Source: an uncultured Alphaproteobacteria bacterium (GTDB lineage: Bacteria; Pseudomonadota; Alphaproteobacteria; Rhizobiales; Methyloligellaceae). Taken from it: DNA of 64,000 nt. Position numbers and translations under genes: made by a program. The notes below the pieces were generated by a model, which saw only the letters and a list, made by a program, of their open reading frames with translations, searched no databases and was not told where the DNA came from. The stretch is from the NCBI GenBank assembly GCA_963820115.1, contig CAWFYP010000001.1, positions 698,897-762,896 on the forward strand, read 5' to 3'. Shown piece after piece: positions 1 to 64,000 of this stretch (positions are counted from its first letter, which is position 1; the number at the start of each line of letters is the position of its first letter).

Positions 1-283
1 CGGCGGCCTCGGCCGGCTCACCATGCCGCAGACCCTCGATTATTCGGTGGCCATCGCCGTGCACACTTTGTGGCTGGCGGCGCGGGCGGAGGGGCTCGGC
101 GTGGGCTGGGTGTCGATCCTCGACCCGGCGCGCATGGCCGAAATTCTCGACGTGCCAAGGGACTGGGTCTTTATCGGGCATCTCTGCGTGGGCTATCCGG
201 CCGAGGAGCGGGATACGCCCGTGCTCGAGCGGGAAGGCTGGGAGCACCGGCGGCTGCCGGCCGGCGCGATGATGACCCGGTGA
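1..283 (+). CDS. bluB: 5,6-dimethylbenzimidazole synthase BluB, C-terminal part (5' end lies outside the window)
   Basis: The frame of ORF 23..283 stays open back to the window edge. The translation AIAVHTLWLAARAEGLGVGWVSILDP...IGHLCVGYP...GWEHRRL resembles the C-terminus of BluB (nitroreductase fold), recognised by eye. Confidence 0.8.
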   Translation, partial: GGLGRLTMPQTLDYSVAIAVHTLWLAARAEGLGVGWVSILDPARMAEILDVPRDWVFIGHLCVGYPAEERDTPVLEREGWEHRRLPAGAMMTR

Positions 284-362
284 GGCAAGCGAGCGGGCTT
301 GATCCTTCCCGGATCAAGCGGCACTGTGGGTGGAGCGGCCGAGGCCGTCGGGGGAGGGGACT

Positions 363-674
363 ATGCGTAAGGCACGCATTAGGCTGATCTTGCTATCGCT
401 ATTTGCGGTCCTGCTCGGTGCAGCCGGGACCACGCCGGTGGGCGCGGCGCCTTTGGGCGGCGGCGCGCTCCTCCCGCATCAGACCATGGTGCAGCCCGTC
501 GTGACCTGGCGCGACTGCCAACGGATCGCTCGCTGTACCGGCTGCCGGCCCGTCTATCACTGCCGTGCGTGCAGCTATCAGAGAAAATGCAAATGGGGCA
601 TCTGCGAATGGGCGGATACATGCGTCTGGGGGCCGTATTTGCCCGTCGCCCCGCGCGGGGTGCGCGTTTATTGA
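363..674 (+). CDS. small secreted cysteine-rich protein (hypothetical)
   Basis: ATG at 363 follows a GGAGGGG Shine-Dalgarno. N-terminal signal-like MRKARIRLILLSLFAVLLGAAG...AAP. Ten Cys lie within about 45 residues (CQRIARCTGCRPVYHCRACSYQRKCKWGICEWADTC). No family recognised. Confidence 0.6.
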   Translation: MRKARIRLILLSLFAVLLGAAGTTPVGAAPLGGGALLPHQTMVQPVVTWRDCQRIARCTGCRPVYHCRACSYQRKCKWGICEWADTCVWGPYLPVAPRGVRVY

Positions 675-677
675 CGT

Positions 678-1139
678 CTATTCGGCGGCATTTCGCCTCC
701 GCGTCCAACGTTGCTCGGCGGTCGCGTCGCGCGCATCGGCCTCGACCCAGCGAGTGCCCTCAGGTCCGGTCTCCTGCTTCCAGAACGGCGCGCGGGTCTT
801 GAGATAATCCATCAGGAATTCCGCCGCGGCGAAGGCCGCCTCGCGATGGCTGGAGGCCGTCGCCACGAGCACGATATTGTCGCCGGGCTTGAGCTTGCCC
901 ACGCGATGGACGATGAGGCACGCCTCCAGCGGCCAGCGTGTGCGCGCCTCGGCCTCGATGCGTTGAAGCTCGGCTTCGGTCATGCCGGGATAATGCTCGA
1001 GGCTCATCTTTTCCACCTGACCGTCGGCGTCACGCACCGTGCCGAGGAAGGTGACGAGGGCGCCGATGTCGGTGCGGCCAGCCTTGAGCCGTTGCACCTC
1101 GGCGCCGAGGTCGAAATCCTCTTCCTGCACGCGGATCAT
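678..1139 (-). CDS. moaE: molybdopterin synthase catalytic subunit MoaE
   Basis: Translation MIRVQEEDFD...GALVTFLGTVRD...SLEHYPGMTE...IVHRVGKLKPGDNIVLVATASSHREAAF...MDYLKTRAPFWK is typical MoaE. The ATG at 1139 lies 2 nt after the moaD stop. Confidence 0.92.
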   Translation of the reverse strand: MIRVQEEDFDLGAEVQRLKAGRTDIGALVTFLGTVRDADGQVEKMSLEHYPGMTEAELQRIEAEARTRWPLEACLIVHRVGKLKPGDNIVLVATASSHREAAFAAAEFLMDYLKTRAPFWKQETGPEGTRWVEADARDATAEQRWTRRRNAAE

Positions 1140-1141
1140 AT

Positions 1142-1393
1142 TCAGCCTCCGGTCACCGGCGGGAAGAAGGCGATCTCGCACGCGCCAACAAGGCTCGCCT
1201 CGGGCCGCGCGTGGGTCTGGTCGATGGCCGCGCGCACGACGCCGGGCCGCGCGAAGGCATCGGCGTAGTCCGGCCCGCGCGTTTTGAGCCAGGTCACGAG
1301 CGCGCCCACGGTCGTCACATGAGCGGGCAGCTCCACCTCTTCGGCGGCGACGCCCGTCTTCTCCCGGACCCAGGCGAAATAGAGGAGGCGCAT
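1142..1393 (-). CDS. moaD: molybdopterin synthase sulfur carrier subunit MoaD
   Basis: 83 aa ending in FFPPVTGG (diagnostic C-terminal Gly-Gly). It sits directly upstream of moaE. Confidence 0.9.
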   Translation of the reverse strand: MRLLYFAWVREKTGVAAEEVELPAHVTTVGALVTWLKTRGPDYADAFARPGVVRAAIDQTHARPEASLVGACEIAFFPPVTGG

Positions 1394-1398
1394 GACGC

Positions 1399-2019
1399 TC
1401 AGTCCTTGTCTCTCATGAGGTGTCCCAGCGAGGCACGAAGATAATCATAGCCCGTATAGAGGGTGAGCAGCGCCGCGATCCACAACATCGTCAATCCGAA
1501 CATGGTGGTGTAAGGCCAGATCTTGTCGCCGGCGCTGCCCGCAAGCAGGAAGCCGATGGCGAGCATCTGCACCACGGTCTTCCACTTGGCGAGGCGCGTC
1601 ACCGGGACACCGACGGCGAGCGTGCCGAGGAACTCGCGCAAGCCCGAGACGAGAATCTCGCGGCACAGAATGATGACGCCCGCCCAGAGCGACCAGCCGG
1701 CGATGGTCTGGTTGGCGGCGAGCATGAGGAGCGCCGCGGCCACGATCAACTTGTCGGCGATGGGGTCGAGCATGCGGCCGATCGTACTTTGCTGCTCCCA
1801 GGCGCGGGCAAGATAGCCATCGAGGAAATCGCTGACGCCGGCGGCGATGAAGATCCACATGGCGACCCAGCGGCCCCAGTCGCCCTTGACGAAGAAGCAG
1901 GCGACCAGCGCCGGAATGGCAAGGATGCGGCCATAGGTGAGCAGGTTCGGCAGGCTGGCGAAGCGGCCGCGGCCTGCGCCGATGCGCTGCGCTGTCCTAC
2001 TCATTCCCGGTTGCGCCAT
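1399..2019 (-). CDS. pgsA: CDP-diacylglycerol--glycerol-3-phosphate 3-phosphatidyltransferase
   Basis: LPNLLTYGRI...DFLDGYLAR...GRMLDPIADK is the CDP-alcohol phosphatidyltransferase motif. The start is uncertain: ATG at 2019 or 2004, and the longer ORF start at 2082 would overlap uvrC. Confidence 0.88.
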   Translation of the reverse strand: MAQPGMSRTAQRIGAGRGRFASLPNLLTYGRILAIPALVACFFVKGDWGRWVAMWIFIAAGVSDFLDGYLARAWEQQSTIGRMLDPIADKLIVAAALLMLAANQTIAGWSLWAGVIILCREILVSGLREFLGTLAVGVPVTRLAKWKTVVQMLAIGFLLAGSAGDKIWPYTTMFGLTMLWIAALLTLYTGYDYLRASLGHLMRDKD

Positions 2020-2056
2020 GTTCGACGGATTGTCCAATTTTCGCGATCCCGCGCCG

Positions 2057-3964
2057 CTAGCCGCGCTCATGAAAGTGATCATAGATCGTCTTCGCCATCT
2101 GCGCGCTAATGCCGGTAACGTTTTCGAGGTCGGCGATGCCGGCGCGGCTCACGGCCTTGGCCGAGCCGAAATGCTTGAGCAGCGCCCGCTTGCGCGACGG
2201 GCCGATGCCGGGGACCTCGTCGAGCGGCGACGCCGTGATGGCTTTCTTGCGCCGGGCGCGGTGGGCGCCGATGGCAAAACGGTGCGCCTCGTCGCGAAGG
2301 CGCTGCAGGCAGTAAAGCACGGGATCGCGCGACTCCAAAATCAGCGGCTCGGCGCCCTTGAGATAAATGCGTTCACGCCCGGCATTACGGTCGGGACCCT
2401 TGGCGATAGCGGCGAGTTTGATGTCGGAAAGCCCGAGCTCGTCCAGCACGCCCTGCGCGGCCGAGAGCTGCCCGGGACCGCCGTCGATCAGCACCAGATC
2501 GGGCGCCTCCCAACCCTCCACTGGGTTCTTGGCAATCTTGCCGAAGCGCCGCGTCAGCATCTCGCGCATCATGGCGTAGTCGTCTCCGGGAGCAAGATGC
2601 TCCGAGCGGATGTTGAACTTGCGATATTGACTCCTGATGAAGCCTTCGAGGCCGGCGACGATCATGGCGCCCACGGGATTGGTGCCCGAGATGTGGCTAT
2701 TGTCGAATACTTCGATGCGCTCCGGTGCCTCGTCGAGCTCGAACAGCTCGGCGAGGCGCGTGAAGATCGCCGCTTGCGACGACAATTCGGCGAGGCGCCG
2801 CGCTAGGGCCTCGCGCGCATTGGTGAGCGCGTGAGCGACGAGGTCGCGCTTCTCGCCGCGTTGCGGCGCGAGCACGCCGATCTTGTGCCCGGCGCGCAGC
2901 GAGAGCGCCTCAGCCAGCAGCCGGCGTCCTTTGATGTCATGGGAAAGGAACACGAATTTGGGCGGCGGCTTGTCGTCATAGAACTGGGCGACGAAGGATT
3001 CGAGTACCTCCTCCACGGGGAGGCTCTTGTCGGCGCGGGGGAAATAGGCGCGGTTGCCCCAATTGTTGCCGGTGCGGAAGAAGAATACTTGAATGCAAGT
3101 CTGCCCCGCCTCCTGATGGGCGGCGAAGACGTCGGCCTCCTTCACGCTGACCGGGTTGATGCCCTGGCGCGACTGGATGTGGCTCAAGGCCGTCATGCGG
3201 TCTCGGAAGCTCGCCGCCCGCTCATAGTCTTCCGCCACGCTCGCTTCGTCCATGAGCGCATGCAAGCGCCGCTTCACCTCGTCGCTCTCGCCGGTGAGAA
3301 ACTTCAACGCCTCGTCGACCAGCGCGGCGTAGCTCGCTTGCGAGATCTCGCCGGTGCAGGGCGCGCTGCAGCGTTTGATTTGGAAGAGCAGGCAGGGGCG
3401 CGTGCGGCTTTCGAAATAAGCGTCGGAGCAGGAGCGCAGCAGGAAGGCGCGTTGCAGGGTGTTGATGGTGCGGCCAACCGCGCCCGCCGAGGCGAAGGGA
3501 CCGAAATAGTCGCCCTTGCGGCTCCGTGCACCGCGATGCTTCATGATCTGCGGGAAGTTGTGGTCGCGCGCGATGAGGATGAAGGGGAAGGATTTGTCGT
3601 CGCGGAGCACCACATTGAAGCGAGGCTGCAACCGCTTGATAAGATTGGCCTCAAGCAGCAGCGCTTCGATCTCTGTCGCCGTGGTGACGAATTCCATGCA
3701 GGCGGTATCGGCGATCATGCGGACGATGCGGTTGGTGTGGTTTCCGGCCCGTGCGTAGCTCTGCACGCGCTTCTTGAGGTGGCGCGCTTTGCCGACATAG
3801 AGGACCTCGCCGCCCGCATCGAGCATGCGGTAGACGCCGGGGCCGGCGGGCGCGGTCTTGGCGTAGCGCGCGATCACGGGCGCACCGGTCTCGACGCCGG
3901 CAAGCACTTCTTTCGCGCGCGCAACGAGCGACATTTTGGGGCGGTCGCGGTTCTCCAGCTTCAT
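2057..3964 (-). CDS. uvrC: excinuclease ABC subunit UvrC
   Basis: 635 aa with a GIY-YIG N-terminus ([27 protein letters not shown]), a UVR motif and a C-terminal (HhH)2 region ([18 protein letters not shown]). Confidence 0.95.
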
Positions 3965-4072
3965 GGGAATCCTGATTAAGGCGCGGCGTCGGCCCGGCCG
4001 CGCTCGCGCCTTACGGGTGAAGGTAAGGTCTAAGCGCGGTGGGCTGCAAGGGCTCGGGATGCGCGAGATCGC

Positions 4073-4813
4073 TTACCAGGCGAGATGCTGGCCGCCGTCA
4101 AGAGCGACCATCTGGCCCGTCATTGAAGGCGTGGCGAGGAGGAAGTCGATCGCGGCGCAGACCTCTTCCGGCGTGCCGCCCCGGCCAAGCGGCATTGAGC
4201 GGCATTCGCGTTCGAATTCCGCCGGGGTCTGCCGATGGCTCGGCAAGACCGGTCCCGGCCCGATGGCGTTGACGCGGATGCGGGGGCTGAGTGCCTGCGC
4301 CAGGGTGCGCGTCGCCGTCCAGAGCGCCGCTTTGGCGACGGTGTAGGAGAAGAAATCCGGGGTTAGGCGCCAAACTCGCTGGTCGATCATGTTGATCACG
4401 CAACCCCGCTGCGGTTCCGGCAAGATCTCGGCAAACGCCTTGGTGAGGAAGACGGGAGCACGGAGATCGACGTTGAGATGGGCCTGCCAGCCAGCCGGAT
4501 CGAGGGTGGCGATATCGTCCCACTCGAAACGGGCCGCGTTGTTGATGAGGCAGGTGGGCGCCCCAAGGCGCGAGGCGCAAGAAGCGACCAGAGGGGCAAG
4601 TGCTGCGACCTCGGCAAGATCGGCTTGCAACGCCCAGGCCTTGCCGCCCAAGGCCTCGATCGCTCTCACCAGCGTCGCCGCCTCGTCTTCGGCCTGGTGA
4701 TAGTGGACCCCGACGCGCCAGCCCATTCTTGCCAAATGCAGGGCTATCGCGTGGCCGAGCCGGCGCCCCGCGCCGGTCACGAGCGCGGTTCCGGGGATGA
4801 TGTCTTGCGCCAT
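4073..4813 (-). CDS. SDR family oxidoreductase (short-chain dehydrogenase)
   Basis: N-terminal TGAGRRLGHAIALHLARMG Rossmann motif, YxxxK-like YTVAKAAL, 246 aa. Confidence 0.85.
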   Translation of the reverse strand: MAQDIIPGTALVTGAGRRLGHAIALHLARMGWRVGVHYHQAEDEAATLVRAIEALGGKAWALQADLAEVAALAPLVASCASRLGAPTCLINNAARFEWDDIATLDPAGWQAHLNVDLRAPVFLTKAFAEILPEPQRGCVINMIDQRVWRLTPDFFSYTVAKAALWTATRTLAQALSPRIRVNAIGPGPVLPSHRQTPAEFERECRSMPLGRGGTPEEVCAAIDFLLATPSMTGQMVALDGGQHLAW

Positions 4814-5289
4814 GCCGCCAAGTTACGGTGAGGGAGAATGACTCCGGCGCTGCCGCCAGCGCTCCTGTCGCTCACTCTAGGCGAGGGTTCTTGGGTAAAC
4901 AATCAACTCCAAGGGACGACCGGTGACCCTTCTGAAGCGAATCTCGCAAGCGACTGAACCGGCGGCCCCTTCGACGCCATCGATAAGTCCCGCGATGTCC
5001 GCCTTCAGTTTGGGCAATTGCCAACATCTTGTGCAGGTTCCATGAATATTTGTTCGCCGCCGAGCGAGGCTAAAGCTCATTCGATCACCATTCCGCTTGG
5101 ACCATTGCAGATGTGTCACACTGGTCCCATTGTTTAGAGAAACCAGGGGTTTTTTCATTGCTTCGGGAGTCGGCCGCATTATTGTAGCGCTGAACAGGGG
5201 ACGTTGCGCCGCCCGAGTCGGGAGTGGTGCGGCCTCGCTGAGACGGAATTCTGTTGCAGGGACAAGGACATAACCGGGGGACTGAAGAA

Positions 5290-6069
5290 ATGGCTCGGCA
5301 GAACACGGCATTGGGGATGTTAAGGACTAGTATTGCGGGGGCGGCACTACTTGCTGGGCTAGCAGCCCCTGCGCTCGCCGACGACAAGCTCACCTTCTCA
5401 GGCAGCGCGGCGCTCACCACCGACTACGTGTTCCGCGGCGTCTCGCAGACCGACGAGAACGGTGCCATTCAGGGTGAGTTCGACGCCACCTGGAAAATCT
5501 TCTACCTCGGCGTGTGGGGGTCGAACCTCAATTTCGGCGGCGCACAGACACAAGCCGGCCAGTTCGTCGATGTGGCGCAGCTCGAAGCGGATTGGTATGG
5601 CGGCATCCGGCCGGTATGGAAGGGCGTGACGTTCGACATCGGCGGTATCTACTACAGCTACCCCAACTCGTTCGGCCCGGCGCATCTCGACTATTTCGAG
5701 CTGAAGACCGGTGGCTCCTATACCCTCTTCGATAAGCTGACGCTCGGCCTCTTCAACTACTATTCGCCGAACAACACCGGTGATGTCGGTGCCAACGACG
5801 TGTTGGAATTCGACTGGGCGTATGCTCTCAACAAGGTCTGGGGCGTCACCCCGACTCTGAGCGGTGTGTACGGCCGGCAGTGGGCCGATTCGAACCAAGG
5901 CGGCGTCAGCTACAGCTACGTAAACGTGGGCTTGACGGTCGGCTTCTGGGAGACGCCGGCGTTAAGCGCGGACATTCGCTTCTGGGATACCGACCTCAAT
6001 GGGTGCGGTGCCGCCACCATCTTCCAATGCGGGCCGCGCGTCGTGGGCACGCTCAAGGCCTCCTTCTGA
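5290..6069 (+). CDS. TIGR02001 family outer membrane protein
   Basis: Signal peptide ending ALADD, then FSGSAALTTDYVFRGVSQTDENGAIQGEFD, characteristic of this beta-barrel family. ATG at 5290 follows a GGGGGA Shine-Dalgarno, and a terminator follows the gene. Confidence 0.85.
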   Translation: MARQNTALGMLRTSIAGAALLAGLAAPALADDKLTFSGSAALTTDYVFRGVSQTDENGAIQGEFDATWKIFYLGVWGSNLNFGGAQTQAGQFVDVAQLEADWYGGIRPVWKGVTFDIGGIYYSYPNSFGPAHLDYFELKTGGSYTLFDKLTLGLFNYYSPNNTGDVGANDVLEFDWAYALNKVWGVTPTLSGVYGRQWADSNQGGVSYSYVNVGLTVGFWETPALSADIRFWDTDLNGCGAATIFQCGPRVVGTLKASF

Positions 6070-6101
6070 TTTAACTTCACCAAAAGCACTTCCCAACTTA
6101 G

Positions 6102-6130
6102 AAGGGCGCCGTTTTTAGCGCCCTTTTTTT
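6102..6130 (+). terminator. rho-independent terminator
   Basis: AAGGGCGC (6102-6109) pairs with GCGCCCTT (6118-6125) across an 8-nt loop. A T7 run at 6124-6130 follows, 33 nt after the stop at 6069. Confidence 0.8.
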
Positions 6131-6159
6131 CACGCGCGTCCGATGTCATATCCGCGGAC

Positions 6160-6852
6160 ATGAAGGATGCGGCTCCGGCACGACAGGTGAAGCTTGGCGA
6201 CGAGGCGATTGCCAGAGCGCATGTGATCTATACTCCGCGCGCCCTTGCGCTCTACGATGCCGTCGTCCACGGCCTCTCCAATCGCCTCGCCTGGCGGTGT
6301 CCCACCGCACGGCTCTTGCAACTCTATGCCGACAATCTTTCCGCCAATCATCTCGAGGCCGGCGTTGGTACGGGGTTCTTTATCGACCGGACGGCCCGCG
6401 CCGCCTTCGAGCGTCTCGTGCTGCTCGACATCAACGCGCATTGCCTGTCCGCCGCTGCGGCGCGGCTTGAGCGATTTGCCCCGGTGCCGTGGCAGGCGAG
6501 CCTGTTCGCGCCCTGGGGCGAGGCACGCGGCTGGGACCGCGTCCCGTTCCAGTCCATCGGCCTCACTTATGTGTTGCACTGCCTGCCCGGGCCCATGACC
6601 GAGAAGCTCGGAATCGTCGACCATTTGCGCGCGGCCATGGCTCCGGGGGCTGCGCTGTTCGGCGCCACCATCCTTGGCCGGGGCATCGCCCCCAATGGGG
6701 CGGCGCGGGCGCTTCTGGCGCTCTATAATCACAAGGGCGTGTTCAACAATCGCCAGGATGATCGCGAGAGCCTGGAGCGAGGTCTGAAGCAGCGGTTCGA
6801 TGCCGTCGCGATCGAGACCCAGGGCTGCGTTGCCATCTTCCGCGCGGCTTGA
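6160..6852 (+). CDS. class I SAM-dependent methyltransferase
   Basis: Motif I LEAGVGTGFF followed by LLDIN. 230 aa. Confidence 0.75.
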   Translation: MKDAAPARQVKLGDEAIARAHVIYTPRALALYDAVVHGLSNRLAWRCPTARLLQLYADNLSANHLEAGVGTGFFIDRTARAAFERLVLLDINAHCLSAAAARLERFAPVPWQASLFAPWGEARGWDRVPFQSIGLTYVLHCLPGPMTEKLGIVDHLRAAMAPGAALFGATILGRGIAPNGAARALLALYNHKGVFNNRQDDRESLERGLKQRFDAVAIETQGCVAIFRAA

Positions 6853-6868
6853 GGTGAGCGAGCAAGGC

Positions 6869-8074
6869 ATGACTTCTTATCCATCCACACCGCGGCCGAT
6901 CAGGCGCAGAGGTGCTGTGCTGGCGCTTCTGCTGCTTGCGGCGCTGCTCCTCTATCTCGCCTGGCGCGCTTTGCCGATCAACATTGCCATGCCGTCCAAG
7001 GAGGCAGGCTCTCCCGGCGATGCTGCGCGCGCGGCGGCCGGGCTGACCGCGCCGGCAGGCATGACGGTCAACGCCTATGCCACGGGATTGGGACCCGCGC
7101 GCATGATGGCACTCACGCCGAAGGGCGACATTCTCCTGACCGTGCCACCGAACCAGCTCTTGCTGATCAAAGCCGACCAGAACGGCGACGGACGCACCGA
7201 CGGGGTGATTACGCTGCTCGACGATTTGCATAATGCGAGTGGGATCGCCCTCGACGGCGATCAGCTCTATATCGCCGTGAACGGCCGCGTGCTCCGCGTT
7301 CCCTTCGACGCCGAGGCGGGGCGCGTGACCGGAGCGGCCGAGACCGTCATCGGTTTGCCGGCTGGCGGCATGCATTGGACGCGCACGATCAAGAAGGGCC
7401 CGGACGGGTATTTCTACGTGACCATCGGCTCGGACTGTAATGTCTGCATCGAGCAGGACCCGTGGCGCGCGGCCATGATCCGCTTCAAGCCAGGCGCGAC
7501 GCCGACGCTTTACGCCAGCGGCTTGCGCAACAGCGTCGGGTTCGACTGGCAGCCGGTAACTGGCGAGCTGTACGCGGTGAACAACGGCCGCGACTGGCTC
7601 GGGGACAACTTCCCGCCGGAAGAGGTCAATCGCATCGTCGAAGGCGGCTTCTATGGGTGGCCCTATCTCAACGGCGACAACGTGCCCGATCCCGATTACG
7701 GCAAAGACGTAGGCGACAGGGCCAAGACGGCGATCATGCCCGCCTACAAGCTACCGGCTCATGTGGCGCCGCTCGCGATACTCTTCCTGCGTCACGGGCG
7801 AGCGGACGCTTCCGCCGGCACGGCGTTGGTGGCGGAGCATGGAAGCTGGAACCGGTCGACGAAGGTCGGCTATCAAGTGGTGGCGCTCACCTGGCGGGAC
7901 GGGGCGATCAGCGAGGCGCCCTTCCTCACCGGGTTCCTCAAGGATGGCGTGGTGTCAGGGCGCCCGGTCGATATCGCCGAGGCGCCGGACGGCACGGTCT
8001 ACATCTCCGACGATTTCGGCGGCGTGATCTGGCGGGTAGCCCCACAAGCGCAAGCGCCGGGAAGCCCCGGCTAA
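6869..8074 (+). CDS. PQQ-dependent sugar dehydrogenase / sorbosone dehydrogenase family protein
   Basis: N-terminal TM segment, then beta-propeller-like repeats (NASGIALDGDQLYIA, GLRNSVGFDW, GFYGWPY, RPVDIAEAPDGTVYISDDFGGVIWRV). The internal ATG at 6869 avoids overlap with the upstream gene. Confidence 0.8.
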   Translation: MTSYPSTPRPIRRRGAVLALLLLAALLLYLAWRALPINIAMPSKEAGSPGDAARAAAGLTAPAGMTVNAYATGLGPARMMALTPKGDILLTVPPNQLLLIKADQNGDGRTDGVITLLDDLHNASGIALDGDQLYIAVNGRVLRVPFDAEAGRVTGAAETVIGLPAGGMHWTRTIKKGPDGYFYVTIGSDCNVCIEQDPWRAAMIRFKPGATPTLYASGLRNSVGFDWQPVTGELYAVNNGRDWLGDNFPPEEVNRIVEGGFYGWPYLNGDNVPDPDYGKDVGDRAKTAIMPAYKLPAHVAPLAILFLRHGRADASAGTALVAEHGSWNRSTKVGYQVVALTWRDGAISEAPFLTGFLKDGVVSGRPVDIAEAPDGTVYISDDFGGVIWRVAPQAQAPGSPG

Positions 8075-8274
8075 GGCGCGTCTTAAAGGGCGCGCCCTTC
8101 TGCCATGGGATGGTCATTAACCGGCCCCTAACCCTACCCAGTTTTGCCCTTCTGTAACGTTAACCCTCGGTAAGGGTAGGCCGCTAATTTCAGGCCGTGA
8201 GCGCTGGGTTTCCGCGCGCGCTCCGCGCCCGCGCGGGTCGGGCCCGGACGGCCAATCTTGAGGGAGGCTTCTTT

Positions 8275-8964
8275 ATGCGTACGCGATTTCACCGGGCTGT
8301 GACTCTTGCCGCCATGGGCTTGGCCGGCGCCGCGGTCTCAAGCCCAGTGCTTGGTGCCGACATGCTGCCCGGCGGCCCGCCTCCTATCTATGAAGCAGGG
8401 CCGCCGCCGTCGTCGGAGCTGTTCGCCGGTTGGTGGCTGGGCGCCACGCTCGGCGGCGGCACTTACACGACCGACTTCTCCGAAGCCAAGGACAATATCG
8501 ACGGGGGCGGCATCCTCGGCGGCGGCATCGGCGGGTGGAACTGGCAAAACGGGCCCATCGTCATCGGGCTCGAGGGTGACGTGGTCGCGGCCGGCATCAA
8601 CGGCAACCGCCATTTCAACGGCGGCGCCAACAATGCAAGCCCGAGCATCGACACCATGGCCGATCTTCGTTTGCGCGCGGGCGTGGCGATCATGCCGAAT
8701 CTGCTGCTCTTCGCCACGGCCGGCGGCAGCTGGGCCGATGCCAGCCTGCCGATTACCGGACCGGGTGGGGCTTCGCGCGACGGCACATTCTTCGGTTGGA
8801 ATGTCGGCGGCGGCGCCGAGGTCGCGTTCAGCCAGAATTGGAGCGCGCGCTTCGACTATCAGTTCACCGATTTCGACTCCAATTCGGTGTCCTATCCGGG
8901 CGGCAAGACGAAGTACGATCCCGACCTCAGCACCTATCGCGGCTCGTTCATCTACCATTTCTGA
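8275..8964 (+). CDS. outer membrane beta-barrel protein (Omp25/OmpA-like porin family)
   Basis: Signal peptide MRTRFHRAVTLAAMGLAGAAVSSPVLGAD, Gly-rich alternating strands, and a C-terminal aromatic residue (...RGSFIYHF). Confidence 0.8.
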   Translation: MRTRFHRAVTLAAMGLAGAAVSSPVLGADMLPGGPPPIYEAGPPPSSELFAGWWLGATLGGGTYTTDFSEAKDNIDGGGILGGGIGGWNWQNGPIVIGLEGDVVAAGINGNRHFNGGANNASPSIDTMADLRLRAGVAIMPNLLLFATAGGSWADASLPITGPGGASRDGTFFGWNVGGGAEVAFSQNWSARFDYQFTDFDSNSVSYPGGKTKYDPDLSTYRGSFIYHF

Positions 8965-8990
8965 GCGCCGGACACGGCGGAAGAGGGACG

Positions 8991-9743
8991 CTAGCGGGTG
9001 CTTGCTTGCGGCGGGCGCAGCTCGAGCGTGTCGTGCCGACAGAGACGCTTTTCGTCTTCGTTGGTACCGCACGTCCTCGGAGTGAGATCGCGGGCGAAGC
9101 AGAAGCGGACGTCGAGCAATTCCTGGCCACGGCAGGCCACGGCCATCATGTCGGGCTTGAGCCACGCATTGGCGCCCACGAAGTCGCGCTCGATCTCGTC
9201 GGGTGACGCCTTGAGCCACTGGTCAGGATCGGTAAAGCGCGGCGGTATGGTCACCCGATTATAGAGCGCGCGCGCCACGTTGAAATATTGGCCGGGGTCG
9301 AGACCCGAGCAGGTACCATGCGCGCGATATTCATGAATGATGAGATTCTTGCCCGGCATCATCGGGAGCATGGCGTCGATCACCGCGCTTGGGACCCAGG
9401 GGCGCTCGCTTGTGGCGCAGTCCTTCGGCCAGCCCCGCTCATATTGCGGCCATAGCCCATGCAAGACGAAGGCGCGGGGATGCTGCCCCTCGCATTGACG
9501 GTCGTCCCGGCCGCGGCCTTCGCTCGCGCAATAGGCCGGCGACCAGCCGAGCACCAGCAGGTAGTAATCGAAACGTCCCGGAGGGTTGGGGGCGGATTGT
9601 TCCGGCGCCTTATGGTCCGCACCTTGCGGGACATGGTCGAGCTCTCCCGGCGTCTTCTCGACCGGGCGGAAATAGGCGGCCAACGTCACCACCACCGCCA
9701 GGATGATCAGCAGGAGGACGAGCTTAACGAGGTTCGGCCGCAT
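8991..9743 (-). CDS. ribonuclease T2 family protein (RNase I-like), membrane-anchored or secreted
   Basis: CAS I/II-like motifs [21 protein letters not shown] and [14 protein letters not shown] at 9743 gives an N-terminal hydrophobic segment ([21 protein letters not shown]). Confidence 0.85.
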
Positions 9744-10065
9744 CGATCGACCCAAGCGCGTACAAGATGCGGGCCCAGCTCCGGGCGCCTTTGGTAAAGC
9801 TCGCGAGGTTGTACTTCTCGTCGGGGGAATGAATGCGGTCATCGTCGAGGGCAAAGCCGATGAGCAGCGCTTGCATGCCGAGCCGCGAGCGGAACAATTC
9901 GACGATGGGGATGGACGCACCGCAGCCGATCATCATTGGCGCTTTGTCCCATTCCCGCTCGAGCGCCTCGGCCGCGGCCATGAAGGGCGGCGGTGGTTCA
10001 CACCCATCGCTCAAGGCTCGAAGCATAACGTCGCGAGGAACGGCGCGTGGCGACGCCGGCGACAT
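9724..10065 (-). pseudogene. remnant of an M20-family dipeptidase/peptidase (C-terminal ~100 codons only)
   Basis: [12 protein letters not shown]...[32 protein letters not shown] matches the extreme C-terminus of ~450-aa M20 peptidases. No upstream catalytic part exists, because cspA ends 45 nt upstream. Confidence 0.6.
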
Positions 10066-10109
10066 TCGGAGCGATGGAACAATAGGGATGGAGGTAGATG
10101 GGAGAGGAG

Positions 10110-10325
10110 CTATTCGCCCATTTGGACGTTGATAGCCTGAGGACCCTTGCCGCGACGGTCCGGTTCGGTCTCGAACGATACGCGCGCGCCTTCGTCGAGG
10201 GCGGGAAGACCTGATTTCTGCAAGGCCGAGATGTGCAGAAAGACATCCTTGCCGCCGTCGTCCGGCGTGATGAAGCCGAAGCCTCGCGAATGGTTGAAGA
10301 ACTTGACCGTCCCGGTCTGACGCAT
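10110..10325 (-). CDS. cspA: cold-shock protein (CspA family)
   Basis: [35 protein letters not shown] carries the RNP1/RNP2 motifs. 71 aa from the ATG at 10325. Confidence 0.93.
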
Positions 10326-10564
10326 GGGATGCTCCTTTCCCCCTTCCAAATGGTCCGGCCGCCCAAACGGCCCGCGGACCGCATCAGGCAAGTCTAGAAA
10401 TCGGGGAAAGAAACCACGACCGCTCCCAAGGACCGCACGTGGCCAATTCTCCACCCGGGTTCGCAGTCTGCCCGCAAAACGACCTCACTCTAGGATCGCA
10501 AACGGGCCCTAGGCAAGACCAATTCCGAATGTCGGCGACGCTGAGGGTCGTCCGAACGATGCGG

Positions 10565-10873
10565 CTAGTTGGGATATGGATCGTGACTCAAGCCGCCGCT
10601 TAGCGGCTCGGGTTGCCAATCGAAATGCGGTCCGAAATCTTTCGGCGCCGGCGGCATTTCGGCCGGACCCCAGACGTCACTCAACGTCCAGGAATAACCG
10701 CCGATGCCGGGCCCGACATGGCCCGGCGTCGGGCGAGGCACGCTCGGCGGGGCGGCGTTAGGCCCGCTACCATAGTCGCCGGAGCGCGTCTCGTAGATCG
10801 GCATCGCACCGAACGCGGCCATCGACAGTGCGGCAACGATAATGAGCTTGCGAAGGGCGGGACGCTTGGACAT
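10565..10873 (-). CDS. hypothetical secreted Pro/Gly-rich protein
   Basis: Signal-like MSKRPALRKLIIVAALSMAAFGA. No family recognised. Coding-like third-position GC. Confidence 0.55.
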   Translation of the reverse strand: MSKRPALRKLIIVAALSMAAFGAMPIYETRSGDYGSGPNAAPPSVPRPTPGHVGPGIGGYSWTLSDVWGPAEMPPAPKDFGPHFDWQPEPLSGGLSHDPYPN

Positions 10874-10978
10874 GGCACCTAAATCCCGATGGGGCCTCCT
10901 GGTTCCGAATCACCGCAATGCTAGCGCTTTGCGGGTTAACGAATGGCGCCTCCGCGCCTTCGCAAGGTTCAAACAATC

Positions 10979-11263
10979 TTACGGGCAGACTTTCGCCGCG
11001 CTTGTGCACACGAAGAGCGGGCCCTTCTTGCACGACGTAGCCCCATGACCCACACGCACGACCTTCAGGCCCTGTTTGTGTGCCCAGTGGTTGATATGAT
11101 GGGTGAGCTTCTTCTGCGACCGGCTGGCGGCGGCCGCTTCCGTGAGACCGCGAGCCTTGGCCGAGACCACCGCGCAACTTCCCGCCTGGGCGGGTTCGGT
11201 CGCGGCGGTATAGGCGGCGACAGCGAAAATGGCGGCGCTTGCAATGAGTAACGTCCGAATCAT
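10979..11263 (-). CDS. hypothetical small secreted protein (4 Cys)
   Basis: GAGGGA Shine-Dalgarno 9 nt upstream of the ATG. Signal peptide MIRTLLIASAAIFAVAAYTAA...AQA. No family recognised. Confidence 0.6.
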   Translation of the reverse strand: MIRTLLIASAAIFAVAAYTAATEPAQAGSCAVVSAKARGLTEAAAASRSQKKLTHHINHWAHKQGLKVVRVGHGATSCKKGPLFVCTSAAKVCP

Positions 11264-11499
11264 CTTGTGTTTCCCTCTGATGGCCGGCGGGAGAGCCCGC
11301 CTCGCGCGACTATGCAGTTTTTGGTGTTCGCTGCCTACGCTTTCCTTGCAACACTTGATTTTTCTGTTGCCTTCACATTTTTGTGTATTTTCCTGTTTTT
11401 GATTGGATTTGCCCTTGTTTTGTCGCGTGAAAGCGGTGTTCTGACAGAAGCTCGCCGGCGATGCCGAGGCGGCGCGCGTTAATCGAACGGAGGAACTAA

Positions 11500-11736
11500 A
11501 TGAAGCCTATTCGTTTGGCGACTATGGGACTCATTGCAGCCGGTGCCATGTTCGGTGCGGTTGCTGCTTCGGCCGCGCCATTGCCTTCGGTTGGCACCCT
11601 CGCAGGGTCAGCTGTCTCGCAGGCCGTGCCGGCCGGATATTATTGCTGGTGGAGCTACGGCGTCCGGTACTGCGGGTATCGGAACTACCATCGGCGTTAC
11701 TACGGATACGGACGCAGATACAGATACAACTACTAG
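11500..11736 (+). CDS. small secreted Tyr/Arg/Gly-rich protein (hypothetical)
   Basis: GGAGGA Shine-Dalgarno 6 nt upstream of the ATG. Signal peptide MKPIRLATMGLIAAGAMFGAVAASAAP. C-terminus YYCWWSYGVRYCGYRNYHRRYYGYGRRYRYNY. A strong hairpin terminator lies downstream. Confidence 0.7.
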   Translation: MKPIRLATMGLIAAGAMFGAVAASAAPLPSVGTLAGSAVSQAVPAGYYCWWSYGVRYCGYRNYHRRYYGYGRRYRYNY

Positions 11737-11774
11737 AAGCTCGTTGGTCTGAGGACTTCTCGGCCAATCAAAAA

Positions 11775-11799
11775 CGCCGGGCCTCGCGGCCCGGCGTTT
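11775..11799. terminator. bidirectional hairpin terminator between convergent genes
   Basis: CGCCGGGCC-TCGC-GGCCCGGCG is a perfect 9-bp stem. It is flanked by AAAAA upstream and TTT downstream, between the stops at 11736 (+) and 11835 (-). Confidence 0.75.
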
Positions 11800-11834
11800 C
11801 ATTGTCTGCTTCTGGCCCGGTTCGAGGCCCGCGC

Positions 11835-12428
11835 TTATTCCATGAAGCCCGGGCTGCGGCCAACCACGCCCCCATAGGGGGCGGAGGCCGAGGCGAGGAC
11901 CACCGGCGCGGCGGTTCCGCGGCGGGTTTCGCTCGAGCGAGGCTTGGCTAGCGCCACGACCGCATTCTTACGAGCACGCTCGCGCGCCGCGACTGCCGCC
12001 ACTTTCGGGGCCGAGCGCATGAGGCCGCCCAATCCGCCGGCAACGCGCTGGTCCGACCCGGCGGACGATTTGCCGGATACGGTGACTCTGACTTGGGCCG
12101 TGCCCGAGCCCAACATGCCGAGACTAGAGGCTGCAGCCTTCGACACGTCGATGATCCTGCCGCCCACGAAGGGGCCGCGATCGTTGATCCGCACCACGAC
12201 CGAGCGGCCGTTGCTCAGATTTTCAACCAGGACCTTGGTGCCGAATGGCAATGAGCGGTGGGCCGCCGTCATAGCGCTGGGGTCCATCTGCTCGCCGCTC
12301 GCAGTGCGCGAATGAAGGGCATACCAGGACGCGTGACCGACCTGGTCGGCCTTGGCTAGGTCGAGAGGTAGCATTGCCCCGGCCCAGGAAATGCCGAGGA
12401 CAATGATGCTTACTCGCACTGGGTTCAT
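11835..12428 (-). CDS. septal ring lytic transglycosylase RlpA family protein (DPBB domain)
   Basis: GHASWYALHSRTASGEQMDPSAMTAAHRSLPFGTKVLVENLSNGRSVVVRINDRGPF is the RlpA double-psi beta-barrel signature. N-terminal signal peptide. Confidence 0.85.
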   Translation of the reverse strand: MNPVRVSIIVLGISWAGAMLPLDLAKADQVGHASWYALHSRTASGEQMDPSAMTAAHRSLPFGTKVLVENLSNGRSVVVRINDRGPFVGGRIIDVSKAAASSLGMLGSGTAQVRVTVSGKSSAGSDQRVAGGLGGLMRSAPKVAAVAARERARKNAVVALAKPRSSETRRGTAAPVVLASASAPYGGVVGRSPGFME

Positions 12429-12642
12429 GCGTCTTTGCTCCTATTCGATTGTTTTGGGAGGTTTGGGAGGAATGACCGACGACGAATCAAGCCGGTCCTG
12501 CACACGTTGGTGCACTGCGGTAACCTACGGGAGAACAGGGCGAAAGATCGGCTGGTAGGGGGTCATTGAAGGGCGATTTAGGGGCGCGCGCAAAAGTGTC
12601 GAACAGCCCGGAAAAGCGCGTTTGCGGCCGTGGCGGGGACGC

Positions 12643-12676
12643 AAAAAGGCGCCGGCCCCTTGGCGAGACCGGCGCC
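12643..12676 (-). terminator. rho-independent terminator (minus strand)
   Basis: On the minus strand, GGCGCCGG...CCGGCGCC forms a stem followed by TTTTT (plus-strand A5 at 12643-12647), about 30 nt after the stop at 12705. Confidence 0.7.
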
Positions 12677-12704
12677 AATTTTTAACGTGTGTGGCTAAAG
12701 AGCC

Positions 12705-13028
12705 TTAACGGCCAGGCGCGTATTGGTCCGGTCCGTAGCCGGCGCAGGAGCCCTTGAGCCGGATGTCGCTGCCGAGGACCTGGCAGATATAGACCTTCTT
12801 CAGGGGGTTATCGCCGATCTCAGCGGCGGTCACTTTCCATCCCCGGCTCTGAGCCACGATCGCGATCTGCTGGTCGGCGCAATAGGGCGTGGCAATGGGG
12901 CCTTGGCTCGTCATTTGGAATCCTTCCTGGCAGCGGATGCGGGCGCTAGCCGGGTTTGCGGACGCGGCAGTCAGCAGCAGGAGGGCGGCGCAGCCGCAGA
13001 GTAAGGCGGATACGGATTTGGGCATCAT
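12705..13028 (-). CDS. hypothetical small secreted protein (Cys-containing)
   Basis: GGAGGA Shine-Dalgarno before the ATG-ATG at 13028. Signal peptide MMPKSVSALLCGCAALLLLTAASANPASA. A terminator follows. Confidence 0.65.
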   Translation of the reverse strand: MMPKSVSALLCGCAALLLLTAASANPASARIRCQEGFQMTSQGPIATPYCADQQIAIVAQSRGWKVTAAEIGDNPLKKVYICQVLGSDIRLKGSCAGYGPDQYAPGR

Positions 13029-13268
13029 TGTCTCCTCCGAGAGGGGCCGCGCCCCAAAGGTTCGCTTGGGTCGCTTCTCATATGGGGCCGCGGGAGCAAA
13101 CCGCCAATGCGCGACACGCGACGTCGCACTGCACCATGCCTCAAGTTTATGCTTCCCGCCAACTCGCACGAATCTTCGGCATTCGTCGCCTAATCATTGC
13201 CCTTTTCAAGAATTATATCTATCTCTCGAGGGTCAGGGATTCGAAACCAAGGAAGGCTGAGAACTAAC

Positions 13269-13529
13269 GTGACGCAGAACAAGAAGACTGCACAGGTGCA
13301 AATTCAGCAAGAGATGGCAAGCGGCCTGTCCACAAGGACGAGGGAGGGGCCGGTTGCAGGGCGCGAGCCGATGACCGGAGCGCAAGCCTCTTACTTGAAG
13401 TCATTGTGCGAGGAGGTGCGCGAGCCCAACGCCTTTCAGGAGGGCTTGAGCCAGAATGAGGCCTCGCGGCGCATCAATGCGCTGAAGGAAAAACTCCGGC
13501 TGCGCGTGCTGCCGCCGCATACGGACTAG
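13269..13529 (+). CDS. DUF3072 domain-containing protein
   Basis: EPMTGAQASYLKSLCEEV...LSQNEASRRINALKEKL matches the DUF3072 pattern as I remember it. The start is uncertain: GTG at 13269 after AAGGAAGG, or ATG at 13314. Confidence 0.65.
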   Translation: MTQNKKTAQVQIQQEMASGLSTRTREGPVAGREPMTGAQASYLKSLCEEVREPNAFQEGLSQNEASRRINALKEKLRLRVLPPHTD

Positions 13530-13571
13530 GCTTCCAGCCTGCCGTTCGATGCGCGTTGGAAGGCGTTCGGG

Positions 13572-14141
13572 ATGATCCCAGCGCGGACGAAACTCGCGGG
13601 TCTGAGCGCGGCGCTCGTTATCCTGCTCGCCGCATTCTGCATGGCCGCGCCCCAAGACAGTACGATGGCATTGACGCTCAGTTCTTCCGCCTTCAAGCCG
13701 CAGGGCCACATCCCCGCTAAATATACGTGTGAGGGCGACGACCTCTCGCCGCCGCTCGCCTTCGACGGCGTGCCGCCAGGCACCAAGAGCCTGGCACTCA
13801 TCATCGACGATCCCGACGCACCTGATCCCGCCGCGCCGCAGCGTGTCTGGGTGCATTGGGTGGTGTACAATATTCTGCCGGACACGAAAGGTTTTGCCGA
13901 AGACGCCAACAAGGCCGGACTGCCCAAGGGCGCGGCCGTCGGAACGAACGATTTCGGGAAGACTTCCTATGGCGGGCCATGCCCGCCGATCGGCCGCCAC
14001 CGTTATTTCCACAAGCTCTACGCACTCGATACCACGCTCGCGCTAAAGGCGCCGACCAAAGCCAAGCTCGAGGCGGCGATGCAAGGCCATGTGCTGGCCG
14101 AGGCGGATCTCGTTGGCACGTTCCAGAAGGGCGACCGGTAA
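13572..14141 (+). CDS. YbhB/YbcL family Raf kinase inhibitor-like (PEBP) protein
   Basis: KYTCEGDDLSPPLAF...LIIDDPDAPDP...WVHWVVYNI...YGGPCPPIGRHRYFHKLYALD. Signal peptide present. Confidence 0.88.
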   Translation: MIPARTKLAGLSAALVILLAAFCMAAPQDSTMALTLSSSAFKPQGHIPAKYTCEGDDLSPPLAFDGVPPGTKSLALIIDDPDAPDPAAPQRVWVHWVVYNILPDTKGFAEDANKAGLPKGAAVGTNDFGKTSYGGPCPPIGRHRYFHKLYALDTTLALKAPTKAKLEAAMQGHVLAEADLVGTFQKGDR

Positions 14142-14203
14142 AATTCGTTGGCAACGCCGCTCGTCCCTTGACGGATGCGCCTCGACCCCTTCAACTGCCG
14201 CCC

Positions 14204-15436
14204 ATGGCTAGAGGCTCGCGCACCTTGATGCAGAGAGCAGCACTCGCCGGCGCCATCGCGGCGGTGCTGACCGGTTCCGCAACCGACGTATCCGCTGCAC
14301 CCTGCGGCAACGGCCCCGCGGGCTTCGACAAATGGCTGCAAGGCTTCAAGCAGGAGGCCGCCGCGCAAGGCGTCTCTAACGCGGTCATCGCCCAGGCGCT
14401 CGACGGGGTGAGCTACGACCCGGCCGTGATCGCCAAGGATCGCGGGCAGTCGGTGTTCGCGCAGAACTTCCTGCAATTCTCCGACCGCATGGTGAACGGC
14501 AACCGCCTGTCGATCGGGTCGAGCCTGTTGAAGAAATACGCCGACACCTTCGGCAAGATTCAGCGAAGCTATGGGGTGCCGGGACCCGTGCTGGTCGGTT
14601 TTTGGGGGCTGGAGACCGATTTCGGCAAGGTGATGGGCAATATGGACACGCTGCGCTCGCTCGCCACGCTCGCCTATGATTGCCGCCGGCCCGACGAATT
14701 TCGCGAGCAGCTCATCGATGCCCTGAAAGTGATCCAACGGGGCGACCTTCACCCGCAAGAGATGCGCGGGCCTTGGGCAGGTGAGGTGGGTCAGTTCCAA
14801 TTCGTGCCCAAGGTCTATTTCCAATATGCGGTCGACCTCGATGGCGACGGCAAGCGCGACACGATCCACAGCACGCCGGACGCGCTCGGTTCCGCGGCCA
14901 ACTATCTCGACGGGCTCGGCTGGAAGCCGGGCCAGCCGTGGCTGGAAGAGGTGCGCGTGCCGCGCGACATGGATTGGAGCCAGGCCGAGCTCACCATCAA
15001 GAAGCCGCGTGCCTATTGGGCCAAGTCGGGCGTCACCTATCCGAGCGGCAAGGCGCTGCCGGCTGACAATGTACCGACCGCGCTGCTCCTGCCCATGGGA
15101 CGGACCGGGCCCGCCTTCCTCGCCTATCCGAATTTCGATGTGTATCTGCAGTGGAACCAGAGCCTCGTCTATTCCACGAGCGCCGCCTATTACGCCACCC
15201 GACTAGCCGGCGCGCCGGCCATGTCGCGCGGCAACGGGCCGATCGAGGCCATGAGCCAAGCGCAGGTGAAGGAGCTGCAGCAGCTGCTCGCCAAGCGCGG
15301 CTTTGACGTGGGCAAGATCGACGGGGTGATCGGCGAGGGGACGCGCGAGGCGGTGCGCACGGTGCAGATCAAATTGGGCATGCCGGCCGATTCCTATCCG
15401 ACGCCCGAGTTGCTCGCGCGGCTGCGGGGCGGTTAG
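14204..15436 (+). CDS. lytic murein transglycosylase (MltB family) with C-terminal peptidoglycan-binding domain
   Basis: Signal peptide from the ATG at 14204. FWGLETDFG, GEVGQFQFVP and DLDGDGKRD motifs, plus a PG_binding_1-like tail (LQQLLAKRGFDVGKIDGVIGEGTREAVR). Confidence 0.88.
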   Translation: MARGSRTLMQRAALAGAIAAVLTGSATDVSAAPCGNGPAGFDKWLQGFKQEAAAQGVSNAVIAQALDGVSYDPAVIAKDRGQSVFAQNFLQFSDRMVNGNRLSIGSSLLKKYADTFGKIQRSYGVPGPVLVGFWGLETDFGKVMGNMDTLRSLATLAYDCRRPDEFREQLIDALKVIQRGDLHPQEMRGPWAGEVGQFQFVPKVYFQYAVDLDGDGKRDTIHSTPDALGSAANYLDGLGWKPGQPWLEEVRVPRDMDWSQAELTIKKPRAYWAKSGVTYPSGKALPADNVPTALLLPMGRTGPAFLAYPNFDVYLQWNQSLVYSTSAAYYATRLAGAPAMSRGNGPIEAMSQAQVKELQQLLAKRGFDVGKIDGVIGEGTREAVRTVQIKLGMPADSYPTPELLARLRGG

Positions 15437-15439
15437 GAT

Positions 15440-15862
15440 TCAGACCTCGTTGAATGGCACCACGGGCCCAAAGAAGGCTTGAAGTTGGGCGACGTCGTAA
15501 TATTCAGTCAGCCTTACCGGCCAGCCTTCCTCCAAGGTCCAGAAATTGGCCTTGACCGTATTGAGCCGCGCGCCGGTCTCCTTATGCTGGTACTGAAACG
15601 GGATCTCGACCGCGGCGTGGTCCTTTTCGAATAGGAGATCGCTCGTGTCGAAGCGCACGATCTCGTAGCGCGCGAGAATCAGGCTCCAGCGTTCGATTGA
15701 CGCGTTCTTGCCACGGCGGACCCCTCCCAAGGGATGGACGGAGAGTGGGATGTGCATCACATGGCAAAAATCCTCGGGGAGGTAGGTGGCGAGCCAGTCC
15801 AGGTCCTGCGCGCGCATCGCGTCGTAAAAGTCGCCGAGAATTGTAGCCCCCAACCTGGCCAT
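15440..15862 (-). CDS. nuclear transport factor 2 / SnoaL-like family protein
   Basis: 140 aa with the pattern ILGDFYDAMRAQDLDWLATYL...VEIPFQYQHKETGARLNTVKANFWTLEEGW, typical of SnoaL-like folds. Recognised only at fold level. Confidence 0.6.
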   Translation of the reverse strand: MARLGATILGDFYDAMRAQDLDWLATYLPEDFCHVMHIPLSVHPLGGVRRGKNASIERWSLILARYEIVRFDTSDLLFEKDHAAVEIPFQYQHKETGARLNTVKANFWTLEEGWPVRLTEYYDVAQLQAFFGPVVPFNEV

Positions 15863-16057
15863 CCTCGCCCTCCCTCGACCCTAGCGCCATGTTAACACGC
15901 AGAAAGCGGGCTGGCATCAACGCCCGTCCATCCGTCCACTGACATTTTGCCCAGAGCAGAGGGTCGGATGGAACGAACGGGCTGTGCTAGACTGGTGTCA
16001 GGTCCCCAGGGGGGACCGGTCAAGGGCGACGGCGCCTAAACATTGGGGGGAACGGTC

Positions 16058-16360
16058 ATGGAAGGCTCGCTTACAGATCTTATCGTGCAACTGGTTGCCG
16101 GCGCGGCCGGCGGGACGGCCGCCGGTGCGGCACTCAAGGATTTGAGCCTGGGCAAGCCCGGCGACGCCATTTCGGGCGCCATCGGCGGCGGGATCGTCGG
16201 TCAGATTCTTATGGCCGTGCTTGGCGCCGCGGCGGGAGGCGGCGACGTGGGCGGCATGGATGTTGCCGGCGTGGTCAAGGACATCGTCGGCGGCGGCGTT
16301 GGCGGCGCGGTGGTGATGGCTATCATCGGCTTCCTCCGCAACGCCATGATGAAGAAATAG
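16058..16360 (+). CDS. hypothetical Gly/Ala-rich membrane protein
   Basis: ATG at 16058 lies 6 nt after a GGGGGGA Shine-Dalgarno. The product has Gly-zipper-like hydrophobic segments. The CCTCCCC/GGGGAGG hairpin at 16387-16404 separates it from uvrB. Confidence 0.55.
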   Translation: MEGSLTDLIVQLVAGAAGGTAAGAALKDLSLGKPGDAISGAIGGGIVGQILMAVLGAAAGGGDVGGMDVAGVVKDIVGGGVGGAVVMAIIGFLRNAMMKK

Positions 16361-16407
16361 GTAGAGCGACCGCGGCTCAAGCGATCCCTCCCCACGGGGG
16401 GAGGTGT

Positions 16408-18762
16408 CTACTTGCTCTTGCCTTTGAAGGCGTGGGTGCCGGGCTTGCCGCCTTTGGAGCGGCCGCGGCGCTTGTCGAACGTGGCAAGCGGCATTTCACG
16501 GTTGTGCGGGCCCATCTCGTCGAGCGTTGGCTTGTGGGGGCGGGCGAGGGGGCTCCGCGAGACTGCCTCCTCGATTTCGCCGGTCGCACGCTCCAACTCC
16601 GACTGCCGGGCGAGAGGATCGTCGGCGATGGCGAGCTGCATCTGGCGCAAACGCTTGACCTCGTCGCGGAGCCGCGCGGCCTCCTCGAATTCGAGGTCGG
16701 CGGCAGCCGCCCGCATGCGCTTCTCCATATCGGCGATGACGCCTTCGAGATTGTGCCCGATCAGCGGCTGCTCGCCTTCGCTAAAGCCGGCGCCCGCGTC
16801 CACCAGCACGTGGTCGCGCTCATAGACCGAGGCCATGATGTCGCCGATGCGTGTCTTGACGCTCTCCGGGGTGATGCCGTTCGCCTCGTTCCACGCTACC
16901 TGCTTCTCGCGCCGCCGCGCCGTCTCGGCCATCGCCCGCTCCATCGAGCCCGTGATGCCGTCGGCATAGAGAATGACGCGGCCATCGACGTTGCGGGCGG
17001 CGCGGCCGATGGTCTGGATCAGCGAGGTCTCCGAGCGCAGGAAGCCTTCCTTGTCGGCGTCGAGGATGGCCACCAGCGCGCATTCGGGGATGTCGAGCCC
17101 CTCGCGCAGCAGATTGATGCCGACCAGCACGTCGAAGGCGCCGAGCCTCAGATCGCGAATGATCTCGATGCGTTCCAGCGTCTCGACGTCGGAATGCATG
17201 TAGCGCACGCGGATGCCCTGCTCATGCATATATTCGGTCAAATCCTCGGCCATGCGCTTGGTGAGCGTCGTCACCAACACGCGATAGCCTTGGGTGACCA
17301 CCTTGCGCGTCTCGTCGATCAGGTCGTCGACTTGGGTCGAGGCCGGGCGGATCAGCACGGGCGGGTCGACGAGGCCGGTCGGGCGGATGACCTGCTCGGC
17401 GAAGACGCCGCCGGTCTGTTCCAGCTCCCACGCCCCGGGCGTCGCCGAGACGAAAACGGTCTGCGGCCGCATGGCGTCCCATTCCTCGAAGCGAAGGGGG
17501 CGATTGTCCATGCAGGAAGGGAGGCGGAAGCCATATTCGGCGAGGGTGGATTTGCGCCGGTAGTCGCCGCGGAACATGCCCCCGATCTGCGGCACGGTGA
17601 CGTGGCTCTCGTCGACAAAAACGAGGGCATTGTCGGGCAGATATTCGAACAAGGTCGGCGGGGGCTCGCCCGGTTTGCGCCCGGTGAGATAGCGCGAATA
17701 GTTCTCGATGCCGGCGCAGGACCCGGTTGCCTCCATCATCTCGAGGTCGAACAAAGTGCGCTGCTCGAGCCGTTGCGCCTCGAGCAGGCGCCCGGCGCGA
17801 TTAAGCTCGTCGAGTCTCTGCTTCAGCTCCTCCTTGATGCCGCGCAGCGCCTGCTTCAGCGTCGGCTTTGGCGTCACGTAATGCGAATTGGCGTAGACCT
17901 TCACCAGGCTGAACTCGTCGGTCTTGGACCCGGTCAGAGGATCGAACTCGACCAGACTTTCCACCTCGTCGCCAAACAGCGAGATGCGCCAGGCGCGGTC
18001 CTCAAGGTGGGCCGGCCAAAGCTCGATGGTGTCGCCGCGCACGCGGAAGGAGCCGCGGGCGAAATTCATGTCATTCCGCCGATAATGGAGCGCCACGAGG
18101 TCGGCCATCAACTGGCGCTGCTCGATCTTGTCGCCGCGCTTGAGGGTGAAGGTCATGGCGGTATAGGTCTCGACCGAGCCGATACCGTAGATGCAAGATA
18201 CGCTGGCCACGATGATCACGTCGTCGCGCTCGATCAGGGCGCGCGTCGCCGCGTGGCGCATGCGGTCGATCTGCTCGTTGATGGAGCTATCCTTCTCGAT
18301 ATAGGTGTCGGTGCGCGGGATGTAGGCCTCGGGCTGGTAGTAGTCGTAATAGGACACGAAATAGTGGACCGCGTTCTCCGGGAAGAAGCTCGTGAACTCG
18401 CCATAGAGCTGCGCGGCCAGCGTCTTGTTGGGCGCGAGGACCAGCGCCGGGCGCTGCGTCGCCTCGATCACCTTGGCCATGGTGAAGGTCTTGCCCGAGC
18501 CGGTGACGCCGAGCAGCACCTGCTCGCGCTCGAGTGCGTTCACTTGGGCCACGAGCTCGGCAATGGCCGAGGGCTGGTCGCCCTTGGGCTCAAGCTCGGA
18601 CTCGATGCGTAAGGCAAGGCCGCCCTCGGTCTTGTCGGGGCGCGGTGGCCGGTGCGGCGTGAAGGCACTGAGAGCTTGCCCCGTGACCAGCGGATGGTTC
18701 TGGATCAGAGGCTGGGGCAATTCGCCGAAGCCCGGCTCACGGCGGTCACCGGAGAGCGGCAT
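16408..18762 (-). CDS. uvrB: excinuclease ABC subunit UvrB
   Basis: Walker [13 protein letters not shown], helicase motifs, DESH box (VFVDESHV) and a C-terminal UVR domain ([17 protein letters not shown]). The first ATG is at 18762; the listed ORF extends to a GTG at 18834. Confidence 0.95.
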
Positions 18763-18900
18763 TCCGCTCGCTTCGCCGGTGACGGCGCGGGGCTCGGCTC
18801 TCGAGCCGAAGGTCCTGGCAACTCGATGTACCACGACCCGAATATGGCGGGGGGAAAGGGGCTTGGCTAGGGGCGCGGTGCGGTGCGACTGCGATCCGGT

Positions 18901-19095
18901 TCAGCGGGTCAATCGAGCCCACTCTTCCCGCACATAAGCGGTGAACGCTTGCAGCCGCTCACCCGCCACGTCCCAATTCACCATGCGGCGGGACTCGGTG
19001 CCGCCGGCACTCGCGCTTGGCGTCATGGAGTCGGAGATGAAGGCCGCGCCGACGGTGAGCAGGGCGCCGAGGATTATCCCCAAGAGTAAACGCAT
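18901..19095 (-). CDS. hypothetical small membrane protein
   Basis: From the ATG at 19095: MRLLLGIILGALLTVGAAFI (a single TM segment) then a soluble tail. No clear Shine-Dalgarno. Confidence 0.45.
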   Translation of the reverse strand: MRLLLGIILGALLTVGAAFISDSMTPSASAGGTESRRMVNWDVAGERLQAFTAYVREEWARLTR

Positions 19096-19462
19096 CGAAT
19101 TGCAACACGCGTGTTGTGGATCCCTCTTGCTTAGAGATCGTATCAAACTGGCCACAATGCGGCATCTTCGTGAGCGCCCGGCTGGTGGCTGCAGCCCGCT
19201 TGTGACAACGCAATGACCTCAGGGGGACATCGCGGAACGAATTTCTTTTGCAGTGCAGCGGAAATGCAACGGCTCTCCGCGCGTTGAAATTCATGGCGTA
19301 TCGACGGCAATTGCAGGCGCAACCGGCGCCGGAGTGTGCAGCTGCGCCATTCGCACGGCCGCGCACAGATTGGGTGAACGCGCGCGACGATGCATGATCG
19401 CCTGCGTCGCGTCGTGAGCAGGAGTTTGTTATCGAGACATTCCGGAACGATTGCCCGGCAAT

Positions 19463-19492
19463 TGCCACTTTCACCTGCAATCAGCGTATAAT
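19463..19492 (+). promoter_or_regulatory. sigma70-like promoter candidate upstream of the histone-like gene
   Basis: TTGCCA (19463-19468), an 18-nt spacer, then a perfect TATAAT (19487-19492) in an AT-richer spacer. This would give a ~115-nt leader to the ATG at 19613. Confidence 0.4.
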
Positions 19493-19612
19493 GAAAAAAA
19501 CAATTGACTCCTCATGTGGGACGGCAAGGTTGGACCAGTTAGTGTGATTCGTGCTTCTGCGCGTCCAACAAGACGGTCGCGGGCGGCAATCGAAAGAACT
19601 GGAGCAGAAACC

Positions 19613-20257
19613 ATGGCTACGAGAACGACTGGGAAGAAGCGCACAACTGGACGCGGTGGAAGTTCGCGCAAGGGAAAGACCACCAGGCGCGCAAGTGCGG
19701 CGCGTGGAAGCGTGAGACGTAGCGCGCGCAAGACGGGCGCGAAGAGAACGGCGCGCAAGGCGACGCGCACGACGAGAGCCTCGGCGCGCAAAGGCGCAAG
19801 ACGGACCTCGGCGCGGCGGAGCCCGGCGCGGAAGTCGACCGCGCGCAAGACGGCGCGGCGCCCTGCTGCTCGCCGCTCGGCGGCGCGCAAGACCGCGGCC
19901 CGCAAGACGCCGGCGCGGAAGCGAAAGGCATCGCGACCGGCAGCAAAGCGCGCTGCACCCAAGAAGAAGGCCGCGGCAGCACGGAAGCCTGCCGCCGCCA
20001 CCAAGAAAGTTGCCACGCCGGCCCCGGCGCAACCGCGGCCAAGTTCCGCCCCGCAACCGATGGCGGCACGGCCCACGGGTCAGCCCGCTGGCGTCATGGG
20101 CGGTGGTGGCATGGCGCCCCGGCCGGCAAGCCCCATGGGCGGCATGGCCACGCCGTCGGCGCCCCGCCCGGGGATGCCAGGCGGCATGGGTGCGAGCCCG
20201 AGCCCGCAGCCCTATCGGCCGTCTTGGGCACGGGACGACGATAAGGATGACCTCTGA
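19613..20257 (+). CDS. histone H1-like, Ala/Arg/Lys repeat (ARK-repeat) basic protein with Pro/Gly/Met-rich acidic-ended tail
   Basis: ATG at 19613 follows a GGAG Shine-Dalgarno. About 130 residues of (S/T)ARK / AARK repeats are followed by PAPAQPRP...GGMG...PGMPGGMG...DDDKDDL. All other frames are open here because of composition. Confidence 0.75.
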   Translation: MATRTTGKKRTTGRGGSSRKGKTTRRASAARGSVRRSARKTGAKRTARKATRTTRASARKGARRTSARRSPARKSTARKTARRPAARRSAARKTAARKTPARKRKASRPAAKRAAPKKKAAAARKPAAATKKVATPAPAQPRPSSAPQPMAARPTGQPAGVMGGGGMAPRPASPMGGMATPSAPRPGMPGGMGASPSPQPYRPSWARDDDKDDL

Positions 20258-20316
20258 GCCCTGCTCAGGTCGAAGCGAGGAGGGCCGTACAGCCGGCTCT
20301 CCTCGTTCCGTTCCAT

Positions 20317-20730
20317 TCATGGCGATCCGGAATCGTTGACGAGGCCGCCCAGTCCTAAGCGGTCCATGCCCTCGAGCCAATATTCGGCGAGCAGAGGCTG
20401 GCCGAGAAGATAGGTCTCGGTCGGCGTCTCGCGCCGCTCGACGGCCATCGTCACGAGCTCATCCCAATCTTCCGCGCTCGCTTCATCGCGCCCAAGCCAC
20501 AACAGGGCGACGAGCTCCGCCTGCTGCAGAGGCGAGAGACCGCAAATCTCCTCCACCACCTCTTCGCGCGAGAGGTCGTCGGGCTCCTCCTGAAGCTCCA
20601 AAGCCGGTAGCGTGTCGTCGGTGGGGTTGGACGCGTCATCCGGAGTTTCAAGGGCTTCCTTCGCCATGAAGGAACGCACCTTGAGGATCAGCAGGCGTAA
20701 ATAATCCGGAGCGATCGAAAGCGCGGCCAT
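20317..20730 (-). CDS. DUF3775 domain-containing protein
   Basis: MAALSIAPDYLRLLILKVRSFMAKE...LSPLQQAELVALLWLGRDE...TYLLGQPLLAEYWLEGM fits my recollection of the DUF3775 pattern. Confidence 0.65.
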   Translation of the reverse strand: MAALSIAPDYLRLLILKVRSFMAKEALETPDDASNPTDDTLPALELQEEPDDLSREEVVEEICGLSPLQQAELVALLWLGRDEASAEDWDELVTMAVERRETPTETYLLGQPLLAEYWLEGMDRLGLGGLVNDSGSP

Positions 20731-20797
20731 GGATACTCAACGGGTCGAGTTGTTGTCCGAACCCACTCCTGACAGGCGGCGAAGGGCGGTCCCGTCC

Positions 20798-20977
20798 TTA
20801 TATGCCGCGGAAGAGATTGCCGGCGAGCAGCACGAGATAAGCGATGAACAGCGCCTCGAAGCCATGGCCGCTCACCACCGGAATGGCCATATGGGCGTAT
20901 TGCACGAGCAAGGCGAGGATCGCGAGAACAACCGAGATGATGAACGTCGCTTTCGCGGGCGGTGTCAGCCAGAACAT
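20798..20977 (-). CDS. small two-TM membrane protein (hypothetical)
   Basis: ATG at 20977 follows a GGGGGGA Shine-Dalgarno. 59 aa: MFWLTPPAKATFIISVVLAILALLVQYA...FEALFIAYLVLLAGNLFRGI. Confidence 0.55.
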   Translation of the reverse strand: MFWLTPPAKATFIISVVLAILALLVQYAHMAIPVVSGHGFEALFIAYLVLLAGNLFRGI

Positions 20978-21184
20978 CCGAATTCCCCCCAAGAGTTTGC
21001 TGATAACGATCCAGTGTAGCGATCGTGGTCATCCGTGGCGAGACGGTTTGCGCGCGGGGTGATGCAAGCGGGCTAGGTGGCAGGCGCTCGTCACGTGGTC
21101 TTGGGGTTTCACGGCCAGCCGTGAGGCGAGCCCGCCGTCGGCGTTCCTGACGGCACGGGAGCCGTCAGGAGCCCCATCAGGGCG

Positions 21185-21355
21185 TTACAGGCCCGTCATC
21201 ACGTTGCCGATGGCCAGCACGAGCCAGGCGAGAATCGCTACCCAGATCGCAAAGGGGGCGATCGCCGGAATGGCGCCCAGGGCTCCCAGCACGGCGAGCA
21301 CGGCGAGAATCAATGAGATGACGAAGACTACGGTTGTCGGTGCGCTAAGGTTCAT
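21185..21355 (-). CDS. small two-TM membrane protein (56 aa, absent from the supplied ORF track, whose shortest entry is 60 aa)
   Basis: My translation of the minus strand: MNLSAPTTVVFVISLILAVLAVLGALGAIPAIAPFAIWVAILAWLVLAIGNVMTGL*. A GGGAGGGG Shine-Dalgarno lies 5 nt upstream. Same architecture as the 20798..20977 product. Confidence 0.55.
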   Translation of the reverse strand: MNLSAPTTVVFVISLILAVLAVLGALGAIPAIAPFAIWVAILAWLVLAIGNVMTGL

Positions 21356-21487
21356 TTCTACCCCTCCCTCTTATTGACGAGCGAAATGTAATCGTTTTCT
21401 GTGCCTAAGCGAGGGATATGCTTTCGCGTCGCCCGGCCTTCGGATGCGCATTTGGGGTCGTGCAGAGGTTTCAAGAGGAGGGAAGCG

Positions 21488-22219
21488 ATGCGTCCCATGT
21501 TGCGGCTCGTGCTGGGGCTTGGTGCTCTCGTCTTGATCCTGGTGGGGGTTGCGTTCGCGTTGCCCAGCCACGTTACCGTCTACCGCTCGGTGGTGGTCAA
21601 TGCGCCGGAAGGGGTGGTGTTCACCTACCTCAACAATCTGCACAATTTCAAAGAATGGTCGCCCTGGGCGGCGCGCGATCCGCAATTGCGGGTGGCCTAT
21701 GCCGGGCCGGAGCAGGGCAAAGGCGCGCATATGGAATGGTCGAGCGACAAGCGCTCGGTGGGCTCGGGCAGCTTGGAGATCACCGACAGCGCCCCCAACC
21801 ACCATATCGAGCTTGCCGCGAACTATGATGGCTTGGTGGGGACGAGCACCTATGACGTTGCCCCCGCGGGCTCTGGGAGCAAGGTCACCTGGGGGTTCGG
21901 GGTGGATATGGGGGGCAACCCGTTTCGCCGCTGGAAGGGACTGATGCTCGACCGCATCCTCGGTGCCGAGCATCGTGACGGTCTTGCCAAGCTCAAGGAG
22001 CGCGTCGAGGTCGAAACGCAGCCTACGGCGCCCGTCGCCCCGCCGGCGCAAACGCTCCCGCCGCCGACCGCGGCCGCACCGCCGGATTCATCCACCCAGA
22101 CTGAGCAGCCGCCCGCGGGCGCCCCGCCGGCCGATGCTGCGCCGCAAGCGGCGACCGCGCCGGCCGCCACGCCGGAACAGGCATCGAAGCCTGCCGTCAA
22201 GAAGCCGAAGCGTCACTGA
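21488..22219 (+). CDS. SRPBCC family protein (polyketide cyclase/START-like) with N-terminal TM segment and Pro/Ala-rich tail
   Basis: ATG at 21488. TM segment LRLVLGLGALVLILVGVAFAL. SRPBCC-like core (VVNAPEGVVFTYLNNLHNFKEWSPW...GSGSLEITDS...VTWGF). Roughly 65-residue P/A/Q-rich C-terminus. Confidence 0.7.
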   Translation: MRPMLRLVLGLGALVLILVGVAFALPSHVTVYRSVVVNAPEGVVFTYLNNLHNFKEWSPWAARDPQLRVAYAGPEQGKGAHMEWSSDKRSVGSGSLEITDSAPNHHIELAANYDGLVGTSTYDVAPAGSGSKVTWGFGVDMGGNPFRRWKGLMLDRILGAEHRDGLAKLKERVEVETQPTAPVAPPAQTLPPPTAAAPPDSSTQTEQPPAGAPPADAAPQAATAPAATPEQASKPAVKKPKRH

Positions 22220-22241
22220 GTCGGAGCTAAGAGGTCAGCCG

Positions 22242-22853
22242 TTAGAGCTTCTGCTCGGGAACCGGCGCCGTCGTTGCGCTGGCGTCGCTATGCGCCGCAT
22301 CGATGATGAGGCGGAGGGCACTGGCCGCTGAGGGGTTAAGGGGCGTGCAGGTGAGGAGATGCGGATCGGTCTCCGGCACAGCCGTCTTTGGGCATGGCTC
22401 GGTCGGGCCCGGGACCGTCACTCTTTCCAGCGACTTCAGACCTTTGGCCGGGGTCACGCTCGGATCGCCTAGGGCGATGTCACCGAAGGCAAGATTAGGA
22501 TCGGCGGCGTCCGCTGCGGCGCGAGAACCGGCTTTGAGCGGCCGCCCCCGGGCGAAGGGGGGCCTCTGCCATTCGGATTCGGTGAGCACCACGGCGCTGA
22601 GGCCGAGGCGCGGGATCGGCGACTTGGCCGCGGGCGTGGCACCGTCCCATGGCCAGGGCTGCTGAGCCGGCTCGCCTGCCAGTGCGTGGCGCCACGCACT
22701 CTGGCGCAGCGACTGGGCGATGCCGGATTTGAGGCCAGGGCCCTCGCCATGCAGAAGGCAGAGAAGCGCCACGCCACTCAGGATGGTTCCCAACCACCGC
22801 GCCCGCGCGCGGAAGAAGAGGAGGAGGAGCTGCACCGACCCCCGTTTCGGCAT
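22242..22853 (-). CDS. class GN sortase-like protein, apparently lacking the catalytic His
   Basis: The ATG at 22853 overlaps the upstream stop (TGATG). N-terminal TM segment, PWPWD and LGLSAVVL motifs, HLLTCTP (sortase TLxTC-like) and RLII (Arg). No His between residues 57 and 164. Confidence 0.55.
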   Translation of the reverse strand: MPKRGSVQLLLLFFRARARWLGTILSGVALLCLLHGEGPGLKSGIAQSLRQSAWRHALAGEPAQQPWPWDGATPAAKSPIPRLGLSAVVLTESEWQRPPFARGRPLKAGSRAAADAADPNLAFGDIALGDPSVTPAKGLKSLERVTVPGPTEPCPKTAVPETDPHLLTCTPLNPSAASALRLIIDAAHSDASATTAPVPEQKL

Positions 22854-25396
22854 CAGATCCTCCTCCCTATCCGCCGCGGGGAGGCATAATCGCGGCGGTG
22901 GTAACGCCACAAGAGAAGCGTCACCGCGCTTAGCATGGCGAGTAGCAGTGCGAACATCGCGATCTGCCGGATGAAATCGTCAGGTGTGACCACGGGCGGC
23001 ACGGCCAGTTGAGGCGAGGCCCCTTCCGGACCGGTGTTCTCCGGCGCGGGTGTCGCGGGCGATTGCGCGTCCGCCTCGCCGCCATCGAAGGCGGTCACGC
23101 CAGGGTCGGCGGCAGGCGCATCGGCCGGCCCGCCAGTCGCATCCATTTCTGGCCCCGGTACCGCCATGGTCTCCGCCGCGACGCCGCCCTCGGACGGCAC
23201 CGCCGAAGGCGCGTAGGACGGCGCGGGAGCGGGTGCGGGCAACGCCGCAAACGCGCCGCCGCTCAGGGACCGCATGCCGCCTATGCGGGACGCTTTGGCC
23301 ATGTAACCGTAACTTCCGCCCGACCCATAGGAGGCCGCCGCCTGTTGACCCTGGGCCGGGGCGCCAAAGACTTTGTCATATCGCCAGCCGTCGGGCAGGT
23401 TGACCGGCAGGTCGGTCGAGGTGACAGCTTGGCCATCGGGCCGCGACCTGGTCGTGTCAATGGCGACGAGGCTCGTCTCGCTCGAGACCAAATGGTGCTT
23501 GAGTGCCATAGCTTCGATTTCCTTGGCGATTTCCTCGGAATTGCCGTCGGCGTAAAGCTTGCCTTCCAGCGCGGCAATCTTGTTGCGGGCCCAGAGCTTG
23601 CCGACGCCCGCGCCCTCGACGGCGCCGGAGAGCTTGAACGCGGCCTGCCACGGCTTGCCGTCGAAGGTGCCGGATAGGCGCAGCGCGCCGTCGGGAGAGG
23701 CGGCCTTGGCCGACACCAATATGGGTTCCCCGGCATAGAGATCGGGCAACGGGTCGGGCCAAGCTTCGACAGCGCCCGCGCCCTGCCACTCGGCCTTGAG
23801 GCCGACCAGCACCGGCTTTTCGAGCTTGGCGAAGAGGGCGGTCATGCGCTCCAGCACCTGCGCTTCGGAGCCGATCTCGGTGAAGGTGCCGCGGCCGAGC
23901 TCGGCCGCACGGCGCATGAAATAAGAGTTGGGCGCGGAGCCGATGCCGACGGTGAACAGGCGCGAGCGGCCGCGATGATCGGCGATCTCGGTGAACAGTT
24001 CGGCTTCGTTGCCGACCGCGCCGTCGGTGAGAAACACGATCTGACGCACATGGCTCGTATCGGCGGGTGTGCCATCTTTGAGCGCGGCTTTGAGCGCGGG
24101 CAGCATCTCGGTGCCGCCATCGGCGTCGAGCCGCGAAACGAAATGCTTGGCGATGGCGAGATTTTCTGAGGTTGTGGCGGCGGGCTCGTCGAACACCGTG
24201 TCCATGGTGTCGTCGAAGCGGATGACGTTGAATTTGTCGCCCGGGCGCAGGCGGTTCAAGGCGAAGAGGAGGCTTTCCTTGGCCTGGGGCATCGAGGTGC
24301 CGGCCATGGAGCCGGAATTGTCGATCACGAAGATGATCTCGCGCGGGAGCGGCGCCTGCGCGCTGTCAAGGCTCGGCGGAGTGACCATGGCCAGAAGATA
24401 ATGCTCGCCGGCCACGGTCTCGTGGAACAGCGAGGCTTGCGGGGCGGCGGCCGCCTTCGGCTTCCACACGAGTTCGAAGTCCTTGTTGGCGGCCACCGAT
24501 CCGTCGGCGAGCGCCAATGTGGCAGTCTTGTCGCCGGTCCGCTTCAGCGCGATCTGGTGGTAGGAACTCGTGACGTCGCCAAGGTCGAAGCCCGCATTGA
24601 GCGTGACCTGCAGGGTGACCGGATTGATTTTGGCGAATTTGTTGGGATCGAGCACGGGCGGGCTGATGCGGTCGCGGTCGGGCACGGGATCGCCCACGGG
24701 CGCGTGCGGGCGCCCATAGTCGACGAGGTCGACCTCTTTCGAGTTCGGATTATAGCGGGGCGCGACCACGAGAGGGAAGCGCAGGGAATAGATACCCCCG
24801 TCTTGTTTCACCGTTTCCTGATATTCAATGCGGATGACGATGGCCTCATGGGGGCCGATATTGGCCACCGAATTGGTGAAGATGTTCGGCCGCTCCTGTT
24901 CGACGAGGCTCGCCTTCTGGCCGGCGTCCCTGGCCTCGTCATAGAGCTTGCGCGCTTCCTCTCGGCCTTTGATCTCGCCTTCGATGGCCCGGCTGCCAAT
25001 CTCCATGTGCAGCGCGTCGACCGCGGATTGCTCCGGCAGGGGGAAAACATAAACCCCTTCGAGCCAACGATCACTCGGGTTTGCGAAACGCTGGGTGACG
25101 ATGGCGCGGGCGATGGTACCGGTGACGGTAATGTTGACGTCGGTAGCGAGGCGCGGGGCCTCGACGAATTGACCTTCCTTGCCGCTCTTAAGCAGGAGGG
25201 CGCCCGTGTTCATATCGCCGGGGGTCACGAAATTGACGGGGGTGATGGCGCTGCCGCCTGCCTCGGTCTGAGGCTGGAGGGGGTCGGCACTGGCCGATCG
25301 TGAAGGTGCCGCGCCAATGAAGCCAAGGATGAGGAAAAGCACCGCGCAATTGAACGCCAACTCTCTCAAGCAGAGAGCTTGTGGCCGCGTCAGCAT
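22853..25396 (-). CDS. VIT + von Willebrand factor A domain protein (marine proteobacterial sortase target protein family)
   Basis: 847 aa with a signal peptide, an N-terminal VIT-like region, vWA MIDAS FVIDNSGSMAG, and a C-terminal hydrophobic segment plus basic tail (FALLLAMLSAVTLLLWRYHRRDY). A sortase-like gene is coupled downstream. Confidence 0.8.
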   Translation of the reverse strand: MLTRPQALCLRELAFNCAVLFLILGFIGAAPSRSASADPLQPQTEAGGSAITPVNFVTPGDMNTGALLLKSGKEGQFVEAPRLATDVNITVTGTIARAIVTQRFANPSDRWLEGVYVFPLPEQSAVDALHMEIGSRAIEGEIKGREEARKLYDEARDAGQKASLVEQERPNIFTNSVANIGPHEAIVIRIEYQETVKQDGGIYSLRFPLVVAPRYNPNSKEVDLVDYGRPHAPVGDPVPDRDRISPPVLDPNKFAKINPVTLQVTLNAGFDLGDVTSSYHQIALKRTGDKTATLALADGSVAANKDFELVWKPKAAAAPQASLFHETVAGEHYLLAMVTPPSLDSAQAPLPREIIFVIDNSGSMAGTSMPQAKESLLFALNRLRPGDKFNVIRFDDTMDTVFDEPAATTSENLAIAKHFVSRLDADGGTEMLPALKAALKDGTPADTSHVRQIVFLTDGAVGNEAELFTEIADHRGRSRLFTVGIGSAPNSYFMRRAAELGRGTFTEIGSEAQVLERMTALFAKLEKPVLVGLKAEWQGAGAVEAWPDPLPDLYAGEPILVSAKAASPDGALRLSGTFDGKPWQAAFKLSGAVEGAGVGKLWARNKIAALEGKLYADGNSEEIAKEIEAMALKHHLVSSETSLVAIDTTRSRPDGQAVTSTDLPVNLPDGWRYDKVFGAPAQGQQAAASYGSGGSYGYMAKASRIGGMRSLSGGAFAALPAPAPAPSYAPSAVPSEGGVAAETMAVPGPEMDATGGPADAPAADPGVTAFDGGEADAQSPATPAPENTGPEGASPQLAVPPVVTPDDFIRQIAMFALLLAMLSAVTLLLWRYHRRDYASPRRIGRRI

Positions 25397-25525
25397 TGAG
25401 TTTTATCCCTCGTGGTCCTCCGGCACGGAACAAGGGAACCACGCCATTAGGGCGCGTCTTTAACCATATTGTGGCGCGCAAACGCGGGGAGCGGGGCAGA
25501 CGCGCCACAACTGTGGCCGCAATGA

Positions 25526-26932
<1,407 letters not shown>

Positions 26933-26979
26933 GCCACCTGCGCTATGATCGCATCGCCGTCAATTTGCAGGGGCCGGAC

Positions 26980-27189
26980 ATGAAGCTCAGCACGCGAAAT
27001 CAGATCAAGGGCAAGGTGATGGAGATCCGCAAAGGGGCGGTGACGACCATCGTTTACGTTCAGATCGCGGGCGATCAGATGATCGAGGTCAGCGCGACCG
27101 TGGCCTCCACCGAGGCGCTCGGTCTGTTCGAGGGCAAGAACGTGACGCTGGTGATCAATCCGGGCGACATCATCATCGCCTGCGAATAG
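26980..27189 (+). CDS. TOBE domain / molybdenum-pterin-binding (Mop-like) protein
   Basis: 69 aa: MKLSTRNQIKGKVMEIRKGAVTTIVYVQIAGDQMIEVSATVAS...GKNVTLVINPGDIII is the canonical TOBE pattern. Confidence 0.85.
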   Translation: MKLSTRNQIKGKVMEIRKGAVTTIVYVQIAGDQMIEVSATVASTEALGLFEGKNVTLVINPGDIIIACE

Positions 27190-27251
27190 CCACGCAGTCC
27201 GCCCAATCCGCCATCGAACGGCCTTGCCGCGGGGCTAGAACGAAGCCCACG

Positions 27252-28181
27252 ATGGACATGCCGATCGCCAGCCAAACACCGGTCGCGGCGGATCCCTTGT
27301 CGCGCAGCCATGTGCTCGCCGGCGGCAGGCGCGTGGGCTTCGCCGAATTTGGCGACCCGCGAGGGCTGCCGGTATTCGCGCTGCATGGGACGCCGGGCTC
27401 GCGGCTGATGTTCGCGCTCTCGCACCGGGCCGCGCGCGAGCGGGGGCTCAGGCTTATCGCCCCCGAACGCCCGGGCTACGGCTTGTCGTCCTACCGCCGA
27501 TCCGCCACTTTGCTCGACCACGCCCAGGACATCGGCGCGCTGGCCGATGCATTCGGCTTCCGCCGGTTTGCGCTGGTCGGCATCTCGGGGGGCGGCCCGT
27601 ACGCGGTCGCCGCCGCGTCCGCCATGCCGGAGCGGGTCGTGCTGCTCGCGCTGGTGGGGCCGGTCGGCCCCATTGCCGATCACGGGCGCCAAATGCGGCT
27701 GTCGCGCGGACACCGCCTATTGTTCGAGCGGGTGGCGCGATGGTCGTGGGCGACCCGCGCCTTCTTCCTCGGCTTGCGCCGGCTCCTGCGCACGGCGCCG
27801 GAAATCGCACATCGGGGGCTCAAGGCGCGGGTGCCCCCCTCCGACCGCGCCATTCTCGCGCGCGACGACGTCAAAGCGAATCTGCGCGCGGCGGTGCATG
27901 AAGGCCTCCGCGCGGGCGTCGAGGGCGCCGTGCAGGATGTGCGCCTGTTCTGTGCGCCTTGGGGTCTCGCGCTGTCCCGCATCGACGCCTCCTCCGTGCT
28001 GTGGCAGGGGAGCGACGACAGCATCGTGCCGCCGGACGCCGCCTATCTCTTGGCGCGGACGCTTGCCAATTGCCGGCTGGATGTCGTCCCCGGCGCCGGC
28101 CATTATTGGGTGTTCGGCCAATTCGGCTTGGTGCTCGACGCCGTCGCCGCAGCGATGCGTAGCGAGGCCAGGGCCCGATGA
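27252..28181 (+). CDS. alpha/beta hydrolase
   Basis: HGTPGSRL oxyanion region and nucleophile elbow GISGGGPY. 309 aa. Confidence 0.8.
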   Translation: MDMPIASQTPVAADPLSRSHVLAGGRRVGFAEFGDPRGLPVFALHGTPGSRLMFALSHRAARERGLRLIAPERPGYGLSSYRRSATLLDHAQDIGALADAFGFRRFALVGISGGGPYAVAAASAMPERVVLLALVGPVGPIADHGRQMRLSRGHRLLFERVARWSWATRAFFLGLRRLLRTAPEIAHRGLKARVPPSDRAILARDDVKANLRAAVHEGLRAGVEGAVQDVRLFCAPWGLALSRIDASSVLWQGSDDSIVPPDAAYLLARTLANCRLDVVPGAGHYWVFGQFGLVLDAVAAAMRSEARAR

Positions 28182-28353
28182 CGCCCCGCCGGGGTGGCGC
28201 ATCATTGCCATGCTTCGTTCACACTTTTGTGCGCAAACCTGCGGCGTTGTGGCGCTGGGGGCCAAAAGGCGAAGCAGCATTATATCCCCGCGGGGTGTCA
28301 TTGGCGCGCGAGCTCGTGCGCCTTAGACGAGTTTCTGGGCGGCATGACCTCCG

Positions 28354-31300
28354 ATGACCGGTAGACCAATTTTCCACGATCCGACGGGCAGGCGCGGCCG
28401 CGTCCTGGGGCGGCTTGCCTGGGCGGCAGGCACGCTCAGCGCGCTCGTCACCGTCCTTTTCATCGCCACGCTGATGGTGGCGCATCGGCCGGGAGTGGAG
28501 CGTGCCGATCCCGGGGCGCCGAGGCCGTCGATCCGTTGTGCCTGGGCGCCCACCTGCGCGACGGCGCATGCGTTGAACACGACGCCGGCCGCCGATCCCG
28601 AGCTGCTCAAGCAGGCAAACAAGCTCGCCGCCGAATTGCGGGAGAGGGAGAGAGGTTTGCGTGGCCAACGCCCGCAAGCGGAAGTGATCGACCGGCGCCC
28701 GTTGCCGGCATCGCTTGCCTCTCCCCACGACCGCTCCTTGAGCATCGGCTTTTATGTGAACTGGGACGACAACAGCTACCCGGCCTTGAAGCGGGCGCTG
28801 CCGCATCTCGATTGGCTCGTTCCGGGTTGGCTCAGCCTTGAAGGGCCGGACATGGCGGTGAAGGCCGATGTCGACGCCCGCGTACTGAACTACATCCAGG
28901 CCACCAAGCCTAACCTCCCGATCCTGCCCATGATCCAGAACGCGGTGGAGGGCAAATGGGACGGCGCGGGTCTCGCCAAGCTCTTGGCCGATCCCACCCA
29001 GCGCGCCACACGCGTCGCGGAGATCGTTGCTTTTCTCGACAAATACAAGTTCCAGGGTCTCACGGTCGACTTCGAGGAGGTGCCGGCGGCGGCGCAGAAG
29101 AATCTGCAGCTGTTCCTCACGGAAATGGCCGCTGCCTTCGCGCCGCACCAATACGTCATCGCGCTGGCGGTGCCCTTCGACGACGACGCGTGGCCCTATG
29201 CGACCTATGCCCACATCGTCGATTTCATGATGCTCATGGGTTACGACCAGCATTGGGAGGAGGGTGAGCCCGGAAGCATCGCCGGTCAAAGCTGGTTCGA
29301 GGACATTCTCGACAAGCGCATGAAGACGCTCGACCCCGAGCGCACCATCATCGCCATCGGCAGCTATGGCTACGACTGGGTGAAGGGCAAGAACGCCGAC
29401 GACCTCACCTTCGAGGAGGCGGTGTTGTCGGCACGCGATTCGGAAGCCGACATCGACTTCGATCCGGAGACCAACAACCCTCACTTCTCGTTTGTCGAGG
29501 ACAATGGCCAGCGCCACGACGTTTGGTTCCTGGACGGCGTCACCGCCTTCAACGAGGTCCATGCCGCCGACGTGTACCGCCTGGCCGGCTACGCCCTGTG
29601 GCGGCTTGGTTCCGAGGACCCATCGATCTGGTCGGTGCTTGGGCGTCCCTATGATGCGGCCGTGCCCGACGCCTTGGGGGAGATCGGGACGAGCGAGGAC
29701 ATCGATTTCGAGGGGGAGGGGGAGATCCTGCGCGTGGCCGAGCGCCCGGCGACGGGCGCGCGGGTGATGGAGATCGACAAGGACACGGGCGACGTCGTCG
29801 ACCAGACCTACACCAAGATTCCCACGCCCTATGTGATCGAGCGGACCGGGGCCAAGCCAGGCGAGCTCGCGCTCACCTTCGACGATGGCCCGGACCCCGA
29901 TTGGACGCCGAAGATCCTCGACATTCTGAAGGACAAGGGTGTCAAGGCGAGTTTCTTCATCATCGGCAACAACGCGCAAGCCTATCCCGACCTCGTGCAA
30001 CGCATCCTCGCCGAAGGTCACGATGTGGGGAACCACACTTTCACCCACCCCAATCTCGGGGAGATGCCGAACGCGCTCGTCACTCTCGAGATCAACGCCA
30101 CGCAGCGACTGTTCGAGGCTTTGACCGGGCGATCCATGCGGCTGTTCCGGGCGCCCTATTTCGGCGACGCCGAGCCGACCACGGGCGATGAGATCGCGCC
30201 GATCGAGGCCGCCCAGTCCATGGGCTATTTCTCGGTCGGGCTGCATGTCGACCCGGACGATTGGCAGCGGCCTCCGGTCGACACCATCGTCCAACGGGCC
30301 GTGGCCCAGGTCATGGATCCAAACCCAGATATCCGGGGCCATATCATCCTGCTGCACGATTCCGGCGGCGACCGCTCACGCACCGTCGCGGCGCTGCCGA
30401 AGCTCATCGATGCGCTGCGGGCCAAGGGCTATAGCTTCGTGCCGGTGTCGGAGCTTGCCGGGCTCACGCGCGATCAGGCGATGCCGCCCGTTCCCCTCAC
30501 CTCGCTCGGGAGGCTCGTCGGTCTGCCGGTGTTCATGACGCTTGGCTGGCTCGGCCATCTGCTCACCAGTCTGTTCATCGTTGCCATCTGGCTCGGCGTC
30601 GCGCGGCTCCTGTTCCTGTGCGTCATCGCCTTGCGCAACCGCCGGGCGGAGGCCAAGCGCGTGCCGCCCCCCTTGCCGGAGCCCGCGCCGCTGCAGTCGG
30701 TGCTGATCCCCGCCTTCAATGAGGCCAAGGTCATCGTGCGCTCGATCGGTCACATCCTGGCGAGCGACTATCCCAATCTCGAAATCATCGTCATCGACGA
30801 CGGCTCGACCGACGGCACGGCGGACCGCGTGCGGGAGCATTTTGCCGACGATCCGCGCGTCACGCTTCTGACCGTGCCCAACGGCGGCAAGGCGAGGGCG
30901 CTCAATTGCGGCTTGCGCCAGGCGCGAGGCGGCGTGGTCGTGGCGCTCGACGCCGACACGCATTTCCAGTCCGATTCCATCACCAAGCTCGTGCGCTGGT
31001 TCGCGGACCCGGACGTCGGCGCGGTGGCCGGGAACGCCAAGGTGGGCAACCGCATCAACGTCATCACTCGCTGGCAGGCGCTGGAATATGTGACGAGCCA
31101 GAATCTGGAGCGGCGTGAGCTCGCCGCCCTTGGCTGCATCACCGTCGTGCCGGGGGCCATCGGCGCCTGGCGGCGCGAGGCGTTGGAAAAGCTTGGCGGG
31201 TTCCCCGTCGACACGCTGGCCGAGGACCAAGACCTTACTATTTCCATGCTCAAGGCCGGCTACAAGGTGCTGTACGAACTCTTCTGCCATCGCCTGGACC

Positions 31301-31804
31301 GAGGCGCCCGACACGGTGAGGGGCCTCGTCAAGCAACGCTTCCGCTGGGCCTTCGGCACGCTGCAATGTTTGTGGAAGCATCGCGCGGTGACGCTGCGGC
31401 CGCGTTACGGCACGCTCGGGCTGGTGGCCTTGCCGCAGACCTGGCTGTTCCAGTTCCTGTTCACCCTACTTGCACCGCTCGTCGATCTCGCGCTGTTCTG
31501 GCGGCTGGCCATCTCGACCTACGACGTGCTGCAACATCCCGATCAGTTCGACAGCGATGCCCTGCGCAAGGTGCTCGTCTATTACCTCGTCTTCCTGGTC
31601 GTCGACCTTGGCGGCGCGGCGATCGCGCTCGCCATGGAGCACAAGGAGAAATGGGGTCTCGTGCCCTGGCTCGTGCTGCAGCGTTTCGGCTACCGCCAGC
31701 TGATGTATTACGTGGTGATTAAGGCGATGTTCGCCGCCGCGCTTGGGCCGCTGGTCGGCTGGGGCAAACTGGAGCGCAAATCCACGGTCGGGGCGACCGC
31801 GTAG
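28354..31804 (+). pseudogene. fused GH18-like / polysaccharide deacetylase (CE4) / family-2 glycosyltransferase (PgaC/IcaA-like synthase), frameshifted near 31277
   Basis: ORF 28354..31722 carries a TM segment, GH18-like GLTVDFEE...MGYDQHW, CE4 FDDGPDPDWTP...HDVGNHTFTHP and GT2 IPAFNE...VIDDGSTDGT...ALDADT...LAEDQDLT. The QRFRWAFG motif and C-terminal TM segments continue in ORF 31115..31804, in the +1 frame. Confidence 0.85.
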
Positions 31805-31837
31805 GCGCCTCCTGGCAACGGGGCGGCCGCTCGATGC

Positions 31838-32494
31838 CTACAGCTTGTCGTAGGTCAAACAGCAGCAATCCTTCAATCCGTCCGGACGTATTTTGCAGGC
31901 GAGCTTTTCCTCGGCCCCCGGGCACGGTTCGGGGTTGACGTCGGCGGTCAATCCCCTCCGGCACGTCGCGGTGTAATGGACGCAATTGCCGCCCAGCAAT
32001 TCTGAATTCTTCGGGCAGTGACAATCATTGGGTGGCGTCCCGACCATGCCGTGCGGGCAGGGCTGGCCCGCCGCCGGCGCTCCGCCCGGCGGCTCGCAAT
32101 AGCCGGATTGGGTCGGCACCGCGAGAACCCGGTAGCCCGGAGGGCAGGCATGCTCGCCCGGCTTAACGGCCCCATTTTCCGGGAGGCCGCTTTGGGCGCC
32201 GGGAGCAGGGGCGGTCGCGTCTTGCTCCCCCGGCGGGGCTGGAGTTGAGGTGTCCGGAACGTCTTGATCGACGCCCGGGATGGCATTCTTTCCGTGCTCC
32301 ACGACGCCGGGGGCCGACTTACATCCCCACGTGCCTTCGGACATGCCGCAGACGATCTTGGCTTCGAGCACAAGATGTCGCGCCGATGACGGCCGGGTAA
32401 ACTGCCCGACGGCCGCGGCTTCGTCACCGCCGCCGAGCGCCAAGAGCAGCACCCAAAGCGAAGACGCCAGCACAAAGGCGAACAGCAGACGCAT
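31838..32494 (-). CDS. hypothetical secreted cysteine-rich protein
   Basis: Shine-Dalgarno GGACGGAG. Signal peptide MRLLFAFVLASSLWVLLLAL. C-terminal half with about 14 Cys (ACPPGY...CEPP...PCPHG...CHCPKN...NCVHYTATC...DCCCLTYDKL). Confidence 0.65.
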   Translation of the reverse strand: MRLLFAFVLASSLWVLLLALGGGDEAAAVGQFTRPSSARHLVLEAKIVCGMSEGTWGCKSAPGVVEHGKNAIPGVDQDVPDTSTPAPPGEQDATAPAPGAQSGLPENGAVKPGEHACPPGYRVLAVPTQSGYCEPPGGAPAAGQPCPHGMVGTPPNDCHCPKNSELLGGNCVHYTATCRRGLTADVNPEPCPGAEEKLACKIRPDGLKDCCCLTYDKL

Positions 32495-32720
32495 GGAAAC
32501 TCCGTCCGATAAGGCGGCTCATATAATGGCATAGGAACCGGATCAGAACAGCCGGGTGGGGCGACCTCTCGCAGGCGACCCGCTCGTCACGGGTTGGCGC
32601 AGGCCAAGTGTCCCGAATCGGGCCTCTTGCCAGCGGGCCGTTCGCTTGACACGATAGGTTCATAAGGCGGCGCGGGGGGCTGGCGGCCTTCCCGCGCGCG
32701 TAACGCCAAGGGAGGAGATC

Positions 32721-34769
32721 ATGGGCCAAGCGCAGGGCCAACCAGCCCGCAGCGCCCGCTGCATCGCACTGGTTGGCCCCTATCTCAGCGGTAAAACGAC
32801 ACTTCTCGAAGCCATCCTGGCGCGCACCGGCGCCATCAGCCGGCAGGGTTCATCGGGCGGCCAGAACACGGTCGGCGACGCCTCGGAGGAGGCCCGCCAT
32901 CACGGCATGAGCGTCGAGCTCAACGTGGCCACGGTCGAATTTCTCGGCAACTCCTTTACCTTCCTCGATTGCCCCGGCTCCATCGAATTCCAGGCCGACG
33001 CTCTGAACGCGCTCACCGCCTGTGACGCGGCGGTCGTGGTGTGCGAGCCGGACGAGAAGAAGGTCCCGGCGCTGCAACTCATCCTCAAGCAGCTCGAGGA
33101 TCGCGGCGTCCCCCATTTCCTCTTCATCAACAAGATCGATAAGGCCGAGGCGCGGGTGCGGGACATCGTGCCCATGCTGCAGCCGGCCTCCACCAAGCCA
33201 CTCGTGCTGCGCCAGGTGCCGATCTGGGAGAACGACATCGTCACCGGGTTCATCGACCTCGCGCTCGAGCGTGCCTTCGTCTATCGCGAGCATGCGGCAA
33301 GCGAGGTGATCACCATTCCCGACGCGCTGGCCGAGCGCGAGAAGGAAGCGCGGTTCTCCATGCTGGAGAAGCTTGCCGACTATGACGACGAGCTGATGGA
33401 GCAGCTGCTTGAGGACGTGCCGCCGCCGCGGGACAAGATTTTCGATGACCTTGCCCATGAGCTGCGCGACGGTGCCATCTGCCCCGTGCTGATCGGCTCG
33501 GCGGAGAACGGCAACGGCATCCTGCGCCTGCTCAAGGCGCTGAGGCACGAAGCCCCTTTTGTCGATAGCACTGCCAATCGCCTGGGAGTCGTCGGGGCCC
33601 CTTCTTGCGCCTATGTGCTCAAGACCTTCCACACCGCCCATGGCGGCAAGCTGTCACTTGCCCGCGTGTTGACCGGCGCCTTTGCCGACGGCACCACCGT
33701 CTATGGCGGCGCGGAGGAAGAGCGCATCTCCGGCGTCTTCACCCTACTCGGCCAGGAGCCCACCAAGCGCGGCGAGGCGCATGCAGGCGACACGGTCGCC
33801 TTCGGCCGGCTGGAAAGCATCACGACCGGCGACACGCTCTCGGCGGAGAAGGGCAAGGCGAGCAAGATCGAAGTGCCGCACATCGCCGATCCGGTTTTCG
33901 GCCTCGCCATCGCCGCGCGCGAGAAGAAGGACGAGGTGAAGCTCACCGCGGCCATCGCCAAGATCATCGAGGAGGATCCCTCCATCTCCCTCACCCACAG
34001 CCAGGACATGGGCGAGATGGTGTTGTGGGGGCAGGGCGAGATGCATCTTCGCGTCGCGCTCGAGAAGCTCACGCGCAAATATGGCATCGAGGCCGACACG
34101 CGGCCGCGCGCGATTCCCTATAAGGAGACCATCCGCAAGTCGACGGAAGTGCGCGGGCGGCACAAGAAGCAGTCGGGCGGCCATGGCCAGTTCGGCGACG
34201 TGGTAGTGACCATCAAGCCGCGCCCGCGCGGGGCGGGGTTCGAGTTCAGCGATGAGATCACGGGCGGTGTAGTGCCCAAGAACTACATCCCCTCGGTCGA
34301 AATCGGCGTGCGCGACTATCTGAATTCAGGTCCGCTCGGCTTCAACGTCGTGGACGTCGGCGTATGCCTAATCGACGGCTCCTACCACTCGGTCAATTCC
34401 TCGGACATGGCCTTCCGCCAGGCGGGGCGCATCGCCGTGAGCGAGGGGCTGCCGCAATGCTCGCCGGTGCTGCTCGAGCCGGTCATGGCAGTGGAGATCG
34501 CCGTACCCTCGGACGCCACGGCCAAGATCAACGGCATCATCTCTTCCCGGCGGGGGCAGATCCTCGGCTTCGACGCGCGTCCGGGCTGGCCCGGCTGGGA
34601 CCTGGTGGAGGCGCATATCCCCGAGTCGGAAATCCAGAACCTGATCGTGGAAGTGCGCTCGGCGACGGCGGGGGTGGGCACTTTCACCGCCACATTCGAT
34701 CATCTCGCCGAGCTCACCGGCAAGATCGCCGACCAGGTGCTGGCCCATCGCGGCGCCAAAGCGGCTTGA
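32721..34769 (+). CDS. elongation factor G family GTPase (EF-G paralog)
   Basis: GGAGGAG Shine-Dalgarno. G1 GPYLSGKTT, G3 DCPG, G4 NKID, and EF-G domains II-V recognisable (GKLSLARVLTG..., HKKQSGGHGQFGDV, DGSYHSVNSSDMAF). Confidence 0.88.
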   Translation: MGQAQGQPARSARCIALVGPYLSGKTTLLEAILARTGAISRQGSSGGQNTVGDASEEARHHGMSVELNVATVEFLGNSFTFLDCPGSIEFQADALNALTACDAAVVVCEPDEKKVPALQLILKQLEDRGVPHFLFINKIDKAEARVRDIVPMLQPASTKPLVLRQVPIWENDIVTGFIDLALERAFVYREHAASEVITIPDALAEREKEARFSMLEKLADYDDELMEQLLEDVPPPRDKIFDDLAHELRDGAICPVLIGSAENGNGILRLLKALRHEAPFVDSTANRLGVVGAPSCAYVLKTFHTAHGGKLSLARVLTGAFADGTTVYGGAEEERISGVFTLLGQEPTKRGEAHAGDTVAFGRLESITTGDTLSAEKGKASKIEVPHIADPVFGLAIAAREKKDEVKLTAAIAKIIEEDPSISLTHSQDMGEMVLWGQGEMHLRVALEKLTRKYGIEADTRPRAIPYKETIRKSTEVRGRHKKQSGGHGQFGDVVVTIKPRPRGAGFEFSDEITGGVVPKNYIPSVEIGVRDYLNSGPLGFNVVDVGVCLIDGSYHSVNSSDMAFRQAGRIAVSEGLPQCSPVLLEPVMAVEIAVPSDATAKINGIISSRRGQILGFDARPGWPGWDLVEAHIPESEIQNLIVEVRSATAGVGTFTATFDHLAELTGKIADQVLAHRGAKAA

Positions 34770-34857
34770 CGAGCGCGGCGCGGTTCGGCAGTTGTCTCGG
34801 CTTCACATAATGACCATTAGCTCTTTTGAGGTGTTCCCATGACGATCTATCCGCCCC

Positions 34858-36066
34858 TTGAAATCCCTGAGAACTCTTGCCGCCGGCCCCGGGCCGGGGA
34901 ACACCGATCCGCGCGTATTGGAGCGCTTCGCCAAGACGGGCGTGGCCGACCATATGCAAAAGGACGTGCTCCGCGGCATGATCGAGGCCAAGGAGATGCT
35001 CCGCGAGCTATGGGGCACCAAGAACGTCTATACCTATGGCGTCGCCGGCACGGGCTTCTCGGGGCTCGACTGCGTGCTGTCGCTGATCCTGCCCGGCGAC
35101 AAGGTCGTGGCGTTCCCCAACGGCACCTTCTCCGGCATCGACAGCCTGACCATCCGCATGAAGGCCGCGACCGCTGAGGAGCTTGCGGCGGACTCCCTCA
35201 ATCCCAAGCCGAAAAGCGTGATCGTTGTCGAGACGCCGCACGGCCAGTCGGTCACTGGCGAAACCGTGGACAAGGCGCTTGCTGAGCACAAGCCGATGTG
35301 GGCGTTCATGGCCCATTGGGAGACCGGCTCGGGACGCATCAACGACCTGAAAGGCTTCAGCGACGCCTGCCTCAAGCACGGCGTGATGGGCATCGTCGAT
35401 GCGGTGTCGAGCCTCGGGGTTGCCGACTTCAACATCGACGACTATCTGGGCGTCGTTGCCTGGGCGTCGTGTCCGCAGAAGGGCGTGCTCTCGCTGCCGC
35501 TCACCTATGCGCCGGTGAGCTTCACCGACAAGGCGATCGAGATGGTGCGCAAGCGCGGTTGCCGCACCTATGTGCACCACCCGATCCTCGACGCACGCCA
35601 CTGGGGCATCATTGACGGCAAGGACGCCGCCCCCGCCTATCACCAAACCCATTCCTGCTATGCAGTGGCCGCGTTCCACGAGGCGTTGCGCATCATCCTG
35701 GGCTATGGCCGGCGCCGCAAGGCTAGCGACTACGCTTATCACGAGAGGGCGTTGCGCCAGGCGGTGGAGGCCATGGGCTGCGACGTCACCTCGAATATGA
35801 CGAGCCTCATCGTGCTCAATCTGCCGGGCAAGCTCAAGGGCAAGGAGAAGGAGCTGGTGCAGGGCGCGCGCGCGCAAGGGTTCGGCATTTGGCCGACGCT
35901 CTCGGAGCCCGTCCAGGTGCGCATCGGTATTCTCAATCAGCTGAGCCCCGAGCAGATCACCGAAATCGTCGGCCGCTTCGCCGATGCCATGCTCGCCATG
36001 GGCGCCGAGTTCGATAAGCAGAAGGTGATGAACCAGCTCAAATCGTATTACGCCAAGGCCGCGTAA
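34858..36066 (+). CDS. class V PLP-dependent aminotransferase (alanine/serine--glyoxylate aminotransferase family)
   Basis: LAAGPGPGNTDPRVL N-terminus and a fold-type I class V pattern. The listed start is a TTG at 34858 with no Shine-Dalgarno. A Shine-Dalgarno-preceded ATG at 34839 is out of frame by 1 nt (see findings). Confidence 0.8.
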   Translation: MKSLRTLAAGPGPGNTDPRVLERFAKTGVADHMQKDVLRGMIEAKEMLRELWGTKNVYTYGVAGTGFSGLDCVLSLILPGDKVVAFPNGTFSGIDSLTIRMKAATAEELAADSLNPKPKSVIVVETPHGQSVTGETVDKALAEHKPMWAFMAHWETGSGRINDLKGFSDACLKHGVMGIVDAVSSLGVADFNIDDYLGVVAWASCPQKGVLSLPLTYAPVSFTDKAIEMVRKRGCRTYVHHPILDARHWGIIDGKDAAPAYHQTHSCYAVAAFHEALRIILGYGRRRKASDYAYHERALRQAVEAMGCDVTSNMTSLIVLNLPGKLKGKEKELVQGARAQGFGIWPTLSEPVQVRIGILNQLSPEQITEIVGRFADAMLAMGAEFDKQKVMNQLKSYYAKAA

Positions 36067-36125
36067 GACATCGGCGACTGTGCCCGCGTGGGCCGCGGGT
36101 GCCGGAACGGCTGAGGGCGGCCGCG

Positions 36126-36680
36126 TCAGGGGTTGATGCGGCTGATCTTCGAGCCTTCGAGCGTCAGATTGTACATCAGCCCCGTGGGGTCAAGCACGAA
36201 GCCGATGACGGGGCTCGTGATCTTGTCGGTGTCGATGGAGGCGCCGGCGCCGATGGTGATCAAGGCGACCGATCCGTCGACGCCGACCTTCCAGCCGGCC
36301 TTGCGGTCGAAGCTGGTAAGCGCGTTGGGGGTCATGAACATGATGATGACGGTGCGCGCCTGGGCGCCGAACTGAAAGCCGAACGACGCCGAGACGAGAT
36401 TGTAAAAGCCTGCGGTTCTACCGGCGACGAGTAGCGCCCCTTCGCCATATTCCCCGCCGAAGCCGAAGCCTGCTTTCACCACGGTGGGGAAGACCAGGAT
36501 GCCAGCGGCATGATTGGCGAGATCGCGGCCGCCCGGCACCTGACGGAAGAAATCGTTAAGGCTGGCGTGAACGTCGGCGTTGATCCGCGCGGCCGAGGCC
36601 CGAGCGCCGCTCGGGGGCCAAACCAGGATCGCCGCGGCGGCAAGCACGGCAATCAGGACTGCCCGTTGGATGATCCTCAT
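36126..36680 (-). CDS. SYLF (Ysc84-like, DUF500) lipid-binding domain protein, secreted
   Basis: Signal peptide, then AAGILVFPTVVKAGFGFGGEYGEGALLVAGR...SFGFQFGAQ...GWKVGVDGSVA, typical of SYLF domains. Confidence 0.75.
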   Translation of the reverse strand: MRIIQRAVLIAVLAAAAILVWPPSGARASAARINADVHASLNDFFRQVPGGRDLANHAAGILVFPTVVKAGFGFGGEYGEGALLVAGRTAGFYNLVSASFGFQFGAQARTVIIMFMTPNALTSFDRKAGWKVGVDGSVALITIGAGASIDTDKITSPVIGFVLDPTGLMYNLTLEGSKISRINP

Positions 36681-36875
36681 GGGTGCGACCTCCCCGAATC
36701 AATTCTCGTTGAATTGCGCGAACCTAACACGGCAATGGGGCAGGGATAGGTCGGCCGCCAACGATGTTGCGATGCGGTATGACGACTCTGTCGCACGGCG
36801 CTTCGCCCGCACGCCGCTTCTATCGTCCACCGCTTCTTTGCTAATGTCCGGCAGCCGCGTCGGGAGTATTGCGCA

Positions 36876-37622
36876 ATGGGTTCGCCGTCTGTTGGTATCG
36901 CCGCCCGTCATATCGCGGGGCGCATAGCCCTCGTCTTGGCTGTGCTTCTTGGTTGCCACGCGGCATCGCGCGCCGAGGACAAGCCGCCTCCGTGCATTGA
37001 CGATGCGATGATCGTGTTCGACGCCTCGGGGTCGATGTCCGGTAACCAGACCCTCGGCATTCCCAATTCGCGCGCCCGCATTGACGAGGCACGCTCCGCT
37101 CTCGCCCAGGTGTTGCCCAACGCCACCAAGTTTCGCCGCGTGGGTCTCGTGACCTACGGGCCCGGGCCGTACAACCAGTGCAACGTGAAACTCAATTTCA
37201 AGCCCACGCCCAATGCCGCCCTGCCCATCATGAGCGCGGTGAACTCCATCGTTCCCGCCGGCAAGACACCGTTGACCGAAGGCATCGAGACGGCAGCCGA
37301 GGCCCTCGACTACCGTACCAAGCCGGGCGTCATAGTGGTGATCACGGATGGCGAGGAGACCTGTGGCCGATCCCCGTGCCAGCTTGGCCAGCAACTGCAT
37401 GCTGCGGCTTTCAAGCTCATCATCCACACGATTGCGTTTCAATATGAAAACTTTTCGTGGACCGGCGGAAACAGCGCCATGGATTTGAAATGCGTGGCCG
37501 ACGCGAATGATGGCCTCTACATCAAGGCCAACAGCGAAGAGGAACTCGTCAAGGCGCTGGAGAAGACGCTCGACTGCCCGATGGTCTCCATGGCGCCGCT
37601 AAAGCAATTGCCGCTGCGCTAG
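36876..37622 (+). CDS. secreted von Willebrand factor A domain protein
   Basis: Signal peptide, MIDAS VFDASGSMSG, ...GKTPLTEGI..., VVITDGEETCG. Confidence 0.8.
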   Translation: MGSPSVGIAARHIAGRIALVLAVLLGCHAASRAEDKPPPCIDDAMIVFDASGSMSGNQTLGIPNSRARIDEARSALAQVLPNATKFRRVGLVTYGPGPYNQCNVKLNFKPTPNAALPIMSAVNSIVPAGKTPLTEGIETAAEALDYRTKPGVIVVITDGEETCGRSPCQLGQQLHAAAFKLIIHTIAFQYENFSWTGGNSAMDLKCVADANDGLYIKANSEEELVKALEKTLDCPMVSMAPLKQLPLR

Positions 37623-37656
37623 CGCGCGGTCGCAGCAAGAGTAAGGCGTGAGCCTT

Positions 37657-37977
37657 TCAGTTGGGCTTCGCGGCGGGTGCGGAGCCACAGGGCACGGCCG
37701 AGATCGTGCAGTTGCTATAGAGACCCTGATTGACGCAGGACATTTGCGGGTCCTTGGCCGTCTCCAATTTTGCGTCGCTATAGATGGCGGTCGCCTTGGC
37801 CAGCCATTCCTTCTGCGCCGCCTCGATGGATTGCTCGGGCGAGGGGGCGAAGCTCGGGCCCCGCGCAGTGATTGGTTCGCCGGCACATTGTTGCTCGGCC
37901 GCGTTTCCGGCCGATGGCGCGAGTGCCGATATGGCGAGGACCAACATTGATCGGACGATAGAAGCGACCTTCGACAT
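37657..37977 (-). CDS. hypothetical small secreted protein
   Basis: GGAAGGA Shine-Dalgarno. Signal peptide MSKVASIVRSMLVLAISALAPSAGNA. 4 Cys. No family recognised. Confidence 0.6.
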   Translation of the reverse strand: MSKVASIVRSMLVLAISALAPSAGNAAEQQCAGEPITARGPSFAPSPEQSIEAAQKEWLAKATAIYSDAKLETAKDPQMSCVNQGLYSNCTISAVPCGSAPAAKPN

Positions 37978-38072
37978 CGGGCCTTTCCTTCCCCAACGAG
38001 GGCTCGATCACTAGCATGGAACCCGGTCATCCCGCCACGCAGGTTGCAAGGGGCGTGCGGAGTCCCTTTGTC

Positions 38073-38345
38073 TCAGCCAGCGGGGCCGAAGCCTCGGACC
38101 GCGGGCGACGGCAAGTCCTGGGCGCCGATGAGTTCATCATGGCGCACAAGCCCGAGGTCCACATCCCTGTCCGGCAGGATCGCGATCGTTTGGGGGCCGA
38201 TGCAAATGACGACGTGGTTTTGCTTTGGGGCCGCGAGCCGCGCCCAGGCTTTCAATTGCGAATAAAAAAGCTCCGCCTTCCACGCGTCCGGCCGGCTCGG
38301 ATCGACATGAGCCGCGAGCGTTGTTCCCTCCGCCTCGGCCTGCAC
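38073..38345 (-). CDS. hypothetical protein (GTG start, 90 aa)
   Basis: The frame has high third-position GC (hand count roughly three quarters G/C). It begins 9 nt after the PPK2 stop. No family recognised; it could be a gene fragment. Confidence 0.35.
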   Translation of the reverse strand: MQAEAEGTTLAAHVDPSRPDAWKAELFYSQLKAWARLAAPKQNHVVICIGPQTIAILPDRDVDLGLVRHDELIGAQDLPSPAVRGFGPAG

Positions 38346-38354
38346 GCCGAAGCC

Positions 38355-39233
38355 TTAGCCTTCGGTGAGCGCGGTGCGGACCGCAGCGAGATCGCGCAGC
38401 GCGGCCTCGCCGAGCTTCGGGAATTTGGGATCGATTGCCTCCAATTGCTCAACCATTGCCGCGGCGACGATGAGGCGGGTGAACCATTTGTGATCGGCGG
38501 GCACCACATACCAGGGCGCCTCCGGTGTCGCGGTCGCGCGGATCATATCGTCATAGGCAGCCATGAATTGATCCCACAGCTTGCGCTCGCCCACGTCGCC
38601 GGCATTGAACTTCCACTGCTTGGCCGGATCGTCGATGCGGGCGAGCAGTCGCTTCTTTTGCTCTTTCTTTGAGACATGGAGGAAGAGCTTGATCGGCACG
38701 ATGCCATTGCGGGCGAGATGTCGCTCGAAGTCGTTGATGTCTTCGAAGCGCTCCTGCCAGATATTCTTGGTGATGAGTTTGGGCGGCAGGCCCTGGCGCT
38801 CGAGCAGCTCCTTGTGCACGCGCACAACCAGCACCTCCTCGTAATAGGAGCGGTTGAAGATACCGATATGCCCGCGCCGCGGCAGCGCCACCGCCGCACG
38901 CCAGAGGAAATCGTGGTCGAGCTCGAGCTCGCTCGGCGCCTTGAAGGAATGTACGTCGCAGCCTTGCGGATTGACACCCGACATCACGTGCTTGATGACG
39001 CCGTCCTTGCCTGCCGCGTCGAGTGCCTGGAGGATGACGAGGATCGCCCAAGTGTGGTCGGCATAGAGCCGCTCCTGCAGGGCGGCGAGGCGGTTGACCC
39101 CTTCAGCGAGAATCGCCTTGGCCTCGGCCTTCTTGATGTCGATGCCGCAGGTATCGGATGGATCGATCTTGGCTAGCTCAAACTCGCTGCCTTTGCGAAT
39201 GCGATAGCGCTTGAGAATGTCGGATATGAGCAT
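38355..39233 (-). CDS. polyphosphate kinase 2 (PPK2) family protein
   Basis: ILVILQALDAAGKDGVIKHVMSGVNPQG (Walker A-like), FNRSYYEEVLVVRVH, lid region, 292 aa. Confidence 0.9.
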   Translation of the reverse strand: MLISDILKRYRIRKGSEFELAKIDPSDTCGIDIKKAEAKAILAEGVNRLAALQERLYADHTWAILVILQALDAAGKDGVIKHVMSGVNPQGCDVHSFKAPSELELDHDFLWRAAVALPRRGHIGIFNRSYYEEVLVVRVHKELLERQGLPPKLITKNIWQERFEDINDFERHLARNGIVPIKLFLHVSKKEQKKRLLARIDDPAKQWKFNAGDVGERKLWDQFMAAYDDMIRATATPEAPWYVVPADHKWFTRLIVAAAMVEQLEAIDPKFPKLGEAALRDLAAVRTALTEG

Positions 39234-39335
39234 CGTACCGCCTTGGGATTGGCTGGGCGGGGCTTAGGCTAACCCATTGCGCCAGACCTTGGCGACGCTG
39301 AACTGAAGGAAGCGACGCCCTTTTCCGATCCATGC

Positions 39336-40058
39336 TCAGAAGCGGGTGGTCAGATCGGTCAGCCAGGCGGGGGAGGCGGCGACGAGCTTCACCTCCACGG
39401 TCTTGTCGAGGCCGCTGACGATGAAGAGGCCGGTCGCGATCAATACCGCACCGAGCGTCATCTTGGCGCCGGTTCCTGCCGCGTGCAGTCGGCTGCGCCA
39501 GTGCATCAAGACCTCCCGCGACAGCAGCCCCAAGACAAGAAGGGGGAGCGCGGCGCCCATGCCGAAGACGAGCATGGTCACGGCGACGTGGCTGAGGTCC
39601 TTGCCTTGGGCGGCGAGAACGGAAGCGGCGCCGAGGGTGGGGCCGACGCAGGGGCTCCACACTGCGCCGAGTAGAAGGCCGACCAGGAATTGACCCGTGA
39701 CGCCCGGCAGGGTTGCGCCGCCCCATTGCTGTTCCATCCAATTGCTCACCGGGCCCGCGGCCACCGCGACCCGCTGCTGCAGGGACGGCATCACCAGCAC
39801 GATGCCGATGGCGATCAGCACGATGGCGGCGGCGGAGCGGAATAGGCCGGCGTCAAGTCCGATGGAGAAGCCGATGGTGGCGATGAACAATCCGACGGTG
39901 ACGAAGGAGAGGGCGACGCCGGCGGCGAGCGCCACGGGTCCCCACCGATACGCCGATGCCGCCGAGCCGAAGACGATGGGAAGGAGCGGCAACACGCAAG
40001 GCGAGAGCACCGACAGCAGGCCGGCGAGAAAGGCAAAGCTGAGGACGCCCCATCCCAT
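39336..40058 (-). CDS. cytochrome c biogenesis CcdA / DsbD-family thiol:disulfide transmembrane protein
   Basis: LLSVLSPCVLPLLPIVFG and WSPCVGPTLG (the two membrane-embedded Cys motifs). Six hydrophobic segments. Starts 9 nt after the thioredoxin stop. Confidence 0.88.
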   Translation of the reverse strand: MGWGVLSFAFLAGLLSVLSPCVLPLLPIVFGSAASAYRWGPVALAAGVALSFVTVGLFIATIGFSIGLDAGLFRSAAAIVLIAIGIVLVMPSLQQRVAVAAGPVSNWMEQQWGGATLPGVTGQFLVGLLLGAVWSPCVGPTLGAASVLAAQGKDLSHVAVTMLVFGMGAALPLLVLGLLSREVLMHWRSRLHAAGTGAKMTLGAVLIATGLFIVSGLDKTVEVKLVAASPAWLTDLTTRF

Positions 40059-40067
40059 GGCGCGCGC

Positions 40068-40469
40068 TTACAGCGCCCTTTTCACCAACTCGCTGATCGC
40101 GCCGGCATTGGTGCTGCCGACGGAGCGGCCTTCCTCGGTGGCGCCCTTGAATACGATCAAGGTGCTCTGCTGTTGCACGTTCAGCGCCCGAAGGGCCGGC
40201 TTCTGGGTATCGAAATCCACATCGAAGATGGTGAGGTCCTTGTATTCCGGCTGCGCAGCCAAAGATTGGATGATGGGCTTTTGTGCGCGGCAGGTAGGGC
40301 ACCAGGGCGCGGAAACGTCAACAAGGATGGATTTCCCCGCGGCCTGAGCCGCGGCAAAGGCCGATTCCTCGAACGGCATACGCTCGGCGGCAAATGATGT
40401 GGCCGTCCAACAGGCGGCGGCCAAGATGAGCAGGCAGGCGAGAAGCAGTCTCTTGGGCGTCGCGGACAT
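40068..40469 (-). CDS. periplasmic thioredoxin family protein (WCPTC)
   Basis: ATG at 40469 gives signal peptide MSATPKRLLLACLLILAAACWTATSFA. Active site VDVSAPWCPTCRAQ. Confidence 0.88.
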   Translation of the reverse strand: MSATPKRLLLACLLILAAACWTATSFAAERMPFEESAFAAAQAAGKSILVDVSAPWCPTCRAQKPIIQSLAAQPEYKDLTIFDVDFDTQKPALRALNVQQQSTLIVFKGATEEGRSVGSTNAGAISELVKRAL

Positions 40470-40559
40470 GATTGATCTTCTCCGGGGTTGAATGAGACGG
40501 TTGGGACGGAGGCGAGACCCGGGAGCGGCCACCGCGCCCGAGCCTCGTTCCGAAGACGA

Positions 40560-40817
40560 TCAGCCGTGCGTTAGCGTACCGCCCTTGGCGACGCATGACG
40601 ATTTGCCGAGAAGCACGAAGCCCCTGCCCTTGCAGGCGTTCTGGCCCTTACAAGCATTGGCCAGCGACTTGCAGCTGCCATGGCCCTTGCAGGCATTGAC
40701 CCCGAAGCACTTGACCATGTACGCGGCGCTGGCCGGCGCTATCGGGGCCGCCATGCCGACCACCAACAAGGCGGCCGCGGTGGCAAGAGTCACTCCCGAT
40801 CTTGCAATGAGTTTCAT
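40560..40817 (-). CDS. secreted 6-Cys peptide with three NACKG repeats (DUF2282/BufA bufferin-precursor-like)
   Basis: Start MKLIARS at 40817 (GAGGGG 10 nt upstream; an alternative ATG at 40826). Signal peptide ...APASA. Mature part AYMVKCFGVNACKGHGSCKSLANACKGQNACKGRGFVLLGKSSCVAKGGTLTHG. Confidence 0.7.
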   Translation of the reverse strand: MKLIARSGVTLATAAALLVVGMAAPIAPASAAYMVKCFGVNACKGHGSCKSLANACKGQNACKGRGFVLLGKSSCVAKGGTLTHG

Positions 40818-41098
40818 GTTTTGCATTCCCCTCGCTTCAGGTTGCGGTAAGTCCCTGAGACCAGTTCGCGCGCATTTCCGCAGCTTGCGGCGGAGCGCTA
40901 AAATGGTCTCGTCAGCAAACCATTCCTCCGCACGACACCACTAGCGGGCCGGGGACGAACCCTTTCCGGCAGCGGTGCAGCGATGGGTGCTGCGGGTGGA
41001 GCGACGCTAGCAGGGCCGGGGCCGGGTGCGGATTCACATTCGCTCACTTCACGGAGAGCGGCTGGTCACTGCGCATCACGGCTGCGCGAACAGACGGC

Positions 41099-42070
41099 TT
41101 ACTCCGCGGCCTCGGTCAGAGCATCGAGGCCGGCGAGATGGCGCTCGGCGTCGAGCGCGGCCATGCAGCCCATGCCCGCCGCCGTCACCGCCTGGCGATA
41201 GACGTCATCGGCCACGTCGCCGGCGGCAAACACGCCGGGCACGCTGGTCGCGGTCGAGCGGGGCGCGGTGAGAATGTAGCCCGAGGGCTTCATGTCGATC
41301 TGCCCCTTGAACAGCTGTGTCTGCGGCACATGGCCGATCGCGATGAACACGCCGTCGATGGGCAGGCTCGTGAACTCACTGGTGAGGGTGCTCTTAAGCT
41401 TCACCCCGGTCGCGGTGCGCGGATCCTCGTGGCCCGTGACCTCGGCCAACTCGGAATTCCACAGAACGTCGATCTTCGGATTGGCGAATAGGCGTTCCTG
41501 CAAGATCTTCTCCGCGCGCAAGGCGCCACGCCGATGCACCAGTATCACTTTCTCGGCGATGTTGGCGAGATAGAGCGCCTCCTCGACCGCGGTGTTGCCG
41601 CCGCCGATCACGATGACCTTCTTGCCGCGGAAGAAGAAGCCGTCGCAGGTGGCGCAGGCCGAGACGCCGTATCCCTTGAAGCGGTCTTCCGAGGGCAAGC
41701 CGAGCCAGCGCGCTTGGGCGCCCGTGGCGATGATGAGGGTGTCGGCGGTGTATTCGGTGCCGCTGTCGCCCTTGAGCCAGAAGGGTTGGCGCTTGAGGTC
41801 CACGGCGTCGATATGGTCGGCGACGATCTCGGTGCCGACATGCATGGCCTGAACGCGCATCTGATCCATGAGCCAGGGCCCCTGGATGATTTCGGCAAAG
41901 CCCGGGTAGTTCTCCACGTCGGTGGTGGTCGTCATCTGCCCGCCAGCCTCGATGCCTTCGATGAGGAGCGGCTTCAGCATGGCGCGGGCGGCATAGATGC
42001 CCGCCGTGTAACCGGCAGGACCGGAGCCGATGATAATGAGCTTGGAGTGACGGGATGCCTGAGAGGCCAT
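41099..42070 (-). CDS. trxB: thioredoxin-disulfide reductase
   Basis: [19 protein letters not shown] motif, redox-active CATCDG and NADPH motif [10 protein letters not shown]. 323 aa. Confidence 0.95.
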
Positions 42071-42230
42071 TGCAGCGGGCCTTTATCATGGGACAGGATG
42101 AGAAGAGGTAAGCGCGAAGGTGCGGTCGCGCAACTCACGCCCACGAGAGGGTGAATGAGGCTTGGGTTTTAAGGTGAAACACGCCTGGTCGCACGGCGAC
42201 CCCCGCTGGACACGCGCCAGGCCGAAAAGT

Positions 42231-42851
42231 CTAGTAGGCGTCGGCCATCTTCTTGAAGCGCGCCGAGATCTTGTGGCGCAAGGCGTGGAAGCCCCGGCGG
42301 CCCTCCGACACCATCCAGTTCATCTGGATCGAGCGGCGCACGCCCTCGAAGGGCTCATGGCCGTGCCAGGATCTCTCCGAGCGCCGGAATATGAGCAACG
42401 TGCCATCGTCTGGTGGCACCTGCTCGACATAGTCGGCGAGATCGCTTTCGCTGCGCAAGAGCCTAAGCTTACCGTGTTCGTGCGGCCACAATTCGTTGAG
42501 ATAGAGCAGCACGGTGATGATCTTGTCTTTGGAGTCGGTGTGGATCTTGCCGTCGGAGGCCCGGCAATAGCCGCGCAGCGAGTACATTTTCGGCTTGCCG
42601 GCCAGCGCTACGCCGAATTTTCCTTCGACCGCCCGCTCGAAATCCGGCCCGTCCATCTGGTCGATAACCGCCCGCAGCATCGGCGGCACCGTGATCGAAT
42701 CGAGGGGATAGGAGCCGCCCTTGAGGTCGGGATAGCTATCGATCACGCGGGAAAGGCTGGCGGCTTTGAGGAAGTTCGGGACCACGACATAGTCGAACGG
42801 GTCGCTTTTCAGCTTGGCGCTCTGCACGCGGTCGATATCTATATGCGTCAT
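42231..42851 (-). CDS. 2OG-Fe(II) oxygenase family protein
   Basis: HTD...H iron triad context (GKIHTDSKDK ... SWHGHEP). ATG at 42851 with a GAGGAG Shine-Dalgarno inside the 3' end of the upstream gene. Confidence 0.7.
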   Translation of the reverse strand: MTHIDIDRVQSAKLKSDPFDYVVVPNFLKAASLSRVIDSYPDLKGGSYPLDSITVPPMLRAVIDQMDGPDFERAVEGKFGVALAGKPKMYSLRGYCRASDGKIHTDSKDKIITVLLYLNELWPHEHGKLRLLRSESDLADYVEQVPPDDGTLLIFRRSERSWHGHEPFEGVRRSIQMNWMVSEGRRGFHALRHKISARFKKMADAY

Positions 42852-42869
42852 TGTCCCCACTCCTCGCCG

Positions 42870-43964
42870 TCAATCCTTGCCTGCCGACCGCGTCAGCCAG
42901 CGCCGCTCGATCTCGCGAGCGATCAGGGCGGCGGAATCTAGCGGCACGTAACGCCAGCTTTCAAGTCGCTCGAAAACGGCCGGCAACGGTCGCGTCGCGC
43001 CATGACACCGCAAGGCATTGTGAAAGCGAGCGAATTTGGCCGAGCCGCCTTCCGGCTCAAAAACATACACTGGACGCGCGGTCGCGCAAGCCTCGCCGGT
43101 CATATTTACGGAGTCGGCCGTGACAATCAGCAGGTCGGCGTGCGCCAGAAAGAGCACGTAAGGGTTGTCGCTGGTGCCCTCCCATACAATGCGGGGCGCA
43201 CCTTCGGTCGCCCGCGTGACGGCATACATGAGCGCCGCTGGCGTGCGCCGAGAGCCCGTGACGAGGAAGCTCGTGCCAAGCCGCTTGAGCGAGGCGAGTG
43301 CAACCTCGAGCCGTTCCATGCTTGCGACGTCGAAACGATAGGCGGCGTTCGGTCCGCCCAGCATCACCGCCACACGCGGGGAGGGCAGGGCGGCCACCTC
43401 ACGCGGCGGCGAGGCGCGCAAGCCTTCCAAGCGCTTCGGCCCGAAGCTATGCGGCGCCGTGAGCGTAACGAACATATTGTTGCCGCTCAGGCCGTCATGC
43501 TCCGGCACGGCGATGAGATCGGCTGTTTTCGGGCCCGTGCGTGGATTCTGGATCACGACCGCGAAGGTCGCAGGGCCGGCCAGCCGGCGGATTGCGCGAA
43601 TATAGGGGATGCTCTGCCGCCCGGTCGCAAGCACGAGGTCCGGCCAGGGCGCGGTAAAGCGGCCGCCGGGGCGCCCGACACCGTCCTTCGGATCCGGCGG
43701 CCCCCATGGCGCGAGCAGGGACCATTGTCGCCGCGCCGCCACGTGCTTGAGGGCAATTGCGACGCCGAGCGCCTCAGCCACCCCCAGCACCTGCACATCC
43801 ATGCCTATCTTGCCGTCCGTGATCAGCCAAGCGGGGCGCCCGGCGAGCGCCCCCGTGGCCAACCCGAGCGACTGCGCGGCCGGGCCCGGGTCAGGTGTGC
43901 TGGCTTCGGAGGCCCTCACCTCACCGCCGCCAAAATTTCCGGAAAGAAAAGCGCTCAATTTCAT
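42870..43964 (-). CDS. mitochondrial fission ELM1 family protein (DUF1022)
   Basis: WLITDGKIGMDVQVLGVAEALG near the N-terminus and overall length (364 aa) fit bacterial ELM1-family proteins. Confidence 0.7.
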   Translation of the reverse strand: MKLSAFLSGNFGGGEVRASEASTPDPGPAAQSLGLATGALAGRPAWLITDGKIGMDVQVLGVAEALGVAIALKHVAARRQWSLLAPWGPPDPKDGVGRPGGRFTAPWPDLVLATGRQSIPYIRAIRRLAGPATFAVVIQNPRTGPKTADLIAVPEHDGLSGNNMFVTLTAPHSFGPKRLEGLRASPPREVAALPSPRVAVMLGGPNAAYRFDVASMERLEVALASLKRLGTSFLVTGSRRTPAALMYAVTRATEGAPRIVWEGTSDNPYVLFLAHADLLIVTADSVNMTGEACATARPVYVFEPEGGSAKFARFHNALRCHGATRPLPAVFERLESWRYVPLDSAALIAREIERRWLTRSAGKD

Positions 43965-44075
43965 TTCGATTCTTGTGGCTGGAGGACGTAAAATTGCGCG
44001 AACGACTGCGAGTCAGTGACGTCTGATTGCCGCCTTCTAGCCCGCAGCCCCCCATTCGTCCAGGGAGCAGCCACG

Positions 44076-44576
44076 ATGCGTTCAGCCCGTCTCGATGCCA
44101 CCGATTGGCGGATCTTGCGCGAATTGCAGACGGATGGCCGCATCACCAATATCGAGCTCGCGCGCCGGGTCGGCATCTCGGCGCCGCCCTGCCTGCGCCG
44201 CGTGCGGGCGCTGGCGGAAGCCGGCATCATCCGCGGCTATACAGCGCGCCTGAACGACAAAGCGCTCGGCTTCGATGTGACCGCCTTCGCCATGGTGGGA
44301 CTGCACAGCCAGGCCGAGGCCGACCTCGTCGCCTTCGAGGAGTGGGTGCGGGGTTCGACCATCGTGCGCGACTGCTACATGCTATCGGGCGAGATCGACT
44401 TCATGCTGAAATGCGTGGCGCCCGATCTGACGGCGTTTCAGGAGTTCATCATTCACGAGCTGACCGCGGCGCCCAATGTGGCAAGCGTCAAGACCTCGCT
44501 CGTCATCCGCTCGTCCAAGCACGCTCCCGGCGTGCCCATCGAGTTGACTCCCACGGCCGGCGGCCCAATCTCCTAA
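44076..44576 (+). CDS. Lrp/AsnC family transcriptional regulator
   Basis: AGGGAG Shine-Dalgarno. LDATDWRILRELQTDGRITNIELARRVGISAPPCLRRVRALAEAGII HTH region plus an AsnC-type ligand domain. Confidence 0.92.
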   Translation: MRSARLDATDWRILRELQTDGRITNIELARRVGISAPPCLRRVRALAEAGIIRGYTARLNDKALGFDVTAFAMVGLHSQAEADLVAFEEWVRGSTIVRDCYMLSGEIDFMLKCVAPDLTAFQEFIIHELTAAPNVASVKTSLVIRSSKHAPGVPIELTPTAGGPIS

Positions 44577-44578
44577 CC

Positions 44579-45664
44579 ATGGATCGACTCCGCGCCAGCG
44601 GTCAGATGCGAAACGACAATCCAGTCCTTGTCGAGGTGGTGCGGGGTGCGCTGATCGAGAGTGCCCATCGCGGCGTAATCGCCATCGCGGATGCCGACGG
44701 ACGCGTGCTGCTTGCGCTCGGCGGGATCGAGCGTCCGGTGTTTCCCCGCTCCGCCGTCAAGGCGTTTCAGGCGATGCCGCTCGTCGAGAGCGGTGCCGCG
44801 GACGCTTTCGCGCTTGGCAAGGCGGAGCTCGCGATCGCGTGCGCGTCCCATAGCGGTGATGCCATCCATATCGAGGCGGTGCGGAGCCTGCTCGATAAAG
44901 CGGGCGTGGACGAGTCGCTGCTCGCTTGCGGGGCGCATTGGCCGCTCAGCGAGGCCGCCCAACGTGGGATCGCCCGCGCCGGCAGCACTCCGCGGCCGAT
45001 CCATAACAATTGCTCGGGCAAGCATGCCGGCATGCTGGCGACGGTCGTCCAGCTCGGGGTCCGGCTGCAAGGCTACGAGCGACCTGACCACCCCGTGCAG
45101 ATTGAAATTGCGCGCGTGATTTCAGAGCTTTGCGGAGTCCGGTTGGAAGCAGGTCAGATGGGCGTCGATGGCTGCTCAGTGCCGACTTATGCCGTGCCGC
45201 TCGCCGCGCTCGCCACGGGCTTTGCTAGGCTCGGTGCCCCCGCGGGCCTCGCCACGCCGCGACAAGAGGCGGCGCGACGCCTCGTGCAGGCCTGCTTCGA
45301 CAAGCCGGCGCTGGTGGCGGGGGAGGGGCGGTTCGATACCATCGCCCTACGCGGGCTCGCCCCTGCCGTCTTCTGCAAAGGCGGCGCGGAAGGCGTCCAT
45401 TGCGCGGCGTTGCCGGAGCTTGGGCTCGGTATCGCGCTCAAGATCGACGATGGCGCCAAGCGCGGAGCGGAGGCGGCGATGGCCCATCTCTTCGCTGCCT
45501 TGGTTCCCGGCGCCGACACGGCACTGGCGGATTTTCTCGACGGCGATGTGCGCAATTGGAAGGGGCAAAGGGCGGGAGGAATCAAGGCGAGTGCCGTGCT
45601 CGCCGAGGCGGCCGCGGAACTTGCCGGGCGCCATCATTCGGCGCCAAACCGCATGCTACGTTGA
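44579..45664 (+). CDS. asparaginase II family protein
   Basis: VEVVRGALIESAHRG...FPRSAVKAFQA...CASHSG...NNCSGKHAGML...DGCSVPT is the typical L-asparaginase II family pattern. ATG at 44579 (or 44606). The 545-aa listed ORF is an upstream extension overlapping lrp. Confidence 0.85.
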   Translation: MDRLRASGQMRNDNPVLVEVVRGALIESAHRGVIAIADADGRVLLALGGIERPVFPRSAVKAFQAMPLVESGAADAFALGKAELAIACASHSGDAIHIEAVRSLLDKAGVDESLLACGAHWPLSEAAQRGIARAGSTPRPIHNNCSGKHAGMLATVVQLGVRLQGYERPDHPVQIEIARVISELCGVRLEAGQMGVDGCSVPTYAVPLAALATGFARLGAPAGLATPRQEAARRLVQACFDKPALVAGEGRFDTIALRGLAPAVFCKGGAEGVHCAALPELGLGIALKIDDGAKRGAEAAMAHLFAALVPGADTALADFLDGDVRNWKGQRAGGIKASAVLAEAAAELAGRHHSAPNRMLR

Positions 45665-45753
45665 TTGCACCACGGGAAGTGGGGCCGGCGAACTCGTCCA
45701 TGTGCGTGGCCCATAAACAGCGGGGGTTTACCCCGCGCGGGAGGAAGAAGCCG

Positions 45754-46275
45754 ATGCGTCTGACACGATTATTCGCGGCGGCCTTAGCGGGTTTGGCCGC
45801 AATGACGGCGGGAGTTGAGCTCAGCTACGCTCAGCCCGTCTCTCCGCCAGGTGGGCAGCTCCGCTGCGACGTCGAGGGCGGCGTAAGCTTCTTCGTCGGA
45901 TCGAGCCGCCGGCTCGATTGCGTGTTCACGCCGACCGACAGGCCGCCGGAATTTTACAAAGGCAGGATCAACCGCGTGGGCGTCGATATCGGCTTCCAAT
46001 CCGCGGGCGTGATCTTGTGGGCGGTGCTATCGCCCGGACTGACCCTGGGGCCGGGGGCGCTCGAGGGCAATTATGTCGGCGCGTCGGCGGCGGTGGCGGC
46101 GGGCGTCGGCGCCGGCGCCAATGCGCTCGTGGGCGGCAACAAGGTCGTGCTCAACCCAGTCAGCGTGAGCGGCAATATCGGCATCAACGTCGCCGCGGGG
46201 ATTGCCGACATCGCCCTGACCTATGTGGTGGGTCCTCCGCCGACAATTCGCCAATATGTGCCGTTTGGCCGCTAG
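45754..46275 (+). CDS. DUF992 domain-containing secreted protein
   Basis: GGGAGGAAG Shine-Dalgarno, signal peptide, GQLRCDVEGGVSFFVGSSRRLDCVF...YKGRINRVGVDIG pattern. Confidence 0.75.
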   Translation: MRLTRLFAAALAGLAAMTAGVELSYAQPVSPPGGQLRCDVEGGVSFFVGSSRRLDCVFTPTDRPPEFYKGRINRVGVDIGFQSAGVILWAVLSPGLTLGPGALEGNYVGASAAVAAGVGAGANALVGGNKVVLNPVSVSGNIGINVAAGIADIALTYVVGPPPTIRQYVPFGR

Positions 46276-46282
46276 TTACAGG

Positions 46283-47632
46283 CTAGCGCGCGACGTTGGC
46301 GTAGATGGCGAGATTGCGATAGGCCTCGGCGCTCGCCTGGGTAAGGTCGGGGCCGATCGGCGTGGCACCGTCCATGGCGCGGATGGCGCCGTCCTTGGCG
46401 CCGGTGATCAGGTTGTCGGTGATCAGGGCCGTGCCGGCGGAAGCCGCGGTGGAAACGCCGATACCGATATGAGAATCGCGGATGAGGTTGTCGGTGACGC
46501 TTACGTCGCGCAGATAGCTGCCCCAGCCGATGAGGATGCCGTAAGCGGGCGCCCCTTCGACCACATTGCTGCTGACCACGCTGTCGGCCTCCACGGCGAT
46601 GCCGATGCCGCGCGAATCCACGTCCTTGCGGAAGAAAAGGTTGCGGATGAGATTGCCCTGCACCACGGCGAGGCGTCCGCCTTGCTTGAAGTTGGTGACG
46701 GAGATGCCCATCGCCGCCTTGTCGACGAGATTGTTGGCGATGACCACGCCCTCGAAGGCGAATTCGGCGTAAAGGGCGACCTCGCCCATGCGGGCGCAGG
46801 AATTGCCGATCATCTGGCAGTTGGACCCCGCATCGGAGCGGATGGCGGAGAACGCGCAATCGGCGATGCGGTTGGCGCTCACCATCACCGAGCCAGCCCG
46901 AAACACGTTGATACCGTTGCCGTTTTGGCCGCTGCCGCCGCTCTTGGCGGCGATGCGCTCGACGCGGTTGGCGGTGACGAGGGTGCCGTCCTCGCCGGGT
47001 TCCGAGCGCCACACAAGAATGCCGTTGTCGCCGCAATCGCGCACATGATTGTGGCTGATCTCGAGGCCTAAGGCGTCTTCGCTGAACAGCCCCGCCTTCG
47101 CGATATCGCCCATCTCGCAGTCGCTGATCCGTCCGGCGACTTGCCGGAGCACCGCGCCATCGCCGCCGCTTGACAGGAAGCGGCAGCCGGAGATTTCGAT
47201 TTCTTTAGACGCCGTGGCGCTGAGGAGCGCACCGCCGTCGCCGAGCGGCTTGCTGTCGCCGTCGAGGACAAGTCCCTCGAGACGGACGCCGTCGGCCTGC
47301 TCGATATTGAGGATCGCGCTTCCGGTGCCGCCATAGCGCAGGACCGACCGGCCCGGCACGCCTTGCATCTGAGTCCCGGCCTTCAGTTTGAGGGCGCCGG
47401 TGGCGTAAACGCCGGGCGGGAGGAAGCACGGCGTTCCCGACTGGGCGGCGTCGTCGAGTGCCTGTTGCAGCTGGGCGCTTTGATCGATGCTGCCACCGTC
47501 GGGCACGAGGCCGTAGGTGCTGAAGGCTTGCGGTATCTCGGCCGTGCGCGCGCGAGCGGTCCGCGGGCCGGTAGTAGCGGCGATACCAAGGCCCAGCGTT
47601 CCGAGCATCAGCTGGCGACGGCCGACGGTCAT
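46283..47632 (-). CDS. TIGR03808 family TAT-translocated repetitive protein (right-handed beta-helix repeats)
   Basis: Twin-arginine signal MTVGRRQLMLGTLGLGIAATTGPRTARA. Repeated ...N.I.D/N... beta-helix units. The start ATG overlaps the pcp stop (ATGA). Confidence 0.8.
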   Translation of the reverse strand: MTVGRRQLMLGTLGLGIAATTGPRTARARTAEIPQAFSTYGLVPDGGSIDQSAQLQQALDDAAQSGTPCFLPPGVYATGALKLKAGTQMQGVPGRSVLRYGGTGSAILNIEQADGVRLEGLVLDGDSKPLGDGGALLSATASKEIEISGCRFLSSGGDGAVLRQVAGRISDCEMGDIAKAGLFSEDALGLEISHNHVRDCGDNGILVWRSEPGEDGTLVTANRVERIAAKSGGSGQNGNGINVFRAGSVMVSANRIADCAFSAIRSDAGSNCQMIGNSCARMGEVALYAEFAFEGVVIANNLVDKAAMGISVTNFKQGGRLAVVQGNLIRNLFFRKDVDSRGIGIAVEADSVVSSNVVEGAPAYGILIGWGSYLRDVSVTDNLIRDSHIGIGVSTAASAGTALITDNLITGAKDGAIRAMDGATPIGPDLTQASAEAYRNLAIYANVAR

Positions 47633-48258
47633 TCTGCCGCGACCTTTGTCGCATTGACGGCGAGGGCAAAGGCCAGCGCGGCTTCGGCGCCGCGCAGCAG
47701 CTCGTCGTGGTGGAGGGGGCCGCCCTGAGGTGTTGCCAAGGGGATATGCACGAAGACGGCGTGGCATGGTGTCGGTTGCCGGCGCGCCCAGTCGAGCGAG
47801 AGATAATAAAGGAAATTGCAGAGGTAGCGCCCGGCGGAGCGGGACGCTGCGGCAGCAATACCATTCTGCCTCAGATGGGCGGCGAGACGGTCCGTGGGAA
47901 AAAGTGAATCGAGCCGGTCGCGCCCCGCAGGGATGATCGAACCACAGCCGGGCAGCGCGCCCGCCGCATCGGCTCGGGGCAGGATGCGATTATGCGCCGA
48001 ACGCTCGATGCGGAAACTACTAGCAGGGGGCGAGAGGCCGAAATGAAGCATGAGCTGCGGCTTCAGCGTCTCGAGCAGGCGCGGCGCGCGCGCGGAGACC
48101 GCGGCCCATTCGGTGGGCAGTATCTCGGCGTCCAAGGAGACTTCGCGTTGCCGCGCGAGCGCCGAGGAGGCGAGCGTTTCCGCGAGCCAGGCGGACGGGT
48201 TTTCTGGCGCCCCCGGAAAGGGACCAAAGCCGGTGAGGAGAACCTTCGTCTTGACCAT
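47629..48258 (-). CDS. pcp: pyroglutamyl-peptidase I (peptidase C15)
   Basis: VLLTGFGPFPG N-terminus. Glu (FRIERSAHN), Cys (GRYLCNFLYY) and His (VFVHIP) triad contexts. ATG at 48258. Confidence 0.85.
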   Translation of the reverse strand: MVKTKVLLTGFGPFPGAPENPSAWLAETLASSALARQREVSLDAEILPTEWAAVSARAPRLLETLKPQLMLHFGLSPPASSFRIERSAHNRILPRADAAGALPGCGSIIPAGRDRLDSLFPTDRLAAHLRQNGIAAAASRSAGRYLCNFLYYLSLDWARRQPTPCHAVFVHIPLATPQGGPLHHDELLRGAEAALAFALAVNATKVAAE

Positions 48259-48311
48259 GGCTCGACTTACAAGCGGCGCTCCCGAGAGGGAAGGAAATTC
48301 GCCGGTTGCGG

Positions 48312-49325
48312 CTAATCCGGCTGCCGCGGCCCGATCTCGGCGAGACGGGCGAGTTCGGCTGCCGCCGCCGTCGGGGTCATCTCGCCGGCCCGGACCTTCG
48401 CTTCCATCTCGCTCCAATGGCGGGCGGCGCGGCGGCTGCCGCGGAAGGCCGCGAGCAGCCTTTGTTCGAACAGCTCGCGCATCCAGGCCGCCGCCTGATC
48501 GCTACGCCGCTTGGCGAGCGCACCGGATGACGCAAGCGCCGCTTGCCGCGCCTCGACCTTGTGCCACAGCTCGTCGAGAGCGGTGTTCTCGCGCGCCGAA
48601 ACCGTGAGCACCACCGGCGACCAGTCGGGGTTGCCGGCGGCGAGGATGTGCAGCCCGGCGCGATATTCGAGCGCGGCGCGCTCGGCGCGATGGATGTTGT
48701 CGCCGTCGGCCTTGTTCACGGCAATGATGTCGGCGAGCTCGAGCAGTCCCCGCTTGATGCCTTGCAACTCGTCGCCGGCTCCCGGTAGCGCCACCACCAC
48801 GAAGACGTCGACCATGTTCGCCACGGCCATCTCCGACTGGCCGACGCCGACCGTCTCCACCAGCACGACGTCGTAGCCGGCGGCCTCGACCAGCGCGATC
48901 GTCTCGCGCGTGGTCTTGGTCACGCCGCCCAGACTGTCGCCCGCCGGAGAGGGGCGGATGAAGGCGCCGGCTTCGGTGGCGAGGCGCCCCATGCGGGTCT
49001 TGTCGCCCAGGATCGAGCCGCCACTCTTGGACGAACTCGGGTCGACCGCGAGCACGGCCACCTTGCGGCCTTGGGCCACGAGATTGAAGCCGAGTTGATC
49101 AATGAGCGTCGATTTGCCCGCACCGGGCACGCCCGAGATGCCGACGCGCATGGCCTTACCGGTCAGGGATAGAAGGCGGTCGAGCAGCGCCTGCGCGCGG
49201 GCCTGGTCCTCAGGCTTAACGCTCTCGACCAGGGTGATGGCGCGGGCGAGCGCCACGCGGTCGCCAGCCTCCACCGCCTCCACCATGCGATCAACGCTGC
49301 TCGAGGAATTGTCGCGTGCCTGCAT
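48312..49325 (-). CDS. meaB: methylmalonyl-CoA mutase-associated GTPase MeaB (ArgK)
   Basis: GISGVPGAGKSTLID P-loop, VETVGVGQSE, NKAD. 337 aa. Lies next to the mutase genes. Confidence 0.93.
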   Translation of the reverse strand: MQARDNSSSSVDRMVEAVEAGDRVALARAITLVESVKPEDQARAQALLDRLLSLTGKAMRVGISGVPGAGKSTLIDQLGFNLVAQGRKVAVLAVDPSSSKSGGSILGDKTRMGRLATEAGAFIRPSPAGDSLGGVTKTTRETIALVEAAGYDVVLVETVGVGQSEMAVANMVDVFVVVALPGAGDELQGIKRGLLELADIIAVNKADGDNIHRAERAALEYRAGLHILAAGNPDWSPVVLTVSARENTALDELWHKVEARQAALASSGALAKRRSDQAAAWMRELFEQRLLAAFRGSRRAARHWSEMEAKVRAGEMTPTAAAAELARLAEIGPRQPD

Positions 49326-49408
49326 GGCATGCGCGTAGGGGCAAACCGGGCCAAGCGCAAGATGGATTTGGCCGGGAAACGCCAGGATCGCCGCGTCCCG
49401 GCTCCGCC

Positions 49409-49936
49409 TCAGCGGCGCAACACGCCGATCGCCTTGCCGGCGAAGCTCAGACGCTCGGCCATCACCGTAATCACATAGGTCAGCAAGGCCTGGCCGAGCG
49501 CGCGATTGGCGCCGGCGAGGCGCTCGTAAGCCTCGACGCTAAGGGCATAGACGACACTGTCGGCCTCGGCCTGGATGGTCGCGCTCCGCACCTGTCGCGT
49601 GATCAGGCCCATCTCGCCGATGGTGGTGTGGGGTCCAAGACTACGCACGCGGATCGAGCGGCCATCGTTGAACTTGACGATGATGCCGACGCGCCCGTCA
49701 AGGATGAAATGCATGCCGTCGGCGGGGTCGCCTTGCGCGGCGATGATGTCGCCCTCATGGAAGTGAAGTCGCGCGCAATTCCGTGCGAGCTCCTCGGCGA
49801 TGAGGGCGGCGAAGGAGAGCCCGTAGGCGACCGACATGATTCTGGTAGCGAGGCCGGCGAAGATGTCTGTCGAGGTCGCCCAGAATCGTCTCGTAACCGA
49901 GCCCGTGCCGACACCAGCAACGCTATCGACCGTCAT
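49409..49936 (-). CDS. stand-alone cyclic nucleotide-binding domain protein
   Basis: LHFHEGDIIAAQGDPADGMHFILDGRVGIIV...IGEMGLITRQVRSATIQA is a cNMP-binding beta-roll with phosphate-binding-cassette-like GEMGL...RSAT. No output domain. An alternative ATG is at 49837. Confidence 0.7.
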   Translation of the reverse strand: MTVDSVAGVGTGSVTRRFWATSTDIFAGLATRIMSVAYGLSFAALIAEELARNCARLHFHEGDIIAAQGDPADGMHFILDGRVGIIVKFNDGRSIRVRSLGPHTTIGEMGLITRQVRSATIQAEADSVVYALSVEAYERLAGANRALGQALLTYVITVMAERLSFAGKAIGVLRR

Positions 49937-49999
49937 TCAACCTGCCCCCGAGCCGCGGCGGCCCCCCCGCGCGACCCTCCCCAGGACTCGCGCTTGGGC

Positions 50000-52168
50000 C
50001 TACTCCGCCGCTTGCGTGGTCTTCTTGCCTTGGCTCGCGCACAGCTTGCCGAGGAGGTCAATGGCGGCCTCGGCGATGGACGTGCCCGGGCCGAAGATCG
50101 CCTTGGCGCCCGAGGCATAGAGCTCCTCATAATCCTGCGGCGGAATCACGCCACCCACCACGATCATGATGTCGCCGCGACCTTGCGCCTCAAGCGCGTC
50201 ACGAAGCGCAGGAACGAGCGTCAAATGCCCGGCAGCGAGCGAGGACACGCCAACGATGTGCACGTCGTTCTCGATGGCCTGGCGGGCGGCCTCCTCGGGC
50301 GTCTGGAACAGCGGACCGATATCGACGTCGAAGCCGAGATCGGCGAAGGCGGATGCGATCACCTTTTGGCCACGGTCGTGGCCGTCCTGGCCCATCTTGG
50401 CGACGAGAATACGGGGCCTGCGCCCGTGCTCGTTTTCGAAGCTCTCCACCAGCTCCTTGATCCGGGTAAGGCTTCCATCCATGCGTTCGATCTCCGCCTT
50501 GTAGACGCCGGTGACGGCGGAAACGTTCGCCCGATGCCGGCCGTAAACCTTTTCCAGCGCGTAGGAAATCTCGCCTACGGTCGCCTTGGCGCGGGCTGCT
50601 TCGACCGCGCCTTCGAGCAAATTGCCGGTGCCTGTCTCGGCGTAATGGGTGAGCGCGTCAAGGGCCGCCGCGACCTTCTTTTCGTCGCGCTCCGATTTGA
50701 GTCGCGCCAGCTTGTCGAGCTGTTGGTGGCGGACAGCGCGGTTGTCGACTTTGAGGATGGCGATGTCGGCCTCTTCCTCGGGGCGGTATTTGTTCACGCC
50801 GACGATGGTCTGGCGCTTGGAATCGATGCGGCCTTGGGTGGCGGCTGCCGCCTGCTCGATATTGCGCTTGGGGATGCCGGCCTCAATGGCGCGCGCCATG
50901 CCGCCCAATTTATCCACCTCGGCAATGTGCGCAAGCGCGCGGGCGGCCAGGTCATGGGTGAGGCGCTCGACATAGAAGCTGCCGCCCCAGGGGTCGATGA
51001 TGCGGGTGGTGCCGGATTCCACCTGCAGGATGAGCTGGGTGTTGCGGGCGATGCGGGCGGAGAAATCCGTGGGCAGCGCCAGCGCCTCGTCGAGCGCGTT
51101 GGTGTGCAGCGACTGGGTGTGACCTTGGGTGGCAGCCATGGCCTCGACGCAAGTGCGCACGACGTTGTTGAACACGTCCTGCGCGGCGAGACTCCAGCCG
51201 CTGGTCTGACAATGGGTGCGTAACGTCAGCGAACGCGGGTCCTTGGGCTTGAACTCGGCCATCAGCCCGGCCCACAGCATGCGTGCGGCGCGGAGCTTGG
51301 CGATCTCCATGAAGAAATTCATGCCCACCGCCCAGAAGAAGGAGAGCCGTGGCGCGAAGGCGTCCACATCGAGGCCGGCCTTGAGCCCGGCGCGCACATA
51401 TTCGACGCCATCGGCGAGCGTGTAGGCGAGCTCGAGGTCGGCGGTCGCTCCCGCCTCCTGCATGTGATAGCCGGAAATGGAGATGGAGTTGAACTTCGGC
51501 ATCTTCTGGCTCGTATAGGCGAAGATGTCGGAGACGATGCGCATGGAAGGGGCGGGCGGATAGATGTAGGTATTCCGCACCATGAACTCTTTGAGGATGT
51601 CGTTTTGGATGGTGCCGGAGAGCTGATCGGACGGCACGCCTTGCTCCTCGCCGGCGACGATGAACAGCGCGAGCACGGGCAGCACCGCGCCGTTCATGGT
51701 CATCGACACCGAGACCTTGTCGAGCGGGATGCCGTCGAACAGCGTGCGCATGTCGTAGATGGAATCGATGGCGACCCCCGCCATGCCGACATCGCCGGTG
51801 ACGCGCGGATGATCCGAATCGTAGCCGCGATGGGTGGCGAGGTCGAAGGCGACGGAGATGCCTTGCTGCCCGCCAGCGAGATTGCGGCGGTAGAAGGCGT
51901 TGGAGTCCTCGGCGGTGGAGAAGCCGGCATATTGGCGGATCGTCCAGGGCCGCTGCACATACATGGTGGGGTAGGGGCCGCGCAAGAACGGTGCTTGTCC
52001 CGGGTAGGTGTCGAGGAAATCGAGGCCGGCGAGATCGTCCGCGCCATAGGCGGGCTTGACGGCGATACCTTCCGGCGTCGGCCAGGGCGCGGCCTCGGCC
52101 GGCGATGCGGTGGGTGCTCCGCTCGAAGCGTCGAAGGCGATCTTGGCGAAGGCCGGGATGCGGCTCAT
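50000..52168 (-). CDS. scpA: methylmalonyl-CoA mutase, large (alpha, catalytic) subunit
   Basis: 722 aa. [10 protein letters not shown]...[14 protein letters not shown]..., B12-binding C-terminus ...[25 protein letters not shown]. The start ATG overlaps the reconstructed mutA stop (ATGA). Confidence 0.96.
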
Positions 52169-53989
52169 GCGTCCAGTCTTTCATAGGCTTGTTGCAGCAG
52201 CTCAAGCGTATCACAGCCCTGATGAAGGAATGCGCCAATCCCGGCCGCGGCCAAGGCCTTCCGGTTGTCGCCCGGCTTGCCGGCCAGATAGAGGGACTTG
52301 GCGCCTGCCGCAGCGAGGGCCTTGGCGGCATCGGCCGCCTCGCGCTCGTAGACCGTGTCCGAGGAGCAGAGGCAGGCGAGTTTCGCGCCAGAATTTTTCG
52401 AATCCTTTCACTACGTTGCTGCCGTCTCCTGGCACGGCTTCGATGCCGCCCGCTTCGAACAGGCTCTTGGCGAAGCCGGCCCGCGTATTGAAATCGGCCC
52501 GGCGTCCGAGGCAGGCGAGGAAGACCCTCGGCCGGCTGCCGGTGCCAGCGAGGACGGCATCGCTTCGATCGCGCAGACGCTCGAAGGGTTCGGCGAGGCG
52601 GATACGGGGCAGGGCTCCCGTGCTGGCTCCATCCGATGACGACGCTTGAGCAGCCTCCAGCACGCTCACTATGTCCTCGGCGAGATCGGGAAAGTCGCTC
52701 GTGCCGATCAGCATGTCCTTGCGGCGAGCGATATCCGTCTCGCGCTTGGTGCGGATCGCGGCCACGTTACGCTGGATCAGGCCTTGTTCGAGTGCGGCCG
52801 CCGCGCCGCCCGCTTGCTCGATCTCCTGGAACAGCGTCCATCCCTTCCTACACAGGGCATCGGTCAGAGCCTCGATGGCGCCGGAACCGGCGGCCGGGTC
52901 GGCGACGCGGTGGAGATTCGATTCCTCGATGAGGATGGTTTGCGTATTGCGGGCAATGCGGCGGGCAAAGGCGTCAGGAAGCCCAAGCGCGGCGCTGAAC
53001 GGGAGTAGGGTCACGGCATCGGCGCCGCCGGTTGCCGCGGCAAGTGCGGCAATGGTGGCGCGCACGATGTTGCCATGCGGATCGCGCTTCGTCATCATGC
53101 GCCAAGCGGTCTCCGCCGCGACGAAGGCCGGTTGAGATGCCAGGCCGCAGGCCTGCTCGACACGCGCCCACAATTTGCGCAAGGCGCGAAACTTGGCGAT
53201 GGTCAGAAACTGATCCTGGTCGGCGGCGAGGCGGAAGAAGATGAAGCGGCGGGCATCGTCGAGCGCGATGCCGCTCGCTTCCATGGCGCGGAGATAGGCG
53301 AGGCCGACGGCGAGCGCGAAGGCGAGCTCCTGCGCCTCCGACCCGCCGGCGGCGTGGATGGGCCGCGCATCGGCCAGCGCGAAAGGTCCGTGGAACCCTT
53401 GGCTCGCGAAATCGGCAATGAGACCGGTGACGATGGGCGCAAGCTCGCTCCAGGGCCGCGCGATGCCGCGCGTGGCCATGGCGCCAATGGGATCGAAGCC
53501 GAAGCGGATATCCACCGAAGCGGGCGCAAGTCCCAACGTCTTGACGCGCCGCGCGACGATTTGCGAGGCGTCCCGCGAGGGCGGCCCGAATTCAAGGTCG
53601 AGCGCGATCCCGGCGTCGAGATGAATGTCGCGCAGCGTCCGGCCGATCGCGTCTTCAGTCGCCGCCAGCGCGTAGCCGTAATCGCTGGTGGACCCAGGGA
53701 AGACGAGCACGACACCGTTGGCACCATTGCTCAAATCATCGAGAATCTGCGCGTTGGCGGCTTGGGCGTCGGGAAGATCGACCCGCGGCATGACGGCCCA
53801 GGGCGTGCCGGCGGCGCGGGCCTCGATGAGGTATGCCTTCTTGGCGCGCGGGTAAAGCGGCTCGATAACAAGGCCGTCATAGGTGGTGGAGCGGAGAGAC
53901 TCAAAGCGCGCGCCCTTCAGCGCCTCGGCGACCAGCGCCTGCCACGCCGCTTCCCGCGCGGGACCCTCCTGCAAAGTTGAATCCGCCAT
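52165..53989 (-). pseudogene. mutA: methylmalonyl-CoA mutase small (beta) subunit, frameshifted near 52392-52398
   Basis: ORF 52211..53989 is MutA-like up to ...GGIEAVPGDGSNVVKGFEK. The conserved tail SGAKLACLCSSDTVYEREAADAAKALAAAGAKSLYLAGKPGD...[11 protein letters not shown] continues in the next frame and ends at 52165. Confidence 0.85.
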
Positions 53990-54150
53990 TGATGTTCGAA
54001 CCTTACGTCTGTCTTCCCCCTCCTAGCACGAAGCCAAAGGCCCGAGAAACCCATGGCTGCGGGGCAGGTAGGAGGGCCGCGACGGCCGGACCTCTTTGCG
54101 GGATCGCCCCGCTGCCGCTAAAGTCCTGCCCGTGAACAGGAGAAGCGGTC

Positions 54151-55693
54151 ATGGCCAAGCGCAAGGCGCAAAGCGACAAGGGTGCAAAACCCGACTCGGC
54201 GATTGAGGTTGGCGGTGGCAAGGCGCCTGCCGACAGCGTCTATCTCGGGCAAAGCGAGAAGCCCGAATTCATCTATCTTCGCTTGGCCAACCGCCACGGG
54301 CTGATCACCGGCGCCACCGGCACCGGCAAGACCGTCACCTTGCAAGGATTGGCGGAGGGCTTTTCCGATCAGGGGGTTCCGGTCTTCTGTGCCGACGTTA
54401 AGAGCGATCTTTCGGGTCTTGCCGAGGAGGGCGAAGCGAAACCATGGATCGTGGAGCGCGCCAAGGAGATCGGCTTCAAGAATGAGTTTAAGGGTTACCC
54501 CGTGATCTTCTGGGACCTGTTCGGCGAGCAGGGCACGCCGATCCGCGCCACGATCACGGAGATGGGGGCGCTGCTGTTATCGCGGCTGATGAACCTCAGC
54601 GAGGCGCAGGAGGGCGTGCTCAACATCGCCTTCAAGATCGCCGACGAGGAGAAGCTGCCGCTGCTTAATCTCAAGGACTTACAGGCGCTGCTAGAGGATC
54701 TGGCTGCGCGTGCCGACCACCTCACCACGAAATACGGCAATATCACCAAGGCGTCGGTGGGCTCGATTCAACGATCGCTGCTCGTGCTCGAGCAGCAGGG
54801 CGGCGCGCATTTCTTCGGCGAGCCCCCGCTCAAGATCAAGGACCTGATGCGGACGGCGCGTGACGGGCGCGGCTATATCAGCATCCTCGCCGCGCAGAAG
54901 CTGATGGATTCACCGCGGCTCTACGCGACCTTCCTCTTGTTCCTGATGTCGGAGTTGTTCGAGGAAATGCCGGAGGTGGGCGATCCCGACAAGCCGAAGC
55001 TCGTGTTTTTCTTCGACGAGGCCCATCTGCTGTTCAAGGACGCGCCCAAGGCGCTATTGCAAAAGGTCGAGCAGGTGGTGCGGCTGATCCGGTCGAAGGG
55101 CGTCGGCGTCTATTTCGTCACGCAGACCCCCTCGATGTGCCCGACACGGTGTCGAGCCAGCTCGGCAATCGCGTACAGCACGCGCTACGGGCCTTCACGC
55201 CGATCGAGCAAAAAGCGGTGAAGGCGGCGGCGACGACCTTCCGTGCCAACCCTGCCTTCGACACGGAGAAGGCGATCATGGAGCTCGGCGTCGGCGAGGC
55301 GCTGGTCTCGACGCTCGACGCCAAAGGCCAGCCGACCATCGTCGAACGCACGCTCATAAGACCGCCGAACTCGCGCGTTGGTCCGATCACCGATGCCGAG
55401 CGCAAGGCGGTCATCAAGGCAAGCCCGGTGGCGGGTGTGTATGACGAGACCGTCGACCGCGAGTCGGCGTCTGAAATCCTGGAGAAGGAGACGTCGGAGC
55501 GCGCGGATGCTGGTTCCGCCGGTGGCGATGCGCCGGATCGCGCTCGGATGGGTTCTGGACCACTCTTGGCAAACAGCTCGTCAAGTCTGTCGTTCCCGCC
55601 GCGACGCGGCTCGGCGAGAAGGTGCTCAAGGATTCGCTCAAAAAGGGAGGGCGCGGCGGCGGCGGCGGGTTCGGCGGCGGCATTACCGGTTAG
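54151..55693 (+). pseudogene. HerA-like helicase/ATPase (DUF853, YjgR family), two frameshifts
   Basis: AGGAGAAG Shine-Dalgarno. Walker [11 protein letters not shown], Walker [13 protein letters not shown]. The frame breaks in the C5 run at 55127-55131, where ...VTQTP should read [24 protein letters not shown] as in ORF 55137... It breaks again between ~55475 and 55547, and the tail [13 protein letters not shown]...GGGITG* ends at 55693. Confidence 0.8.
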
Positions 55694-57501
55694 CCGAACA
55701 ATGGATGGCCGTGCGCGCGTAGATCTTCGAGCAGCTTAGCGGTGTGATCGTAGGCGCGCGCCGAAAGCTCGGCGTGGCGGTGCCAATCCATGACCCCCAC
55801 ATTCTCGGGGAGCGGGGGCGTAATCAGCAAGTCTCCCGGCGTGAGGGTGTCGGCGAGGCGCTCGCGCCGTACCATCAGGCTCCGCAAGAGCACCGTGGCG
55901 ATGCCGGGCGCCCGTGGCAGACGGCGGCGGCCGAAGGGATTGAGCATGTGCAAGAGCAAACGCCCGCGCGAGGGAAGGGCGGCATAATCGACGGTGCCGG
56001 TGCGCAGCTCCTCGGATCTCAAATTGACCACGAGGTTCGGCCCGCTTTTCAAGCCGCGCATGGATCTGACCGGCACATTGTCGAGCAGCGATCCATCCAC
56101 CAGCATGCGACCGTCCTCGCAATAGAACGGCGGCAAGAGACCCGGAATCGAGCTCGTGGCGCGTACCGCCTTCCACACCGGTCCACGGGTGATGAGTTGG
56201 AGCGTGTTGCTGGCGAGGCAGGTGGAAACGGCGAAATAGCCGGTCCACAAATCCTCGATCTCGGTGTCGCCGTAATGGGTCTTGAGTGCCCGGTCAAAGA
56301 TTGTGTGGTCGAGCAGACCATAGCGGGGCCAGGTCAGGCGCTTGAGTGCGCGGGATTTGAGGAAGATATCCGCGGTGCGGGCGCTCACCTCGTCGGGGCT
56401 TGCGCCCATGGCGAAGGCCGCGGCCATGGCGCCGCCGCCGCTCGTGCCACCGAACATGTCGGGAGCGATCCCGGCTTCGACGAGGGCCCTGTAGACGCCA
56501 ATATGGGCGGCGCAAAGCGCCCCGCCGCCGGCCGCGACGAAGCCCAGCGCATTGCCGGTGATGAAGCGGGCCAGCCGGTCGTAATCGGCGTCGGCACCGG
56601 TCACCACATGGTGGTGGAGAGCGACGGCGCGCGTATCGAGCCAGCGCGCCGTGCCGGAAAGAGGGGCGCGAGCGTCGTGCAATAGCACTAGCCTGCGAGC
56701 CTCGGCGGGGTGGATGTCGAAGGCAAAGCGCTCGAGCGCGGTCAAGTCACAGGCGGGGGCCGCGTGATCGGCGACGAGGAGCACCTGATCGGCCTGGCGA
56801 ATGGTCTTGCGACTGAAAGGCGTGAGTTCGGTATCGGCGAAATAGAGCACGTAATGATAGCGAAGCTCCTGCTTGTTCAGCCAGCTCGTGACGGCGTCGG
56901 ACTCGAGCGTTGCGGAGGAAAGTGCCGGTTCGTGCGGAAAGGCGGCGGCAACCGTTTCGGAATCGACGACGGAGACCTCGCCATAGCGGGCGAGGGCGCG
57001 CGTAAGCCGCGTGCGAAACTCTTGCGGGACCAGAGAACCAACGGTGCCGATCACCGTAAGGGTGCGCGGATGGAACTGCGGCGTTCCTTCGTCGCCGGCA
57101 AGAATATCGGCAAGACGGCGGGCAAGCATGACTGCGATCGGTTTCAAGATGGCGGGATGGCGCTTGGCAAGCGCTACGAAGTCGGCGTGGGGAAGCTTGA
57201 GCACGATAGAGTCGCGCAGCGCGGTGACCGTGGCGGTGCGGGTGCCGTCGGCGAAGAAGGCGATTTCTCCGATTGGGGCGCCCCCGCCGATCTCGGCCAA
57301 GCGGCGGCTGTTGACATCGACGGCAAAGCGGCCCGAGGCCACGAGATAGAGCGCGTCGGCCGGGTCGCCCTGGCGCATCAGCACGACGCCGCGGCGCACC
57401 GGCACGGTGACGAGATGCTGCTCGAGCTCGGCAAGCGCGTCAGTCGGCAGGTCTCGAAAGGCCGCGACAAGCGCGAGCGATGGCCGCCGAGGCGGCCGCA
57501 T
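55690..57501 (-). CDS. cyclic nucleotide-binding domain + patatin-like phospholipase protein
   Basis: N-terminal cNMP domain ([22 protein letters not shown]...IGEIAFF...RTATV). Patatin motifs [14 protein letters not shown] and GGTSGGG, with a DGS near the C-terminal part. First ATG at 57501 (TTG at 57528). Confidence 0.85.
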
Positions 57502-57650
57502 CTCCCCCGAAGACGCTCCGTTACGCAACGTGGTCCTCGCTTCTCGCGGCTCGTCTTAGGACCATAGCGCGGAAGCGGGTCGGGGAGGCTTGAAAACCAA
57601 ACGGGCGGCACCTCGGCCGCCCATGGGAAGATGGCACGAACGCTGACGGG

Positions 57651-58254
57651 CTATTTGGGCGCCTTGTCCAGCATCTCCTCGACATGCTCCCAATTCACGA
57701 GCGTGTCGAACCAGGTCTCGAGATATTTGGGCCGCAAATTGCGGTAGTCGATGTAATAGGAGTGCTCCCACACGTCACAGCCGAGCAGCGGCCAGCCGCC
57801 ATGGACGAGCGGGTTCTCGCCGTTGGGGGTTTTGGTGATCTCGAGCTTGCCGTTCTTGAGGCTGAGCCAGCACCAGCCCGAGCCGAACTGGGTCTTGCCC
57901 GCCTCGATGAAGTCATTGCGGAACTTGTCGTAGCCCCCGAGGTCGCGGTCGACCATGGCTTGCAGCTTGGCCGGCAGCTTCTTGCCGCCTCCGCCCGCCT
58001 TCATCCAGGGCCAGAAATGGCTGTGGTTGAAGTGCTGACCGGCATTGTTGAAGATGCCAGGGTTCTTGCCGTAGCTCGCCTTGACGATGTCCTCGCAGGC
58101 TCATGCCCTCGAAGCCCGAGCCTGGCAGCAGCTTGTTCAGCGCGTCGACATAGGCCTGGTGGTGCTTATCATGATGATAATGCAGGGTTTCCGCCGACAT
58201 AGCGGGCTGCAAGGCTTCATAGGCGTAAGGAAGCGGGGGAAGTTCGAAAGCCAA
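57651..58254 (-). pseudogene. sodB: Fe/Mn superoxide dismutase, frameshifted near 58095
   Basis: ORF 57913..58254 gives (M)[35 protein letters not shown]...FEGMSL, then nonsense. The next frame reads [35 protein letters not shown]...DVWEHSYYIDYRN... (ORF 57651..58004). TTG start with a GGAGAC Shine-Dalgarno. Confidence 0.88.
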
Positions 58255-58638
58255 TGGAGGTCTCCGGAATTATTGGGGGCGCAGGAAAAAGCCCTCGGAA
58301 ACCTAAAGGTTCCAACGGGTCGAGGCAAGTCAGCCCCTGAGGAGCGTGAAAAGAGCGCGAAGGCTTCAAGAAGCCCCCGCGCTCGATGCAGCAAAAGTTT
58401 TGGGCGTGCGGGTCGAGCTTGGCGCAGTCCCCATGAAGGGGGCATGAAGCGCATATGAAACCTAAATGAAGAGAGAGAAGGTGGACGCGGAGCCCCTGAA
58501 CTCCGCGCCCGGTGCCGAGGAAGGTTCATCCATGTCAGTACAGGGATCTGACGCTTCGGACTTTGCCTCGGCGCGGCTGAACCCAGCATGAACCGGGCAG
58601 GCAGGGTTGGTTCACAATCGCGGCTCGTGAAGAGCGGG

Positions 58639-59193
58639 TTACTTCACCAACGCCTGGAGCTCTTTGAACTCCGGCGTGCCGGCGCGCTCGAGCCATTCGA
58701 AGATCACCATTTCGCTGTCGACCACGTCGGCGCCCCCTTTAGGCATCCGAGCAAGCGCGAGCCTGCGGCTCGTCTTGGTGCGCGATCCCACCGCGTCGGC
58801 AGCGATGAAGGCCTCAAAGCCCTGTTCCTCGAGATCGATCGCGGTCTGGGTCACGCAGACATGGGCTTCGATGCCGCCGACCACGACCTGCGGCCGGCCC
58901 CGGCGCCTGATGTCGTGCAGCCGGTCGCGCAGGGACGCGTTTCTGAGGCAGGAGAACTCGAGTTTGTCGTGGACCACTCCCGCATTGCCGAGGGCCTCGA
59001 TCAGCGGCGTGGCCGTCGGGCCGAGACCGGTCGGATATTGCTGCGAGAGGGTAATCGGGATGCCGAGCGCCTTGGCCGCCTGCACCAGGCGCACGCAACG
59101 CTCGAGCACGCGCTCATGGCCGGACACCGCCGCAAGCAACTTGTCCTGGACGTCGATGATGAGGAGCTGAGACTTGTCGCGGGCAATAAGCAT
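58639..59193 (-). CDS. isochorismatase family cysteine hydrolase
   Basis: LLIIDVQDK...VVVGGIEAHVCVTQTAIDL (catalytic Cys context). 184 aa. Confidence 0.85.
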   Translation of the reverse strand: MLIARDKSQLLIIDVQDKLLAAVSGHERVLERCVRLVQAAKALGIPITLSQQYPTGLGPTATPLIEALGNAGVVHDKLEFSCLRNASLRDRLHDIRRRGRPQVVVGGIEAHVCVTQTAIDLEEQGFEAFIAADAVGSRTKTSRRLALARMPKGGADVVDSEMVIFEWLERAGTPEFKELQALVK

Positions 59194-59280
59194 GGGCAGA
59201 TCGCGGTGATCATCGTGGCGGGCGGGTAGTGTGGCATAAACCGGCCGGGGTGGCCTAGTGCTCAGGCGCGCCGCCTGTCG

Positions 59281-61395
59281 CTATTCCGCGAGCGCAGACG
59301 ATGAGGCGATCTTGAGCGCGAAGGCATAGGCGAGCGCCACTTCCTTCAGGCGCTCGAAGCGGCCGGACGCACCGGCGTGGCCCGCCTCCATATTGGTGCG
59401 CAAGAGCAGCAGCTTGGTATCGGTCTTGAGCGCGCGGAGCTTCGCCACCCATTTGGCGGGTTCCCAATAGGTGACGCGCGGGTCGGTGAGGCCGGCGAGT
59501 GCCAGGATATGCGGATAGGCCGCCGCACTTACTTTGTCGTAGGGCGAGTAGGCGGCGATGACGCGATAATCCCTCTCGCTCGCGATGGGGTTGCCCCATT
59601 CCGGCCATTCGGGCGGCGTGAGCGGCAGGCTCGCATCGAGCATGGTGGTGAGCACGTCGACAAAGGGCACCTCGGCGATGATGCCGAGAAAAAGCCCGGG
59701 CGCCATGTTGGCGACGGCGCCCATCAGCATGCCGCCGGCGCTTCCGCCCTGGGCGACGATGCGGCCACGGCTCGTGAATCCTTCGCGCGCGAGATATTCG
59801 CCGGCAGCGATGAAATCGGTAAAGCTATTCACCTTCTTCTCGCGCTTGCCTTCGCGGTACCAGCGATAGCCCTTGTCCTTGCCGCCACGCACATGAGCGA
59901 TGGCATAGACGAAGCCACGATCGACGAGGCTCAATGCATTGGTGGAGAAACCGGCCGGGATCGACATGCCATAGGCGCCATAGCCGTAGAGCAAGAGCGG
60001 AGCGGCGCCGTCGAGCGGCGTGTCCTTGCGGTAGAGCAGCGAGACCGGAACGGTCTCACCGTCCGCTGCGGGCGCCATCACCCGGCGGGTGACATAGGCC
60101 GCGGGGTCATGGCCGCTCGGCACCTCTTGCGTCTTGCGCAAAGTCCGCGCGCGACTCTCCATGTCGTAGTCGAACACTTGCGCGGGCGTGGTCATGGAGG
60201 AGTAGGTGTAGCGCAAACTCGGCGTGTCATATTCGAAGCCGGGCGAGATGCCGAGTGCGTAGGCATCCTCGGCAAAGGAAATCGCGTGCTCCTCGCCGTC
60301 GATAAAGCGGCGCACCGCGATGCGGGGCAAGCCGTCCTCGCGTTCGAGCCTGACGAGATGATTTTTGAACGCGGCCATGTCGAGGATGAGGCGACCGGGG
60401 AGATGCGGCTCGATTTCGCGCCAGTGCTCGCGGCCGGGGGTGGCGAGCGGCGCCTCGACGATGCGGTAATCCTCGGCGCCGTCCGAGTTGGTGAGGATGA
60501 TGAGCTTGTCGCCATGATGCTCGACGGAATAATCGTGTTTGGGCTCGCGCGGCGCGACCAAGCGGGGGGTGCCAAGTGGGTTGGCCGCATCGATCAGGCT
60601 CACCTCCGCGGTCTCATGGTCATGCACGTTGAGCAGCAGGAAGCGGCGGCTTTGGGTCGCCCCGAGCCCGAGGAAGAAAGCAGGGTCGGGCTGCTCGTGG
60701 AGCACGAGGTCGGCGCGCTCGGAGCCGAGGGCATGGTGCAGCAGTCGGCGGGGGCGGTGCTCGTCGTCGAGCCACACATAGAGAAGCGTGCGATTGTCGG
60801 CGGCCCATTCGAAGCTGCCGTTATTGTCGACAATCCGCGAATCGACGAGTTTTCCCGTCGCAGTCTCGATGACATGGATGGTGAAGAATTCCGAGCCCTT
60901 GGTGTCGACCGCGTAGGCCATGAAGGCGTGGTCGGGACTGTGAGTGGCGCCGGCGAGGCGGAAATAGGCGTGGTCGCGCGCAAGCGCGTTGCCGTCAACG
61001 AGCACCCTATCCTCGCCGCCGTCGCGCGGCCGGCGGCAGAAGAGCGGTTGCTGGCCGCCGGTCACGAAGCGGGTGTAGTAGGCGAAGGCTCCGTCGGGGG
61101 CGGGCACGCTCGCATCGTCCTCCTTGATGCGGCCCTTCATCTCGGCGAATAACCTTCGTTGCAGCTCCTCCGTCTCGGCCATCATGGCCGCCGTGTAAGC
61201 GTTCTCGGCTTCGAGATGCGTCCTTATCTCAGGATCGAGCAGAGACGGATCGCGCATCACCGCCTGCCAGTTCGGCGCGCGGAGCCACGCGTAATCGTCG
61301 ACCCGCGCGATGCCGTGATGGGAGGCGGTGGAAGGAAGACGCCGGGCGCGAGGCGGCGACGGCGCCCGCGGCGCCTGAGACGATAGGACCGTCAT
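59281..61395 (-). CDS. ptrB: S9 family peptidase, oligopeptidase B
   Basis: 704 aa with an N-terminal beta-propeller, catalytic GGSAGGMLMG, and ...D.RV.YWEPAKWVAKLR typical of oligopeptidase B. Confidence 0.9.
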   Translation of the reverse strand: MTVLSSQAPRAPSPPRARRLPSTASHHGIARVDDYAWLRAPNWQAVMRDPSLLDPEIRTHLEAENAYTAAMMAETEELQRRLFAEMKGRIKEDDASVPAPDGAFAYYTRFVTGGQQPLFCRRPRDGGEDRVLVDGNALARDHAYFRLAGATHSPDHAFMAYAVDTKGSEFFTIHVIETATGKLVDSRIVDNNGSFEWAADNRTLLYVWLDDEHRPRRLLHHALGSERADLVLHEQPDPAFFLGLGATQSRRFLLLNVHDHETAEVSLIDAANPLGTPRLVAPREPKHDYSVEHHGDKLIILTNSDGAEDYRIVEAPLATPGREHWREIEPHLPGRLILDMAAFKNHLVRLEREDGLPRIAVRRFIDGEEHAISFAEDAYALGISPGFEYDTPSLRYTYSSMTTPAQVFDYDMESRARTLRKTQEVPSGHDPAAYVTRRVMAPAADGETVPVSLLYRKDTPLDGAAPLLLYGYGAYGMSIPAGFSTNALSLVDRGFVYAIAHVRGGKDKGYRWYREGKREKKVNSFTDFIAAGEYLAREGFTSRGRIVAQGGSAGGMLMGAVANMAPGLFLGIIAEVPFVDVLTTMLDASLPLTPPEWPEWGNPIASERDYRVIAAYSPYDKVSAAAYPHILALAGLTDPRVTYWEPAKWVAKLRALKTDTKLLLLRTNMEAGHAGASGRFERLKEVALAYAFALKIASSSALAE

Positions 61396-61404
61396 GGTTC
61401 GAGA

Positions 61405-61854
61405 TTATTTGTTGCCCTTGCCGCCCGTCTCGTCAGGGGCAAGCTCGAGTGCGCAACCGTTGATGCAATAGCGTAAACCCGTCGGATTCGGTCCATCAGG
61501 AAACACATGGCCGAGATGCGCCGCGCATTGGGCGCAGTGCACTTCGGTGCGTCGCATGAATAGGGAGCGGTCCTCGTGCTCGCCCACAGCTTCGGTGGCC
61601 GCCGGCGCGAAAAAGCTCGGCCAGCCCGTGCCGGAATCAAATTTCGTCGCAGACCTGAACAGCGGCGCGCCACAGCCGGCGCAGCGATACATGCCTTGGC
61701 GCTTCTCGTCGTGATAGGGATGGCTGAAAGCGCGCTCGGTGCCGTGTTTGCGCATGACATGAAACTGTTCCGGCGTCAGAACTTGGCGCCATTCGGCATC
61801 GGACTTGGTCACGGGGCTCGGCTGATCTTGTTTGGCCTCGGTCGACTTGCGCAT
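61405..61854 (-). CDS. msrB: peptide-methionine (R)-S-oxide reductase MsrB
   Basis: [11 protein letters not shown]...GWPSF...[18 protein letters not shown]...RYCING (two CxxC zinc motifs plus the catalytic Cys). Ends 10 nt upstream of the ptrB start. Confidence 0.93.
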
Positions 61855-62347
61855 GGATGTTTGTTCCCGGTTTTTGATCGCTTGCTGCCCTAATATATGG
61901 ATTGCGCCGTGTTCCCCTAGGGGTCTGAGCTCCAGTCACGGGGGCTTGATGGAAAGCTATCGCCCTGACCAACAACTGGGCAGTTGTGACGAGGGACAGC
62001 CCTTGTTCAGTGGTTGCAGGCGTTTGTGAATTATACCGGGGGGAGCAACGATAAAGGACGCTCCCGCACAATAGTCGCTCGTTTGTTCATCATATTTGTT
62101 CAGCCTATAGTTCTCATGAGAAACGATGCATTGCCATTTTGTGAAATGGTGGTATAGGGACGCTATAAGTGTGTCGTCCCATATGAAGCACATTCTGTAG
62201 TTGCGAAGACAGTGCAGCTTCGCGTCACAAAATCGGCGTAATCTGATGACTCAAGAGTTCGCGCGGGTCACGGATACGGTTGAGCAGCCGAGAGAGCCAC
62301 GTCAAGCTTGGTTGCACAGGGGTTAACAGGATCAAAGGAGCGGCTTG

Positions 62348-62755
62348 ATGGAACAGAATCTGGAGAAGAACGAGCTTGTCGAGCTCACGGCCGAGATTGT
62401 CTCCGCCTATGTCAGCAACAATACCGTGGTTGCCACCGACCTACCTGGGGTGATCCACAACGTGTTCGACGCTCTCAGCAAGGCATCCTCGGCCTCCGGG
62501 ATGCCGGCGCGGGAGGAGCTCCGGCCTGCGGTTCCGCTCAAGAAGTCCGTGACGCCCGAATATATTATCTGCCTCGAGGACGGGAAGAAGTTCAAGTCGC
62601 TCAAGCGGCACCTGCGTACCCATTACGATCTGTCCCCGGAAGAGTATCGGGAGAAATGGGGCCTGCCGCATGACTATCCGATGGTCGCCCCCAACTATGC
62701 GGCGGCGCGGTCGGATCTCGCCAAGCGCATGGGCCTTGGCCAACGGCGCCGTTAG
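62348..62755 (+). CDS. mucR: MucR/Ros family transcriptional regulator
   Basis: AAGGAG Shine-Dalgarno 8 nt before the ATG at 62348. [13 protein letters not shown]...[47 protein letters not shown] is the Ros/MucR zinc-finger signature. Confidence 0.95.
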
Positions 62756-62986
62756 GCGGCGAATCAGAATTCTTGGCAGCGCGGCGCGCTTGTCGCCGCG
62801 CGCCTGCCGCCCAGGACGAAGGCCGTCCTCCAAATCGGGTAGGCGCCTTGATTTGTGAACACAACCTATTGTGATTCTTCAGGAATTCTGGTTTACTGGT
62901 CTTGCATGCGCGCGGCCAAGTCCACATAGTCTCTCCGATGCGGCGATTCGCAAGACGATCTGCGGGTCGAAATGAGGGGGAGGCCA

Positions 62987-63538
62987 ATGCCGTCCGGACG
63001 AGCCTTTCGGGCCCAGTTGGTGACGCCAGGACAGCGTGAGCTTTACGATTATTGGCTTTCTTGTGCGGGCATCCGGCCTATGCCGGCCCGCTCCGATCTC
63101 GACCCGTTGCGGGTCCCAAAACTCCTGCCATCCATGGGTTTGATCGATGTCGGGCATGGGCTCGCCGGCGCTTCGTTTCGCCTGGCGGGGACGCGTCTGC
63201 ACGACATCTATGGCGAGGAGCTCACGGGCAAATCGATCGATCAGATCTTCTCTGGCCGGGCTGCCGACTATTGGCAGCGTGTGCATAAGAGCGTGATCGA
63301 GAGCGGCGTGCCTCGCCACGGCGTGGTGCGCGGCCCGGTCGAGGGCCGCGATCATGTGGTGCTGTTTTGGCTGCGGCTGCCATTGTCGGAAGCGGGTGGC
63401 CGCGTCGACCGTATCCTCACCTTCGACACGGCGGGTCCTACCGAGACGCTCAAGGCGAGTGGCGGCGCGAGCTTGCTACGCTACCCGGTTATTCAGCCGC
63501 CTCTTCGCGTCCAGCCGCGCCGGGTGCAGTACGGCTGA
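62987..63538 (+). CDS. PAS domain-containing protein (PAS_5-like)
   Basis: QRELYDYWLSCAGIRPMPARSDLDPLRVPKLLPSMGLIDV...FRLAGTRLHDIYGEELTGK matches the small alphaproteobacterial PAS_5 proteins as I recall them. ATG at 62987. Confidence 0.75.
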   Translation: MPSGRAFRAQLVTPGQRELYDYWLSCAGIRPMPARSDLDPLRVPKLLPSMGLIDVGHGLAGASFRLAGTRLHDIYGEELTGKSIDQIFSGRAADYWQRVHKSVIESGVPRHGVVRGPVEGRDHVVLFWLRLPLSEAGGRVDRILTFDTAGPTETLKASGGASLLRYPVIQPPLRVQPRRVQYG

Positions 63539-63882
63539 GAGCGCCCGCGGCGCGTGCCTGCGCGGCGCGCTCGCCTTCATAGGCGCTCAACAGGGCTAGG
63601 TGGCGGTTCAAATCGTAGCTCCAATGACTGGCAAGGGCGCGGCGCGCCGCTCGGCGCGGAGCGCCCGCCGCAGAGCGCCCGCCGCAGCTTGACGATGATG
63701 TGGAGGCGTCCCGCTTCGCTTCGATCCTCAAGCTCATGCGGCCACAGCGCGATTAGCTTCGGCAGGTCGCGGGCCCGAACATAGGCGCGCGATCCGGCCT
63801 TGACCCTCGTGTCGCGGCGGCGCTGCGGGTTCGTCCGCGGTCTCGCGTCTGAGGGCTTTGCCCGTTGCGTCCTTCCCGTCAT
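63489..63882 (-). pseudogene. DUF6477-like small protein, reading frame split
   Basis: Strong Shine-Dalgarno (GAAGGAGG) before the ATG at 63882. ORF 63577..63882 gives ...RAYVRARDLPKLIALWPHELEDRSEAGRLHIIVKLRRAL. The expected continuation HWSYDLNRHLALLSAYEGE lies in ORF 63489..63737, in another frame. Confidence 0.5.
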
Positions 63883-63932
63883 TTTGGTCCTCCTTCGCCG
63901 ACGCCCGAGAATGCGCGCTCGAAGCCCGGCTC

Positions 63933-64000
63933 TTATCCTCCTGCACCCCCCACGATGCCGCGGTCTTCGGCGACGACGTGCTTGCCGCCAAGGAGCGCGT
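63933..64000 (-). CDS. 3' end of an unidentified CDS running in from beyond the window
   Basis: Minus-strand frame reads ...ALLGGKHVVAEDRGIVGGAGG* with stop TAA at 63935-63933. Too short to name. Confidence 0.3.
   Translation of the reverse strand, partial: ALLGGKHVVAEDRGIVGGAGG

Follow-up and report, generated by a model that had tools for sequence, protein, structure and literature searches.

Synthase-dependent exopolysaccharide systems, such as those for cellulose, PNAG, Pel and alginate, are normally encoded by several genes and built from several proteins. A gene in the window analyzed here, a stretch of 64,000 nucleotides of alphaproteobacterial DNA, raises the question of whether a glycoside hydrolase, a polysaccharide deacetylase and a polysaccharide synthase reside on a single polypeptide and, if so, what such a protein might make. 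A preliminary description of the locus had read it in this way and had taken PgaABCD and IcaADBC as the systems for comparison.

The reading frame and its single extra base

Two ORFs make up the gene, one at 28354..31722 on the plus strand and the other, in the +1 frame, at 31115..31804. In a DNA alignment with the closest intact homologue (the gene on contig L001, our reference for the frameshift call), the two sequences were 89% identical and the window carried exactly one extra base, seen as a single gap column near position 31277. The locus is thus one gene apart from one frameshift, just as the preliminary description had it. The original codon at this site would have been GAC (Asp). The corrected reading, KVLYDSSAIAWTEAP, encodes 1,149 amino acids, equal in length to the homologue P0001 and 93% identical to it. 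Left uncorrected, frame 1 stops at 31722 after 975 native and 147 out-of-frame residues; the part 3′ of the shift, including the QRFRW motif and the whole set of C-terminal TM helices, is out of frame. Because the insertion displaces the QxxRW motif and the channel helices, the window copy would be synthase-dead if the extra base is real.

Every module of the gene has evolved under purifying selection (dN/dS of 0.04-0.14). The value past the frameshift, 0.044, implies that the extra base either arose very recently or reflects an error in sequencing. We consider the chances evenly balanced that the gene is a recently inactivated pseudogene in its source organism, which would be compatible with any mechanism of the protein. 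In favor of inactivation, the insertion does not lie within any long homopolymer, and a comparison of about 20 genes with their counterparts on the syntenic contig L001 revealed no other break in frame. Selection, for instance in culture, could also favor cells that no longer make an adhesive polymer, and there is a precedent in the matA frameshift that was selected in a chemostat in non-pelleting Streptomyces (PMC4391728). However, the low dN/dS past the shift and the lack of a second lesion fit a sequencing or assembly error equally well, and split versions of the gene occur in many related metagenome assemblies. For the source genome, the copy is therefore either broken or mis-sequenced at one base.

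That assembly created the three-domain ORF as a chimera, or that the frameshift is programmed, is extremely improbable; nothing speaks for these readings beyond the presence of the frameshift itself. Chimeric assembly of separate genes had been a concern from the outset, but the same domain order and length recur in at least 590 independent genomes, including isolates and plasmids, so the fusion is not an artifact of assembly. As for programmed frameshifting, the homologues are all read in one frame, and neither a slippery site nor a close stop codon is found at 31270-31285.

A split tblastn match had hinted at a second frameshift in the upstream alpha/beta-hydrolase gene. We rejected this candidate: the window gene just ends at 28181, and it is the L001 call that extends into conserved non-coding DNA. 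Directly 5′ of the start codon of the fusion gene is the sequence GACCTCC; no promoter-like site and no Rfam match were found in the upstream region (28182..28353), and Rfam, tRNA, promoter and terminator scans returned nothing informative.

Table 1. Features of the fusion gene and its upstream region (window coordinates).
Feature	Position	Strand	Basis or remark
Upstream leader/intergenic region	28182..28353	+	Blocks conserved with L001 and L006 (alignment)
Whole gene	28354..31804	+	1,149 aa if one base at 31277/31278 is taken out
N-terminal cytoplasmic motif and TM1 (MatA-like module)	28354..28485	+	Motif PIFHDPTGRRGR at 28366-28401; TM1 at aa ~13-41
Periplasmic linker, low-confidence, poorly conserved	28486..28713	+	aa 45-120
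GH18 (beta/alpha)8 barrel, SleL/YdhD-like subfamily	28714..29688	+	Pfam, Foldseek
Catalytic TVDFEE (D239-x-E241)	29062-29079	+	GH18
MGYDQHW (MxYD motif)	29233-29256	+	GH18
Small conserved beta-sandwich at GH18-CE4 junction	29689..29853	+	aa 446-500; strands E450-499 in model
CE4 (NodB-homology) de-N-acetylase	29854..30489	+	Pfam, PDB matches, motifs
TFDDGP	29875-29892	+	CE4
HTFTHP	30034-30051	+	CE4
Single long helix: TM2 (outside to inside) with positively charged cytoplasmic extension	30505..30657	+	aa 718-768
Processive GT2 synthase, interrupted by the frameshift	30676..31384	+	DDGSTDG, DADT, GAxGAWRR, EDQDLT, QRFRW
DDGSTDG	30796-30816	+	GT2
DADT	30949-30960	+	GT2
EDQDLT	31222-31239	+	GT2
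Frameshift site	31276..31279	+	GAAC in window, GAT in intact homologue; one extra A
QRFRW	31334-31348	+	GT2; out of frame in window copy
C-terminal helical TM bundle	31415..31756	+	Helices at aa 1021-1060, 1067-1094, 1100-1110 and 1113-1134

Domain architecture and membrane topology

From the N terminus onward, the protein consists of a cytoplasmic motif with TM1, a GH18 domain, a beta-sandwich, a CE4 domain, one TM helix, a GT2 domain and a C-terminal TM bundle. Pfam searches placed GH18, CE4 and GT2 on the one polypeptide, and in the corrected reading the catalytic motifs of all three domains are intact and conserved across phyla. The signatures of GH18 and CE4, on which the initial reading hinged, were both confirmed, and each of the motifs first quoted was located (Table 1).

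With PF00704, the GH18 domain gave a match at aa 132-419 that scored 62.9 bits (cutoff 29.6; E 5e-17) and spanned profile positions 4-315 of 317. In 13 phylum-spanning and 45 further sequences, D239, E241, M295, D298 and W416 are invariant and Y297 is at least 90% conserved. The D-x-E of the DxxDxDxE signature, the MxYD motif and the conserved Trp are thus all present, consistent with a GH18 enzyme, and the middle Asp of the signature is Thr, as in YdhD. The best structural and sequence matches are the Bacillus spore cortex-lytic enzymes SleL/YaaH and YdhD (Foldseek: 4s3j, SleL, E 1e-20; 5jh8, target TM-score 0.86), which share the G-V-T-I-D-F-E catalytic form with its replaced middle Asp. In sequence the domain is only 21-24% identical to SleL and YdhD, and those proteins are soluble or LysM-anchored peptidoglycan hydrolases, whereas the GH18 domain here is tethered to a polysaccharide synthase. 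This module is almost exclusive to the fusion: among the best 150 matches it nearly always begins at residue ~90-130, which argues for a role tied to the product of the synthase. The hits of a profile search for standalone GH18 homologues were for the most part fragments of the GH18-CE4-GT2 fusion or calls in which it was split, and included no actinobacterial MatA. A Kocuria "chitinase" adjoining a MatB-like gene was considered as a detached GH18 domain and dismissed, as it has no similarity to the GH18 module of the fusion.

For the CE4 domain, PF01522 gave a match at aa 502-602 that scored 118.8 bits (cutoff 23.1; E 2e-34). The domain has the full set of five CE4 motifs (TFDDG, HTFTH, RAPY, DPDDW and LLH), and D510, D511, H561, H565, R599-x-P-Y, D633..D636-W and L-L-H668 are invariant in alignment A1. 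These motifs hold the Asp-His-His triad that binds the metal, together with the catalytic Asp and His. Its PDB matches included 7y51 and PgdA-type enzymes (E ~1e-34), and the PdaB, NodB and PgdA models outscored whatever PgaB models appeared in the best 25.

The GT2 domain matched PF13641/PF00535 at aa 782-1001 (E 1e-33). In alignment A1, DDG 815-817, DAD 866-868, ED 957-958 and QRFRW 994-998 are invariant, so that the corrected reading carries the D, DxD, ED and QxxRW motifs and the flanking TM helices of a processive GT2 enzyme. Foldseek found the GT2 and TM region to resemble hyaluronan synthase (HAS) and BcsA, with matches that reach into the TM regions of these two proteins; the fold of the C-terminal bundle is like their membrane parts. 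Together with TM2, this bundle is presumed to form a polymer-conducting channel.

TM1, noted earlier as an N-terminal TM segment, was seen in both the hydropathy profile and the AlphaFold model. The linker that follows has pLDDT values below 50 for aa 45-84 in the model, and its columns are variable in alignments A1 and A2. The beta-sandwich at aa 446-500 matched no Pfam family, and G454, G456, L459, P465, G468 and R470 within it are invariant. Two TM segments had been proposed between CE4 and GT2; the AlphaFold model instead contains one continuous 51-residue helix at aa 718-768 (hydropathy window 725-762), that is, one pass plus an extension. An odd number of passes is needed to have CE4 outside and GT2 inside, and the single TM2 provides it. 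Hydropathy, the positive-inside rule and the AlphaFold model all agree with the proposed topology, in which the hydrolase and deacetylase are outside and the synthase is inside.

The N-terminal motif with TM1 constitutes a fourth conserved module, absent from the preliminary description. The motif was found in at least 50 of 62 fusion loci. With TM1, it was aligned by hhalign to MatA-like ORFs and the Kocuria N-terminus at 82% probability (E 1e-5); in HMM searches these matches scored E 2e-6 to 4e-3, against 0.11 for the next unrelated ORF. The matched ORFs sit directly 5′ of MatB-like genes in three Streptomyces replicons, and the putative link to MatA (S. coelicolor SCO2963) is drawn through such MatA-like ORFs in the equivalent position in other actinomycetes. 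Homology of MatA to the GH18 domain was also considered and rejected: hhalign aligned the N-terminal motif and TM only, and the MatA-like proteins have a low-complexity tail.

Relationship to known polymer systems and candidate products

The comparison with PgaABCD/IcaADBC holds for the division of labor, which likewise involves a processive GT2 synthase (PgaC/IcaA), a CE4 deacetylase (the N-terminal part of PgaB, or IcaB), a hydrolase (the C-terminal part of PgaB) and a small membrane helper (PgaD/IcaD). However, those proteins are separate and accompanied by the outer-membrane porin PgaA, whereas the fusion is one chain. The C-terminal hydrolase of PgaB belongs to GH153, to which the GH18 domain of the fusion is unrelated, and the fusion CE4 is closer to NodB/PgdA-type enzymes than to PgaB. 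Identity of the GT2 core to PgaC is 31% for E. coli and 29% for Ralstonia. TIGR03937 (PgaC_IcaA) was the best NCBIfam model at 193.4 bits; since this is under the equivalog cutoff of 422.3, the synthase is a relative of PgaC/IcaA rather than a certified equivalog. When all ORFs within 5 kb were clustered in 62 related loci, no PgaA, PgaD or GH153-bearing PgaB was found in these loci or beside the gene in the window, in line with the earlier remark that no export gene is adjacent.

By sequence comparison, Streptomyces MatAB (SCO2963/SCO2962) is the closest studied system, closer than PgaABCD/IcaADBC. MatB comprises an extracellular CE4 domain, one TM segment and an intracellular GT2 domain, and MatA is required despite having no known domain; the MatAB product is PNAG, as shown with mAb F598 and dispersin B (PMC5972031, PMC4391728). 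The fusion has the same extracellular CE4, single TM, intracellular PgaC-like GT2 and C-terminal TM helices on one chain. This part is 41% identical to a MatB-like protein of S. viridifaciens, annotated as "bifunctional polysaccharide deacetylase/glycosyltransferase", over ~645 aa (92% of the 700-aa query), and the GT2 cores of the two are 48-50% identical. MatAB, like the fusion loci, lacks a porin. Unlike MatAB, the fusion unites the MatA-like and MatB-like parts in one chain and inserts GH18 and the beta-sandwich (~380 aa) between TM1 and CE4, where Streptomyces MatA-like proteins have a Pro/Ala/Thr-rich tail. Kocuria has an intermediate form, in which the motif and TM are fused straight to CE4-GT2 without GH18.

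These comparisons lead us to propose, with moderate confidence, that the product of the gene, one inner-membrane protein, is by itself a complete machine for synthase-dependent exopolysaccharide production, of the MatAB/PgaBC/IcaAB kind, and that it makes a PNAG-like polymer. The polymer would most likely be partly de-N-acetylated beta-1,6-GlcNAc, although its linkage and the substrate of GH18 are both inferred. The cytoplasmic GT2 domain would polymerize UDP-GlcNAc processively and thread the chain through the channel of TM2 and the C-terminal helices, as in BcsA and hyaluronan synthase. The chain would exit at the outer membrane face, beside the tethered CE4 domain, which would strip some N-acetyl groups and render the polymer cationic and adhesive. 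The tethered GH18 domain, whose substrate-assisted D-x-E machinery is intact, may then trim or free the polymer as the counterpart of PgaB-GH153, PelA, BcsZ or PslG in other systems. The N-terminal "P-[IV]-F-x-D-x3-R-R" motif with TM1 would be the counterpart of the small membrane protein MatA, a probable helper or regulator that acts on the synthase from the cytoplasm in the manner of PgaD and IcaD. Synthase-partnered hydrolases are a recurring theme, of which PgaB GH153 is an example (PMC5933820).

A second candidate product, which we regard as unlikely, would be beta-1,4-linked: a polymer resembling chitin or chitosan, or chito-oligosaccharides. GT2 would then be a bacterial chitin synthase or a NodC-like one, CE4 would deacetylate chitin, and GH18 would be a chitinase controlling chain length. 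To our knowledge, every characterized GH18 enzyme cuts beta-1,4 bonds next to GlcNAc (in chitin, peptidoglycan or the N-glycan core), and we know of no GH18 enzyme that acts on beta-1,6 PNAG. The GH18 fold also matches chitinases, CE4 matches chitin deacetylases and the NodB model (142 bits), and GT2 matches Pfam Chitin_synth_2 (E 1e-12). Rhizobial NodC/NodB similarly pair a UDP-GlcNAc-using GT2 with a CE4 deacetylase, but NodB is a separate, cytoplasmic protein, the pair yields short beta-1,4 oligomers, and neither model reached its cutoff (240 for NodB; NodC 119 bits, cutoff 550). The GT2 core is 35-37% identical to NodC, and its pairwise scores are about equal for E. coli PgaC (135 bits) and NodC (126-127 bits), so that pairwise similarity, tried as a guide to linkage, was uninformative. 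Against a chitin-like product, a neighbor-joining tree of GT2 cores grouped the fusion with MatB-like proteins (200/200 bootstraps) and joined this clade to PgaC, with NodC outside (200/200), in what is a simple tree of few taxa whose outcome depends on the root, here HasA. In addition, MatB has the same pattern of NodB-like CE4 and PgaC-like GT2 and makes PNAG, and no calcofluor-detectable beta-1,4 glycan was found with it (PMC5972031). It is the tree and the MatB link alone that favor beta-1,6.

Against the PNAG-like reading stand the known GH18 chemistry, the CE4 model scores, the pairwise GT2 scores and the PgaC_IcaA score given above, and also the kinship of the GH18 domain, which is closest to enzymes that hydrolyze the peptidoglycan of the spore cortex (SleL, YaaH and YdhD). 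In addition, the diderm hosts carry the gene without a porin gene for passage of the polymer across the outer membrane. A further reading is that GH18 and CE4, both in the periplasm, have peptidoglycan as their substrate instead of the nascent polymer, cutting and deacetylating the sacculus locally to open a path for the polymer or to remodel the wall in step with synthesis. The shared GVTIDFE motif, the peptidoglycan GlcNAc deacetylases PgdA and PdaC among the nearest CE4 relatives and the lack of a porin or other export partner in the 62 loci are consistent with this possibility, and the authors of the 2015 MatAB study suggested a possible peptidoglycan link (PMC4391728). Nevertheless, it seems rather improbable to us: SleL and YdhD are distant in sequence, the GH18 module occurs almost only within the fusion, and the hydrolases and deacetylases of characterized synthase-dependent systems all act on their own polymer (PMC5933820).

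Distribution and genomic context

A survey of the three-domain order, suggested in the preliminary description, revealed that the GH18-CE4-GT2 architecture is widespread: at least 590 species-level genomes, which span nine or more phyla, carry it. The hosts are mostly diderms but include monoderms, and some copies are on plasmids. Database labels for the family are only "glycosyltransferase" or "polysaccharide deacetylase". In the literature we found no experimental study of any GH18-CE4-GT2 family member, only a table entry of 2012 and a general remark of 2020. Dassa et al. (2012) listed Acetivibrio cellulolyticus ZP_09465738 as GH18-CE4-GT2 (PMC3413522), and Bundalovic-Torma et al. (2020) described divergent clades of "PgaB fused to GT", deacetylase-GT fusions without pgaA and pgaD (PMC7112194). 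Both are catalogue-level sightings of the same or a neighboring architecture, without functional, structural or evolutionary analysis; the MatA-like N-terminal module is absent from both papers, and GH18 from that of 2020. The family is real and widespread, and apparently unstudied.

Tentatively, the family may represent an unrecognized, very widespread and self-sufficient one-gene exopolysaccharide system that combines helper, synthase, deacetylase and hydrolase, has a GH18 domain of new specificity and an Arg-rich regulatory motif, and lacks a porin. In such a system, GH18 would cleave partly deacetylated beta-1,6-GlcNAc or cut a path through peptidoglycan, the product in diderms would reach or stay in the envelope without a dedicated outer-membrane porin, and the Arg-rich N-terminal motif would be a regulatory handle, possibly a site for a nucleotide second messenger.

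A single-protein version would be a minimal, portable module for a cationic GlcNAc polymer, and the module is already mobile, as its presence on plasmids and between IS elements indicates. The fusion is also a natural experiment on why a synthase pairs with a deacetylase and a hydrolase, and offers a handle on the role of MatA in Streptomyces pellet formation, which is relevant to industrial fermentation. The family is common in Acidobacteriota, Gemmatimonadota, sphingomonads and Rhodanobacteraceae, major soil lineages about whose adhesion and matrices very little has been learned, and thus may be a substantial overlooked contributor to the matrices of soil aggregates and biofilms.

No neighbor was universally conserved in the 62 loci. 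The search for a conserved operon partner yielded just one recurrent neighbor, a PMT_2/ArnT-like gene confined to Acidobacteriota. The neighbor genes in the window are syntenic only with those of its two closest relatives, and the gene is often monocistronic, as on B. mycoides plasmids, where it lies between IS elements.

Reading frame and domain anatomy

Pfam searches of the fusion gene product recovered the signatures of a GH18 domain (aa 132-419, E 5e-17), a CE4 domain (aa 502-602, E 2e-34) and a GT2 domain (aa 782-1001, E 1e-33). We compared the gene with its closest intact homologue, which lies on L001, a JGI metagenome contig of 50 kb showing synteny with the window. The two genes share 89% DNA identity, and the entire alignment contains a single gap column, a surplus A at about position 31277 that gives GAAC in the window where GAC is expected. 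The preliminary description of GH18-like, CE4 and GT2 domains fused on one polypeptide with one frameshift is thereby borne out; as it stands in the assembly, the window's copy is broken by a single base. Once the surplus A is taken out, the gene encodes a 1,149-aa protein that is equal in length and 93% identical to the homologue P0001, and more than 100 further full-length homologues fall within a few residues of this length.

In the region 3' of the lesion, the window and L001 differ at 45 synonymous but only 8 non-synonymous codons. Nei-Gojobori estimates of dN/dS are 0.09 for the whole gene and 0.044 for the part after the shift, and every module is under purifying selection (dN/dS 0.04-0.14). 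Either the frameshift is therefore very recent, or it is an error of sequencing. No other frame disruption is seen among the approximately 20 genes comparable between the window and L001. A second frameshift, in the upstream alpha/beta-hydrolase gene, was rejected because the L001 gene call (355 aa) is over-extended and continues into conserved non-coding DNA, so that tblastn gives the appearance of a frameshift; the gap between this gene and the fusion gene is 172 bp in the window and 27 bp by the L001 call. In many database entries of the family, seen in the match list of the GH18-module profile search and at loci L035 and L059, long contigs carry the gene as split or truncated calls. Breakage of the gene in assemblies, whether through errors or real decay, is therefore frequent, and the frameshift in the window is of an ordinary kind.

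An AlphaFold2 model of P0001, made with a 45-sequence alignment (mean pLDDT 78.5), has one unbroken helix between the CE4 and GT2 domains. The Arg-rich N-terminus and an Arg/Lys-rich stretch following this helix are consistent with a topology in which the N-terminus is inside, GH18 and CE4 are outside and GT2 is inside. Charge pattern and model thus agree with the earlier placement of hydrolase and deacetylase outside and synthase inside, but they give one TM pass, not the two originally described, between CE4 and GT2. In Foldseek searches against the PDB, the GH18 part matched SleL (4s3j, E 1e-20) and a Chromobacterium GH18 protein (5jh8, target TM-score 0.86), and the GT2 and TM part matched the archaeal GT2 PcManGT (6yv7), the Chlorella-virus and Xenopus hyaluronan synthases, and BcsA. 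Several Gly, Pro and Arg positions are invariant in the beta-sandwich module between GH18 and CE4 (window 29689-29853, aa 446-500), which matches no Pfam family and may serve in carbohydrate binding or as a spacer.

Coordinates of the fusion gene, its modelled domains and neighbouring or related genes
Feature	Position	Strand	Basis or remark
1,122-aa ORF	28354..31722	+	ORF listing; first frame of fusion gene
+1-frame ORF overlapping the 1,122-aa ORF	31115..31804	+	Carries expected continuation SSAIAWTEAPDTVRGLVKQRFRWAFG
Alpha/beta-hydrolase gene	window 27252-28181; L001 8907-9974	+ in window	Directly upstream of fusion gene, same strand
218-aa Cys-rich protein, apparently secreted	31838-32494	-	Convergent, just downstream of fusion gene
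TM1	aa 13-41		AlphaFold2 model of P0001
Disordered linker	between TM1 and GH18 barrel		AlphaFold2 model of P0001
GH18 barrel	about aa 129-445		AlphaFold2 model of P0001
Six-stranded beta-sandwich	aa 450-499		AlphaFold2 model of P0001
CE4 domain	aa 504-710		AlphaFold2 model of P0001
Single unbroken helix	aa 718-768		AlphaFold2 model of P0001
GT2 domain	aa 781-1010		AlphaFold2 model of P0001
C-terminal helices	aa 1021-1060, 1067-1094, 1100-1110, 1113-1134		AlphaFold2 model of P0001
Motif-TM-CE4-GT2 protein, without GH18	Kocuria rosea plasmid L084 4365-6941	+	
'Chitinase', annotated separately	Kocuria rosea plasmid L084 6987-7973	-	Convergent, downstream of MatB-like gene
PMT_2/ArnT-like GT-C membrane protein, ~489 aa	locus L075 6262-7731	-	~157 bp upstream of fusion gene, divergent; likewise in 23 other loci

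Catalytic motifs were analyzed in alignments of 14 full-length homologues, 13 N-terminal regions (from at least seven phyla) and 45 sequences. The GH18 residues D239-x-E241, M295-x-Y-D298 and W416 are invariant. In the classic GH18 motif DxxDxDxE, the middle Asp is replaced by Thr in the fusion; Bacillus subtilis YdhD has the identical sequence GVTIDFE, so we regard the Thr as a subfamily trait and reject catalytic decay of the GH18 domain. None of the five CE4 motifs varies among the 14 full-length homologues, and their conservation is at least 90% at the positions that the wider alignment covers. Across the same 14 full-length sequences the GT2 motifs DDG, DAD, ED and QRFRW are likewise invariant. 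The window's copy retains every one of these GH18, CE4 and GT2 motif residues.

Probable kinship with the MatAB system

A tblastn search of plasmid records matched actinobacterial proteins annotated as 'bifunctional polysaccharide deacetylase/glycosyltransferase family 2', with 41% identity over about 645 aa of the CE4-TM-GT2 part. These proteins and the corresponding part of the fusion share the architecture of Streptomyces MatB, which has an extracellular CE4 domain, one TM segment and an intracellular GT2 domain and which, together with the small membrane protein MatA (no known domain), produces PNAG, for which mAb F598 and dispersin B provided the evidence (PMC5972031, PMC4391728).

The N-terminus of the fusion aligns with a 255-aa hypothetical protein whose gene immediately precedes the MatB-like gene of S. 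viridifaciens. Residues 98-122 of this hypothetical protein (PPVFVDASGRRQRRIRRLGAVLAVP) match RPIFHDPTGRRGRVLARLAWVAGTL of the fusion (hhalign probability 82%, E 1e-5). The same motif and TM segment occur upstream of MatB-like genes in two more Streptomyces replicons, and in Kocuria rosea they are joined directly to a MatB-like protein, which looks like an intermediate architecture. The 'chitinase' encoded next to the Kocuria gene was rejected as a counterpart of the fusion's GH18 module, to which it showed no similarity in hhalign. When an HMM of the fusion N-termini was run against 11,624 six-frame ORFs, it found, besides fusions, only the MatA-like and Kocuria proteins (E 5e-7 to 4e-3), the next unrelated ORF scoring E 0.11; at least 50 of the 62 fusion loci carry the motif. 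The upstream ORFs are putative orthologues of MatA (SCO2963), assigned from position and description. Judged from sequence, the proteins would form a series from separate MatA and MatB (Streptomyces) through MatA core-MatB (Kocuria) to MatA core-GH18-MatB (the fusion family).

The polymer and the GH18 substrate

The close GT2 relatives PgaC, IcaA, NodC, HasA and the chitin synthases all use UDP-GlcNAc, from which we firmly infer that the product is a GlcNAc-based polymer. The top NCBIfam model was PgaC_IcaA, at 193 bits and thus under its cutoff of 422, with NodC at 119 bits, and pairwise GT2 scores with E. coli PgaC and NodC were about equal. In a neighbor-joining tree of the GT2 core (291 columns, 200 bootstraps, HasA as outgroup), the fusion and MatB-like cores form one clade in 200/200 bootstraps, and this clade joins PgaC, not NodC, again in 200/200. 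The tree and the experimentally shown product of MatAB favor PNAG-like beta-1,6-GlcNAc, the linkage being less certain than the GlcNAc content. Two points speak against a beta-1,6 linkage: GH18 and CE4 have their nearest relatives among enzymes active on peptidoglycan or chitin, and the GH18 enzymes known to us so far act on beta-1,4 bonds. The CE4 part of this argument is weakened because the CE4 domain of MatB is also described as 'NodB-like' (PMC4391728).

The system's own polymer and peptidoglycan are both candidate substrates for the GH18 domain. PelA, BcsZ and PslG are analogues for a hydrolase acting on the polymer of its own system, and the own-polymer reading also draws on analogy with PgaB-GH153 (PMC5933820). 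We consider it reasonably probable that a single chain makes, deacetylates and hydrolyses a PNAG-like polymer.

Distribution, precedent and genomic neighborhood

Scanning a single genome of each species brought up at least 590 fusion loci, the best 80 of which are nearly all full-length. The hosts include Alphaproteobacteria (Rhizomicrobium, Parvibaculum, Caulobacterales, Sphingomonas), Gammaproteobacteria (Rhodanobacter, Frateuria), Acidobacteriota (Granulicella, Terriglobales, Blastocatellia), Gemmatimonadota, one cyanobacterium, Bacteroidota (Elizabethkingia, Chitinophagaceae), Bacillota and Armatimonadota. Plasmid or chromid copies, annotated solely as 'glycosyltransferase', occur in Sphingomonas, Sphingobium, Novosphingobium, Bacillus mycoides, Deinococcus, Prevotella nigrescens and Sulfitobacter. 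This distribution excludes a chimeric assembly of separate genes, which the preliminary description had named as a possible refutation. When the GH18 and beta-sandwich module was used as query in an exhaustive search, 547 clusters (50% identity) were retrieved with E-values up to 1e-30. In nearly all of the best 150 matches the module starts at residue ~90-130, directly past the N-terminal module; about 40% of the best 150 are 1,000-1,550 aa long, and the remainder are mostly fragment-like. Among variants, P0254 and P0270 (about 1,545 aa) have a duplicated GH18 domain (GH18-GH18-CE4-GT2), and P0358 (1,246 aa) has an added N-terminal DUF2062.

We class the fusion as a synthase-dependent system of the MatAB/Pga/Ica type, a familiar class, and its architecture has already been seen in databases. 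Catalogue-level precedents are a table row for Acetivibrio cellulolyticus, 'GH18-CE4-GT2 ZP_09465738' (PMC3413522), and divergent Gram-negative PgaB clades that are fused to GT domains, lack pgaA and pgaD and have unconfirmed PNAG production (PMC7112194). A full-text literature search found no functional study of a GH18-CE4-GT2 fusion; the protein is apparently unstudied, widespread and mechanistically tidy. Our domain searches, alignments and model confirm the original observation and support its interpretation with refinements. New are the MatA-like module at the N-terminus, the assignment of the GH18 domain to the SleL/YdhD type, the topology with a single TM pass between CE4 and GT2, and the breadth of distribution.

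Clustering of every ORF within 5 kb at 62 loci revealed neither a universally conserved partner gene nor a porin gene, in line with the earlier remark that no PgaA-like export gene is adjacent, and in B. mycoides the fusion gene stands alone, flanked by IS elements. The fusion protein therefore appears self-sufficient. The divergent PMT_2/ArnT-like gene, present at 24 Acidobacteriota/Blastocatellia loci, is a candidate lineage-specific partner. In the window, the neighbors encode an aminotransferase, a TOBE protein, the alpha/beta hydrolase, the Cys-rich secreted protein and an EF-G paralogue, a set common to the two closest relatives (L001 and L006) only; the Cys-rich protein, which matches no Pfam family, is likewise conserved in these two loci only.

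The leader (28182-28353), which gave no Rfam match and no sigma-70-like promoter, contains sequence blocks (TGCGGCGTTGTGGCGCTGG; GCATTATATCCCCGCGGGGTG) that are conserved in L001 and, in part, in the more distant L006. Directly 5' of the fusion-gene ATG is an anti-Shine-Dalgarno-like GACCTCC, and a 6-codon uORF (ATG 28344 to TAG) overlaps the start codon. Elsewhere in the window, a gene for an 847-aa VIT and VWA domain protein (22853-25396, - strand) is followed by a gene for a ~200-aa partner (22248-22853, - strand); these two genes, whose arrangement is shared with L001, have no connection with the fusion gene.

Follow-up and report, generated by a model that had tools for sequence, protein, structure and literature searches.

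The window, by which we mean the whole 64,000-nucleotide stretch of DNA that was analyzed, carries four consecutive genes on its minus strand: trxB, bufA2, trx and ccdA. An open reading frame check recovered all four at the following coordinates, and the intergenic distances of 281, 90 and 9 nt bear out the layout given in the first-pass annotation.

41099-42070, minus strand: trxB, thioredoxin reductase (TIGR01292, 410 bits; cut-off 343).
40818-41098, minus strand: the 281 nt upstream of bufA2, presumed promoter region, with patchy conservation relative to its relatives.
40560-40817, minus strand: bufA2, predicted six-cysteine, Sec-exported Buf2 bufferin precursor of 85 aa (NF050166 match).
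40470-40559, minus strand: bufA2-trx spacer of 90 nt, in which the trx start is preceded by a ribosome-binding site (GGAGAAG).
40068-40469, minus strand: trx, predicted periplasmic thioredoxin of 133 aa with a signal peptide or anchor and a WCPTC motif (PF00085 match).
39336-40058, minus strand: ccdA, predicted CcdA-type membrane thiol-disulfide electron conduit of 240 aa (PF02683 match).

The ccdA gene begins 9 nt past the trx stop codon, and a terminator scan found no terminator-like site in the bufA2-trx spacer (40470-40559). Because the three genes share a strand, are separated by only 90 and 9 nt, and have no terminator-like site between them, they resemble an operon and most likely share one transcript. 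A simple promoter and terminator scan of positions 39100-42300 detected no promoter-like site; its single terminator-like match lies inside ccdA and is within chance expectation. The region upstream of bufA2 (40818-41098) contains neither a sigma-70-like nor a terminator-like site, and its alignment to relatives reveals only patchy conservation. Pfam scans of 30 further genes of the window returned ordinary chromosomal functions, among them UvrB, UvrC, EF-G and methylmalonyl-CoA mutase.

The peptide encoded by bufA2 had been likened to DUF2282/BufA bufferin precursors. A profile search with bufferin models upheld the assignment to the bufferin precursors but moved the peptide to a different family, BufA2/Buf_6-12Cys rather than DUF2282/BufA1: residues 12-85 match the NCBIfam BufA2 equivalog NF050166.1 with 83.5 bits, above the cut-off of 60, which identifies the peptide, at the level of sequence, as a true BufA2 (Buf2 bufferin) precursor. 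Its six cysteines (positions 37, 43, 49, 56, 62 and 75) all fall in invariant columns of an alignment of 44 homologues, in which the motif C-x-G-x-N-x-C-K-G...C-x-G-x-x-x-C-K is likewise invariant. The N-terminus is basic and is followed by a hydrophobic segment (residues 11-23) and an ASA|AY-type cleavage site, features that predict a Sec signal peptide and a mature part of about 53 aa. An alternative ATG at 40826 would give a product of 88 aa; a GAGGGG ribosome-binding site suits the start at 40817, and the database copy of the peptide (P0001) is also 85 aa long. In an AlphaFold model of moderate confidence (pLDDT 63), Cys37 is held in a strand (34-38) and Cys75 in a helix (72-77). A Foldseek search with the model found no PDB match, and a profile search of PDB sequences with the peptide gave nothing meaningful. 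The closest characterized point of comparison is the Buf2 system of Caulobacter vibrioides (bufA2-bufB2-bufC2, CCNA_03001-02999; PMC11626156), with which the peptide shares the curated precursor family, the Sec signal, the six cysteines, and the predicted strand and helix placement of the first and last cysteine that was published for bufferins. Unlike its Caulobacter counterpart, bufA2 has no BufB or BufC gene within the 64 kb; the genes downstream of it encode a secreted thioredoxin and CcdA.

The thioredoxin matches Pfam PF00085 (49.3 bits, cut-off 23.5), with WCPTC at residues 56-60 and a hydrophobic N-terminal segment at residues 8-22, and falls below the cut-off of every curated DsbE, TlpA, ResA, StoA and TrxA model (DsbE, 28.6 bits against 123; TlpA, 27.7 against 230; ResA, 17 against 170). 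Its orthologues beside bufferin clusters are 45-55% identical to it. The nearest solved relative is Trxlp of Edwardsiella piscicida (ETAE_2186; 5ZPV, 97 bits; also 5ZF2; PMC6636751), which is about 47% identical over the mature domain and shares the signature VxFDTQK...QQSTLI, with WCPVC in place of WCPTC at the active site. The paper on Trxlp presents it as a host-targeted virulence effector and ASK1 inhibitor and discusses neither a CcdA partner nor a metal context (PMC6636751). CcdA matches Pfam PF02683 (DsbD_TM; 48.4 bits, cut-off 27.1) as well as the solved CcdA structures 5VKV (E = 9e-13) and 2N4X, and has six hydrophobic segments with one cysteine each in helix 1 (Cys21) and helix 4 (Cys137); ccdA comes after trx in essentially all of the 77 related loci listed. 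This combination of a two-cysteine, six-helix CcdA core (5VKV-like) with a secreted CxxC thioredoxin is also that of CcdA-ResA/CcsX, DsbD-DsbC/CcmG and ScsB-ScsC/TlpA-PprX, and the shared logic would be the import of electrons from the cytoplasmic thioredoxin system. The pair differs from those conduits in that its thioredoxin passes no DsbE, TlpA, ResA or StoA model and in that the genes associated with its relatives are those of bufferins and of sigmaF/NrsF, not ccm/ccs; unlike DsbD and ScsB, moreover, this CcdA has no extra periplasmic domains.

The first-pass annotation had included trxB in a thiol-redox run of four genes, but a dedicated four-gene unit did not survive comparison with relatives. 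In two loci whose peptides are 64-67% identical to that of the window (L082 and L084), AsnC-Elm1-TrxB synteny is retained with trxB 2-5 kb from bufA2 and with genes on the opposite strand in between; trxB is thus not part of the conserved module. Adjacency of trxB and bufA2 is confined, among the loci listed, to the lineage of the window (the window itself, L001 and L023). No TrxB was found by tblastn in L085-L090, including the short flank of about 600 bp upstream of bufA2 in L089. The trxB gene is that of a housekeeping thioredoxin reductase, and its position next to bufA2 is incidental.

The proposed link between the peptide and the Trx/CcdA pair, on the other hand, was borne out, since bufA2, trx and ccdA reappear in this order where the flanking genes are unrelated: in L089, with a peptide 76% and a thioredoxin 70% identical to those of the window, and in L090, with 48% and 59% identity, respectively. 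In neither locus did tblastn find TrxB, PPK2 or Elm1 in the short flanks available. Conservation of the gene order is nonetheless partial, as the nearest syntenic relatives (L082 and L084) have an orphan bufA2 and lack trx-ccdA; the peptide accordingly does not need the pair nearby.

We estimated how often the two associate from both directions. In species-representative genomes, at least 5 of the 80 BufA2-anchored loci listed (L023, L053, L055, L056 and L063) have a member of the Trx-CcdA family within 10 kb, against a chance expectation of about 0.4 or fewer as estimated from a 20-kb span in a genome of roughly 4 Mb. Conversely, bufferin parts (BufA1, BufA2, MNIO, DUF2063 or DoxX, the families having been checked against Pfam) lie within 10 kb in 10-11 of the 77 Trx-anchored metagenome loci listed, and ECF sigma/NrsF genes in 13, in a test with some bias, its query alignment having been drawn from bufferin-linked loci. 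A match to "BufA1" in L161 was discarded as a low-complexity, Arg-rich open reading frame. The well-flanked subset (1.5 kb or more on each side; n = 26 among the loci listed) includes about six loci with bufferin parts and eight with sigma/NrsF. Gene orders include Trx-CcdA-BufA2-MNIO-DUF2063 (L053), sigma-NrsF-Trx-CcdA-BufA1-MNIO-DoxX (L103), Trx-CcdA-BufA1-MNIO-DUF2063-sigma-NrsF (L120) and MNIO-DUF2063-DoxX-Trx-CcdA (L135, L154 and L163, a BufA1 precursor ahead of these genes being detected in L154 only), and about ten Trx lineages, defined at 70% identity, have at least one bufferin-linked member. Judged by gene neighborhood, these data show the linkage of Trx-CcdA with Buf1 and Buf2 clusters and with sigmaF/NrsF genes to be recurrent and real. 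Trx-CcdA can be compared with BufD/DoxX of the Buf1 clusters, likewise a redox-type accessory membrane protein of a bufferin cluster, albeit from an unrelated protein family; it is no substitute for DoxX, since both co-occur in L103, L135, L154 and L163.

Bufferins are not the only context of the pair. Neither bufferin nor sigmaF/NrsF genes are present at about half of the Trx-anchored loci listed that are well flanked, and plasmid copies are found near genes for a Met-rich secreted protein and an azurin-like product (Mesorhizobium), with DUF1223 (Rhizobium), and with an ECF sigma factor and arsenosugar genes (Burkholderia glumae).

Characterized bufferins have a structural disulfide between the first and last cysteine. 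In the cytoplasm, an MNIO acting with its DUF2063 partner turns their central cysteines into 5-thiooxazoles, which bind copper; the published mass shifts on these residues are -4.03 Da. HMMs built from 59 (MNIO) and 58 (DUF2063) bufferin loci detected neither gene among all six-frame open reading frames of the 64-kb window, which agrees with the earlier annotation. The absence of an adjoining MNIO is not unusual, because stand-alone Buf2 precursors without a genetically associated MNIO have been published, count as members of the family and form a sizeable fraction of precursors (PMC12452194, Fig. 3 and Table 3). The bufA2 gene of the window resembles these in lacking an associated MNIO gene and differs from them in its conserved downstream Trx-CcdA, which recurs in full clusters; thioredoxin, DsbD and CcdA go unmentioned in the main text and in those supplements of that study that were examined. 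As all 864 complete genomes that encode a Buf2 precursor also have an MNIO (PMC12452194), modification of BufA2 in trans, by MNIO and DUF2063 proteins encoded elsewhere in the genome, is the likelier arrangement. Neither the orphan status of bufA2 nor its neighbor trxB is remarkable per se. A 2OG-Fe(II) oxygenase gene at 42231-42860, present in the lineage of the window only, was considered as an alternative modifier of the peptide and rejected, as it scores 20.6 bits with the YhhC peptide oxygenase model against a cut-off of 150.

Our preferred reading, held with moderate confidence, is that bufA2-trx-ccdA forms a three-gene core, with the MNIO acting in trans, in which Trx-CcdA keeps the sulfur ligands of the bufferin reduced. 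BufA2 would be exported by the Sec pathway to become a six-cysteine periplasmic mini-protein of about 53 residues, after modification by MNIO and DUF2063 proteins supplied from elsewhere in the genome, and trx and ccdA, presumably co-transcribed with it, would constitute a periplasmic reducing module. Electrons would pass from NADPH via TrxB and cytoplasmic thioredoxin to CcdA (Cys21/Cys137), then to the secreted thioredoxin (WCPTC) and finally to a periplasmic target. TrxB would contribute as the ordinary cellular reductase, an electron source regardless of its location, and its position would reflect chromosomal synteny. From the gene linkage we infer that the target is the bufferin, whose ligands, either thiooxazole thiolates able to form a labile S-S bond or unmodified cysteines, would be kept reduced and metal-competent under copper or oxidant stress. 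The module might have the wider role of reducing copper-oxidized thiols within the same stress pathway.

It is possible, if rather unlikely, that Trx-CcdA is instead a general envelope reductase or isomerase deployed under metal or oxidant stress, which would belong to the same regulon, adjoin bufferin genes for that reason only and act on a different substrate, for example by repairing copper-catalyzed wrong disulfides in many periplasmic proteins as DsbD-DsbC or ScsB-ScsC do. The pair adjoins ECF sigma/NrsF genes as often in the absence of bufferin genes (L112, L117, L118, L150 and L151) as in their presence, plasmid copies adjoin other metal or metalloid functions, and an AhpC/TSA-like gene follows ccdA in at least 11 loci. 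Trxlp, moreover, is among the three most upregulated genes of an Edwardsiella piscicida strain after macrophage infection (PMC6636751). Against a general role, the pair sits within the bufferin operon in L135, L154, L163 and L103, its genes abutting those of the bufferin cluster, and the short flanks of bufA2-trx-ccdA in L089 and L090 show no other stress gene. We also regard as doubtful the opposite extreme, in which Trx-CcdA would be a dedicated recycling reductase of both Buf1 and Buf2, and bufferins would be redox-cycled copper handlers rather than passive chelators.

The first-pass annotation had put first the idea of a periplasmic thiol peptide that buffers metals or oxidants and is kept reduced by a dedicated Trx-CcdA pair. 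On this reading the peptide would escape MNIO modification altogether and act with free thiols, akin to a periplasmic metallothionein. The lack of MNIO and DUF2063 genes in the window and the reductase pair immediately downstream of bufA2 are compatible with this idea, and the published survey leaves it possible that stand-alone precursors stay unmodified (PMC12452194). We nevertheless consider it quite improbable: the BufA2 equivalog signature of the peptide is intact, down to the residues flanking every cysteine; its nearest cluster-linked relative, at 60% identity, is a tandem precursor adjoining an MNIO in a Hyphomicrobium genome (L002); the survey of 864 genomes speaks against precursors in MNIO-free genomes; and the Trx-CcdA family is also found with clusters that do have MNIO genes.

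The recurrent sigmaF/NrsF neighborhood raises the question of regulation. A TGTAAC-N14-18-CGTA-like sigmaF motif lies upstream of several other bufA2 genes, whereas bufA2 of the window, unlike that of Caulobacter, has no sigmaF-type promoter in the region upstream of it (40818-41098). The window has no matches other than those at 23302 and 46255, which chance could account for, and just one of 72 Trx genes has the motif upstream. Direct sigmaF control of the bufA2 locus is accordingly unsupported. We find it very improbable that the secreted thioredoxin serves to re-reduce conserved cysteines of the anti-sigma factor NrsF, thereby resetting sigmaF signaling, with the bufferin linkage being secondary. 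Cys131 and Cys181 of NrsF are, reportedly in the work of Kohler et al., required to hold sigmaF in check. In keeping with such a role, ECF sigma-NrsF pairs adjoin Trx-CcdA in 13 of the 77 loci listed, and Kohler et al. made C131S and C181S substitution mutants of NrsF and assayed them for sigmaF-dependent expression (PMC3511200). However, the window yielded neither a sigma nor an NrsF gene, and many loci (L053, L085, L089, L090 and L135) combine a bufferin with Trx-CcdA with no NrsF nearby.

Finally, CcdA has its classical role in cytochrome c biogenesis and E. coli CcmG/DsbE has the same WCPTC active-site motif, yet it is scarcely credible that the pair is an apocytochrome-reducing, CcmG/ResA-like cytochrome c maturation system located beside bufA2 by chance, given that the thioredoxin scores far below the curated DsbE (28.6 against 123 bits), TlpA and ResA cut-offs, that no ccm/ccs genes occur among the window genes scanned, that syntenic relatives lack the pair at the corresponding position, that the family is present on accessory plasmids, and that its enrichment near bufferin and sigmaF genes speaks against chance.

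Bufferins, first described in 2024, rank among the largest families of modified peptides of ribosomal origin. The four gene types of their published core are the precursor, MNIO, DUF2063 and, in some cases, DoxX. Stand-alone Buf2 precursors were already known, whereas no description of the link between Trx-CcdA and bufferin clusters was found in the literature searched. That search, which did not extend to all subscription papers, found no paper connecting bufferins to thioredoxin, DsbD or CcdA, and how bufferin sulfur ligands stay reduced in the oxidizing, copper-loaded periplasm is not addressed in the literature that it covered. A conserved electron-import module seen repeatedly near bufferin clusters of both types and near their sigmaF/NrsF regulators is a concrete candidate for this function. 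If Trx-CcdA were a dedicated reductase, the thiooxazole sulfurs would be continually re-reduced with cytoplasmic NADPH, and the minimal functional unit in lineages such as that of the window would be a precursor and its reductase, the modifying enzyme being distant or dispensable. The linkage also suggests a native periplasmic role for this thioredoxin family, including the Edwardsiella "effector" Trxlp.

The locus comprises four minus-strand genes, each lying where the first-pass annotation had placed it:

41099-42070, minus strand: trxB, thioredoxin reductase (curated model TIGR01292, 410 bits, cut-off 343)
40560-40817, minus strand: bufA2, 85-aa peptide, ATG at 40817
40068-40469, minus strand: trx, 133-aa thioredoxin with a WCPTC motif (above the Pfam cut-off)
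39336-40058, minus strand: ccdA, 240-aa CcdA (above the Pfam cut-off)

The intergenic gaps are 281 nt (trxB to peptide), 90 nt (peptide to trx) and 9 nt (trx to ccdA), and a site scan found no terminator-like site between the peptide, trx and ccdA genes. A GAGGGG ribosome-binding site lies 5' of the peptide's ATG and the public copy, P0001, is likewise 85 aa, so we prefer the 85-aa reading. CcdA has six hydrophobic segments and two cysteines in total (21 and 137), like the solved CcdA structures 5VKV and 2N4X. Starting 102 nt 3' of ccdA on the same strand is a PPK2-family polyphosphate kinase gene (38355-39233), a neighbor confined, among the matches listed, to the window lineage. Pfam scans assigned ordinary chromosomal functions to 30 further window genes; the gene at 28354-31722 (plus strand) encodes an unusual three-domain fusion of 1122 aa, made up of glycoside hydrolase family 18, polysaccharide deacetylase and family-2 glycosyltransferase domains.

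The peptide scores 83.5 bits against the equivalog-level NCBIfam model NF050166 ("BufA2 family periplasmic bufferin-type metallophore"; cut-off 60), and its sole Pfam match, to DUF7640, is sub-threshold. Judged by sequence, it belongs to a family already known and curated, Buf2 (Buf_6/12Cys); the earlier description of it as bufferin-like is borne out, with Buf2 replacing the DUF2282 family then proposed. A database search returned 188 homologues. Aligning 44 of these showed the six cysteines, together with the flanking C-x-G-x-N-x-C-K-G and G-Q-N-A-C-K-G motifs, to be invariant or almost so, whereas the signal peptide is variable, a pattern that marks selection acting on the protein. In an AlphaFold model of moderate confidence (pLDDT 63), Cys37 falls within an initial strand and Cys75 within a short helical segment, a predicted placement that agrees with the published disulfide geometry of bufferins (PMC11626156).

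The link between trx-ccdA and bufferin genes is real and well supported, and it extends past the window locus. The association of peptide, trx and ccdA, proposed from the window alone, recurs as bufA2-trx-ccdA in comparison loci L089 and L090, and orthologous pairs occur at bufferin clusters elsewhere. An orthologous Trx-CcdA pair lies no more than 10 kb from bufA2 in at least five of the 80 listed genome loci anchored on BufA2 (Trx 45-55% and CcdA 46-59% identical); we estimate that a single-copy pair would lie <10 kb from a given gene in ~0.5% of genomes, or ~0.4 or fewer per 80 loci. Four of the five adjoin complete Buf2 clusters, in Methylotenera (L053), Methylobacterium (L055), a Burkholderiales MAG (L056) and a Pseudomonadota MAG (L063).

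For the reverse test, metagenome contigs were scanned with a Trx alignment, matches were annotated by HMMs, and cluster identities were checked with Pfam (DUF2282, DoxX, NrsF, sigma-70 r2/r4, AhpC-TSA, MerR). CcdA follows Trx in essentially every Trx-anchored locus among the matches listed. With a query derived from bufferin-linked loci and many contigs short, bufferin parts were found within 10 kb in at least 10-11, and ECF sigma/NrsF genes in at least 13, of the 77 Trx-anchored loci listed; for the 26 whose flanks reach 1.5 kb or more on each side the figures are ~6 and 8, and about half of these well-flanked loci have neither bufferin nor sigmaF genes. About ten Trx lineages (at 70% identity) have at least one bufferin-linked member among the matches listed. 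The gene orders are tight and co-directional, with L085 divergent:

L135, L154, L163: MNIO-DUF2063-DoxX-Trx-CcdA (BufA1 ahead where a precursor was detected, L154 only)
L103: sigma-NrsF-Trx-CcdA-BufA1-MNIO-DoxX
L120: Trx-CcdA-BufA1-MNIO-DUF2063-sigma-NrsF
L053: Trx-CcdA-BufA2-MNIO-DUF2063
L085: MNIO-BufA2, divergent from Trx-CcdA

In at least 11 Trx-anchored loci (including L102, L110, L112, L117, L118, L147, L149, L150 and L163), the gene directly 3' of ccdA encodes an AhpC/TSA-like protein that has a CPIC motif and lacks an evident signal peptide; this protein is a possible cytoplasmic redox partner for the CcdA conduit.

The trxB gene, which the first-pass annotation had included in a four-gene run, lies outside any dedicated unit. 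Contigs L082 and L084 (peptides 64-67% identical) retain the synteny (asparaginase II, AsnC, Elm1, TrxB ... bufA2 ... 410-aa gene ... EF-G), with bufA2 and trxB 2-5 kb apart, opposite-strand genes intervening, and no trx-ccdA on either contig. TrxB, PPK2 and Elm1 gave no tblastn match in the short flanks covered at L089 (~600 bp upstream of bufA2) and L090. Adjacency of trxB and bufA2 is limited, among the matches listed, to the window lineage: the window itself, L001 (93% identical peptide) and MAG contig L023. As the general reductase of the cell, TrxB would supply electrons to any CcdA. Frameshifts break up the trx, ccdA, trxB and PPK2 genes of L001 and L023, two public assemblies of the window lineage; these look like long-read assembly error, making gene calls there unreliable. 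Between Elm1 and trxB is a 2OG-Fe(II) oxygenase gene (42231-42860, minus strand), found among the matches listed in the window, L001 and L023 alone and missing from L082 and L084. Its connection to the peptide is unsupported, since the match to the peptide oxygenase YhhC falls far under the cut-off.

A sigmaF-type motif, TGTAAC-N-CGTA, is readable upstream of several bufA2 genes; there is none upstream of the window bufA2 or of 71 of 72 Trx genes, and a site scan of the window bufA2 locus found no sigma-70-like site. The two sigmaF-type matches in the whole window (23302-23329, plus strand; 46255-46280, minus strand), one of them inside a VIT-VWA gene and one between convergent genes, are compatible with chance, as 6 of 100 shuffles reach two. 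Methyloceanibacter-like loci have a conserved element, GAGCTTTGAACAGGAGTGAC ... GCTATAGCTCGC, ~134 nt 5' of bufA2 in L015, L016, L028 and L040 and ~97 nt in L022, with a similar one in L085; it differs from the sigmaF-type TGTAAC promoter of other bufA2 loci and could mark another kind of regulatory site.

In the window, a gene for a Sec-exported Buf2 precursor precedes, with operon-like spacing, those for a CxxC thioredoxin that is secreted and a CcdA conduit. In the CcdA/DsbD family electrons pass from NADPH through TrxB and cytoplasmic thioredoxin to CcdA and then to a periplasmic thioredoxin. We infer that the target of Trx-CcdA would be the bufferin's sulfur ligands; copper catalyzes periplasmic thiol oxidation, so a local reductant would preserve the peptide's metal binding. 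The main rival is a general, stress-induced envelope reductase merely sharing regulation with bufferins. In favor of that view, the pair often accompanies sigmaF/NrsF without bufferin genes, and plasmid copies lie in other metal or metalloid contexts; the position of the pair inside bufferin operons, however, argues for a closer tie.

Among the plasmids, L165 (Mesorhizobium sp. INR15, NZ_CP045500; 5923-7451 and 9258-9755) has trx-ccdA followed by a gene for a secreted, very Met-rich 100-aa protein (MGMMKMMKGG...MMGDMMKM), a further small periplasmic protein that probably binds copper and is encoded next to this reductase pair; a plastocyanin/azurin-family gene is close by. A related trx gene occurs on ~50 Burkholderia plasmids; in one record, L167 (Burkholderia glumae, NZ_CP100267; 5923-7912), trx-ccdA, an ECF sigma and a zf-HC2 anti-sigma lie within an arsenosugar-biosynthesis cluster.

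The usual modifying partners, MNIO and DUF2063, are missing from the window, as had been noted: HMMs built from 59 and 58 bufferin loci, respectively, matched no six-frame ORF of the 64 kb. Stand-alone precursors are already published and not novel in themselves; among the 80 BufA2-anchored loci listed (species-representative genomes, covered flanks), 59 have bufA2-MNIO-DUF2063 and 21 are orphans. A second orphan type, Steroidobacteraceae-like (L018, L032, L033, L043, L062, and L013; around locus position 10000), has a DoxX gene and an opposite-strand ECF sigma gene directly upstream of bufA2, and no MNIO or DUF2063 in the covered flanks. Since an MNIO gene was present in each of 864 complete genomes encoding a Buf2 precursor (PMC12452194), the window peptide would probably be modified in trans. 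A never-modified, free-thiol peptide is less likely, as these counts point the other way, the peptide retains the full family signature, and its nearest cluster-linked relative among the matches listed is a tandem precursor beside MNIO (L002, 60% identity).

The closest solved relative of the window thioredoxin, and its sole characterized one, is Edwardsiella piscicida Trxlp (97 bits; PDB 5ZPV/5ZF2), published as a secreted, ASK1-inhibiting effector directed at the host; its gene ranks among the three most upregulated of its strain after macrophage infection (PMC6636751). The export signals of this family, its CcdA partner and its metal-stress neighbors suggest that Trxlp may have a native periplasmic role. 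The 2025 survey reported extra conserved genes at bufferin clusters in extremely low proportions only (PMC12452194), and we found no link to a Trx-CcdA pair in the two bufferin genomics papers or the wider literature searched. The BufA2 family, orphan precursors and CcdA with a secreted thioredoxin as a kind of module are already known; what appears new here is the link between bufferin clusters and the Trx-CcdA pair.
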